Assembly (NCBI RefSeq): GCF_006345805.1
Contig: NC_042998.1
Location: 127,720,001 to 127,784,000, forward strand
Reading direction: 5' to 3'
DNA: 64,000 nucleotides
DNA from: Octopus sinensis
Taxonomy: Eukaryota
Within the stretch, counting starts at the first letter, position 1. Each line of letters starts with the position of its first letter. The translations under genes and the position numbers were made by a program. Positions 1-64,000 of this stretch are shown in pieces. The notes under the pieces are model-generated. The model did no database searches, was not told where the DNA came from, and saw nothing but the letters and a program-made list of their open reading frames with translations.

Positions 1-757
1 ATACATACCTTATTAGTATTTCCTCCTATGTTCTATATACTCTGGGAACGCATTAAATCCATTTTCGGGGCTACTTTAATTAAGTTCTTACTACCGGGTA
101 ACTAATTTCATGTTATTACATAACTCACTTCATAATTTGGGTAATCATAACTTATTGGGAATTCCTAAAAACAAGATCCTGTGTAAGACAGTTCGGTATT
201 CTCTGTAAATGCACAAAACCGTTTTAAGGGCTACATATTCTGTATTGTTGTTATTGACTTAGTGAAACAATTATGAGAACGGGACCAAGGGATAAGACCC
301 ACTTTCCCTGGAATTACCGGGTACGTCAGATAATATGTATATATCCTTATTAATAAAGGATTATCAATCCGGCGAAGAAACTTCTTCAGTACTGTGTTAA
401 TACAAATACACCAGCCTAACAAAATATTTTTTTGATTGGTATAGAACTGCAGGTAATCCTATGGAGAAAACTGTAGTCGAAATCCATCACCAGTTGATTT
501 CTAAATCCATGGTTGCATTACCAACTTAATATGGTATGTTTTCAGAGTGATGTATAAGAAAACGTATTAGTAGTTGGCTTCATGCATCTATTCATTTGTG
601 CATTGCAGACTTACAGCTGCCTGTGATATGCATTTAAGGTGCGTTTATGTTTCCGTTTTTTGATCTGTTGAAAAGTGAACGAGAATAAAAAATGCTATCG
701 TCTTCGGAATCAGCGCATCAAGTACAGTATGTATATGTGTGATTTTCTGTAAATTTC

Positions 758-760
<3 letters not shown>

Positions 761-839
<79 letters not shown>

Positions 840-984
840 ATATTTCGGAATGGTCATATTGCCAGTTTAGCCAATAAATATTTAAACGTATATATATTTA
901 TATATATATATGTATATATATATATGTATATGTATATGTATATGCATATGTATACATATATATATATATATGTATGTATATATG

Positions 985-1038
<54 letters not shown>

Positions 1039-1600
1039 CATATGCATATACATGTATATATCATATTGTATGCTGTATATCTATTACATATGTTTCAAAG
1101 GCATCAAAGGTTTCTACAGCTGGGAGACAGCATCTCTGCTTCCAGAGCTGTCAAGTATATTATCTAGTTAAGAGACTGAGAATGAACACTTTACCTGGCG
1201 GTACATATATATGGACTGGGTTCATGTATCTATGGAATAAAGTGACCGTTAGATTGCAATGAGATGAGAGTATATTAATAAGGGGAGGAAGACGTGCCCG
1301 TAGTTACTGAGTAGTGTACATAGTATCATACCACAGGTCTTTCTCGTACCTACATCCATATATACATTACTAGGTAAGTTGATAAAAAGAGTTATTATTC
1401 CCCGATATCTCATTCATATTCTGTTTACGGTCATGAACCTTCAAATCATTATCTATAACCACAAAAATTACAAACAATGAATATATTTCACTCCACTACG
1501 CGAAATGAGTAGACTAGTTTTGTTCGTACTAATAAAATCTATCTAATGTATGTGTGTGTATGTGTATATATATAACACGTATTTATGTGTATATATGTGC

Positions 1601-1668
<68 letters not shown>

Positions 1669-1894
1669 GAGTGTGTGTGTATATATTCGGACATACATAT
1701 ATATAAGTATAAGCAAATGTGTGTACTTAACGATATATATGCCCGATATTTATATGTGTGAGTGTGTGTATGTTTGTGTGTATGTGTGTGTGCGTGCGCA
1801 TATCAATGTTCATATAATACGAATCATTTACACATATAAGTATATATATATATATTATATACGTTTGCGTATATATTATATATTATATATATAT

Positions 1895-1936
<42 letters not shown>

Positions 1937-1993
1937 ATATATATAATATATATTATATATATACTTATATATATATATACATTTATATATATA

Positions 1994-2064
<71 letters not shown>

Positions 2065-2070
2065 TATATT
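761..2070. repeat. Compound microsatellite field, (TA)n/(CA)n/(TG)n; representative of dozens of such tracts across the window
   Basis: Directly visible dinucleotide runs; they generate the YIYI/HTHT/CVCV ORFs in the ORF track. Confidence 0.95.
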
Positions 2071-2885
2071 ATCCAAGCACATATACATGCATATGCATAT
2101 GTATGTGTGTTGTATACAAGTATATATGTGGGTGCTATACAGGAATATAGGAAATACAGATACAAGCACGTTCTGTACACACATAGAGATATTTCTCTGT
2201 GTGTTTGTGTCTATCAGTGTGTGTGTGTCTATCTGTCCGTGTGTTTGTGTGCATGTGCGTCTGTGCGTCCTTGTACTTGTAAGCAACGTGTGAATATGAG
2301 CTTATATATGTCCGTACGTATAGCTGAGATATAATTCTACAATGGCGACTTTATCGATGCCGATATAACAACAAACCATAACGAATGGCAAATGAAGAGG
2401 AAGAAGACAAACAATTTCAGCTTTAACACATCCATTTCCTATATCTTGTTTATTTGTTTACACTGTTATTTATGTTTCACTGGGTTCCCGACTCACACCC
2501 ACCCCTCTTTTATTTATTTTGTTACCCTCTGATGTTCGAAAATAGTTTCATATTCCAAATATAGTAACATGTTCAGTCATAGGATCCTATATCACAGCAT
2601 TCTCTGAATAGTCTATAATGGAACGGAATAAATATTCATAAACATACATATATAACGGAGAAGAGAAAAGACTCTCAGAGCTGACGTTTATTTTCACTTT
2701 CACAATACATCCTTTTGTTTGTATTTATTTTCTTTGTTTATTTTTCATTGTCTAGTATCCCTTCTCTGTTTTTCTTCCTTTTCTTTTTCTCTTTCTCCCT
2801 ATCACTCTGCCTATCTCTTTTCGTAATATATATGCAGACATACTTGTTTATATTCAAATATATTAAATATATTTAAATATATTAA

Positions 2886-2918
<33 letters not shown>

Positions 2919-2995
2919 CACGTGTGTACGTATATATGAACGTGCTCATGCATATATACATATATATAGGCAATCATGTATACATATACGCACAT

Positions 2996-3032
<37 letters not shown>

Positions 3033-3444
3033 CACTAATATTTTTATACATGTAAGCATATGATGGTTGCAACTGAATTTCGAGCAAGAACATCGCTTTG
3101 TTTTTTTCATTTTTCTTTTAGAGCATGGCCGATGTTTCGCTAGGGACCTACAAGTGTTCAAAGAGTTACCACCCGAGGTGACACATACCTTTATTCCATC
3201 ATGGTATGTTTTATGAGTGCTTTGCTCTTCTTCTATCATGGCCAGTCATAGCATGCAATTACATTATGCATTTGCCACAAAAGAACAATTTTTCTATGAC
3301 ACTGGATGCAAATGAAGTCGCAAAGTTTACATCAGAGGTTACCTTCCCTTAGGGAGATTTCTGAACAAAGAGTAGGGATTTCTCTATGGTTTATATGTTA
3401 CTTGTAATAATAGGTCATTCTTATTGGTAGCGGTAACATATATA

Positions 3445-3477
<33 letters not shown>

Positions 3478-4005
3478 GTAGAATATAACGCAACTGGTTC
3501 ACTAGCAGCGAAAAGGCATGGGGAGTTATACGTATACATATTAATATCAAAAAACGTAAAAAATAACTATATTACAAGAGGCATAAAGCTGATAGGCAAG
3601 ACTATGTTTGAAAAGGATACAATATTTAAGTAAAAATGTACATACAGGCAAACAAATGAACAAAAAGAACTTAACAAAGTAAAGCAACGATCACAGAGAG
3701 GACCATCCGGTGTATTCAAAGAGTCCTCTAACTAAAAAACTAGCACGGGGTAGGGGAGACAATAAAAAAGAATAGGAAGAAAAAATGAATATATGAAGGA
3801 GAAAATTATTATAAATAAATTTGCAAGTGATAGAAAAACCTATACACTTCGCAAATAAGAATATACAGTCATACATAAATACATACACACATACACAGAC
3901 ACACGTGCATACACTCACAAACACATACAAGGTTGCAAGTGTAAGGGAAGGTACAAACAAGTAAAATAAAATAATAAGGGAGTACATATTTACATTAGAC
4001 GTATG

Positions 4006-4069
<64 letters not shown>

Positions 4070-4315
4070 TATATATACATACACACATATACAATATATG
4101 TATACACACGCACACACATATAGACATAAACATAGAATACATTCATGCGCAAACACAAATACAAGTATACACATACATACATACCTACGTGCGTATATAT
4201 ATATATATATATATTGGTAAAAACGGTAAGATGACAAAAGAAAGAAAGAGACCTCAATATTATGTAAATAGAGGAAATTTATCTATAAAATAATGTTACA
4301 ATTACTCAATAGTCA

Positions 4316-4378
4316 AGATAGAATTCTGAGTTTCAGATGCCGAAGTGGAAATCCACAACACCATCTCTTCGGTTATCT
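4316..4378 (-). ncRNA. Decayed hammerhead ribozyme motif
   Basis: Minus strand reads agataa-CCGAAGA-gatg...catc-t-GAAAC-tcaga-att-ctatct. Stem I, stem II and GAAA are present; the core has U4>C and stem III has a mismatch. The stem-III sequence resembles that of the 8894-9051 element. Confidence 0.5.
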
Positions 4379-4706
4379 GGCCATCTGAAAAAACGCTATG
4401 AAAAAATACCGTTATATAAAGGGAAATTACTGTGTTATAATTATATAAAATAAGATTAAAATTTCATAGTAAACACGTAAAACATGGCTAGTCATACGCT
4501 TACATGTGCGCTCGCGGATCCATGTGCGTACTTATACGTCACTATGAAAACGTACACATCTTCACTCGCATTTTTCGCCAAATATATACGCATATATATA
4601 CAAACTCATACACACACATGCCTACCGTAAAAGTTCATACATACGTCTATATACGCACAAGCACAAGAAAAACCATATATATATATATATGTGTGTGTGT
4701 GTGTAC

Positions 4707-4740
<34 letters not shown>

Positions 4741-5163
4741 CATAAGGGTACACGAATCGCCTTAACTCTTCAGTAATTTTTAACTTGGTAAATAAATCTT
4801 GCTTAAGACAGCTCAGGTTTTTTTACCAAAACTCGAAATCATGATACAAGTATAACCAAATTACCAAACTATATAGCATTAAGCTGTGATGGCATGTTAA
4901 TTTTTTTTACTCGTTCACCAGACTACTGTTGCTATCTGCTGAATTTTCCATTGTCATTGGTGATTTAGTTCAGGGTTTTAACTCCACTTTCTAGCAGGTA
5001 GGTGCTTCGTGTGCCTTTATGATAAATAGAGAATGTTAATTGTATAGTTAACTAACGCTATTTAAAACCAGCAGCCACCTTTATTTTAGTTGTTGCTATT
5101 ATCAATTTATATGTGATAACAAAAATAATATCTTCATAGACATTCGCTTTTGAATATTTACTC

Positions 5164-5202
<39 letters not shown>

Positions 5203-5529
5203 CAGAGAGAGTGAGAGAGACAGAGTGGGGCTGTAGTAATGAACATAAACACAATTAGGCTTCACATAACTATATTTACATGGAACACAGAATAAATGTG
5301 TGAAAAAAATAACGAATAAAACATGAAGAGAATATGCAACTTCGACAGCTGTTTCAGGAAGTTCCGAGTCGTATAATAATCATAATAAGAATAAATTGTA
5401 TATGAAATGTGCAAGAAATCATTTGTATGTAACCGGTGACCAGTCACATGCAGGTATTACAATAAGTCCTTCCCTCACCATAAGAAGATCGACAAACGCT
5501 ACTCTTCAGTTGCCATTTTCAAATCTTCC

Positions 5530-5915
5530 AACCGAACTTGTAATACTTTCGAATTGAGAGCTATACCAGATCTCGAAATGGATGTCACCGAACTGTTACA
5601 AAAGTCTGAGCTGCCTCATCTAAAGCGAGCACTATGTACTGCAATAGCTTGAGATTCATGGGCTCGCAGCTCTTTAACTCCTTGCCAAAACATCTTAGGG
5701 ATCTCTATGGATTGGGAGTAGATGTTATCATGATACCTAGCCCTGTTTCTATCCAAGCTCCCAGATGAACCAATATCAAAGCAGGAAATTCAAAAGAGGG
5801 CAGCGGTTTCGAACTCCCTCCTTCACCAAAAGCCAATCCCATGAAATTGGCCAATTAAAAGGTGTTTACACTGGCGGTGCCACAGCATGGCCGCAGCCTC
5901 AAGGCTGAAACATAT
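5530..5915 (+). mobile_element. Degenerate 3' end of a CR1-group LINE (ORF2 C-terminus plus 3' UTR)
   Basis: Translates YCNSLRFMGSQLFNSLPKHLRDL, then a frameshift, then LALFLSKLPDEPISKQEIQKRAAVSNSLLHQ. This parallels the C-terminus of the intact fragment at 41541-42151 (GPALFNITPKHIK...LDRFLQEIPDKP...NNSLLEW). Confidence 0.75.
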
Positions 5916-7664
5916 AATACAATAAGAGTATATATATACACTCACACATACATACACACACAAATACATACAGTGAGTGAAAGAGAACGTGTGTGTGTGT
6001 GTGTGTGTGCGTGTTCATATTCTCTTACACACGTAATGTATTCACACTCACACTTATAAACACGCATAGATTCGGATTTATGTATACATTGTTATATCTG
6101 TAGATATGTATATGAATAAGAGCCTATTCTGTATCGTATGCGTACTTTTTTCTTTGTCATTCACTTCCACACATACAGTGTATGTACGCACATGCGTCTG
6201 TGTAAGTGTGTAAGTGCGTGTTTGTGTGTACGCGCGTGCATGTGTGTGTATGTACACACTCAAACTGTAGGTGGACACGGGCGGGGTGAGGAGAACGAAA
6301 ACGAAAATAGGAAGCAAATTGGAATTCTAAAGAAACCAATATATGCAGAGGACAAAATCGATATGTAAGTTTGAAGAGTTCCTAACGCATCTGCGCCTTT
6401 AATTAACTTCTTATTTGAAAGCGAAATCTTTAAATATATTTCTTTCTTCACTTTGAAATTAATTAGCACATTAAAATCAAAAATACTTTCTAGAAGGAAT
6501 CTATAAATTTATATTGACCCATCTTCCGACATAATGGAATCATATAGATATATTCAGATGAACAACATACTTTCCTAACCAATTTTCAATTTTACATTTT
6601 CTTTTCCAAGAAAAACATTTTTTTTTTATGAGACACTTCGAAGAATATCAAAACGAGATTCTTACATGTCTAAAATGTTGGTTAATTTGATAAAAGTAAC
6701 GTTTATTCAGTCCTCCAAACATTCATGTATTTCGTTTCTGAAACTTCTCACCAATGAAAAATAACTTTCCTAATCCAGAAAAACATCTTTCACTACACTA
6801 TCTAGTAAATATATGAATGAATTGCGTATACGTTCGCACACGTAAGCATGAATGCAAGCATTAACGTTATTGCATGATGACTCTGTATATTTAGACTTAT
6901 GTATGTATACACAAACGTATGTTTGAATGTCTACATGCGTGTTTATGTATTTATTACATACCAAACTCCTGGAATGTTTTTCTCGTTTTCCATATATCCA
7001 TTGTCATCTTAATGGTTTGTAGCTCTACAGTCCAAATTAACTGTTTCTTATCCGGCTTCGTTTGACCTAACTTCTGAAAATTGCTGCTGAGGCAGTTTGA
7101 TTTGTATCCAGCTCTCCTCTGTGTGTGTATGTATATATGTATTGGCAACTCTATCACACCTTAGTAAGGAGAGTGTTTTTCGTTGGACCCCCTGCAGGAC
7201 GGCAATCTGACAAGCTAGTGGAACAGGATCGCTAGCCTTTGTCTAAAAAGCTCCCTGAGAGAAAGAAATTCCAGAATAACACCCACTTCATTGCTAAGCC
7301 AGAGATCTTGCTCTTGTTTGTTTCTAGAATACTTGACTTCGTAGGTGAAACTCTTAACGTTGTAAAAACTATTAGTGAGTTAAAAGTTCACCACTGTCAT
7401 TGCTAACAGTATTGTCTTTATCATCTACGATTAGATAATTTGTCAATGATGGTCATATTCGTCTACGAGTTGGCAGCCATTAGGTATGTGTATACTTATT
7501 CTGTGTGCATTAAGCATATACGTTTATATGGCCTTGTATATCATTTTGATGAATTGTGTGGTGAGAAACGCTACTTTTGTGTTCCATACTATACGGCACG
7601 AGAGACGAAACAATGAATGCAGCAAGGACATAGTAATTAGGAACGTTAAAACACTACATTACGA

Positions 7665-7835
7665 TATTGGTTTCAAATCTTGGCAATGCTCAAATATTTC
7701 GCAATTTACCAACCCCCGAAAGGATGAAAGGTAGTTAACCTCGATGAAATTTGAACTCAGAACGTAAAGACGGAGAAAATAACGCTAAACATCTTGCTCG
7801 GTGTGCTAACGAGTCTGCCAGCTCACTGCCTTATG
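7665..7835 (-). mobile_element. tRNA-derived SINE, family A (core cgaccccgaaaggatgaaaggcaaagtcgacctcggc), degenerate
   Basis: Matches the other copies at 19930, 33005, 33390, 35325, 50365 and 61155; B-box-like gagttcaaattt on the minus strand. Confidence 0.75.
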
Positions 7836-8926
7836 CTACATTAAAATATTGGCTTTTAATTCAGCACCAATCAACATACTTGTAGGGAAATACGTGTACG
7901 TTTTATTTTTTTTTAAATATGTCAGGTTAGGTGTAGCGATAGTTATGACCAGTTAAAAACCCACAATATTATTGAGATTAATGCATTCGATATTTACTTT
8001 GAACCTCCGATGTTGATAACGAACAGAATTTCAAATTGCCAAAGACTTGTGCAAAATATAATATAATTCTAAGCTGTTTGTGTTGAATAAGTTTGTGTAT
8101 ATGCACTTTTGTGTCCGTGCCTGTGCGTGAGTGTATGTGTTCATGCCTCTATGTGTGTGTATGTCCTTGCCTCTGTGTGTGTTGTGCACGTATGAGTATT
8201 CGTGTATGTCCGAATGAGTACGTATGTACTGCCCTTAAACAGTGAAAAGATTTGCTACTCTAAATGTAGCGTAGAAAATAACAACAGGGGGACTAAGATG
8301 ATTAGTGCAGACAACGAAAAACTACTATTCAATAAATATGTAAATGGACATTTTCGTAATAAACACAAAATTTACAAACCAGGTGAATTTGTCAGTCGCA
8401 TAGAGCGAAATTATATATCATAGCTAGGAAAACTATCTCCCTCATTGACATTTATATCTTAGTCTTGTATGTATACGAATGTTATATATCACGATGTCTA
8501 GTGAAAAATGTAAAGCCGCTTTACACAAACAGATTGTTCGTTTAGATAATTTCTGTTATTTATTGGCTTGGGCACCTAGCAATATTCACATAGTTTAGCT
8601 ATACTTCTCAGAGATATGCTCAATATAAATGCAGTCTATTTTGAATTCTGCATGATATTTGTGGTATGGAAAATTTAAAGGCATTTCATAAATTCCGCGT
8701 CTAATATGATATCTTATAGTTGCTATAATAGAAGTCTTTCATCTGGGAAAATTATTATTTCGCTTGCACAAAAGTGGCATACACTCTCACACAAACAATT
8801 CATATGTAAGTACCGAAGTCTACGATATGTGTCTATATGCGTGTATATCTATCTATCTATCGATCTCTGTATATATATATATATATATATATACTTTATT
8901 TAAAGCAGCAGAAAATTCAACAAAAT

Positions 8927-8964
8927 CTGTTACTCTGAGTTTCTCGTTGCCGTTCATCAGACAG
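8927..8964 (-). ncRNA. Minimal type I hammerhead ribozyme (minus-strand mirror copy)
   Basis: Exact reverse complement of 8981-9018. Confidence 0.8.
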
Positions 8965-8980
8965 TTTTTGCTAGCAAAAA

Positions 8981-9018
8981 CTGTCTGATGAACGGCAACG
9001 AGAAACTCAGAGTAACAG
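8981..9018 (+). ncRNA. Minimal type I hammerhead ribozyme (plus-strand copy)
   Basis: ctgt-CTGATGA-acg(gcaa)cga-GAAAC-tcaga-GTA-acag. Stem I is ctgt/acag (extendable with gcaaaa/ttttgt), the stem II loop is GNRA-type, stem III is ACTC-a-GAGT, and the predicted cleavage is after GUA (9014). Confidence 0.8.
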
Positions 9019-9050
9019 ATTTTGTTGAATTTTCTGCTGCTTAAAATAAA

Positions 9051-9128
<78 letters not shown>

Positions 9129-10689
9129 GTGTATGTATGTACATAAATATATGCATGTATATGCATGTATATGCATATATATGTATCTATATGCATATAT
9201 ATGTATGTATATATACATTTATAATATATATATATATATACAGAGAGAGAGAGAGAGAGATTGAGAGAGACACAGATGGAGATAGATTTTTGTAGCTGTA
9301 TATCGATATACATATAAATATATACATAAGTATGTGTGTATTGTTTCCCATATGATGTGTGTGTGCTGTGTCTATGTGTGTGCCCGCGCGCGTGTATTTG
9401 TCTCTCTGTACGTGTGGACATTTGTGACTTTCAATGCATCTTGGAAAAGTCTTTTAAATATTCTTCTGGATTTTAAGAAATGACAATTATAACAAGAGCT
9501 GTAACATACAATTTTCTGATAAAACACCACTATAGTTTTCTCATTTACCTATAGTTAATCAATCGCTGTTCTCAGATAATGCAGGGAGAGGAAAATACTA
9601 TATTTATAACTGTAAAGGATCATTGCAACTTAGAAGTGTGTGTCGAAATACTGTGAGCCTGTCACTCTGTCATTAAGTCAATATTCTATTCCTGCTCCTC
9701 CACCTTCCTCAAACGTACTATAATAACTCATATCTGTATCCGAGACTCAAAGTCGATATATAACAGAGATTACACTTGTGTATTTATGGTGGACACAATG
9801 AACCTCGGGGCTAAATATCGTAAAATATTTAGATCAACCCACTCTAAATTTCGAGTACAAAGTACGTTATTGATTATTTTGCTTTTCACCTTTATAGTGT
9901 TAATAAAATACGTGCTATTTGTATAATGTTGTTAATAGCATGCATATGCTTATAAAGACTCCCTACAAATGCGGAGGGTTTAGCAGCTTATAATAAATCA
10001 ATATTTATATAAGCGTATGTATGTATAATTGATTGAATCGACCGAAGTATATATTACTAACACTTGTATGAAATGCTGAACTGCTGAAGGAGCACCTACG
10101 TGGATGCTCAACATACCAGATATAGCAGCCAATTTTTTCTTAAATCGCACTCGCACTATCACGTTTTAATACAGAATAGCTATATTGTATCAATTAGTCT
10201 TATTAATTGCCAGAGAAAACCAGGATGGTCGCGGCTAGAATGTCTTTCATCATGCAACAATTTACCCAGTGCAAACATGATTAACACCTATAATGAATCA
10301 CAAGATTTATTTAAATGTAAATAGTTTTATTCTGTATATGTAATGAGTGTAAACGTGCTAGGCATCGCTTTACATGGTTACTGTTTTACACAAATCAGCA
10401 ACCGATTGAATCATTGGAACACTGGACTAGAAACCAAAATTTCCTTAGCTTGTTTCCCTTATCCCAATATTGGCTCTTCGTGGGATATGAGATATAAAGG
10501 TAAATAATGCTGCATAACATTGACTCCTGCGCATTAAATAGCAAAGGTACTTAACCGCTACTAGTTCTATTCACTAGGTGCAAATAATCTAACAAGAACT
10601 CTGTATAACCCATCAATGCTTCTAGTTTATATATTCTATTGAAAATACTGAGCCTAACACTTCCTGTTTTAAATGAATTTCTGTCGGTT

Positions 10690-11020
10690 TCGTTGATGAG
10701 TGCTCCAATTGTCTAATCAACGAAACAGCCTGATCATTGAATTAGCTTACAAGTGGCTGGGTATTCCAGAGAAACGTGTACCCTTAACTCTTAGAGAGAA
10801 TCAGCACGACTATATGCAATAATGCTGGCTTTTTGAATTTAGCTAACAACCCATCCCTCGGGCTTCCCAGCTGTTTCTGTCAACACAATTTCTTTCAGGG
10901 CGCTCGGATTGAACGGAGGCTGTAGTCAGAGACACTTGTTCAAGATGTCACACAGTAGTTTCGAACCCAGAACTTTATGATTGAAAGTGAGCTTTATAGT
11001 TATTCCATCTATGTCTGCTC
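10690..11020 (-). mobile_element. Degenerate SINE fragments (family C 3' part followed by a family B-like 5' part)
   Basis: Similar to 53490-53812 (aacagcctgctcgtgaaattaacgtgcaagtggct...) and to 56400-56517 (gacacttgcccaaggt...cgaaccc). Confidence 0.55.
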
Positions 11021-11374
11021 TTCATTCATCGAGATATCATAATAGCATAATCGATAAGTTATAACGCTACGTAGACTTTATCCGTTTATCCTGTAGACTA
11101 GCGATATACATAAGAAAGAGCAGAGTAAGAATGAGTGGTAAAATAAAGTATCTTTAACTGATACAGCTTATATTGGAATCCATCAGAAAAACCGCTCTAT
11201 CTCATTAATATTTTAGACATTTTATATCCTAGCTAAGTGCTTATTGAATCTCAAATAAAGAATGTATCCTACATCACTCAGCAGTTGTAAAGCTATATCT
11301 CTAATTACATAAATATTGGTTTCATACAAATATCCACTCATATGCATGCACATACACAAACAAATACATATAAC

Positions 11375-11472
11375 ATTATTATTATTATTATTATCATTAT
11401 TATTATTATGATTATTATTACTACTATTATTATTATTATATTATTATTATTATCATTATTATTATTATTATT
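11375..11472. repeat. (ATT)n trinucleotide microsatellite
   Basis: Directly visible. Confidence 0.95.
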
Positions 11473-14400
11473 ACATCAATGTTACGTTATCATATTATTA
11501 CCTCACTATGCAGCTGATTCCACTTAGACATTTATTTAGCAATTCAGTAATAAATGGACCTCTGTTCAGCCTTTATTCCATGTGATTTTATTATACACAT
11601 ATTTATTGCATATTTCTTTTGCAGCCTTCAGAATCCATAATTTGTACGGCTTTTCAATGAAGCAACATTGTGATTTATTGATATGTTTGCAACGTTCCAT
11701 AAATAAAAGCATTGTATTAATTAAGTTTGGTTCTTTGCACTCTAAATTAGTCTTGAAGGTTAGTATGATTAAATGCAGTACTTATATTTTATCATTTCCT
11801 AGTTCAAAATCTCAACGTAGCCGACATTATTTTTGAGCCTGTCGATGAGATATAATTTTACCCTTGAAGTAATCGCTGGGCCCACCTTCAGTTACCTAGT
11901 GTTTCCAGAGAGTGACAAGGGTGTGTATGAGAGTCCAGCTGATGAGTAAATATTTTTATGAAGTAGATAAAAAAAAGAAAAACAATTCTTTGTCTTTTTA
12001 TTCAAGTCTCTCTTACGTCCCTCTGGTTTAAATGCTACGGCCAGTTCATTAATAAATGTATTATCAACGCGTCAGTACACATGGTTGATATATCCACAAC
12101 TTATGTTAAGCAAACGATACAAAATTGAAATTTATTCTGTTGTGACCCTGTCACTTAGTAGCTTAAACACTCAGCGACATTAACATCGATCATGCTATGA
12201 ATTTTTTTCATATGTAAATATGAGATGCTTAGTGTGAAAATGATGCATACATTATATAGCGAATTTTAGTACAGAACTGCTATTTATTTTGACTCCAGCG
12301 GTCATATAAAAACGATAGTACATGACGTAGTAGTTGAACTCAGACCATTATGAAACACACTGAATATTTGAAGACAATTACTCCAAGGATTTACTGTTCT
12401 GCTACATCACTATTATTTGATATCTAAAACAATTGTGTTGTTATAATAGCCATATATTTCATGAAAAACGTAGTGCAATAAATTGAGAAAGCTTCAGAAC
12501 TTTAAAACAAAATTTACTCATAATCAAAACCAACTTATAATAGTGCTTTCTTCAAGATTTCCTAACATTATAGAAATAAGAGGCAAAATTCCATTAGATA
12601 CCAGATCTGTTTATAGCAGGTTACTTTATCACACTTTATCTAACTAGATAACCATAAGGCTATAGAGCTAAATACTTTCTACATTGCCACGTATGCTCAA
12701 CTACATCGATTCTATACGACTAAATGGCTGTTTTTATTTTATCTATGTCCAAGATATACATAAATTCCCACAGAGTAGTCTGGACAACAAATGTGACTGA
12801 CCAATCTAATGGATAGGTGTTATCTCTTCAGATTATGAATTAAAGCGCCCATAACCTTTGCAGTGACTAGCAATTGAAAGGAGAGAAGGCAAAGCATCTC
12901 GTGTGTTAAAATGAATTGAAAAAAGCACAACTCATGTTAAGTTATTCCTATACAGTAGACCTGGTCCATATGTTTGTAACAGACTGGACACTGTTAAAAC
13001 TAACATGGAGTTAAGTTATTATATTAAGCTAGGTGAGGTATTTAGTCTACCATCCTGAAAGATGTACAATCTGACAGATGCTCTACGTCTTTCCGATTTC
13101 ACTGACAAGGCTTGGACCAACAAAAGCTTGTTGTAGAAGATGCAAGCTCAAAGTCCCGCGTTGTGGGATCGAACCCATAAATTAAAAACAAGAGACAGGA
13201 ATTATCCACTCGCTTTAGCTATGAAAAATTGTTGTTATTATGGGAACAGAAAGTATTTTGAACAGGATGATCCCTCGTTGCATCAGCTGGAGCGTTGATT
13301 CTCAAAACTGTAAATAAATGGTTCTAATAAAAAACAAAATAGTGAAATTGTCTACCACAATCTTCCTTTATTAATGACAAAGATTATGCAACCATATAAT
13401 TTTTCTTTCTTCGTAGTAATTTTAGCTAAATTTAAAAAGTTTAAAATCATCTTAATTCTATTAACAACAATGATTTGTTCGCCTCGTTTTCCAATCTCAT
13501 AGCTGCCACCTAAGCGTGCTGTTGTTTCAATCATTAGAAACAAATGGGTTAGAGGATAACATTGACCTTACTGAGGCTGCAAAATAGTTTAGTATCCGAC
13601 TACGCTACTGTGACTTGGAATTCTATTCGTAACTATCTAAGCCAATTATATTGCATTCTCAGAAATCTTTATGACTAGAAAATACATCGTGTGGGTTTTA
13701 TGTAATTACTGAGAAAAGGCAAAACAAACGAAATGGAAATCAAAACCAAATTTACTTCCTCAGTATTCACACAGACAACTAAAAATACAATTTATTTTGT
13801 ACAAATAACTTTCATTTGTAAACAAGAAAAGAGAAGAGTTATGAAGTCTTTTGATATTCAATCCCTTTTTAAAACCAGTAAGAATGTAAATGAAGTTGTT
13901 CTAACTGACAATCTAAACCTGGTTTGGTTTGAATAACCAAGTAAATAAGAGAAAATAAAAACTTATTTCGTTCATAGTTACAATAATTACAGATACAGGC
14001 AAAGAAATACAAGCGTTTATGATTTGGAAGCGTTTGTAGTTGTACACCATCGTTCTTTCTAACGGGGAATGAAAACCGAATCATTGTTATCTATTTCGGA
14101 AAATACTGTCTGAAAACGATACTGGACAAACAAAATACGTCTTATACCAACTCAATTTATCACCTGGCAGTTCTTGGCACCGCTTTCCATTTTCGACATC
14201 GTTTAATGCTGAATTCAATGGGAATCGAATACTTATCCGATCTTTCAGAGCTGAGGTTAAAATGAGGTTACAGAGATCGCACTAAATTTTTATATTTTTT
14301 CACCGATATAATTGTTTGTCTGACTAGTAAAATTCAGAAATAGCTTAAATATCTTTGCTAAATTAACCTCTCTGTCTTTTAATTGTTTTTCTTCTTTCGT

Positions 14401-15383
14401 CAGGAACAGTTGCACATTTGCCAAAATCAGAATCCTAGAAACAGCATAATATGATTGTAAACCTTATTATCAAAATGTCTAGTTGGAATTGTTCAAGTAT
14501 GAATAGTTTAAGTGTGTGAGAAAAAACTTCTTAGATTTCTCATATGGAGTCAAGATTTATTTCTGTTCTGCGATTTTCCCAAAATGAATTTACTAATCTA
14601 TATAGATGTGTTATGGATGTACTTATGTATGTATAGATGAACGAATGGATATATGTCTTTTGATTTTCTTTTTGTTTGTGCTGTGTAAGTGAATAGTTGG
14701 ACTGTTCTAACAATGCTAAAGTAAGATGCTTGGAGCACTTCAAGGACTTGAAAATGTATAAGTCTCAGTTATGAAAAAATACCATTACTAATGCCATGAG
14801 CATGAAAAAGTTAGAAAAGGGAAAAGAATAATTATATTGTATGAGGCCTGTGCGTAATAAATAAGACAAAAACCAGACGGAAATCTAGTAAAATGTCCTA
14901 ATTCCTGACATCACACATAAAAAGAAGAAAACATTTGTTTCCAGTTGGAGTGCAAGTCCAGCAAATTTTTAGGGAGAGGGAAAATGGATTATAACGACCC
15001 TAGTTCTCAACTAGTATTTTATATTATCGCCCGCAAAAGGATAAAGGGTAACGTCGCCCTCGATGGGTCTGAAATTAGAGTATAAAAAAAACAAACAATA
15101 AATTATTAACAATAAACTATAAAAATCAAAACAAACACTGCAAAGTATTTTTACGACACTCTAACAATTCTGCCAGCTCACGTGATAACCATGGTTTCAG
15201 ATAACAATGGTTTCAGAGTGCAATCTGTGAGTGGAACAGTAAAAATATGCAACACGTTTCTCAAGTTCCAAATGTGAATTTGTCAGTGTTAACTACATCC
15301 CAAAGATGGAGCCTTGTATCTTTGTTGGAAACCGGCTCCCTCCTCAGTGGAAGATTTATACTAATTAAAAAATAGAAGATACA

Positions 15384-15474
15384 TGCATACATACATACAT
15401 ACATACATATATATACACAAACACACACACATAATACATACATACATTCACACATATATACGTACGTACATACA

Positions 15475-15508
<34 letters not shown>

Positions 15509-15637
15509 CACACAAACACACACACATAATACATACATACATACATATATACATACATACATACATACATACATACATACATACATACATACATACATAC
15601 ATACATACATACATACATACATACATACATACATACA
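15384..15637. repeat. (TACA)n tetranucleotide microsatellite
   Basis: Directly visible. Confidence 0.95.
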
Positions 15638-17809
15638 TGAACAGTCGTAGTCCTCTCATTCGTGACATACTGTTGCTGATGATTCCATTTCTGTTGCTAT
15701 CTGCCACTCTTTTTCCTTATCGTTTCTTCTGTAGAGTAAGCTCTCACATGCGCTGTCTCGTTACATGAATAGCACCTGGGCGTTCTGCTCTGCAGCACCA
15801 GCCTGGGTTTCCACTCTGCTCCCTCAGTGGGGTAGGTATATCTCTACGATAGACTTGTAGTCATGAAGATTCATCAGTGCGTGTAGGTCTGCGCAGATTC
15901 CACCCGATTACATGTCATTATATTTAACATTAGCGTTCCATATAAGTCTGTTCTGTAATGCATATGACAATAAGCCAAGTTTTACCATCCACATTATATC
16001 TGGTGCTGCTTATCGTACTCCTGAGATCCTTACACCATGATGGAAGCTCACACCATGATGAACAAGCGTGTGGTACTTCTCAGTATTCAGTATGACCTGT
16101 CTTGATCGATGTAACATACACACATTCATTGGAGATTTCTTGGAGACACAGGGAGGCGCTATATTTTTTTAAGCAGAAGCTTGTCCTGGGATACATGCGG
16201 CGACTAAGGAAGTTCCTTTTTGTAATGCATACCTCGATCATCCTTTCAAATTTTTTTGTGCTGGCTCAAGTCGAGTCGCTCATTTTGGTCCACAACGTTT
16301 TCTAAACATCGGAAATAGTACTTTCTGATGTGCATAGTGCTTTTTCTCGTTCAGGTTAAAGGTTCCAAGAATTTCACCGGGAATCACTGCTTGTGTCTTT
16401 AATTTTTGTTATTTTTACGGCATAACTTAGCCATCCGTACATAAAATGTTTGTAGCATAGTAGGATTTGATGCTTTTGCTTACAATTATATCGCGTCTCT
16501 GCAAGAATCAGAAGAGCAGATCTTCACCAAGAGAGAAACAGTCATTCCCATCCGGGTCAAGGCGGTAAATTAAGAAGGAAGAGATTACAAAGATGATGAT
16601 GATGATGATGATGATGATTATGATGATGGGGGGATGCTGGTGGTGGTGGTGGGGGTGACGGACACAAAGTTGTCGACAGTGATGAGACAATAAGTAATCA
16701 AAAGAGAACGAAGAGAGAGCGAGATAGATCCCACCAAAAGTGAAACAGTAAAGAACACAATAAGAAAGAACCACCACCGCCAACAACAACTGGAATACCA
16801 ACAAAGATTGTGACGTAAAAAGTAACAACGAAAAGAAACAAAATGGCATTGTTGCATAGTGGTGTGAAAGAGAGGAATATCGAGGTATAGAATCTAAGAT
16901 ACATTATCGCAAACCCTCTATGGAATCACGTTGAAACGAAGCTGATATTTCTTCAGCGTACATAAACGAGCCAACTTCCTTCTGAAGAACATTCAAATGG
17001 AAGCATTCACATTTAGTGAAGCATAAGATTATTCCAAGTTATAAATATTCTCCTAGCATTATAGATCAATAGCACGTGAATACACTGAAGTTGATATGGT
17101 GGGGTGACACAAGAATAATTATTTAATCATTTACTTCAAAATTGTTAAACTGTGTGTATGTATATATTCATTGTATATGTGTCTGTGTGTGTGTATGTGT
17201 ATGCGTCGATGTATATGGTATTTTATGTACTTGTTAGTATGTTTCTTTGAAAAGTATGTGTTTCGATAGCAATGGAATTGTGACAACTTCGTTTTCAAAG
17301 TGATTTTCAATAGTAAAAAAGAGGAATTTACATATTCCCTGTTTTATTCTTACTCCACAATTTCCTGTTGGATAAACATAAGAAAAAGAAAAATCTGATG
17401 TCGGTGATAAGCTTCATCGTTTATTCATCTTTTTCCTCGACTTATGCATCTGCCGGGTATTCAGATACAGTATACACACACAGACACATACCAGTGTGTG
17501 TGTGTTTCTATATGTGTGTGTTCGCGCGTGTGTGTGTGTGTGTGTGTGTGCAGAGCGAAGGGGGGTGAGAAAGAGAGAGAGACAGACAGACAGAAAAAGA
17601 GAGACAAAGACAGAGACAGAGGGAAAGCGAGAGAGAGAGAGATAAAGTTTGTGTCTCGTTTGAGAGTGCCAGTTTGTGTTCAATAAAAATATTAATATAT
17701 GACAGTATATAGCATACGATTTGAATGATTTATACATATCTATTCATTATCATTTTGTATAGGTGCTGTTGTTATTATACCCATATGTGTGTATGTGTAT
17801 ATGTGTGCA

Positions 17810-18705
17810 TTCAGAGGCTGATCTTAGGATGAAGAGTTCATAGGCTGTCCAAAGCACTCTCATGGAATGTAACCAAATAGGTTTATTTTTCAACATAGTC
17901 CGTCATGCAGTCCACACAGTCCTTCCATCGATAGTACAGTGCTTGGATCCCATTGGTGACGAAGCTTTCATCCTATTGGTCAAAAAAGTTATGAACAGCA
18001 GATATGATGTCATCATCACTGTTTTTCGTGTTGCGGAACAGATAATAGTCAGATGGGGCCAACACAGGACAACAGGGAGAGTGTTCAAACAGTACAAAGT
18101 CACAGCCATGCACCGTTGCCATTGAAACCAAAAACCTTTGTTTTGGAGTTTTGTCCTGATGAAACAAGACCCCTTTTGACAGTTTTCCTGTGCGTTTTAT
18201 CTTGATAGACTTTAGTGACTGCTTAAGGAAGTTGGTGTAACACTCTCCATTGGTAGTGTATACCGTTTGAAGGTAGTCAATAAACACAATGCATTTTACG
18301 TCCCAAAACCTGAGGTCATCATTTTCCCTGAAGATAAAACGACCTTGGCCTTATTTGGAGCAGGTGAGGAGGAGTGTTTCCACTGCATGGATAGTCTCTG
18401 TGTCTTTAGTTTAAAGGGATGAGCCCAACACTCATCCTGGGCTAGGAAACTTTCAAGGAAACCAGCTGGATATGTCTCGAACAATGTTAGATTTTCCTAT
18501 GATGTGATCTGCCTGGTAGGTTTTGTGTCTTGTGTCAAAAGGGGTGGCACCCACCGACCAAAACTTTAGGGATGCCAAGTTTATTATGCACAATATTCTG
18601 AACTCTTACGTTATATGCTAATAACATTGACTATTTGATTTATACTCAATAGCCTGTAATCTGTACGATCAATGTTTTCCTCTGTGGTGGCAGCTTCTGG
18701 ACCTT
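17810..18705 (-). mobile_element. Decayed Tc1/mariner (mariner-type) transposase
   Basis: Frameshifted remnants of the mariner motifs: WVP (rc of ggcaccca), AQDECWAH (first D), VLFHQDKTP (second D), HSPCCPVLAPSDYYLF (YSPDLAPSD motif). Confidence 0.85.
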
Positions 18706-18719
18706 AGTTTTTGTGGGGT

Positions 18720-19480
18720 GGTGCTATGGTAAGGTTTTAGGAAAATTTTATTATTGATTAAATTTGGGATTATGTCATTGACTAGAATTCATGCATGCAG
18801 AACTTTGTAAACAAGCCTGTGGCTGTTTATCTTTTGTTAGGTAGACAAGATGTGTGATAGCATTTTGGATGCTTTTGTCATTATTGGATTTAATCCATTT
18901 GCTTTCACAGTATAAATGTCAAAGGTACAAAGTCCAGTTTTTAAGCCTTTAGTAATTGTGTGTCAACGTTTTCCTCACAGAAGAATGTAAATAGGTGGTA
19001 AGTTTAAGCTGGTCCTGCCTTTACTTGTTGCTATTTAGGGTATTTCCTGTTTTCGTTAATAAGGTCAGGATTATTATTCAGAGTGATCTTGGGGGTAACA
19101 GGTTTAGACAGATTGTATAGATTATATATGAAATTCTGGTATGCGACTGGCCGGTAGTTTTTCGCTAGGTGAGCGGCAATGTAGGGTTGTTTCTCCATTG
19201 AAAGTTTGCCAACACCAATAAGACACTGCCAGTAATAATGCATTTTTTACAGTATCCAATAATTACCTCTCTTCCTGAAACTTTCATATCATGAGTCGTT
19301 CGGATCATAGCTTCGTGGATATCACAATTGGTGATGCATGGTTTTAGTTCAAAACAGAGACAATATTTGTCATAGATTTCTTGTAATCCCTTTCCCTCCT
19401 GGTAAAAATCTGTTTCGTTCCAGGACTACTTCATATCTTCACAGGAGGGTGCCACTGTGATATTCATCTGTTGTACCCTC
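18720..19480 (-). pseudogene. Unclassified decayed reading frame, probably transposon-derived
   Basis: Consecutive protein-like segments (SWNETDFYQEGKGLQEIYDKYCLCFELKP...; HYYWQCLIG...KITLNNNPDLINE) broken by stops and frameshifts; no motif I can identify. Confidence 0.3.
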
Positions 19481-19929
19481 ATGTCTCTCTAGACTGCTGA
19501 TTAGTTTCGATTCTATTTTTTTACTTTCACCTACTGACTCCTGATACCAGATGTTTTTTTTTTCTTTTATTCTAGCGGCTACGAGTTCCTGTACAGATAT
19601 TTGTCTGTATTACATTATCCTCTTTTTACTTCCTGCAAACACTTTTAGCATTTTATTTTTCACTCTTTGCTTCAAGGGAGTGCATTTAGTTGTCTGTTTG
19701 CATGTGGTAAGCAATACGAGAAGACTGATAGATGTCCATAGACAGACAGAAACAATAAAGAAGTGCCACTTTTTTATTGTTTCGCCTTTCTTTAATCCTT
19801 CATCTCCAGAGCTGTATTTTCAGTCATTGCGAAGTTCTATTAACAAAAATTAATTTACCAAAACGAGACCCGTGATGGGGCGTATACGGTAGAGTTACAT
19901 GTTTCATGTCTTAAAATTTTATAAGACAG

Positions 19930-20135
19930 TGAACTAGCAGAATCATTAGTTCGCGTGACAAAACGGTTAGCGGCATTTCGTCCATCTTTACGTTCTGAGC
20001 TCAAATTCTGCAAGGTTTGTCTTTACTCTTCATCCTTTCGTGTTTAATGAAATAAGTACCAGTTCCACACTAGGATCGATGTAATCGACTTTCTCACTTC
20101 ACCAAAATTTCAAGCCTTCTGCCTATGTAGAAAGG
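19930..20135 (+). mobile_element. tRNA-derived SINE family A copy
   Basis: tagcagaatcattag head, ctgagctcaaattc B-box-like, catcctttcg core, aaattttcaagccttctgcctatgtagaaag tail. Confidence 0.75.
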
Positions 20136-21101
20136 TTTGATCCACCAAAATAAGGCATCGTTACATTGTTGTAAATGCTCTCCCCCGATTTCATTAACAA
20201 CCGTCAGAGTCAGCTTATTTCTTTTATCATTTGTTTTTTCAGATGATATCTTTTCTGAGAGAGTAATTTCAAATATGAAATTATTTTCTCGTGAAAGATT
20301 TCATAGAAAGTATCCTCCAAATGTTTATACTCTTCACTCTGCCAATTAGTGGAATATTTTCCAATGTTACTGTTATTGCTAGATTCGCTAACAAAATTTT
20401 AACAGACTGTTTGGGCATATGTCAGCATAGAGTGAACATTTTAACTACTACATAGCCTAGTAACACAGGTTATAGTTGAGCTGAAGCCCACTTGGTATTA
20501 TATGCGTAGTATTTATATTTTCAGGAACAAATTCATGCTCGCCATTTTTCGGAAAACATTAATCAATAATTCTTGCGTGTGTGTGTGTAAGAGAGAGAGA
20601 GAGAGAGAGGGGGAGGGGAGAGAGGAAGAGAGAGAAAGAAAGAACGAAAGAAATAGGTAAAGAGTGAAGAATGTTTGGTGATTTTTGCTTGTGTAATAGA
20701 AAAGTCCGTTTCACACAGCTATCACACAAAACCTGTAATCAGAACCTCAATCCGGAAAATAATACCAAAAATTAATAGCTGACTGTAAGTTAATGAGCAT
20801 TCTTAGCTGATTAGATACTTATTTCCGACACCCAGTTGAATCCAGGCAATGAATAATAATATGGTCTACCCAGACACCATGAAACACAACACTGCATGTA
20901 AACAGTTTGATCCACAAGCTATTTTCACTATGACATTGGTCTCTCTTTCCTTTCCACTCTGTTTCACTTTCCTTCATTTCTATAGATGTAAGTACGTGTC
21001 TATACATGTCATCTATAAAAAACATTTTTATATTGATATAAGCATACATATACGTGTACGTATATGTTTAGTGAACGTGTGATGTGGTTTACATGGTTAC
21101 T

Positions 21102-21133
<32 letters not shown>

Positions 21134-21679
21134 TGTATGTATGTATGTATGTATGTATGTATGTATATATAGGTGTATATATATATATATATATATATAT
21201 GTCTGTGTACGTACGTATGTATGTTTGAAAATTGTGTGTACATTGAATAGCGTGTGCATATATCTTTTGAGCAGAAGTGTATAGAAGAGTGTGTAGGCTA
21301 ACGTTATTAAGGAATTCAAGTGTATATGTGTATAAACGTATTATTATTTATTTATATTTGTGCATGTGATTGTATATGCAGGTACGTGTGTATGTATCTG
21401 TATGGTTTTGTCTGTCCATAAAAGATACTGTGTGTTTACCAGCTAAATGATCCGCTTCCCTTGGAGACAACTGATGGACGTCTGCTCGCATGATATAATG
21501 ATCAATAAACAATCACTTGATTAGAAGCTCCAATTCCTGATAGTATACCAGATACTTACAAATAGATAAAAGAGCAACAAGGAAGCCGACAACAATAGAA
21601 CATGGTATGAGAATCAGAAATAATGCACATACATACACGTACTCATACACGCACATACGTATGTATGCATATATATATG

Positions 21680-21760
<81 letters not shown>

Positions 21761-22231
21761 TATATATATATGTATATATGTATGTATGTATGTATGTATT
21801 ATATTTGTCGTAAACAAAACTCAATTTAGTATGAACTGCTTTTCGAGCGATACAATTCCATTGAGGATGCCTGTAATAAAAGGGTAATAACAAACAAGCG
21901 AAATGGTCTCACTGAGTGAAAAGGATATTATCAGTCAGTAACAAAACAGCCAGCTCAATTGAAGTCTATACTGTTGCCATACGCATCCAGGCTCTAAACA
22001 CTAGTCGCGCAAAAGCAGGAGGGAAAAGATTAATGTGGCACTAAATAGAATATTGCGATTATGGGAACGTAAAGGTCAATCATGAAAGACACGTTGAAAA
22101 GACGACAGGAAGGAAAATTCTCATATGCAACAAAATAGTTCGCATTTTATAAATTTGTTTCACGAATTTTCATTATATTGCGTGTATGGGGAATATTGTG
22201 TATACGTGTCTTTTTATTACTATGTGGTAGT

Positions 22232-24846
22232 CATCACCATCATCGTCGTTTAACGTCCGCTTTCCTTGCTAGCATGGGTTAGACGATTTGACTGAGGACT
22301 GGCGAACCAGGCTCCAATATAATCTGGCAAAGTTTCTACAGCTGGATGTCCTTCCAAACGCCAACCATTCCGAGAGTGTAGTGGGTGCTTTTACGTGCCA
22401 CCGGCACGAGGGCCAGTCAGGCGGCACTGGCAACGTCCACGCTCAAGTGGTGTTTTTTACGTTCCCCCTGCACAGGATCCAATCCAGCGGCACTGACAAC
22501 AATCTCGCTCGGATGTTTTCACGTGCCACCGGCGACGCTGTTAACGATCACGCTTGAATGGTGGTTTTTACGTGTCACCGTCACGGAAGCCAGTCAGCTG
22601 CTCTGGCAGCGATCACGGTCGGATGGTGCTCTTAGCGCTCCACTGGCACGGGTGCCAGTCATCAAATTTGCGAGTTTGATTTGATTTCGATTTCACTTGC
22701 CTCGAGAGGTCTTTGCAAGAAGAGTTTAGTGTCCAATGAAGGAAAGATATGCATAAGTGGGCTGGTTACACCCCTGGCATAGGCCACAGGTTAAGGTCTC
22801 ATTTAGCTTTCCAGGTCTTCTCACGCACTGCATATTTCCAAAGGTCTCGGTCACTAGTCATTGCCTCGGTGAGTCCTAATGTTCGAAGTTCGTCCTTCAC
22901 CACCTCATTCCAGGTCTTCCTGGGTCTACCTCTTCCACAGGTTCCCTCAACAGCTAGGGTGTGGCACTTTTTCACACGGCTATCCTCATCCATTCTCACC
23001 ACATGACCAAACCAGCGCAATCGTCTTTCTTGCACACCACATCTGATGTTTCTTAGGTCCAACTTTTCTCTCAAGGCACTTACACTCTGTTGAGTATGCA
23101 CACTGACATTATACATCTATCGGAGCATACTGGCTTCATTCCATGCGAGCTTACGCATGTCCTCAGCAGTCACAGCCCATGTTTCACTGCCATGTTGCAT
23201 GGCTGTTCGTACACATGAGTCATACAGTTTACCTTTTACTCTGAGCGAGAGGTTCTTTTTCACCAGCAGAGGTAAGAGCTCTCTGTACTTTGCCCAGGAT
23301 TCTCCCGCTATTGATTTGGTCACCTGGTAAAGGAAGCTATCAACTACTTCTAGTTTTTCTCCCTGGAATGTGGTGGAAGCTGTACCACATACAAAAACTA
23401 TCTTCCCAGTTAGCCTTCCTTTGACATTTTGCACCTCTTATGTGTCCATAGCTTACACTGTGTACATCTTACAGAGTTACTACCTACACTTTTTCTACAG
23501 ATCGTGCAGGGGCATCCACCTCAAGGGATTTGTGGTTTGACTGCCTTCCTACTTATTAGGACTTTGGTTTTAGCTAGGTTGACTCTAAGGCCCTTCGATT
23601 CTAATCCTTATTTCCACACCTGAAACTTCTCCTCTAGTTCTGATAGTGACTCAGCAATTAGAGCAAGGTCGTCAGCATAGAGGAGCTCCTAGGGGCATCC
23701 TGTCTTGAATTCTTCTGTTATTGCCTGGAGAACTACGATAAATAGGAGGGGGCTGAGGACTGAACATTTTTGGTCCGCTACCTCTACACAGAATTCTTCA
23801 CTGTACTCGTTGCCAACCCTCACCTTACTGACAATGTCCCTGTACATGGCTTGCACAGCTCTCACTAACCATTCATTTATCCCTTGTTTCCTCATTGACC
23901 ACCAGATAAGGGATCGGGGGACCCTGTCAAAGGCTTTCTCCATGTCAACGAAAGCTAGGTATTTCTTCTGCAGCAGTCTTACAAGAATTATAGCATCAGT
24001 GGTGCTTTTCCCTGGCACGAACCCAAACTGCTTCTCATCTAAACTGACTCTCTCTCTCTCTTATTAGTTGGGCTATGACCTTCTCCGTGACCTTCATTAC
24101 TTGATCCAGCAATTTGATACCTCTGTAATTATTTGTATCTAAATCGTCACCTTTACCTTTGTAGCAGTTGATTATGGTGCTGCTACACCAGTCATTGGGT
24201 ATGACTCCTTCGTGTATCACCTGGTTAACTGTACGGGTGACTAGCCTCTAGCCGACACTGCCAGATATTTTGAGAATCTCTGCAGTGATTCCTGATGGGC
24301 CGAGGGCTTTCCCTGTCTTCATACTCTTAATTGCTCTATCTACCAAGCTAGTGTCAACTCGAATAGCTGGTCCCTCTCTTGGGTCGACACTCGGCAGATT
24401 CTCTTTCTCCCGTTCATAGTTGCGTCTCCAAACCTCTCTCTTTACAGCCTCATTTAGTGCAAGTGAGCCATCATCTATGCGGACACATTTCTCTCCTACG
24501 ACATCACGATTCTCTCTCACACACTGTCTTGCAACACGAAATATGTCAAGTCTTTGGTCCTCACGGCGCAGAACATTGGCAAACTTTTTCTTATCTGCTT
24601 CCCTTTGGCTAAATAAACCTGTCTTCTAGCTTCCCTTCTGGCAGACTGATACAATTCCCTGCTACCACCGTTCTTCCAGTCCTTCCTAACCTGTTTCTTT
24701 TCTCTAATAGCACTGTCAACAACATTGTTGGACCACTACGATATTTTGAGTCGAGAGAGTACTTTGCACCATCCACAGATCTGATCAGTGACCCTCAGCA
24801 AATTCTCCCGTAGAAACCTATCGCATAAATGTCCGTCAACTTTGGG

Positions 24847-24850
<4 letters not shown>
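22232..24850 (-). mobile_element. 5'-truncated RTE-clade LINE (reverse transcriptase, C-terminus, 3' UTR); pseudogenised
   Basis: NYRGIKLL, FVDMEKAFDRV, SVLSPLLF, LLYADDL (23668-23679), RLRWFGHVVRM and GRGRPRKTW motifs; several stops and frameshifts; ends in a (GAT)n-like tail at about 22232-22250. Confidence 0.95.
22381..22660. repeat. Diverged ~60-bp GC-rich tandem repeats in the RTE 3' UTR
   Basis: About 4-5 units of ggtg(c/t)ttttacgtgccaccggcacg...gccagtca...ctggcaacgatcacgct. Confidence 0.75.
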
Positions 24851-24895
<45 letters not shown>

Positions 24896-25224
24896 CAAAA
24901 TAAGGTACTAAGAAATCTGGATGGTTGTACATTTCGATTCTGTTGTGTCTGGGGAGAATCATTTTCTTTTTGTACCTTATAATGTAACACACAACAGAAT
25001 ATGCTTCAACACACGAACTCATATAAAGAATCTTGCAAACCAAATCCAAAAAGGAAATATACTTTTACAGATTAATATTAATATGTCACATGTTTTTGTA
25101 AATGGTATTATAACGCTTGCATCTACTCTAGTAGATTCTTCTGAACTCCAAAGTCACTCTGTGCCAAGCAGATTCATTCTGCAGGCTGTAGCTTCGTTAC
25201 TATGGTAACAGTATCAACTTACTC

Positions 25225-25425
25225 TCACTCTTTCTTTCTGTTTCTGTTGTACATGTATTTCAAAAGGCCAGCCCTGTCACACACTGTGTCACGCTGAATC
25301 TCTCCGAGCTAATGGTACACGTGTGTGCGGAGTGCTCAGTCACTTACACGTTAATTTCACGAGCAGGCTGTTCCATTGATCGGATCAGCTGGAACCCTCG
25401 TCGTTGTAACAGACGGAGTGCCATG
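25225..25425 (+). mobile_element. SINE family C, 3' part
   Basis: Reverse complement of 53490-53700; ends ...ccctcgtcgttgtaacagacggagtgcca. Confidence 0.8.
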
Positions 25426-28400
25426 ACGACGTGGGTCCCAGTTGATATATATATACACATACATACATATACATATATGTATGTATGTGTAGAGAGAGAG
25501 AGAGGGAGGGAGGGAGGTAGAGAGAGAAGGGAAATAGAGGAGAGAACAATATAATGAAGACTATGTCCATCCACAACCAGTTTAGACAAGTAAAAGGCTA
25601 TACATTTTTAGTGCGATGTTTATATTTTTAAGGACTTCAATGGTGATAGCAAAATTATTTAACTACTTATTTCAGACTAATCAATAGAGAAATTGACACA
25701 AGGCCACATATATCGTTTAGTCGAGAAGGAAATAATTTCAGTGACTCTAATGATTTCCAGTTAGATTATTACAGATCTATAATATGTAACCCTTAAATCC
25801 ACTCCCGCGATATTTAAAGTTATTTAAATATTTAAACGAACGTAACTAAAGAACGTCAATTAGTGTCCTGATTCTGATATGTACAGCCCTTATAAACCTA
25901 TTATCATAAACCATTTAAACCATTACATCTTCTAGTGCTTAGCTTCGTATCGGTTCTAAATGAATCCAGTTTTTTCTGTAGTGTGTTGTACAGTGATAAT
26001 TCCTGTAGAGGTTGAAGATGTAGTAAAAGGAGGATATAATAGGATTATACAATGAATAGTATAGTCTCTCTTAATATATTTTGTTTCAGTAGACGCATTG
26101 TTTAGTATATGAAATGTTGACTGCTACAGAGCAATCACAAGATGATAACACCAGATAAGATTTCGATTTCCGTTTGATACCAATTCTTTTGTACTTCACG
26201 TCACAAATGACCTTGAAGTAATATGAAAAAGAAAACAAACCAACCCACGCTATCACTTATTTGGACTATACATGTTTTACTTTTGAACAAAATGAAAAGT
26301 AGAATCAATATGTCGTGAGATACTTATGCAAGTAAATAAATACAATTCGAAGAAAAAACAGCGTAAGTGTTGATGGTTATCAAATTAAAAGGAAGTGTAT
26401 GTACTTGTGTGTGTGTGTGTTTCTATATGTGTTTGTATGTGTGTCTGTTTGTGTGTATACATGTGTGTTTATTTTTACATAAGTACATGGATAAACCTAT
26501 ATATAAACGCACGCGCGCACATACATATACACACACACGTACATCAGCAAAAGATTGAGTACAGTCCCGAATATAAAACAGAAAAACGAATTAAGAATAC
26601 CAGATGTTTCACAGTAAGAAAAAATGGACGAAATTTTCGTTTCTTATTATATTTCTTCATAAAAAAATGCAGAGAGAGAATCGGTAAAGTAAATTTCCAT
26701 ACAAGTGATATTTAACGAGATTGTCGGACCATAAATTGCTAGCCTATGTCTGACACCCATTCTTTCTTTACTTGTACGTAGATACGTATAAACACAAAAC
26801 ATGCGTCACATAACATTAGGTTTCATTCACACTTTCTACATAGTATTACACACACACACATGCGCTCTCACAATGTGTCTTCTCTGTCTCCCTCTTACAC
26901 ACACACTTACCTACGCATACTCATCTATGTCTATGCATTCCCACATACACAGAATACTCTAACACCTCTTCATTGATTCTATGAAACACACAAGCACATA
27001 TATATATTCACTTACATAAATACACACACATACACACATACGCGCGCGCACACAGACACAATTTTTTTCTCATTATTCCTTATCTGCCTTCACTGAAAGA
27101 AAGTCTTCTGGTTGTAAAACACCGTTCCTTTACATTCACTTCCGTCGTTTATTTCATTTATTCTGAACGTGATTTTCATTGAAAAATTCAATGCTTCAAA
27201 CGAAATTTTTTCTTCTCCTTTTCCTTTTCTCTGCATTTCTCTGAAAAATAACCAGTGTCCTAAACACTAAACTTTGTTCTATTTCTGCCTTAAAGCGTCA
27301 AATGTATTTCTATCCCTTTGTTCAAGAAAATGCTTTGGGTAACATTACCAAATATGATGTACATATGTTTTGATCACCTGCGATTTTACTCAGTATAAAG
27401 AGTATTATTTTCAAAATTATCTAAAGAATTATAAATACACAATCTTTATAATGTATATAATAATTCAACGGGTACTATATCTTCAATAGTTTCAGGAATT
27501 CATCTCAGATATTTAAATGTTTAATATTCAATTTGCTGTAAAGACATCTTATGGTTGAGATCCTGAACTAAATAGTCGCGTTGGTGAGTTTAGCAAATAA
27601 AAGCTCCTAAATTCGAACAAATATACTTTTTCGTCACACATGCTACAACCAAAATAATTAAGTGATAGCTGTTTTGTTTAGGTCTAGATTAGATTTAATT
27701 GTGGTAACTATGAAAGCCACATTACCATGTATGGTTGCATATTATGAACAGCATTGTTCGATATATCCTTCTTTATTTAAGGTGTTGGGAATTGGGGAAG
27801 AGTATGGCTGATATTTTTAGCAGGTTCAATGATAGGTTAGGGGCTTCCTGACTCGTGTTTTTCGTTGTTGTTATTGAGGGAGGATTTAGGATAGTGGTTA
27901 GTCAAAGGTCAACAATCTTATACTTAATGGTTTTCAATGGAAGGACCCATTCCTTCTTTTTTCAGACATATTATATCTAGCATTTCAAGCTAATGAAAAC
28001 AGAAACAAAAAGAAAATTTCGAAATTGTAGTGAGATGTGATTTGAGAATTCTTTCTCAATATAATAGTTAATAAGAAATTAAAAAAAGGTAAGTAGCCTC
28101 GAAATATTGAGAAAAAGCATTATATTGCAAAGGACAAGAGCACCATATTAAAAAGATAAGAATAAAACTAATAAAAATAGTTGAGAATATTTTTTATAAC
28201 ATTGTTGAAAGTTTATTGTGCTTAGTAGCATGACCAATTAATTTAAGAAAAAGAAATATAACAACATCAGTATCTGATAAAAATATAGTGATGGATGTTT
28301 TCGATGTTTATATGACGCTGATTTAACACAACCTTATTTTATGAGTCTCGAACATTATTTTTAATACTAATTTAGTGTTCGAAATTGTTTCAGCATAAAG

Positions 28401-30026
28401 CTATGGTTATTATTCTCAGCAAATTGGCAACAACAAAAAAAAACACAGTTCCAGCTCGCATAATGGATATCATTTGTTTAGTTGCAAGACTCAGTCGCTA
28501 TTTTTACTTTTCTAATTCGTTTATAGCACTTACTAAAGATTAATAGCTTCAACAAAAAAAGATGGCATAAAAAACAATCAAGAAGTGGAAAACTGGTGTG
28601 TTGAAGTCCTTCATTCACCATCTGTAACCAAGAAAGTATATATTTTCTCGTTGATTTCCATTACCAGTGTAGGAACGACAATGCTGTTATTTTAATACCA
28701 TCTCAGATGACATGCTTTCATTGATTAAAGAAGTATACTGTCTTGTGTTTGTGAGTAACCGCTTCACACCAGCTGAGGTTCGTTTAGGTCCTTGTAACAA
28801 TAATTCGGTGAAAAGGAAGTGAAAGATAATATGTTGCAAACTACAAAATAAATACAAGAAGTGACTTGAGCGGTGAAGCCACCCAAGGCGGTACGTCACC
28901 CTAATGCCACTCTAATATCAGAAATAAACAATAGAAACGTTTAAAAAATGTTTTTATTTGCTTGTTGTCCTAGATACACTATATTTGCAAAAAGAAGACA
29001 TGGTCATGGACTGAACAGCATTGAACAATGGTAGCAACACCATGAAAGATTGTGAAAGTAATAATACCCTTTATATAAATGAAACTAAAACAAAACAAAA
29101 GAATTTTTTTGAAATGGGGAAAATGAGTACAGGTAAAGAGTAGTTAAATGCTTTTCATATTCATATTCATATTCTTGTAGACTCCGTTAACTGGAATATT
29201 GAAAATAATTTGCATCTCCAACTTTGGTAGTGCGTTTCAGACAAATTTTAAAATGTATTCTCGTTTAGGCTTGTAAATGTTTATGTTGGAATGAATAATA
29301 TCATAAAGATGCTGAATATCCTCTATATAAGCATAAATGTGATTCCAAACGAGATTTCCTCGCTCATACAATATTTCTCAAAAGAATACGACCAGGAGAG
29401 TAACTTTTGTTTATCTCGCATAAGGAATATCGAAAAGCAGATGGCAGATTTTATGAAGGTCATTTCAAGGCTTAGGTTCTGAATCTATCTAATTTTCTTG
29501 ATTCCAAATTATATTATACTATGTAATGTAGAGTGTTTTAATACAAAGTGGTAAAAATGGTCTCTGTTTGCAATTATTCTTCCATTTATATCTTGGATTT
29601 CGTATACTAACCGAGCTTATTAGCTTCTAGCAGATGAACCATGCAATGTTGATGTAATTTTACATAAATATGCAGTCCTGAAGGATACTTCGAGAGTATA
29701 ATTCATAATCAAATCTCGCCCATCAACATTGTATAATCGCAAGAGTTTCAAGGAAATGATTTTTCAAATAACACTATGTATCTAATACTGATTTCTAATT
29801 GTGGCACAAATCCTGAATATTCAAGAATGAATGATATTTTCATATTAATCAAGTCTCTTATACGTGTGTCTCATTTACATCATAGACCTCAGAGTAGGGA
29901 AGGATGCATTTGGCCTTGGATGAATATTGATTTCGGAATCACAGAGTACATAACTGCTTGCTGTAAAACTTCTAGCTAAATTATGTAATATTCTACCATT
30001 TCACAGTATTTATATTAAATATTTAA

Positions 30027-30417
30027 TCTTTTATTCTTTCCTTTTCACTCATTAGACTGTGGTCATGCTGGGGCACCACCTTGGAGAGGTTTTGCCGACA
30101 TAATCGTCTCCAGTACTTTTTAAAACCCGGTGCTTATTCTACGGGTCTCTTTTGCAGAACCGCTAAGTTACAGAAATGTAAACACCAACACCGGTTGTCA
30201 AGCTGTGGTAAGGGACAAACACAGACACAACCACAGGCGCGCGTGTATGTGTATGTGTGTATGAATGTATATTCAGTTTCTGTCTACCAAATCCAATCAC
30301 AAGGCATTGGTCGGTCCGCGGCTGTAGTAGAAGGCACTTGCCCAAGATGATATGCCGTAGAATCGAATCTGGAAATACGTGGTTGTGAAACAAATATCTT
30401 TCAGCACAGCAAGTCCT
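30027..30417 (-). mobile_element. tRNA-derived SINE family B (internal microsatellite, CR1-like tail)
   Basis: Same architecture as 36585-37010, 47005-47630 and 56065-56517. Confidence 0.8.
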
Positions 30418-31366
30418 AAAATTTAGTAATAAAATATAAAAGATGTGGTCGGCATAAATTGATTAATTGGTCAAATGTATTTCATTTAGCTTAGTTACGT
30501 CCCTTTCTGATGAGAGTTTAAATTCTACTGCTGTTGATTTTTCCTTGACACAACTCCTTGATTTATAAGATAGGTAGCAGTCATATACACACCTGATTCA
30601 ATATATCATAACTCTTCACTACATATGTGATCTTGTACCGACGTGAGAAACGAATATCCGAAGATAAACGTAAATGATAGAAAAAAGTGTTAAATATAAA
30701 ACAATTTCAGATAATTTAATTTATGGAAAAATAACATAAAACAAATTAAGATATCAAGTTAATAGGAAATAAAATGTTGTGAAAAGCTTTGAAAAGATCT
30801 GAATTGTTAAGAATAGATAAGATAATTACTTGGATAAACATAATTCTCTATATTTATTGTCTAATTTAGAATACATACAAATCTGAGAAAATCGCATTGA
30901 AATATTCATTTCCTTTTTCCGTATTAAAATAATAGCCTCACAAATAAAGCGTGCTTCATCAGAAATTATTATAATAAATTATAATATGATGTTTTGCCAG
31001 ATTATATTACATTAATAAATATACAATTACCAACTCTCTTATGTGTAACAGAATTTTCCCATTTTATATTTTATAGACAATGCATACATACCTACAAGCA
31101 CACACATGTATCACATGAGTGATTGTGTTTATGTTGTGTTCTAAGAAGAATTCAATAAAACGGTGTTTTAAATATCTATGCCAATTTATATTAACAACAT
31201 ACAGAAATTTCTCATAATTTACGATAATTATATGAGCTAAAATAGAAAACAATATTCCTTAAAGTGTTCAGTGGCAGCTTATTGAGCTTACTTGAAGGAA
31301 TCTTGAAAGGTTCACATTCCAAGATACTTTAATATTAGCAATAACGTTCAAATACAATAAAATCTA

Positions 31367-31915
31367 CTAGAAATAACTAAAATGTACTGAGATTGCGATT
31401 TCGTGCCAACCAATCAGGTGCCATTTTTGTGGGTTATACTGATAAATATGTCTGTAAGAATAGCAGTAGTGAAATCCCAGATCTGGAAGGAATACTCCAG
31501 TGTGGAACACATTTAGGCTTTTCAAGGGGTTAGTAGTTGTTAGACGAATAAATATTTTCTCTTCTTGAAGAAGGTCAGTTTTGTAATGCACCTCTCCTGG
31601 CGCAATCTTCACTTGTTCAAGACGCACATTCCCCAATGACGGTAAAACTTATCTTTTGCTTTGATTACGAGTTATTAATTCTCTTGGAATGGGTAGTGAT
31701 TGCGCATTTAAGCTATTATAAAATACATGATTGGTACAACTCCATTTAAGAATGTGTTCAAAGCAATTGTTCATAGAGTCATTGTTGAGTGGTTCCCAGG
31801 TGCTAAAACTGCTTGATAATGAACAGTTAGTAAAGAAGAGAAGGCAACTTCCTCTGAATAAAGGTGAGCATCGTCGGTGCTGATAGCAAATAGGTCGGAT
31901 TTGACAAATATTTAT
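31367..31915 (-). pseudogene. Candidate orphan exon or pseudogene: 88 codons, TAA, then about 93 codons in the same frame
   Basis: Preceded by acceptor-like tctttttaccag; reads INICQIRPICYQHRRCSPLFRGSC...NQSKR*VLPSLGNVRLEQVKIAPGEVHY...HFSYF*. Non-repetitive sequence, no recognisable domain. Confidence 0.25.
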
Positions 31916-33004
31916 CTGGTAAAAAGATCATATAGCAGCTAGTTATTTTGGTTGTTATTGTTTATATCTCAGTTTATCTCTTGTCAAATGATGACTAGAG
32001 TTCCAGCAATGACCACCCTTTTATTTTTAATCATAATGTATCTAATATTAACTTATTTGATATACTCTTCAATTTTAAGAACATAGGATGGGATTTGCGG
32101 AAAATTGTGCTGCTGTTGCTCGTTGCTTAAGCTGTTACATAGAATTTGCCTCATATTCTGGTCTAATAAAGTCTTTATTCTCTGCGTATTTACGGTTATG
32201 AATAAATATCAATGATAATTATTTACTGAATATATTGTTGTTTCGTTTCCTTAATTTCAATTAACTAAACGCTCTTCTTTTTTCTCGTTTTCTTCTAGTT
32301 ATCATGACAGTGAAATCTTGCCTTGAAATGTTTTGCTCATAGCTCGAGTCATTCAAACTTGCTTCAAGTGTATCATTTAGTAAGTATAACTCAGTACTTT
32401 ATTCTTATTTACTGCTCGTACGCTATCACCGGCGTTGCATTGTATCTTTATTAAAGATGTACTTTACCTTAAATTGTATCTAATGAACAGATGACGACTA
32501 CATTTGATTAGATTCTTCACTTTTCTTTATCAACAACAGTGATGTGAAATACGGTAACCACGCCAGTAGATGTTCCTCTAAAGAGATCTTGAAATCATTA
32601 GAATGCCCGGTATTCTAAACTTCATAGGTTGTAGAAAAAACAGGGACCTGGCTTTTATTTTTCACTTATCCCAAAACGTAATTCAACATTTGGAATTCAT
32701 GTATTCGCTCTATTGCATGATGAATAAATCCTGGAAATTCAGACTCAGTATATAGTTTAGACGGTCCACCACCGCCATTCTATCGTTGTTTTATGATTTT
32801 ATATTAAAAGATGTGGAATACAAAATAGCACTGCAGAAATATCGTTGGATACCATCATAGTTAACTAAACTAGTTTTATAGAGTAACAAAAATTTGAACA
32901 TTACAACATCCTTATTGCTATAGCCACCACACTATTCCTGCAGACGTACGAGGAGTTTAACCCAAACGACACTACCACAGTCACAATTATATTTCAGTTA
33001 ATAA

Positions 33005-33150
33005 ATACTTTTCCACTCTAGGCACAAGGTCCGAAATTTTGGGCGAGTGGGGCAAGTCGATGAGATCGAAACCAGTACGCAACTGGTACATAATTTATCT
33101 ACCCCGAAAGGATGAAAGGTAAAGTCGACCTAGGCGGAATTCGAACTCAG
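33005..33150 (-). mobile_element. SINE family A copy (5'-truncated)
   Basis: aggcacaaggtccgaaattttggg...ccccgaaaggatgaaaggtaaagtcgacc...gaactcag. Confidence 0.85.
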
Positions 33151-33389
33151 ATAACTCTCTACGTTTCTATCCACCAGTCTTGAGTGACCTGTGAACTGGA
33201 ATGGAAAAGTATCAACATCATATCTTACTATTTCTATTTCTCGTCAATAATATATACATATAAGGAAACAATATCTCGGCCTTTGTTTAGAAACTGTACC
33301 AAATTAGAGTTTATAATTCATTTATTGCCTGGGCATTATTCATTTCGTTTGAAGCTGTAGATGAATGTAGAGATGGGTATTCTGTTTTA

Positions 33390-33602
33390 CTGTAGGCACA
33401 AGGCCTGAAACGTTTGGGGAGGGAGCCCAGTCGATTAGATCGACACAAGTACGTAACTGCTACTTAATTTATCGACTCTGAGAGGATGAAAGGCAAAGCC
33501 GACCTCGGTGGAATTCGAACTCAGAACGTAATGACAGACGAAATACCTATTTCTTTACTTGGCGGAATTTGAACTCAGAACGTAACGCTAAGCATTTCGC
33601 GC
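33390..33602 (-). mobile_element. SINE family A copy with a locally duplicated B-box segment
   Basis: ggaatt(c/t)gaactcagaacgtaa occurs twice (about 33510 and 33564). Confidence 0.85.
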
Positions 33603-34038
33603 AGCAAACCAAACCAGAGAAAAGTCGTAGAGAGTTAGGACTTCAAAACAAATGTTTCGTGGAATATAGTTCTTTGTTAATTAGTTTCACACTGACTGAC
33701 TTCTTCTCATTACTTGCCTGCGCAGAGAGACTAGACTCTCCTTATATACACGTGCATTAATCTAGAATCTTCTAATCTGTTGTGTGATTTCGTAACACCT
33801 ATAACTTTATTCTGAACCAATCAGCTTCTGGGCCGCTAGGTAAGACGCCCCGCCATACTTGACCATATGAGACATGTCCTGTATCACGTAATATAATTCT
33901 TTACTTCTCTCTGAAACTTTGACATGATGGAATATTACAGAGTGATTACACAGAAGACTAAACAATATTACATAATTATTACATAGTAAATTAAACAACT
34001 TCACAAATTTACCATAGGAAATCATAGTTAATACATGC

Positions 34039-34134
34039 ATAACTTATTCTCTTCTTCATCACAGTATATATATGTCTTTGCGTATGTCCTGTATGTACAT
34101 ATATACAGTATATATGTATATACACACACATATG

Positions 34135-34165
<31 letters not shown>

Positions 34166-34305
34166 ATATGACTGTCTGTATGCACATGTATATATATATA
34201 TACGTACCACCTTGAGATAACTTATTCTCTTCTTCATCACAGTATATATGTCTTTACGTATGTCCTGTATGTACATATATACAGTATATATGTATATACA
34301 CACAC

Positions 34306-34336
<31 letters not shown>

Positions 34337-34400
34337 TGTATGTATGTATGTATGTATGACTGTCTGTATGCACATGTATATATACGTACCGCCTTGAGAT
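34039..34400. repeat. ~180-bp tandem duplication
   Basis: ataacttattctcttcttcatcacag...tacgtacc(a/g)ccttgag is repeated at 34039-34217 and 34218-34400. Confidence 0.9.
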
Positions 34401-35324
34401 AGCCAAAAAACAGTGCGCTAAATGCAAATATCCCCGTGTATCTTGTTACGCATTACATGTGGTGGACTTCCTGTTTCAACCCATTCTAAGGAACGAGTTC
34501 AATATTATGGACTCAAGCTCCGCATGGTTACAGTGCAGTTGTTGAAAGCAATGAAATAATATATTAGCATACGTTTGTGTTTGCATATTAGTAAGAGATT
34601 TAGTATTACAAACGTTTAGATGCTAGTAATCAAGGCATGCTACATAGGTTCATATTTCATTTGAAGTGTATGTATTTACGGTAGTAATGGGTTTGGAAAA
34701 GCGACTGAACGTTGCACTACGCCTCTCCTTCTTTGATGTGGAACCCATTTGCTTAACGGGAAAAGAATTATATGTGGCGGCGGTATTTATGTTCCTGTAT
34801 GTTTGAGCATGTTTTTGTGTGTGGAAGCGGATCACTTAGTGGTTTGGGAGTTGCATACATGATCGTTAGATTGTGGTTTCAATTCAAGTATGCAGCTACT
34901 GGAGCTGGCGTGGTGGCGTAATAAGCCGTACACTGGAAGCCGAAAAACACTGCTTCAAAATATTTTGAAATATGATTGGACTATATCTAATGTTTAAGTG
35001 AACAAACAACTACCTAAACACTGCATTAACAGGTTCAATTCTTCCCTAGGTACGTTGTTCTGTTGTCACTGTCACAATCATAAATCTGGTCATTTCTATA
35101 ATCGGTCAGTTTGTAGTCGTTAATCGCTATTTTCCTCTCTAACAAAAAAAAAACTGCTGTTTGTAAATAAACACGCACATTCCAGGTGTTTTATCACTAC
35201 TACTAATATAATGTTGCTTTAACCCCCTTCATCATCCTGATTCAAGTAACTCCATTCCCTCTCTACATAAATTTCTTCTTTTCTATACTGTTCCCGACCA
35301 TACTGCTTGAATTATTCTTTTCTC

Positions 35325-35510
35325 CTCTACGCCCGAAATTTTTTGGGGAAGGGGCTAGTCGATTATACTTAATTGTACTTAATTTATCGACCCCGAAAGG
35401 ATAAAAGGAAAAGTCGACCTCGGCAGGATTTGAACTCAGAACATAGACGGATGAAATACCGCTAAACATTTCGCCTAGCTTGCTAACGCTTCTGGTAGCT
35501 CGCCGCTTTT
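35325..35510 (-). mobile_element. SINE family A copy
   Basis: Core atcgaccccgaaaggataaaaggaaaagtcgacctcggc and head remnant gctaacgcttctggtagctcgcc. Confidence 0.85.
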
Positions 35511-36584
35511 ACTGCTTGAATTATTGAATAGACAAATACACATACACGTCCTATAGTCTTTCTATTTCGCTTATTTCTCTCTCTCGCTCTTCCTCTCTCT
35601 TTCTCTCTCTTTCTACTATCTCTACTTTCTCCCTCTGTGCTTTTCTTTCTCCGCTCATCCAGCCGCCAGTCAAATGTTACGCGCAAAGTAACGGCTACTC
35701 ATTATGACGTTCAGTACAAAACGCAAAGTAACAACACTTAACACAATTATACGTGCTCTTGTCAATCCAATATATAAACCACTCTAAAAACTGTAGACCT
35801 ATTAAGGCATATGTTATATGAGTTGCAATTCCATTTAACTGCCGACATATTGGTTTCACTATTTTGTTACACGTCTTCTTTTATTTAACTAATAAGTTAT
35901 TTGGACAATCTGAAGCTAGTAATTTGTGAGCCATTTTTGTTAGACAATCAAAAATAAAAACGCTCCTGGATTTTGTCTCAGTTCGCTCAATACCTAATAT
36001 ATCAAGCAGAAGAATTTTCCAGCCGCTCTCCACATAAACACCGGAACGCCACATCAGAGAACATGATCGACTCGAAAATGAAGAATCTTTAACTGATATC
36101 AATTTCTACTAGTTTGAAAAATGTTTACCCTCGCTCTACCTTCTACTTTAGTGCGTTGACACTTAAATGAAACGTTAATTCATAGGTATCAAATTATTTT
36201 TTTTATAAATGTGTACTCTTGTTCTACTTTAATGCGTGTTCGTTCGAGTCGAATGAATCACAAAACCATCTCCAATCTCCTTACAAAATAACTTATCAAA
36301 TTAACTTTGTAAGACAAGTAAATATTTACGAACGTTTTCTGCAATACATCATCTAAATGACTTTGTAAACAGATAAATATCTATGTACATTCATAAACAC
36401 ATTTATGTAAATGTAGCTTGGATTCATATTGTAAATTAAGATCTCAATTCTGACCTACTTTACTTTTGTAATTACACAGTTTCAAGTGCTGTGTAATTAT
36501 TGAATTTCTTTAGCCGCAAATTATTATTGAAATCATTTAACCGTTTACAAAAATTTGCAATGTTGACTTAAATGGTAAAGGAGC

Positions 36585-36844
36585 TTACTCTTTTACTTGT
36601 TTCAGTCATTTGACTGTGGCCATGCCGGAGCACCGCCTTTAGTCTAGCAAATCGATCCCAGGACTTATTCTTTGTAAGCCTAGTACTTATTCTGTCGGTT
36701 TCTTTTGCCGAAACCACTAAGTTACGGGGACGTAAACTCACCAGCATCGGTTGTCAAGCGATGTTGGGGGGGACAAACACAGACACACAAACGTATAGAC
36801 ACACATACATATATATGTGGCTGTGTGGTAAGTAGCTTGTTTAC

Positions 36845-36910
<66 letters not shown>

Positions 36911-37010
36911 TCGCAAGGCTTCGGTCAGCCCGAAGGTGCCACGCAGTGGGACTAAACCCGGAACCATGTGGTTGGTAAACGAGCTACTTATCACACAGAC
37001 ACTCCTACTT
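36585..37010 (-). mobile_element. SINE family B copy
   Basis: Head rc accacatggttccgggtttagtcccactgcgtggcacc; tail aaggcggtgctccggcatggccacagtcaaatgactgaaacaagtaaaagagtaa. Confidence 0.9.
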
Positions 37011-37448
37011 CCAAATAAATTATTACCAATGAAAACTGTCACACATCATGATAACTTGGGGTGGCGGAGTTACGACTAAAATATACAGATTATATTCAAC
37101 ATATACAAGTAAAAATTGGAAAGACATCATTGCAGTTCGTGTATCACTTCAGAATTTTCACACATAGTATCAATGGAAAGCACGCGATGTAAGCTCAAAC
37201 AGTTAACGAACTATTTCTAAAACAACAAACATGTTACAAAGTTCACCGTGTGCCTTAACCATGCAAGAAATCGAAAATGTGTCTCACTGTTGACTTCGAA
37301 CTCATTATACTAATTTTTGCACACAATAAATTACACAAAACATGTATATATATTTATAATTTCTAATCCAGTTATTGTGTTTCACTGAATATATATAAAT
37401 AAAACCTTCGCACAGAGGTCAACAGCGACTCCTGCTGGTTTCAGCTGC

Positions 37449-37491
37449 TCGAAATTGATAAGGGCAACTAACCCGAAACCGGTCTGTTCGA
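37449..37491 (+). ncRNA. Decayed minimal hammerhead ribozyme (Penelope-type GAAAC-CG-GTC)
   Basis: tcgaaa-TTGATAA-ggg(caactaa)ccc-GAAAC-cg-GTC-tgttcga. Two core substitutions relative to CTGATGA; palindromic stem III ACCGGT. Confidence 0.6.
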
Positions 37492-37592
37492 AGGTTTACG
37501 GACGCAGATTTGTGCGTAATATAGCTAGCTTTTCGGAGCTAATCAACGGCAGCATTGGTCATATTTCTGTGAACTGCCACGTTAGTTCGGCA

Positions 37593-37667
<75 letters not shown>

Positions 37668-37708
37668 TATGTATGTATGTATGTACACACATACATAGAT
37701 AGATAGAC

Positions 37709-37757
<49 letters not shown>

Positions 37758-37760
<3 letters not shown>

Positions 37761-37991
37761 TTGTCCGTTTACACAGTATCAAGTCCAGCTCTCTGTCGAT
37801 ACTTTCATGTAAAATTATATAGGAACACCTCTTTTGTCGTTTGTGATTCAGATTTCCTTTCCTTTTTCTTTACAGTATAGTCTCATTTTGTTTCTTCGAT
37901 TGTGAAGTAAATCACAAAACTGTGATGCTTCCTAGGGCCAAACAGCGGAGGTATAATTCCCTTACAGGACTGTCACGTTAAGTTGACAGTA
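37758..37991. repeat. Dispersed repeat abutting (GATA)n; second copy at 45951-46110
   Basis: gatttgtccgtttacac...aggaacacctcttttgtcgtttgtgattcag...cccttacaggactg(t/c)cacgttaagttga is shared; the second copy lacks about 80 bp internally. Confidence 0.85.
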
Positions 37992-38037
37992 TACAACCAC
38001 TCTATCTCTATGAGATATTTAGAAATTGAATATTTCT

Positions 38038-38082
<45 letters not shown>

Positions 38083-38287
38083 GAGTAACATAGAAGTAGA
38101 GGTGTCAATTCATTACGTTGTCTGCACACACACGACAGGAATATCAGGTACAAACACCCCTGCACGGAGTCATGATATTCAATGTTCAATTAATATTGTT
38201 TTGGTGAGCGGATTATACCGAACTAGCAAGGTGCCTCAATTAAAATACCTAATTCAACTGAATCTTAATTATATTCTGTACATATAT

Positions 38288-38349
<62 letters not shown>

Positions 38350-38497
38350 AAAAGCAATAAAGATTCAAGTTAATTTAAATGAATTTACTTGAATATGGTA
38401 CCTAACTTAGATGCACCAAAAAAAAACTATACTGTTTTAACAATACAGTAATGCGGGGTGATTATAAGCGAGAAAGAAGCAACAAGAATGGATAGGT

Positions 38498-38588
38498 TTT
38501 TAGTACAATCGTTTCATACAAGGACAGGCTTTATTAAAAGTTGTAAAAATTACAGCATATAAACGTGTCCCGTACTCATCAGCTAAAA
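38498..38588 (-). ncRNA. Hammerhead ribozyme with long stem II (left arm)
   Basis: Minus strand: ttttag-CTGATGA-gtacgggaca...tgtccttgtat-GAAAC-gatt-GTA-ctaaaa; all core nucleotides intact. Confidence 0.8.
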
Positions 38589-40309
38589 TACATGTGAGTT
38601 CTCTAGACATCCTAGTGGTTGAGGCTATACTCATGAAGTAATGTAGATAATTAAGTAACATAAACAGATTTCCAAAGTTCATTACAGTTCTTTAAAGATG
38701 ATGTACAGTCTTATCACAGAATTTTAAAAAAGTTTTAATAGCATCACAGAGAAGGTGACCTAATCCATAGAGCACATATGAATTTCCAGAGATATGATGA
38801 GGGATTACATACTCACAGAAGACAAATTTATCCATTGTTAATCACAACGAGGTGGGTCTCAATTCCTACTTATTAGCATTACAGAGAGGGTGAATTAATC
38901 CTTTGTATAGATGCACAATTTCCAATGGTGTAGATGTAAATTTCCAGAGAAATGAAGAGGAATTTCATATTCACAGGCGATAAATTTATCAATGGTTGAA
39001 CACAATGAGGTAGGTATCAATTCTTGTTATATGATTAGGTATTTGCCACATTAATCACATTACTGCTATTTACAAGAGGCTGTAGCTATTTAACTTTTAA
39101 AGGCTGAAGGGCTTTCTAGAGAGGCAAAGAATAGAAAAGGGACGAGAATAGAAGAAAAGAGAGAAAATAAAGGAGGAGGGAGCAAAAAAGGGGGGGAAGG
39201 GGACTAAAAGAGAAGAGAAAAGGAAAAAGAGAATAAGAAGAAGAAAAAGAAAAAAGAGAAAAGAGAAAGAAATAGGGAAAGAAGGGAAAAAAAGAAAAAG
39301 AAAAAAAGAGGGTTCTAGTTATACAGAAGAATTAGTAGACGGCAAGTCTGGTTTTAATTTACAGGCATCTAGGAACTAGAGGAGAATATTATTCTTTGAC
39401 CAGTAAAACAGCTAATTTATTGCTGTTGAAATCAGCTATGAATTTAAAGAGAATCTAAAGAGATAACACAGTCAGGGGTTTAGGGGTCAGATGCTAAAAT
39501 CAAAAGAAAATAAATTAGGAAAATCTAAGTATAATCTTATCAAAAAGTCATTAAAATTTACTTATTTAATTTATTCATTTTATTGTCTTAAGGAGTTGCC
39601 GTTATTATTCATACATTGACGGACTACAGGTCAAATCTTAGAAGATCATTTACAAGGTGTTAGGGGATTGTCTATCATAATGAAGATAATCATATTATCA
39701 CCGAGGGGGTAGCCTTATTTATTTAATTTTGAAATAGAATTATGGGGCTATAGTAACTCATTTTATTTTATTAGAGTTATGCTACTTAAATTAGATTAAG
39801 TTAGGAATTAAAATTAAAAATTACAATTAAGATTTAAAATTAAGAATTTAAAAATTATGAGTTTGAAATTAAATAAAGCCTCAATTAAGCAGCGTATAAG
39901 TACTATTCATTTCCCTGTTATCAAAAAAACTGATGCAGATATAAGGAAAAAGATAACTGTAGTGTGAGAACTCTTAGTTATCTACTCAAAGCAGTGCTAT
40001 ACTAGTAGAAATCAAGTTATATCTATCTATCTAGTTACGGATATTCTAATCATTTAAAATATTTTAAAGTCTTCAATTTAGCGTGGACACAAACTTGACC
40101 TAGTTCGATATGGTTATTCAATAAGTTTCTATGTTTTCTATGCTTTAGAATTTCATACGTCTCCATGGAGCATAGTTGGCAACCAACCCTACTATTTTTA
40201 TACGGAATTGCTCTAATGAACTTTGGAAATCTGTTTATGTTACTTAATTATCTACATTACTTCATGAGTATAGCCTCAACCACTAGGATGTCTAGAGAAC
40301 TCACATGTA

Positions 40310-40399
40310 TTTTAGCTGATGAGTACGGGACACGTTTATATGCTGTAATTTTTACAACTTTTAATAAAGCCTGTCCTTGTATGAAACGATTGTACTAAA
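40310..40399 (+). ncRNA. Hammerhead ribozyme with long stem II (right arm)
   Basis: CTGATGA 40316-40322, GAAAC 40383-40387, GTA 40392-40394; stem I tttag/ctaaa. Confidence 0.8.
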
Positions 40400-40425
40400 C
40401 CTATCCATTGTTGCTTCTTTCTCGC

Positions 40426-40486
<61 letters not shown>

Positions 40487-40489
<3 letters not shown>

Positions 40490-40823
40490 GGTAAAGACCT
40501 CCTTCGGTCATGAATGACCATGGGATTGCACCCAGAAAGTTACCCTCCTAGACACAAGTCCGGGCAAGGTTGTTTATGGAAGACCAGCAGTCGCCCATGC
40601 ATACCAGCCTCCCCTCTCCACGCCACCAGTGTTATCCAAGGGAAGGACAAAGGTCGATACAGCTTAGCACCAGTGACGTCGCAACTCATTTCTACAGCTG
40701 AGTGAACTGGAGCAACGTGAAATAAAGTGCCTTGCTCAAGAACACAACACGCAGCCCGGTCCGGGATTCGAGCTCACAACCTCACGATCGTAAGCTCCAC
40801 GCTCTAACCACTGAGACATGCGC
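40487..40823 (-). mobile_element. tRNA-derived CORE-type SINE (identical duplicate at 41169-41505)
   Basis: rc: ctcagtggttagagcg (A box)...gagctcgaatcccgg (B box), then gtgttcttgagcaaggcactttatttcacgttgctccagttcactcagctgtagaaatgag, which resembles the MIR/CORE domain known from octopus OR-type SINEs. Confidence 0.85.
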
Positions 40824-40839
40824 ATATAATATATATATT

Positions 40840-40870
<31 letters not shown>

Positions 40871-40986
40871 TGACATGGCCGCAGAATGTGTTCCTGGATT
40901 CTCAGAGTCTGTTTATGTTACTAATTATCTACATTACTTCATGAGTATAGCCTCAACCACTAGGATGTCTAGAGAACTCACATGTA

Positions 40987-41076
40987 TTTTAGCTGATGAG
41001 TACGGGACACGTTTATATGCTGTAATTTTTACAACTTTTAATAAAGCTGTCCTTGTATGAAACGATTGTACTAAAA
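40987..41076 (+). ncRNA. Third copy of the same hammerhead (inside the tandem duplication)
   Basis: CTGATGA 40993-40999, GAAAC 41059-41063, GTA 41068-41070. Confidence 0.7.
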
Positions 41077-41106
41077 ACCTATCCATTCTTGTTGCTTCTT
41101 TCTCGC

Positions 41107-41172
<66 letters not shown>

Positions 41173-41501
41173 GTAAAGACCTCCTTCGGTCATGAATGAC
41201 CATGGGATTGCACCCAGAAAGTTACCCTCCTAGACACAAGTCCGGGCAAGGTTGTTTATGGAAGACCAGCAGTCGCCCATGCATACCAGCCTCCCCTCTC
41301 CACGCCACCAGTGTTATCCAAGGGAAGGACAAAGGTCGATACAGCTTAGCACCAGTGACGTCGCAACTCATTTCTACAGCTGAGTGAACTGGAGCAACGT
41401 GAAATAAAGTGCCTTGCTCAAGAACACAACACGCAGCCCGGTCCGGGATTCGAGCTCACAACCTCACGATCGTAAGCTCCACGCTCTAACCACTGAGACA
41501 T

Positions 41502-41540
<39 letters not shown>

Positions 41541-41543
<3 letters not shown>

Positions 41544-42236
41544 ACATGGCCCGCAGAATGTGTTCCTGGATTCTCAGAACTTTCCAGTCGAGAGATATCC
41601 ACACCATTATCCTTCTCTTCTCCACTTTTGCCCGACCCCACCTTGAATACTGTTGTCCACTGTGGTCTCCCCACACAATACAAAGTATCATAAAAGTAGA
41701 AGCACCTCAAAGGGCAATCACAAAAACGATAGATGGCATGACAGGCCTCGACTATTGGGGTCGACTAGAAAAGCTAAAACTTTATTCTCTCCAACGTCGT
41801 CGTGAGCGCTACATCATCTGCATGATGTGGAAAATATTCCATCAGCATTGCCCAAATGATGTTGGCATCACCTTTAAGGTACATCCAAGGCTTGGGCCCC
41901 GTGCCATCCGCCCAAAACAAAAATTGCACTCTCATCTCATAACAACAATACGGCACAACTATTTCACCTCAATTGGCCCCGCTCTCTTTAACATTACACC
42001 AAAACACATTAAAACAGAAACTGACCCTATAGGGTTCAAGAAGTCTTTGGACAGATTCCTTCAAGAAATCCCGGATAAACCCCCTACACCCGGATATGTC
42101 TCTGTAAACAATAACTCTCTACTTGAGTGGGCCATAGTGCCCAAATTCTGACTTGAAAGACTTCACCAGGTGGTGCTATTAAGTTAGACATGGCCTGGGC
42201 CAATAATGGCCGAAACCTATCAAAGTATCAAAGTAT
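41541..42236 (+). mobile_element. 5'-truncated CR1-group LINE with an uninterrupted ORF2 C-terminal frame (to 42151) and 3' UTR
   Basis: RPHLEYCCPLWSP...LEKLKLYSLQRRRERY...FKKSLDRFL; ends in the short tandem tail (atcaaagt)2. Confidence 0.9.
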
Positions 42237-43143
42237 ACATATATATATATATATAATTCTTTCTAGCGTGTTGAATCCCACAAGTGGATTCCTTATGTGT
42301 TTCAATGTACACTGTATTTTATGACTAATACATAGTCTTTTGGACTAAATTTTTACACTGGAAGTGAAAATTTCCATTGAATTCCATTTCCCTTTGATAT
42401 GATTATATATATATATATGATTCATCTGTCAGCCTGTATGTGTGTGAGTATGTTTGTGTGTGTGTACGTATTTATGTATGTATTTATGCATGTATATATG
42501 TATGCAGATATGTTTGTGCAGGAAATTGTTGAACTCAATTCAATAGCATACGTTGATCTAATACTTAACTTTAGTTCGTAATACTGTGTTATTTAATTTC
42601 GGCTTAAACATTGATTTTCACCAAATCTTTTTGATTGTTCTATAAACTAGTGACTGCATTATATAATTTTATATATTATTCCAATATTTCCGGCCAAGTT
42701 ATATATTTAGATACTTTGACTAATTCAGAATTCATGGTATCTAATGTTTCAGATTTTGTTCTGAATCAAACATCACAAAGATTCTATTTAAATTCACAAG
42801 TTTTTAATTTCATTTCCTTGCAGCTATTGACCATTACTTCAACATTATCTATTTTATAAGCAAATTCAATATACATTCTTTGAATCGATTTTTTTTCCTT
42901 TTTAGTTCTTCTTTAAATGACAACTGAGACTTATTTGATTTGCCATAGTAAGTCAAGTGAAACGTCAAAATGGCTGTATATACATTAGTACGAAGCCAGA
43001 ACCACACTTGACCTCAACCTCTTTAAATTGTGTCACTCTCATGATATTTAGCTTGTGTGTCTGAACAAGATTCTCAATTGGATTATAGGATAGAAACATT
43101 AAAACCCCCAAGTAATTAAATCCACACGCATTCAATACCATTC

Positions 43144-43219
<76 letters not shown>

Positions 43220-43824
43220 GGATATTAATAATTTTTATTTTAAAGGAAACGTCTGGCTTCAAAATAAAAGAATGGTAACATAAATCAAAACGACTTAAAC
43301 ATCGCAAATCAACCAAGCAGTCGTATGTATTCTGCCAATTGGCTACATATAGCAGCTAACCCTATCTTAAATCAAACAATTTCGTCTTTTATGATAATGA
43401 GCATTGAAGACCTACATTCATTATCATAAAAGACAAGATGGTCATGTTCTCAGGATCGTAGCTGTGTCTGATACAGGTTAATGTGGAAATTAAAGAAAAT
43501 TCAGAACATCAGTAGATTAGAAGTGTTTCGTCTTCTTTTCTCTGTATCAAATGTCTCAAAATTCTACACCTCTACACCATATTCATTTAGTCCCATTGAC
43601 CCCGTTTTTTCGTTGACAGGTATCTTTACCTTTTGACCGGCAGATTTAGAAAATAAAGATCTGTTGACTGTCGTGGCCTGCTATTCTGCCGAGGGTACCA
43701 TAACATATAATTGAACTACTCGTTCCTGGACAAGTGAACAAGATTATCGTTAGCTATACCACATTTAGGGCAATGAATGTTCTCAAATTTTTAATGACAT
43801 TTTTTCTGAAATATGCAAGACCGT

Positions 43825-43871
<47 letters not shown>

Positions 43872-43876
43872 ATATA

Positions 43877-44765
43877 TACGAGGCGGCATCAAAAAATTTC
43901 CGGACTAGTTATGTTTTTCTTTTTTTTTATTAAAATAACTTATTTACCTAAGTTTTAACATCATCTCCTTTGAAATATTCACCTTGTGCAGCAATACATC
44001 AATGCAAGCGCTCCTGTCAAATTTGGAATCCAGCCTTGAAAGTCATTTTTACGTAAGCCCGTCGAGGACCGGCTGCGATTCGTTCTTCATCTCGACAACG
44101 GTGGCCTTTGAGCTACATTTCATCTTGGCGGAAGAGATAGAAGGGTGCAGAAGCGACACCATGTTATTTTTGGCGAGAAACTCGCATGTGAGAAGAACTC
44201 AGTGACAGGGGGCGTTGTCGTCGTGAAGAATGCAGTTCTTCACGCTCCACAGATCTGGTCACTGTCGGCGAATGTCCTCCGTCGAACGCTTTAAGAGGTC
44301 GTTGATTGTTTTCCGACGATCCTCATGCACAAAGTGATGGACTTTCTATACATTTCCGGGGGTGCCGTTCGTGGCAAGTCTTCTAGATCTCTCATCATCT
44401 CCCAGGGACGTTCTTCCGTTTTTGAAGCGCCCGTGCCACTCGAAACATTGCGTACAAACCCATTGCGTCATCGCCGTAAGCTTTCCTAAGCATGCTCAAT
44501 GTGTCTGTAGCAGACTTCCCAAGTTTAACGCAAAATTTCACATAAGCTCTTTGTTTTAACTTCCTGTCCATGATAAAAATCGCAGAATACAGCGTACACA
44601 TGATCACACAACACAAGTTTCACAACTTGCGAAGTACACACAGCAATGTCACTCGACACACTATCTTATGAAGGTCACTGCTAGCTCTCACTGCGCACGC
44701 AACCGTGAATTGACATCTGTTGACGCGCTACAGAATTAGTCTGGGAACGTTTTGTACCACATCGC
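43877..44765 (-). mobile_element. Internally deleted mariner element with degenerate TIRs
   Basis: MDRKLKQRAYVKFCVKLGKSATDTLSMLRKAYGDD (mariner HTH); TIRs tacgaggcggcatcaaaaaatttccggactagtt and aattagtctgggaacgttttgtaccacatcg; ILHDDNAP-type remnant near 44210-44232. Confidence 0.85.
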
Positions 44766-45109
44766 ACAAACATATGCACAAACACACACCCACAGATAAA
44801 AAGATAGATAGAGAAACCTACACATATATCTATATAATCATACATATCTATATCTATTTATCTATATACAAACACAGATGTAAACATACACACACATATA
44901 TATATACACCCATACACACATACGTATATAAAGTCTTCCGAAACACTTTAACAGAGGTATTATTAAGAACGTACAGCATTAATTGATAAAAATACATAAA
45001 AATTTACATTAACATTTTTAAGTGAATTACTCTACATAAAATTATATTTATAGGATATATATTTATATATGTATATATATATAATATATATATACACACA
45101 TATACATAT

Positions 45110-45156
<47 letters not shown>

Positions 45157-45499
45157 ATATGTCGTGGTTTCTCGGTATACACGGTTGATTGATTCCGAGA
45201 GTCACCGTGGAAAGTGAAATCTTGCAAAACGCGTTTAATGATATTAATAATAAAATAGTGCAAACAAAATTTAAAGAATTTATTTATAGAAATGGGGCTT
45301 ACAGATATGATTATCGTGCATTTTTCCAATCCCTTGATAACGTCACTGCTTATGTATCATAGGCGTTTTAATGTTATTAAAGTTGTAGCTATTTTTCTTG
45401 CCTCTCTTGGTTTTTTCTTCTAATAGATAATTCATCTAAATAAAACTGTTTCACAGTTTCACTTGGCCCCTTTCCATTTTCAAGTGATTAAATATAATT

Positions 45500-45710
45500 C
45501 TTTATCTTTTATTTTTTCTGTCATTGGACTGCAGCCATGCAGGAGAATCGCCTTGAATGTCTTTGTCGCACAAATCTCCCCCACTACGTCTCCTTTAAGC
45601 TTGGTAACTTAGTCTAAGAATGTCTTTTGCCAAACCAATTAGTCACAGCGACGTAAACAAACTAACAGCGGCTGTCAAGAGTTGGCGCAGACAAACAAAA
45701 CACAAACTCA

Positions 45711-45715
<5 letters not shown>
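45500..45715 (-). mobile_element. SINE family B, 3' part
   Basis: cagccatgcaggagaatcgcc tail and cgacgtaaacaaactaacagcggctgtcaag body match the other copies. Confidence 0.7.
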
Positions 45716-45745
<30 letters not shown>

Positions 45746-46107
45746 CCCATACAAATATATATATTATTTAATCCTTCCCTGTTTATTTCCTCGTGTTCCT
45801 TTGAGTTGAAGAACGTAGGCTCGAAACATAAAAGACTTTCTCACCCTCCCGAGCATCAAACTGATACACCTGCTTGTTTTTTTATACACCTATCTTCGTC
45901 TTTTGTTTTTCTATAAAATTTCAACTATATTTTTTTTAGATAGATAGATAGATTTGTCCGTTTACACGGTATCACTTTGATCCAGTTCAGCTCTCTGTCG
46001 ATACCTTCATGTAAAATTATATAGGAACACCTCTTTTGTCGTTTGTGATTCAGGGCTAAACAGCGGTGATGTAATTCCCTTACAGGACTGCCACGTTAAG
46101 TTGATAG

Positions 46108-46173
<66 letters not shown>

Positions 46174-47004
46174 CATACATATATATATATACATATATAT
46201 ACACACACATGCACTTATGACTACATGACATCATTAACAGTAAACAACATGAAATACGAATACAAATGAGTTCAGGACGCAAACAATGAGAGAAATAAAT
46301 GAAATCCAGGACAAGTAACACAAAGAACGACACTTCATCAGTTGTCGGCTGCCTCTCTACTCCTCGTTTCGAGCATTCAACGACAATATGAGTCTTCGAA
46401 GACAGTTGCTTCCATAAGTACCAAAAAAAATTGGAATTTATGGAGGATCAAAGTTGGGAACAAAAACAGCACAGTGGAGACATACTAGGAAACCGAACGA
46501 AAACAAACATGGAAGGTCGTTAGACCAGAACGAGGGTAAAATAGTGAACACTGGAGAAATATTTTCTTTGACATGCGAAAAGATAGAAGAGAGAGATAGG
46601 ATACTCCAGTCCTTAGGAAAGTCCTGAATGAAAAGAAAGATGATCACGTGAGGAAAAAATGTGGACGATGGTCACGTATGAGCAACGAGAGAGAGAAAAG
46701 GACAAACAGGGGGAGAGAGAGATAGAAAACGGTGAAAGAGAGAAAAAGGGAATTAGAGAAAAGAATGAGAGAGAGAAAACGAGGGGGGACAAAATAGTAT
46801 TGTGTAGAGTCACATCAAAAGACAAAGATAAACTTACTTGGAAATAGATGGGTGGCGTTCAATCAAGTAATAATATAAATAATATATATATATATATATA
46901 TGCATACACATAAACACACATATATACACAAAATATACACAAGCACATATACACACAAACTCATGCACACACACAAACACACACATATATGTATTCAGAT
47001 ATGT

Positions 47005-47630
47005 GTTTGTGTGGTTCCGAGTGCAGTCTCACTGCGTGGCGCTTGGCCAAGTATCTTCTTCTACAGCGGCAGTTCCCAAAGTGGGCAGTACCGCCTCCTC
47101 CTGGCGGCGGTGGTAAGGTCCAAGGGGGCATTGAAGAAAATTAGGGCGATAATGGTGTGACCAAAATGGGGCAATGGTTGTAAAAGAAACAAACAAAACA
47201 AAAGATTTAAATAGGTTAAGATTTATTTGTGAAATACTGTTGTTTTGAATTCGCTGCAGAAAATAATCTATGCCTGTGATATTGAGTGGGGGGACACTAA
47301 CAATGTAGCCCTAGAAACAGGTGGGTGTTAGCCTGAAAAAGTTTGGGTACGACTGTTCTACAGCATCGGAATGACCAAAGCCTTGTAAACGTATTTGGTA
47401 GACGAAAACTTAAAGAAGAACGTTGTATATATGTAATTTTCTTTGTGTCTGTTTGTACCCTGCCACCGCTTGGTGTGTTTACGTCTCCGTACATAAGCGG
47501 TTCGGCAAATGAAACTGATAGCATAAGGCTTTTAAAAAATAAATACTGAGGTCGATTCATTCGACTAAAATTCTTTAAGGCAGGTGCCCCAGCATGGCCT
47601 CAATCTAATGACTGAAACAAATAAAAGAAA
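47005..47630 (+). mobile_element. SINE family B copy interrupted by a hAT MITE
   Basis: Head gtggttccgagtgcagtctcactgcgtggc; resumes at 47364 (catcggaatgaccaaagccttg); tail ggtgccccagcatggcctcaatctaatgactgaaac. Confidence 0.85.
47067..47355. mobile_element. hAT (Charlie-like) MITE
   Basis: TIRs cggcagttcccaaagt and agtttgggtacgactg; exact 8-bp TSD ttctacag at 47059-47066 and 47356-47363. Confidence 0.85.
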
Positions 47631-47668
47631 ATATCATATATACAACATACATACAGATATACATACAT

Positions 47669-47726
<58 letters not shown>

Positions 47727-47820
47727 CAGAAGGGTATCAAAATACCACTTGACCTGTACAGAGTTCTCGCTCACCGTGTAATGTAATGAATATTTTAGTA
47801 ATAGCGTATAATGTGTCGGG

Positions 47821-47869
47821 TCCAGCTGATTATCTTAAGATAAACAAACCGAAATGTATAGGTCCTGGA
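47821..47869 (+). ncRNA. Decayed hammerhead ribozyme motif
   Basis: tccag-CTGATTA-...-GAAA-tgtatag-GTC-ctgga: perfect 5-bp stem I, G8>T substitution, eroded stems II and III. Confidence 0.5.
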
Positions 47870-50364
47870 ATATACACATCCTTACTTATGTATTCCACGC
47901 AAGGTAAGCCTGTTTCTGTTATGTTTATATCATCCACCGTGTGTATTTTCATAGTGAGTAGATTGTGGTTTAGAGCGACAGCTCTGTTCATCGCAAGTGG
48001 TATTTCAATTCCCTTGTGTATTTTATTTATAATAGCCCTACAAATGTCTAAACTTGCTAGCCACTTTATTATTAACATCATTTTAAATAATGTTAGTGAT
48101 ACTTATTCAATTTATATATATAGTATTAGTATTGCAGTCCCGAATTCGGATACTCGGATTTGCCAAGCGAGAATAATTACCAGAGTCAAGCAACTTATTG
48201 TTAACACCGGTATCACTAAAGGACCGCTATGTTTAGTCGGCATATGAAACCGATTTAAGAGGGAACGCGGTAATCGCCAGGATTAAATATACCTTTAAAC
48301 TCATTTTTGGCATACATATATATATATGAGAGGAGTGTATGTGTGTGAATGCATTATGCATGTATGTATGTCTACAGAAGAAAAGAGAGACGTCGAGAAT
48401 TTGTGGGAGTGAAAAGACGAAACTGATTGAAGAACATAAACTAGCCGAGAATCAAAGGGATTTTGACATAGTGAGAATTTAATCCACCAGCAATTTTTTT
48501 TATTTCATTGATGGAATTGCCTATCCACATCATCTACAAATTTTAACTTCTATAAAAATCAATAATATAATGGTTTCTTACATTAGTAAATTTCATGAAA
48601 AGATTTCGATCGATCCAGATGTATTTTTGGTATTTATTTTTATTAATCTTCGTGATATTACTTAGGAGATAAGTAATATTTAAATTTAAAATGAGACGCA
48701 CTTAGTCCAATATATTGTTGTATGCAATATCTTTTCATCTAACAGAGAGAAGAAAATGAAACTGAAGCACTAAAGATCGTCAAGATAGCGCAGTGATTAT
48801 AGATTACATACTAAATTTATCAATATATTAGGATTTCGAAAATTATCTCGCTCTTTTTGTTTTGTTTTGTTTTGTTTTTTATTTCTTCTTCAGTCCATTA
48901 GATAATATCTGGTTTTCTATGAATGAACGGTAATCTGCTCGAAAATCAAAAGAAATAAAGTAAATATATTAAGAACTGTAAATAGATCGACTGCGTGTTA
49001 GAAACGCTATTCCAGTTTTATAACGGTACACTCATATACATGTTCTTAAATTGATAGATATTGTAAATTGTATTTGCACCTGTAAATATTATATACTATT
49101 CTTCGAGACAATTGTATGCACTCTTTGTCTAAGGCTAACGAAATCATTGATATTTTTCCAACGTATGTCATGAATTCTAATACAAAGGATACACAAGAAA
49201 TACGGTTATTTAAGCCTCAAAGAAATGGTTGATATTGATGATCGATTGACAACTCTAACAAACAGTTTATAAAGTATTCTAAAACATCAAAGCAATATTT
49301 CATTCATTTATTATTTAGTATGTCAATTCTTTAGTTATGAAGTCCTCTTTGAAGCTATTTCAAAGTCGACGTGTGTTGTATAATTTTAAAGTTATAAATT
49401 TTTCCTTTCGTATTTTAGATGTTATCTATGCCCCCAGCCCCAAACTTATTCACTTCACCCCGACCAATACACATTGCATACAATTTTCAATATGGAAATT
49501 GATCGAAATATATACCAATCCAATTGACAGATTTTGTATAATACATTATTTTCCCAATCTTTCCATTTTCCCAATAACTTAGATTCAAGGAAAGTTTTGA
49601 GCAATGTTACAAGTAATTGCATTGCATTAGCTGTCTGAGTTTGTTTTAAGATGCACTTAGATACAAAATAGATGAATTAATTATAATCTAACTAAAACGT
49701 TATTTTGGAGAAATTTTCTAATAGCAACACATGAATTAGTTATATACTTGATAATTGAACAACTTTAAATATATGTCATTGCGGCAATTTTTACATTTTT
49801 ATAGATATTCTGGAAACACTAATTCATATTGGAGAGTATAGAAGTAAAATTATATTTCCGCATTTTAAATTGTAAAATTTTATCAATGCTCTTAAGCTCG
49901 TTTATTTAAAACACTCAGAAAACTATATTCCCAACGCTTTCAGTTTTCACTTTAGAAACAAAATAAATATGATAAGGAAACCAATTTATATATGCAATCT
50001 GTTATTCTTATAGATTTTTAAAACTTCTTGATAGTATTTTAAAAACATGCATTTTATAAACATTTTATTAAACTTTGTTATTCATATTTGTCAAAGAGTT
50101 CACAGCAATGTCACGATGTTTCTTGTATGTATGAAGTGTTTAACATTTTAAATGATTATTTTAATTGAAATAGTTGAGGTTATTTCCGTAGCAGTATGCG
50201 TTAATATTTCTATCTCTTCTTAGTTATCTCAAGGTCCGGTGTTATGTGATCTACGGACCAACCTAAAATAGGCTTATCATAAATAAAATTACTATATGAA
50301 CAGGACAAAATTGTCAGAAAAATTATTATTAGTATTATTATTAACAGTAGCAATAGTAGTGAGA

Positions 50365-50560
50365 CGTCGTGCTGGCAGAATCGTTAACTCACCGGGATAA
50401 ATGCTTAGCGGCATTTCGTTCGTCTGCACGTTCTGAGTTCAAATTGCCTTTCACCTTTTGGGGTCGATAAAATAAGTACCAGTTCATTACGGGGTAGATG
50501 TAATTGACTATCCCCCCTCCCCACCAAATTTCAGGTTTTGTGCCTATAGTAGAAATGATT
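50365..50560 (+). mobile_element. SINE family A copy
   Basis: gctggcagaatcgttaa...gttctgagttcaaatt...ggggtcgataaaataagtaccag...tgtgcctatagtagaaa. Confidence 0.85.
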
Positions 50561-51039
50561 ATTATAGTAGTAGCAGGAGAAGGAGAAGTAGAAGGAGGAG
50601 ATAATATGTATGTGTGAGCATGTATGTATATGTACATACATTTATGCATATGCATATATATGCGTATGTGTGAGTGTCTATACATACATATATACGTATG
50701 TATATATACTTAAGTTATATTTTGTTTAGAACGTACTAGAGTACAGTATAAATCCCGTCCACCTTCAGATTTCAACTAGTGATATCCGACCGTAGCATCA
50801 TACTTACTGTCAGATTTGCGTTGGGGCTTCCGTTGAGTGTGAATGGACAATTGAATAAGTTTGAGTCAACAAGGAGTAGAGAGGAACATTTATTTGTAAT
50901 CACTACAATTGCTTCCGCGCAACGTAATTTTCCAGGTTCGCAGGTATTTGGTTATGTAAGCGTTTCCCTGCATTATATATTGGTTCTTTTCTGCTTATTT
51001 AAATTCTTATTCTGAGGAAGAAGTTGGTTTTTAACAAAG

Positions 51040-51838
51040 ACATAAAGCGCTATCCTTGGGATATAGATAATGAAAACAACTTGAGAAAATGTTCTGCATA
51101 TTTCTTTTCTGTTCCAGATTGTATTTGTAATGTGCAAGTTAATTGGTTCGTTGTTTTTTCTGAAAATTCTACCAGATTTTATCCAGATTTTCACTTGAAC
51201 ATTTGCTCACAAAAACAAGTGCACAAATTATTATTGGTATAAATGTGAATTTATAGCGTAGATATAGAATCTGGGATTTCCTAAGTCGCTGTGCATACTT
51301 ATTCTTCTTCTCGTTGATTTTCAAAAAGACATTCACATCAGCAAGACAGCTGACTTTTATAACGGTACATACTTTCTCATGTCTGTCCCAAACAACAATA
51401 TCAGGCCTGTTATGTTCACACCTGACAGATTTTTTAATGGGAATGTTCCACCAGTATTCCTTGTGTTAATGTGTGTGTGTATATTCAGCAACAAGGTGAT
51501 TTTCTGTATTTATTTCCAAGACAGTCTTTCTTCTAAATGGCATTGCATATATGGGTGTGTATGGTATGTGTATGTCTGTGTGTGTGTGTGTGTGTGCATA
51601 AATATACTTTTTTGTGACAATGTCGTGTCACATAGGGAGGTGACAGTTTTTCACACCCTCTAATCACGTGTGATGACTTCTTCCTCAGAAATACCACATA
51701 GTCTACATTTTCGCCTGTATTTTTGAGCTCACTGTCTTGTTTGTCGTGTAGGTATTTCTTAGCAATCTTATGTTCTTGGATTGCAAATGCATAGCCCTTG
51801 AAGTATGATGTAATGTAGCGGTCACAAGTCCCAGGGAG
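51040..51838 (-). mobile_element. R4/Dong-type non-LTR retrotransposon 3' fragment (zinc knuckle plus restriction-like endonuclease), decayed
   Basis: FKGYAFAIQEHKIAKKYL, KCRLCG...HVIRGC...HDIV, and KEYWWNIPIKKSVRCEHNRPDIVVWDRHEKVCTVIKVSC...EKKNKY...FIPIIICAL. Confidence 0.85.
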
Positions 51839-51844
51839 TGTATC

Positions 51845-52925
51845 ATGCCAATACTTTGCAGACTATTTTATACAATAGTGGTAAAATTCGATTTTACCTT
51901 TTTAGAATGTACTTATATCAGACCCATATTAGTCACTGCATGCTATATGAATTCAAAAGGAAATTCAAATGGAAATTGTTGTGACAGTAGAAATATAGCT
52001 TTAAGTGTCCGGAGATGCCAGAGATAGTTTCACCAGTCTCGCTCGGGAAATGTTCCTCTCGCAGATTTGTTCTCGATCTAGATGACCAAGTTTTGTCTAT
52101 AATGACTTTCCGAAAGCCGTAGTTGAGGAAAATCTGCATGAGAATCAGAAAAATAGTTAAATTCAAATACCTATAAGAATAATATTCATGAACTAGGAAA
52201 TGTGTCGAAACTTGGTGAGTGGGTCCTTCATCAGCTGACTGCTTTTCAGCCTAATCAACTAGCTGCCCTCTGTTCGTCATTGAAGTGCTGACTTACTGTC
52301 AGATCTTTCCTGAGTTGAGAGATCGCAAGTCATGAAAAGTGGGTTCTCGGTAATTATATCCGACGCAAAGGACAAAATCTAGCAACCAATGTAAAAGGAG
52401 AATCTATCCCTAGACCAGGACTATTCATGAGAAAAGTTATAGTTTCTGTGATTTGTAGTATTTAAAGGGAATCGTTTATCATAAAGTAAATTTAAACCAA
52501 AAGAAAACAGCGTATGTTGAAAAATATTGTCATCCACTGTGAGACTTGCATAAAAATTGACAGAAAAGCGTCCGTCATTGGTCAGTCTTGAACGGCTGAA
52601 AAATGTTGTCCAAGACCCCCAAGAAAAGATTATGGCGCTATTAAGGAATTCTTGTTTCATCCTCCTTACCCTTCTGATCTTGCTCCAATTTACTGTCATC
52701 ATTTAAGATCATTGGTTCATTAATTAGATGCAAAACTGTGAAAAGATTAAACAAGATATTGTGCGTTTTTTTGCTTAAAAACCTGAAAGATTTTACGCAC
52801 AATAGGTCAACTATTTAACAAATAGACGGGATTATGTTATCATTAATGAATGGAAATATAATCTTGATAAAATGTATCAATTAAAACCAAAAAAAACCCA
52901 TTTGAAATGTGCTAGGACTTCCAAC
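51845..52925 (+). mobile_element. Decayed mariner transposase
   Basis: HISHCMLYEF, SVRRCQR*FHQSRSG, KLGEWVLHQLT (WVPHEL), SHEKWV, HPPYPSDLAP motifs with many lesions. Confidence 0.85.
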
Positions 52926-53302
52926 ATAAGATGTGTGTGTGCGCGTGCGTGTGTGCAGCGATTGGTGTCAGAGTAATTTATTGAAGATTACGTATGGTAG
53001 AAAATGTATTGCAAGTTATCTATTTATTTTTAATTGCATTCACTGATGTAGTTTTTGAAGTATTTAGAAATAACTGAATTAAAGGAAGATATATATACGT
53101 AGTGAATAAATCCGTTTAAATTATGAAAGATTTAGTCTTCAATTTTTTTTATAATCTAACTTGAATTCCTTTTTCAGTGGTTGCTTTATCGGTAATAACG
53201 TGATATATCGTCTTAATTATACGCATCACTTTCCTCCGTCTATTGTAGCTTCTCCAAACTCTTGTCATCATCATCATCATCCTCATCATCATCATCATCA
53301 TC

Positions 53303-53343
<41 letters not shown>

Positions 53344-53491
53344 CAGCATCAGCAGTAGTACCTAATCGGATACAGAATGTGTGTCGTTAGCCAGCTGGAA
53401 GAGATGTCTTCCTGGGGCTATAAACGTCAGTAGCACTGTCCCGTATAAGACGCCACACTTGGTTGACAATTATATGTTACGATATATATAT

Positions 53492-53812
53492 ATCGTGGCA
53501 CTGCGTCAGTTACGACGACGAGGGTTCCAGTTGAACCGATTAACGGAACATTCTGCTCGTGAAATTAACGTGCAAGTGGCTTAACACTCCACACACACGT
53601 GTACCCTTAACGTAGTTCTCGGGGAGATTCAGGGTGACACAGAGTGTGACAAGACTCGCCCTTTGCAATACAGGTACAACAGAAATAGGATGAAAGAGTA
53701 AGGGAAAGTTGTGGTGAAAGAGTACAGCAGGGTTCGCCACACCCTCTGCCGGAGCCTCGTGGAGCTTTAGGTGTTTTCGCTCAATAAACACTCACGACGC
53801 CCGGTCTAGGAA
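53492..53812 (-). mobile_element. SINE family C, near full length; head cut at the B box by the adjacent hairpin
   Basis: gtggcactgcgtcagttacgacgacgagggttccag...gcccggtctaggaatc; matches 25225-25425. Confidence 0.8.
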
Positions 53813-54028
53813 TCTTCATATTTGGATTCCTCTACAATTTTCATTAGCCCTACCCCTTATATACCTTCATGATACTCTATGTCTTCAATATAATCTTACT
53901 TAACATATATATGTATTTCTATTCATTTCTATATGTTAAGTAAGATTATATTCAAGATCTAGAGTATCATGGAGGTATATAAGAGATAGGGGTAGTGAAA
54001 ATTGTAGAGGAATCCAGACCTGAAGATT
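53811..54028. repeat. Fold-back inverted repeat, 99-bp arms, 20-nt loop
   Basis: 53811-53909 versus the rc of 53930-54028: colinear, about 11 mismatches by manual comparison, no indels. Confidence 0.9.
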
Positions 54029-54299
54029 GCGAGAATGTCGACCCGATCAATATCGATGTACTTTCATGAAACACGTGCAGTCTTATAAACTGAAAATACG
54101 TGATTCAGAATAGATTTAGTTAGTATAAGATTTAATATTTAACATTTTATGGTGTGGTTGATTGAGTTGAAGGTGGTTCTGTCTCTTAAACTAATTTTAT
54201 ATATACGAATTATACATTGAGAGATGTTCATTTTAGTACATCTAATTTGAATGTCTTTTCCTCTGCACTCGGAAGTAATATTCCCTAATAATTATAATC

Positions 54300-54512
<213 letters not shown>

Positions 54513-55446
54513 CACATACATACATACATTCTAACACACATACATAAAAGGATGTATGTGTCGACTATACTATGACTATGGGTCCAGATATGTGATAGGT
54601 AATGAGGCTTAAAACTATTCAGTAGTGGCAAGTAGAGAGGAATAACTTGAGTCCGCGTGAGCCTGTATTCTCATGTTCGTTCCAAACACCAGTGTGTACA
54701 ATGTGCACACTGGTGTGTTTGCGTATGTGTGTCTGTGTGTGTGTGTGAAGGCTATAACATTTGCCAAAATCTCTTGTCCTCAAAATCAATGTTAATGCAT
54801 AAATGAATCCAAACGTTATGTGTAGTATCATCTACTTCAAGCCAACAAGCTCATGTAATCGAAGCAAATCTGAGATTTTCAAGAGATGGACTAACGTGAA
54901 ATCAAACATCTTCAATGACCCAGTGCCTTGTCCGGATCGAGAATGGAACCCACTGTCTATCGATCTTCAGCCTCACACACTTCATGACTATGAATCGCGT
55001 AATTTAAAAGGCAAGAAATACATTTTGTGATAGACAGTGACAAGACTAGTGCTTAGAAAAGTTAGGAACTTCTTAAAGAATTTTTGTTAATGTGATTGAG
55101 AAGCATTTTGTACAATTAATCATTCAAATTTAATAAACAATGTGTATCTTGACAAGTGCTATAGTGAGAGTGGCATAGAAAAAATGCGGGAGATCAAATT
55201 ACGATTTGTGAATCGAATTGATTTCCAGTTAAACATTGTCTGGTACAAACGACTCCAATATTAAATGTGAAGAATTTCCTTCATATAATTTAATAAGCGA
55301 TGGGAATTAAAGACAGCTTAAGCTATACGTTATGAACCCTGAAAATAACTGATAGAGTTTAGCATTTAAATTATGCGAAATATTTTAAAACGAGGTAATT
55401 CAGAGTTGAAATACGATGCCTGATCATGCGTGTGGTTTATACAGAC

Positions 55447-55511
<65 letters not shown>

Positions 55512-55537
55512 TGTATATATGTGTGAGTGCGTGTATG

Positions 55538-55569
<32 letters not shown>

Positions 55570-56064
55570 TATATCAGCAGTCAGATTATGTAAACACTTC
55601 TCGTAGCTCACGCAGGTATTTTATGATCGGTGTGTGACATTAATTTAACTGCTTTGCTAATTCTCATGCAGTGTACTTTGGATTCTCCTACACTATGAGG
55701 CTTAATATTGACAGAACTTGTTACTCAAGATCGATCGGAATCTACAAGACAAAGATATCCCAAACGAGTCTGAACAAACCATCATTGGCACGTCTGGACA
55801 CTTAAAGTATATCCCAGAGACAGAAGGAGTTACTTCTCTCCCCTTTTGTTGCTGAGAAACTCCTTTTGAATTTATACAACACGCAGTAGCTGAAATGAGT
55901 CTGATAAAAAATAATCTTAAAGGGTATAATCGATACGAATTTAACTACCGTATATAATGTTATTTATAAAGAAAGAAACAAATAGAATTTAAAAATTAGT
56001 ACTTACATTACCGTAAATATTGAAAATACTTATAGCCTATACGATATAATGCTGCATATATATT

Positions 56065-56285
56065 ATTTTATTCATTTACTTGTTTCAGTCATTTGACTGC
56101 AGCCATGCTGGAGCACTGTGTTGAAGGATTTTAGTCGAAGAAATCAACTTCAGGACTTATTTTTTTTAAACCTAGTACTTATTTCATCGGTTTCTTTTGC
56201 CGAACCGCTACGCTACGGGACGTAAACACACTAACATCTGTTGTGAAGCGAGGAAGGGGGTGTCAAACACAGATACAAAGACATG

Positions 56286-56356
<71 letters not shown>

Positions 56357-56517
56357 GACATGCTTCTTTCAGTTTTCGTCAACCAAATGCACTGACAAGT
56401 CTTTGGTCGGCCCAGGGCTATAGAAGAAGACACTTGCGCAAGGTTCCACACAATGGGGGCCGGATCCAGAACTATGTGGCTGGGAAGCAAGCTTCTTAGC
56501 ACAGAGCCACGCCTGCA
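56065..56517 (-). mobile_element. SINE family B, near full-length copy
   Basis: Tail ttacttgtttcagtcatttgactgcagccatgctggagcac, internal (CA)/(TA) tract, head ...cttagcacagagccacgcctgcac. Confidence 0.9.
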
Positions 56518-57044
56518 CTATATGTATGTGTATTCTTTATTTGTGTGCTAACAAGGCTACCATTGATTTCATACTGGGTTTAATTCTCACAACAATTATC
56601 AAGCCTACCACATGAAATGTTGATACCCTTTTACATTTTAGATGAGAATATATGAAGCTACTCGGGACTATAAGAGATTTTTATATAAAAAATAATGTAC
56701 AACATATGGAAGGTAACTTGTAAAAAAATCCTAGTCTCTGATATCTTCGTAAGGAGTTGCGTATACCATGAACTGAATAATTCCTTAATCCTTTCAAGTT
56801 AATGCACGTCAAAAAGTATATGTATGTAATATATTTGGATGTGTACGATCATTCTCACATGAAAGTATTAAGAAATTAATTAGTGGTGTACGCAACTTCT
56901 AACGCAAATCAAATTTATCAATTCATTGTGTACACAACTTCTTACTAAGATTTCAAGACGGACTAATGTAAGGGAGATCACTATTAGGATTTCGTATACG
57001 TTACCTCCCATAATCTATACATTTATCCCAAAATTTCTTACAGT

Positions 57045-57580
57045 AAAGTCTGAAGGTTCAGTAAATTGTATTATATACATATGCTAGAAGTAGATCCGCT
57101 ATGGTTTTACCACTAAGAAATGTTCTCAAGAAAAATTTAGCAAACACCAGAACGTAATCGAGCAAGAAAAAAGAAAAGCAATAAGTGGTCATCCCTCTCA
57201 TATGTATATAATAAAATTTTACTGAACCTTCAGACTTTTATATGCTAGACCACTTATGTGAAATTGATGTTAATTAAATTAATATCAAATTTCTCACCCT
57301 CATTTAAAATTTGAATTTGAATTAATACGTTCTCTAACTGGCAAAAGCCACTGCAGCAGATTATTTTCTGCAGTCTTAGTTTGCTAAACATTTCTTGAGA
57401 ACATTTCTTAGTGGTAAGACCACAGCGGATCTGCTTCTAGCATAGGGGTTGCTCACATAGTGGTCATCCCCCTCATATGTATATAATGAAATTTTACTGA
57501 ACCTTCAGATTTTTATATGCTAGACCACTGGTGTGAAATTGATGTTAATTAAATTAATATCAAATTTCTCACCCTCATTT
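57045..57580. repeat. Direct plus inverted repeat cluster (275-bp period), Penelope pLTR-like arrangement
   Basis: 57184-57305 is repeated at 57459-57580; 57045-57145 is an inverted, internally deleted copy of about 57379-57513. Confidence 0.8.
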
Positions 57581-57663
57581 TAGATATATATATATTAAAT
57601 TAGAGATAAAACTACTATAGGCAAATCAAACTGAAAAACATAAACATAGAAATAATTAATATA

Positions 57664-57710
<47 letters not shown>

Positions 57711-57711
57711 C

Positions 57712-57780
<69 letters not shown>

Positions 57781-58008
57781 GAGATTCAGATGAATTAGGC
57801 ACTTAAGTTGAGGCACCAAAAATTAGTACGCTATTATCCGTACAATTTCAAAGTAAGTTGTCCGACTGACTAAATTAATTCTATTTAGTTTTTATGCAGC
57901 TGAGGATAGCTTTGCATTTAAATTGATGCAATGATTGCATTGTTCAATTAAATGGCGCCGCTTGAAATGGTCATACTGCATCACCTCTAGATATCCTGTT
58001 GCATATTT

Positions 58009-58074
<66 letters not shown>

Positions 58075-58510
58075 CGTATGTAATCAGGTACGCAAATAAT
58101 TCTCATTTTCCAAATAGAATCGATTAGAGAAAATTTCAATGATAATGTCTAAAACATTTAGAGGATTGTCCATTTAAAAATCTTGGGCTGAACAGGTACA
58201 CAATCATATCTACAGAGAGATACACCCAACCTTCTAGACCTGACTTGATTTAAACACTTTCTTAGTGACTAGCTTGAATTATATGAAGGTGGAAACTAAG
58301 ATAAATCCTAAAGAAAAAAACAAACATATATACATATATATTCAGATATACATATATAGATTCATACATACATACATACATACATAAGCTCATGCACATG
58401 CACACACACATACACACACGCACATACATACATACATATACATATACGCATACATACATGCATGCATACATAGAAAGACCTGCATATATACATACATATA
58501 TACATACACT

Positions 58511-58551
<41 letters not shown>

Positions 58552-59498
58552 GTACATATGTGCATTCATCCATAAAATTATATCCATGGATAAGTAACGC
58601 AGTTTATGTCCAACTTTTAACGTACGGAGTTCTCCTTCTCTCGCTGGCACATTCAGGCATACATATGTGATATATATGGAATATATACTCTGCGATCTAC
58701 GTCCTAATACTTTGTGAATGAAACGCCGATTCCAAGAAGACTAACTAGAGGAATCTACATTAGTTGATTTGATATGTATTTCTATCTGTCAGACTTAGAT
58801 TTTCATGTAGTTGGCGAGTTAAAGGAACTGGCGAAATACAACGGAAACTTTAATTGGTTTCAAGCTGCTGTTATAGCTAGAGGAATATCTGATATGTTAT
58901 TTACGATAAGTTCCAGATAATTGATTGATCGATTTTTGTTGGTATACTTGATATATAAGTATTTTTGTTGCTTTGTTTACTCCACTCCATTTCTGTTTTT
59001 TTTTTGTTTCACTGTTTTCTTCTTTTTATATTTGCTGTTGGTACTATTATTATTGTTCATATTGTTGTTGTTGTTACTGTCCTTATTGTTTTTGTATTAG
59101 TCTTCCACGTTAATTTGTTGTTGTCGTCATTGGCGTTGTTATTTTTAATGCCCTGGTGGATGTTATTGTTTTTGTCGTGACTGTTGTTTTCTGAGTGTTT
59201 GTGGGTGGTTTTCTTTAAGAAAGTCATCCATCAGATTCTGCGACCAATTGTCATTTAGTCTTTAAAAAATGGCTACTTGTTATTAAGGACTTTGACATCT
59301 TATCGTGTTTTTCTGCATTGCCCAAAAGCTGCAGGGATATGGCAATTTAGTTAATTTCTAATAAATTAAATAAAACAAAAATATCTAATGTGTATCGCTC
59401 TCTATGTGCAGACGAGAGAATAAATAACGCAACAAGATAGACAGACAGATAGAAATACAAACAGACAGACAGACAGGCAGACAGGCAGACATACAAAC

Positions 59499-59594
<96 letters not shown>

Positions 59595-61154
59595 GTAAGA
59601 GACAGGGGATATAATACGTAAGGTGGGAAATTGAAAAGAAAACTACAGTAGCAACGCATTAGTCTCTAAGCATCCGTTAGATGCAGATAAATACTGGAAA
59701 CGTTGTCTCTTATATGTTCTTGTATTGGATACAACTTATTTCTAAGTTGGATATCGAGTTCCAAATGTCAAGTAGTGTCTTAACGGATAAAACTAATTGA
59801 TTTGTCTGTATTATATCATATAAAACGTTTCCAAGGGTTTCGCTAAGAGGTCAATTTATTTGTAATCTCCCTCTGATTATTTTTCGTTTATTTATTTGTT
59901 GATTTATGTATTTAATTCTTTGTTTATAAATAGGTAATACAATATAAAGGACTACCCTGGAACAAGTAATTTTGCTAGACGATCTGCAGCTAAATGAACA
60001 ATAAAAGCAGAGATTTATGTTTCTAAAGCAGAGGAAATATATGTACTGCTGTGAAAGTCAGCTAACTGAGAGACATCAGTAATTAGCTAGTAATATTCAA
60101 GAAAGTGAAGATATATCTCCAACTGCTTTAATGCCAGTAACTATTACATTTATAGTATTAACGTTTTACATTAGTATCCATAATAATTGTTACACGTGCA
60201 TATTAAATTACAATATAGTCATGTAAATTAATCATCAGAAAAGTAGTTCATAAATTACTTTTGTAAATGTAAATAAAATCGGGCACATATTTTTAAAAGA
60301 CAAGATACACCATGCTATTACTGTTCAGTGGCGGGAATTTTCATCGTTACTATAAATTATTCCTATGTCTATAAAAATTGCAAAAGCATTTCAATACAGA
60401 CACACACAATATTTTATAACTTAAATATTTAATAATTGTGCCACTTCTAGATAATCTACTGGAAGCAAAACCTTTCAGGAAAGGAAGTGAAAAGAGTTTA
60501 AAAAAGAACAATTGATATTATCACCTTACTACAATCTCTAGTGATGATTCCGCTCTTGGTTAAACCATCTGACGAATGACACAATGAAACATCTGCAACA
60601 TGAATTGAGAAAGTATACAAACTTAGCGTTGGGCATAAGTATTATGAAGTATAAATATTACAATATCACTCTGTTTTGAGTGTTTGAAACCAGTATGGCC
60701 ATGCTATGTGTGTTGTATTATTTGTTCCTTTCTTATGGGCAGAATCGACAGGGAGTATGAAACAAACAACTCTTCTTTATACACATTTTCTAATGAACAA
60801 CGCTGCACTTTCCGTCTACCAAATTCAGTCACAAGTCTGTGGTTGGCCTAGGATTATATTAGAAATCTCTTGCCCAAGGAACCATGCAGAGGGACTGAAC
60901 AAGGAACCATGTGGTTGGGAAGGAAACTTCTCAACCACAGTCATTCTTGCACCTAATGTGTGTGTGTGTTTACATTTGTTGCAAAATCGAGCATTGTGTC
61001 CCATTGTGTCTCAAAGTTAGCAGTTCATCAAGCAGATATCTATAAAATAAATGCCAGATTGAAATACGTACTGAGGTCAGTATGATCAATTAAATTTTTG
61101 AAGGTGATACCCCATCATGGTGACAGTCGAAAGACTAAACCCAGTAAAATATTC

Positions 61155-61298
61155 TTTTCTTTTCTACTCTAGGCACAAGGCCCAAAATTTGGGGGGAGGG
61201 GCCAGTCGATTAGATCGACTCCAGTACGCAACTGGTACTTAATTTATAGACCCCGAAAGGATGAAGGCAAAGTCGACCTCAGCGTAATTTGAACTCAA
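61155..61298 (-). mobile_element. SINE family A copy (5'-truncated)
   Basis: aggcacaaggcccaaaatttgggggagggg...gaccccgaaaggatgaaggcaaagtcgacctc. Confidence 0.85.
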
Positions 61299-62089
61299 TT
61301 CCTAGAAAATATTGTTTAAAGACTTAATGGCTTTAAATTCAAGGTAATGGATTACTAACCACAGGATAATGAGATCAAAACTTCGTGTTGGACTTCCACT
61401 CTATACAATAACATTATACATACATCTCAGTCTACTTGACTTTCAAATATTTACAATTATAATTTGAAATTGAATGGTTAGCAGTAACAAAGATGTCCAG
61501 ATTTCTTTAAATATTATTGTGCAAAATATACTGAGAAAAAGTATATTCTTCACCCCAACAAGATACACACACACACAGTTGTCCCTGTAGTAACTTGTGC
61601 TACAACAAATAACAGTCAAATCTCTCCTAAAACACATCGTTTCATCATAAGAAAGGCAGAGTTATAGTATTTCAGTAAGAAAAAAATTATGCGATGCGTC
61701 TGCAACTGTGGGCTAAACAAACACAGACAAACATACTTCACATTAAACAATTATCTAATAAATAATACTAATAATGTTGACGGTATATCTTCGAAATTTC
61801 ATTCCCTGGTGAAACTCCATGTATCGTAAGGTCGTTTATGCAGAGTTGTCTCCCTTAGTAGAAAGAGCTCAAAATTTTGCGATCCGACCTCGTTTTCAAG
61901 GTTATTTTTGTAGTAAAAAAGAGCTTATGCACAACAAACATACTTTATTTGGTAGCCGTAATATTACTGAATGTTTTGAAACCTCATACGTCAAAATTGG
62001 CGCCTCAGTTTTCGAATCTATGAAGAACATACGCACACAAACATACACATACACAAACCTTGTTTTATTATATAAAATATATATATAAG

Positions 62090-63095
62090 AATGGAGTTAA
62101 GAATGTTACCTGGTTCGAGTGAGATTTTACGTTTTGTCCCGTTGATATAGAGGCCTGGAGTTTCGAGGATTTCCCATGAGATCGAGTATGGAATCCCATT
62201 GTCTCTTAGCTGCTTGACATGACTGGCAAGCGATGTTACGTATATCCTTTCCGATACATCCGATGTATTTCCCTGGGCGCCTGTTGTCGGTGCTGCACCT
62301 GTTGTTGTTGTTGTTGTTGTTATTGTTGTTGTTGTTATTGTTGTTGTTTTTGTTGTCACTGTTGTTGCTGCAGCTGTCACCGATATTGCTATTCCTGGGG
62401 CTGGGGCTACTGTTGTTGGCGTCGGTAATGTTATCGCTTCTGCCATTTATGCTAAAGGCGCTGTTGTTGTTAATATTGTTGTTATTGTTGTTGATGTTAT
62501 TGCGGTCTTCGCTAGTGGTGGGGGACTTGCTACTGCTGCTAGAGGTGTCATTAGCTGGTGTTGCTGCTTGGGCTGCTGTTACTGCCGTTATAGCTGGTGT
62601 TGTCACACTGGATCTGTTACTGCTGCTATAAGAGTTGTCACGTAACATCGCTGGCCAGCTACGTCTGACAAGTAAAAGACGATAGAATCTTATACTCGAT
62701 ATCATGCAAAATCCTTGAGAACCCAGGCCTCTACATCAACGAAATGAAGCGTTGCAAGTTATGCATAGCTGAATGCGCGAGAATCGTAAAAGAGTCGCTA
62801 GCACCAGGGAGCATCCTTAACTCCAAAACGGAAATTTTCGGGTCCTGTTTACATTTTAGGAAATTTCTGCTAGTATTTTGGGACCTGCAAGATGGCGGCA
62901 CAACCAGAAATCGATACACAATAGCAAAGGGAAATAATCCCCTATTGTTTACTTTTGTAGCGAGGCTTTTCCCCCTCCATATTTTGAAGAGGTTTTAGGC
63001 GAACAGGTGTTGGAATTTGACGATAGACCTTAAAGCTAAACCCTTTAGGGACGGAAAACGCAAGGTAATCCCATAAACCGGCCTTCCCCACTTTT
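62090..63095. mobile_element. Penelope-like element remnant: GIY-YIG endonuclease C-terminus as an inverted pair
   Basis: Minus strand: GKYIG...VTSLASHVKQLRDNGIPYSISWEILETPGLYINGTKR...ILNS. Plus strand from 62641: VTSLASYV*QVKDDRILYSISCKILENPGLYINEMKRCKLCIAEC...ILNSKTEIFGSCLHFRKFLL. This matches the PLE pattern I-x-W-x-IL...KRC-x-LC...LN-x-x-x-E...C-x-H. Confidence 0.8.
63012..63071 (+). ncRNA. Decayed hammerhead-like motif downstream of the GIY-YIG remnant
   Basis: ggaat-TTGACGA-...ccttaaag/ctttaggg...-GAAA-acgcaag-GTA-atcc, located where PLE pLTRs normally carry an HHR. Confidence 0.45.
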
Positions 63096-63098
63096 AAT

Positions 63099-63158
<60 letters not shown>

Positions 63159-63508
63159 TATTATATAACAAAACAAAGTTTTTGTGTATGTGCGCGTGTT
63201 CCTTATGGATTCGAAAACTGAGGTGCCGATTTTGACGTACGATGTATCAAAACATTCAGTAATCTTACGGCTACCAAATAACGTATGTTTTTTGTTAATA
63301 AGTTCTTTTTTACTACAAAAATAACCTCGAAAACGAGGTCGGATCCCACAATTTTGAACTCCTTCTACTCTGAACGACCTAAAAATACATGGAGTTTCAC
63401 CAGGGAATGAAACTTCGAAGATATATCGTCAATATTATTAGTATTAGTATCCCTCTACATCTTAGAGTGTGCTTCTTCTCCGGATTTATATTTCCTACAA
63501 ACGATCCC

Positions 63509-63550
<42 letters not shown>

Positions 63551-64000
63551 TATATATATGGAACAAAAATGCAATAGGGGGCATTAAACCGTTCGGACAG
63601 ATAGACGATACAAAGGCGAACAAGAGAAACAACAATTAGAAGGACAGGCAAAAAAAGACGGGACATTCTTGGCTTTCTTTCATCAGTGAAGTCCTAGAAG
63701 TCACGACCATTTCGGGTAGGGCGAGAGAGAGAGAGCAAGTGAGAGAGAATGTCGACTAAACAGATGATTCTTATGAACAGATACAACTTACATCAACATT
63801 TCGAGAAATAGAACAAACCCGTATTTTCGGGGATAAGTGTGAACGATATTCACATTTAAAACACACTGCAAATGCTAATTCTACAAAAGCTTCTAATACG
63901 ATTACCGTGAAAGCAGTAACACCAGAGCACTGCAAAATAAAGGAATGGAATAGAATCCAGTCGAAGAATGAAATGTACAAAAGAAGGAACCAGGTGAAAA

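Follow-up and report, generated by a model that had tools for sequence, protein, structure and literature searches.

A 64,000-nucleotide stretch of Octopus sinensis DNA, referred to here as the window, contains a 2-kb segment bounded by near-identical inverted arms, each of which holds a hammerhead ribozyme motif facing outward. What kind of element leaves such a structure: a MITE, a non-autonomous retroelement that moves with both arms, or a coding retrotransposon? With a probability of roughly 85%, positions 38350 to 40431 represent one insertion, dead but recent, of a Hydra-clade Penelope-like element (PLE) that encodes protein; a 5'-truncated minus-strand copy is joined here to a short, inverted duplicate of its 3' end. 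Directly seen are the component parts and the order in which they lie, the motif of the endonuclease, a multi-copy interior, and both family ends at (TA)n. The literature basis also includes PMC4209133, PMC13282606, and PMC8969392.

Architecture of the insertion

The segment lies between two (TA)n runs, at 38282 to 38346 on the left and 40427 to 40486 on the right. The left run is the likely insertion target, and (TA)n at 38350 also terminates contigs from two public sequencing runs (X1 and X6). On the minus strand, the 3' terminal region of the element forms the left arm (38463 to 38684), as defined by arm alignment and contigs. Beyond this arm lies a tail of 113 nt (38350 to 38462, minus strand) that is present in runs X1, X6, and X11, and the family ends at 38350 and 38463. 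The remainder of the long 3' untranslated region (UTR; 38685 to 40049, minus strand) is multi-copy in four runs and includes an 85-bp duplication (38781 to 38865 and 38939 to 39023; 82% identical) and a 192-nt tract (39120 to 39311) that is 95% pyrimidine on the minus strand. Upstream of the UTR are the C-terminal 53 codons and stop codon of a Hydra-clade GIY-YIG endonuclease open reading frame (ORF; 40050 to 40213, minus strand), assigned from its motif and variants, with the 5' truncation point at 40213. At the 40213/40214 junction, the minus-strand copy meets the right arm (40214 to 40431, plus strand), an inverted, 5'-truncated copy of the element's 3' end without the tail. The tail is found on the left side alone: the left arm is followed by the 113 nt and then (TA)n, and the right arm abuts (TA)n directly. 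No target-site duplication is readable within (TA)n. By analogy with the tail concept of PMC11167929, we infer a putative second reverse-transcription start site at 38350. The left limit given in an earlier note on this DNA (38468) required revision, as the tail adds 113 nt.

When 38463 to 38684 was reverse-complemented and aligned with 40214 to 40431, 0 substitutions were found over 213 aligned bases (40214 to 40426). The single substitution between the arms is at the outer edge, at 40427, and the right arm has two deletions (2 and 3 nt). Because one of the deletions shortens stem I of the ribozyme, this stem has 5 bp in the right arm. At the two polymorphic sites listed for the arm, the alleles agree between left and right, as a single template would produce. 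The near-identity of the arms points to a young insertion, in agreement with the recent origin already proposed.

A third arm copy (40912 to 41107, plus strand; hammerhead core at 40993), overlooked previously, is also present. It is contained within a 677-bp tandem duplication that takes in the right arm together with flanking DNA (40230 to 40911 and 40912 to 41579), the units of which differ by small indels only. Each unit comprises the arm, (TA)n, a SINE, (TA)n, and the start of a LINE, with one extra base at the junction. The duplication, which is either real or an assembly artifact, places two plus-strand hammerheads 677 nt apart, and these could form a dimer.

The end of an endonuclease ORF

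The interior had been described as devoid of ORFs; instead, the end of an endonuclease ORF is present on the minus strand (53 codons at 40211 to 40053, with a stop codon at 40052 to 40050). The 53-amino-acid C terminus fits the pattern Y-x6-C-x-L-C-x2-E-x12,14-L-N-x3-E-x4-C-x-H. In the six frames of the window, this pattern was matched twice (at 40211 to 40053 and in a remnant at 62732), against 4e-9 matches expected; the pattern was composed after the peptide had been noticed, with fixed residues and spacing range taken from the published Hydra rows of PMC8557442. By eye, the CxLC..E..LN block appears in 4/4 Hydra rows and 0/30 other rows of Fig. S2 of that paper, which names CxxC and CxH around conserved E and N as a Hydra feature. 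The likeness to the Hydra endonuclease is one of pattern and of rows compared by eye, rather than of a computed alignment to a published Hydra protein. Pairwise comparison of the peptide with the 62.7-kb remnant gave E=1e-4. Atlas analysis of the peptide (recognition 2660) returned GIY-YIG PF01541 as the nearest family-bearing cluster (46% of members; score, 0.80), which we regard as a lead only.

Variation listed from the contigs is biased toward synonymous changes. Among listed variants in the ORF end (n = 5), four are synonymous (P=0.006 versus all changes; 0.019 on the 4 transitions alone); this test rests on 5 sites, and these counts refer to the 40 of 72 variant sites that are listed. 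No indel occurs among the listed variants in the ORF end, and 5/6 of the listed indels in 39312 to 40049 are not multiples of three. No reverse transcriptase (RT) and no GIY-YIG core were seen in this copy, of which 53 codons survive. On the features that survive, namely the endonuclease end, the hammerhead, and (TA)n, the element is placed in the Hydra clade.

The 53-residue peptide had no match in Pfam, PHROGs, a word-based protein search, or viral or prokaryote contigs. With stops in all six frames written as X, Pfam gave three weak non-PLE matches (0 at the cutoff) and PHROGs gave 0/7. The Pfam and PHROGs blanks carry little weight because both also miss the recognizable endonuclease remnant at 62.7 kb. 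The ORF at 62.7 kb had no homologue and no Atlas match, and an arm ORF (40099 to 40395) likewise had no homologue. We note that a plus-strand frame antisense to the element (39314 to 40210) has 12 stops versus 26 expected. It returned 0 matches among 1.84 billion proteins and has no codon-position bias; it is possibly a decayed captured ORF.

Measured from the stop codon, the ribozyme lies 1,467 nt away, and the 3' UTR is 1,587 nt long if it ends with the arm and 1,700 nt if the tail is included. A full-length element is predicted to be near 3.7 kb, i.e., above 3 kb, with the UTR alone accounting for 1.6 to 1.7 kb.

The family in public sequencing runs

At least half of the words of 38349 to 40213 are present in 20 runs from 8 studies and 4 organism labels. 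Four of these runs (X1, X6, X11, and X18; 4 labels, 3 studies), all consisting of contigs, were examined in detail; X1 may be the source of the window. The interior is repetitive, as the earlier note had anticipated, with 27 to 29 of 30 bins covered in each of these 4 public runs. Summed contig depth is highest on the left arm and falls over the first 11 bins (rho -0.98, -0.95, -0.95, and -0.59); inward of these bins, depth is 4 to 42 times lower, values that describe a pattern and not copy number. Loose contig ends in (TA)n are found at 38463 in 4/4 runs and at 38350 in 2/4 (X1 and X6), and the joint between left arm and body is bridged by X11 record 10 and X18 record 17. Past 40213, contigs continue for 190 (X6), 155 (X18), and 22 (X11) further letters that match no other place of the stretch. 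Because the arm was part of the stretch searched, this overhang is not arm, and the right arm probably arose as an inverted copy specific to this insertion and is no fixed part of the family. The contig pattern is that of a 5'-truncating retroelement whose 3' end lies to the left and which, in the present copy, breaks off at 40213. Taken together, the endonuclease ORF end, polar contig coverage, ends at (TA)n, and non-arm overhang indicate that the element is most likely a 5'-truncated coding Hydra-clade PLE.

No single listed contig spans the whole stretch. One bin (39231 to 39293) had no coverage in 4/4 runs; repeats were skipped there, and the bin is uninformative either way. No strand-changing joint at 40213 was found among the contigs listed, which show presence and not absence. 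Variant density in the arm (2/218) did not differ significantly from that in the body (31/1337; P=0.31). No RNA run is listed among the holders of 38349 to 40213 words, and a scan of metagenomes with a 16-nt motif returned 120 loci, all attributable to chance (best BLAST match, 22 nt). In X18 (organism label D), the arm ends at (TA)n without a tail; this run contributes 10 records only and is silent on the absence of the tail.

The polar depth could be read differently if the segment were a composite, with the Hydra ORF end and distal UTR (39312 to 40213) joined locally to a short hammerhead family of different origin (38350 to about 39120) across the purine tract. Such a composite would account for a left part much deeper than the right and for a UTR that would otherwise be unusually long, and collinearity across 39120 to 39311 in other copies is not demonstrated by the contigs. 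However, depth is similar on both sides of the tract (9.1 and 10.0 in X6; 5.4 and 3.1 to 4.9 in X18) and declines gradually, as in 5' truncation. The distal part would also be without a hammerhead of its own, though this motif is called universal in Hydra elements (PMC8557442). We therefore consider a composite improbable.

The earlier note favored a non-autonomous family with inverted terminal repeats (pLTRs), the interior and both arms forming a fixed unit. Near-identical arms and 1.4 kb of non-coding interior with frame-shifting indels suit a 2-kb PLE derivative that moves in this way, or a deletion derivative with an ORF vestige, and both non-autonomous PLEs and pLTR-framed cargo are published. 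Nevertheless, this proposal was not sustained and appears quite improbable: contigs of X6, X18, and X11 pass 40213 into non-arm sequence, the ends are asymmetric (with the tail on one side) and the depth polar, and the copy stops inside an endonuclease ORF whose end is intact and whose variation is biased toward synonymous changes. A MITE or other cut-and-paste DNA element with 215-bp terminal inverted repeats (TIRs) and a TA target duplication, suggested by the inverted arms and TA flanks, is hardly credible, being already contradicted by the one-sided tail, two family ends, polar depth, hammerhead cores, and PLE endonuclease end; the element was not found to be symmetric, of fixed length, or to terminate at its inverted repeats, and the earlier preference for a Penelope-like retroelement over a MITE stands.

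The hammerhead motifs

Each arm of the retrotransposon copy contains a complete, outward-facing type I hammerhead motif, with core boxes, three helices, and NUH site all present. The left motif (38498 to 38588, minus strand; core at 38582) has a 6-bp stem I, a 60-nt helix II region, and a 2-bp palindromic stem III; the right motif (40311 to 40399, plus strand; core at 40316) has a 5-bp stem I. Both were identified by descriptor and folding. In both arms the core boxes are 60 nt apart, and cleavage is predicted after 38504 and 40394. Stem III consists of 2 bp within a self-complementary 8-mer containing two G:U pairs, and helix II has a G:U pair at its base. A strict descriptor retrieved three sites in the window (both arms and the third copy at 40993) and 0 in 30/30 shuffled windows. 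These results uphold most of what had been noted from the sequence, namely a conserved hammerhead with a complete outward-facing core in each arm, an unusually long (~60-nt) stem II, a self-complementary stem III with G:U wobbles, and an expected cut after 40394; a 6-bp stem I is correct for the left arm and third copy but not for the right arm. The core lies 119 and 232 nt from the element's two 3' ends (38463 and 38350, respectively), and the one at 38582 is the sole hammerhead core 3' of the endonuclease stop on the minus strand. One listed variant falls within the ribozyme, changing a U-A pair of the distal hairpin to U:G. No hammerhead appears among the 150 of 177 Rfam matches listed, which include only microsatellite-driven miRNA matches.

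Are these ribozymes likely to act at this locus? Nearest-neighbor folding, which models neither tertiary contacts nor magnesium, places the active monomer 5.6 (left and third copies) and 7.0 (right) kcal/mol above the free ensemble, corresponding to predicted active fractions near 1e-4 and 1e-5. When the plus-strand RNA is folded as a tandem, the dimer gains 5 kcal/mol over two monomers, yet stays 9 kcal/mol above the free ensemble. RNA that reads through the insertion, from either strand, is predicted to pair arm to arm over 212 bases, spanning the whole ribozyme. Because the monomer fold is disfavored and read-through RNA would pair arm with arm, the models make it unlikely that each strand's transcript trims itself at its 3' end, as the earlier note had proposed. 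Published accounts are compatible with this view: minimal PLE hammerheads showed no cleavage as monomers in vitro, and the hammerhead of the Anolis Poseidon element PAc needed protein (PMC11167929). We infer that the ribozyme depends on dimer formation or on protein, that it would process tandem RNA precursors from full-length copies, and that it has little action here. In a separate observation, the 5' strand of stem I (38588 to 38583, minus strand; 40310 to 40315, plus strand) resembles a splice acceptor, a resemblance common by chance in AT-rich DNA; in Drosophila virilis Penelope, the intron ends at the 5' boundary of helix I.

Comparison with known elements

The closest similarities are to the Hydra clade of C-terminal EN+ PLEs as presented by Craig et al. 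(2021; PMC8557442), with examples such as Penelope-13_HM, Penelope-17_HM, and Hydra-1_Obim. Shared features are the C-terminal CxxC-E-N-CxH endonuclease end, the (TA)n flanks, and a sense-strand type I hammerhead near the 3' end with a palindromic stem III. Penelope-13_HM is also described there with an inverted 5'-truncated copy that results in a hammerhead on each strand. Other Hydra traits given in that source are an RT with RWK and DKT, a GIY-YIG core, a CxCX5C linker, and no CCHH. In contrast, the 3' UTR of 1,587 to 1,700 nt is at least five times as long as published Hydra UTRs (roughly 100 to 300 nt, by eye, in six consensuses of File S7). Similarly, the core boxes are 60 nt apart here, whereas none of the 26 Hydra rows of File S2 exceeds 26 nt; a spacing of 54 nt occurs in one row outside the Hydra clade, which is flagged as deviating. 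The predicted full length near 3.7 kb exceeds the "generally <3 kb" of Hydra elements, a typical and not a strict value. The hammerhead sequence differs from that of Hydra-1_Obim, and the family's 16-nt core motif had 0 matches in the supplement of PMC8557442.

Like Pen1 and Pen2 of Adineta vaga (PMC3846280), the insertion is a 5'-truncated copy between inverted repeats (pLTRs of ~212 to 218 bp in those elements) with a one-sided tail, and Pen1 also has 0.9 to 1.5 kb of non-coding DNA before its 3' pLTR. Those elements, however, belong to the Penelope/Poseidon group and have a 31-bp tail; Pen1 spacers vary between copies, whereas the UTR here is common to four organism labels. The pLTR of Pen1 and Pen2 contains the first ORF codons, and none were seen in the arms here. 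The Penelope/Poseidon group is marked by first ORF codons in the pLTR and tail and by no CxxC before the conserved E, and the octopus element differs from it in these features. PAc (PMC11167929) likewise has a hammerhead in its terminal repeat, an AT-rich target, and two RT start sites, which for the octopus element are inferred. Its ORF starts inside the ribozyme, whereas in the octopus element each of the three frames is closed inside the ribozyme or shortly beyond it. The PAc tail is 30 to 40 nt compared with 113 nt.

Non-LTR retrozymes (PMC7229834; bioRxiv 10.64898/2026.07.22.740005) share a type I hammerhead with a weak palindromic stem III but are short head-to-tail non-coding repeats, whereas the insertion here is inverted and bears an ORF. 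The one tandem-looking part is the local duplication of 677 bp, most of which is SINE, microsatellite, and LINE DNA. Naiad elements have an N-terminal endonuclease, an RT at the C terminus, and no canonical hammerhead; here, the ORF ends in the endonuclease and a full hammerhead is present. Naiad_Obim/Ovul was considered as a partner and rejected, as no match to Naiad 3' ends was found by eye or motif search.

Other features in the window

A 232-bp imperfect palindrome (53805 to 54034; 84%) contains no hammerhead by the strict descriptor. At 41575 to 42151 (plus strand), a 247-codon open frame without a Pfam match resembles the C-terminal part of a CR1/L2-type LINE ORF. The frames at 22800 to 24625 (minus strand) resemble a decayed RTE-like LINE RT. 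A mariner transposase remnant is located at 17900 to 18350 (minus strand; Pfam PF01359, E=3e-7).

The 38350 to 40431 element had been called the larger relative of a palindrome at 8.9 kb. The two are alike in architecture, but no sequence likeness was found between them. The fold-back at 8844 to 9101 has arms of about 80 bp between (TA)n runs and a hammerhead core on each strand, with a helix II that looks weak; by eye, the Hydra-2_aMil row in File S2 of PMC8557442 has similar stems I and III. It represents a different family with the same insertion style.

An older Hydra-type endonuclease C terminus with an inverted partial copy is found at 62640 to 63096 (plus strand; motif at 62732) and about 62090 to 62260 (minus strand). 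This remnant lies inside 81%-identical inverted repeats (61763 to 62087 and 63145 to 63446), has a degenerate hammerhead-like motif near 63018, and by eye resembles Hydra-1_Obim (PMC8557442). This likeness and the SINE next to the 38350 to 40431 element would suit an octopus-type cephalopod host.

Proposed origin and implications

To produce the observed arrangement, the RT-endonuclease of an intact master copy would nick both strands of the (TA)n run, and two cDNAs would be primed on the same uncut RNA. The cDNA from the distal start site would provide the tail and 1.86 kb, and that from the proximal site 218 nt; both would stop early, and their 5' ends would be joined at 40213/40214. One hammerhead per strand, facing outward, would be a by-product. 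Because all parts 3' of the predicted cut are kept in copies, the template was likely uncut there. There is precedent for such activity: a Poseidon protein, once purified, cuts both strands of DNA and extends them, starting at two internal sites of the RNA; these sites delimit the tail, and ribozyme cleavage is not required (PMC11167929). Inverted 5'-truncated copies and one-sided tails are routine among PLEs (including PMC3846280), full-length copies of PLEs carry a direct pLTR that stems from a partial tandem, and (TA)n targets are listed for 26/27 Hydra families (PMC8557442). The 5' truncation, inverted 5'-truncated copy, and one-sided tail (113 nt rather than 30 to 40) are all present here.

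Outward ribozymes in inverted arms are a known by-product of PLE insertion; thus, the main claim is an ordinary one. The feature is real and its architecture already published, and what is unusual is the 1.6- to 1.7-kb 3' UTR, the 113-nt tail, and the 60-nt helix II region. No description of this family was found in the literature consulted or in the supplement of PMC8557442; Repbase, Dfam, and species repeat libraries may list it. As a caution, insertions of this type can be misannotated as MITEs or non-autonomous elements. So far, the two-start-site model has been demonstrated for a single Poseidon element, in vitro. A natural setting in which to examine it is provided by this young Hydra-clade family, which occurs in multiple species and whose two ends, clearly marked, lie 113 nt from each other at (TA)n.

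The ribozyme variant is without a match among the Rfam matches listed, and a search with a 7- to 17-nt spacer would miss it. It is conceivable, though doubtful at present, that the family is an active lineage of the Hydra clade with a 3' UTR expanded to 1.7 kb and with a hammerhead that standard ribozyme models miss, its helix II being branched and 60 nt long. If the ribozyme cleaves, PLE ribozymes would be undercounted, and the long helix II may be a protein-binding or switching element linking cleavage to the two RT start sites.
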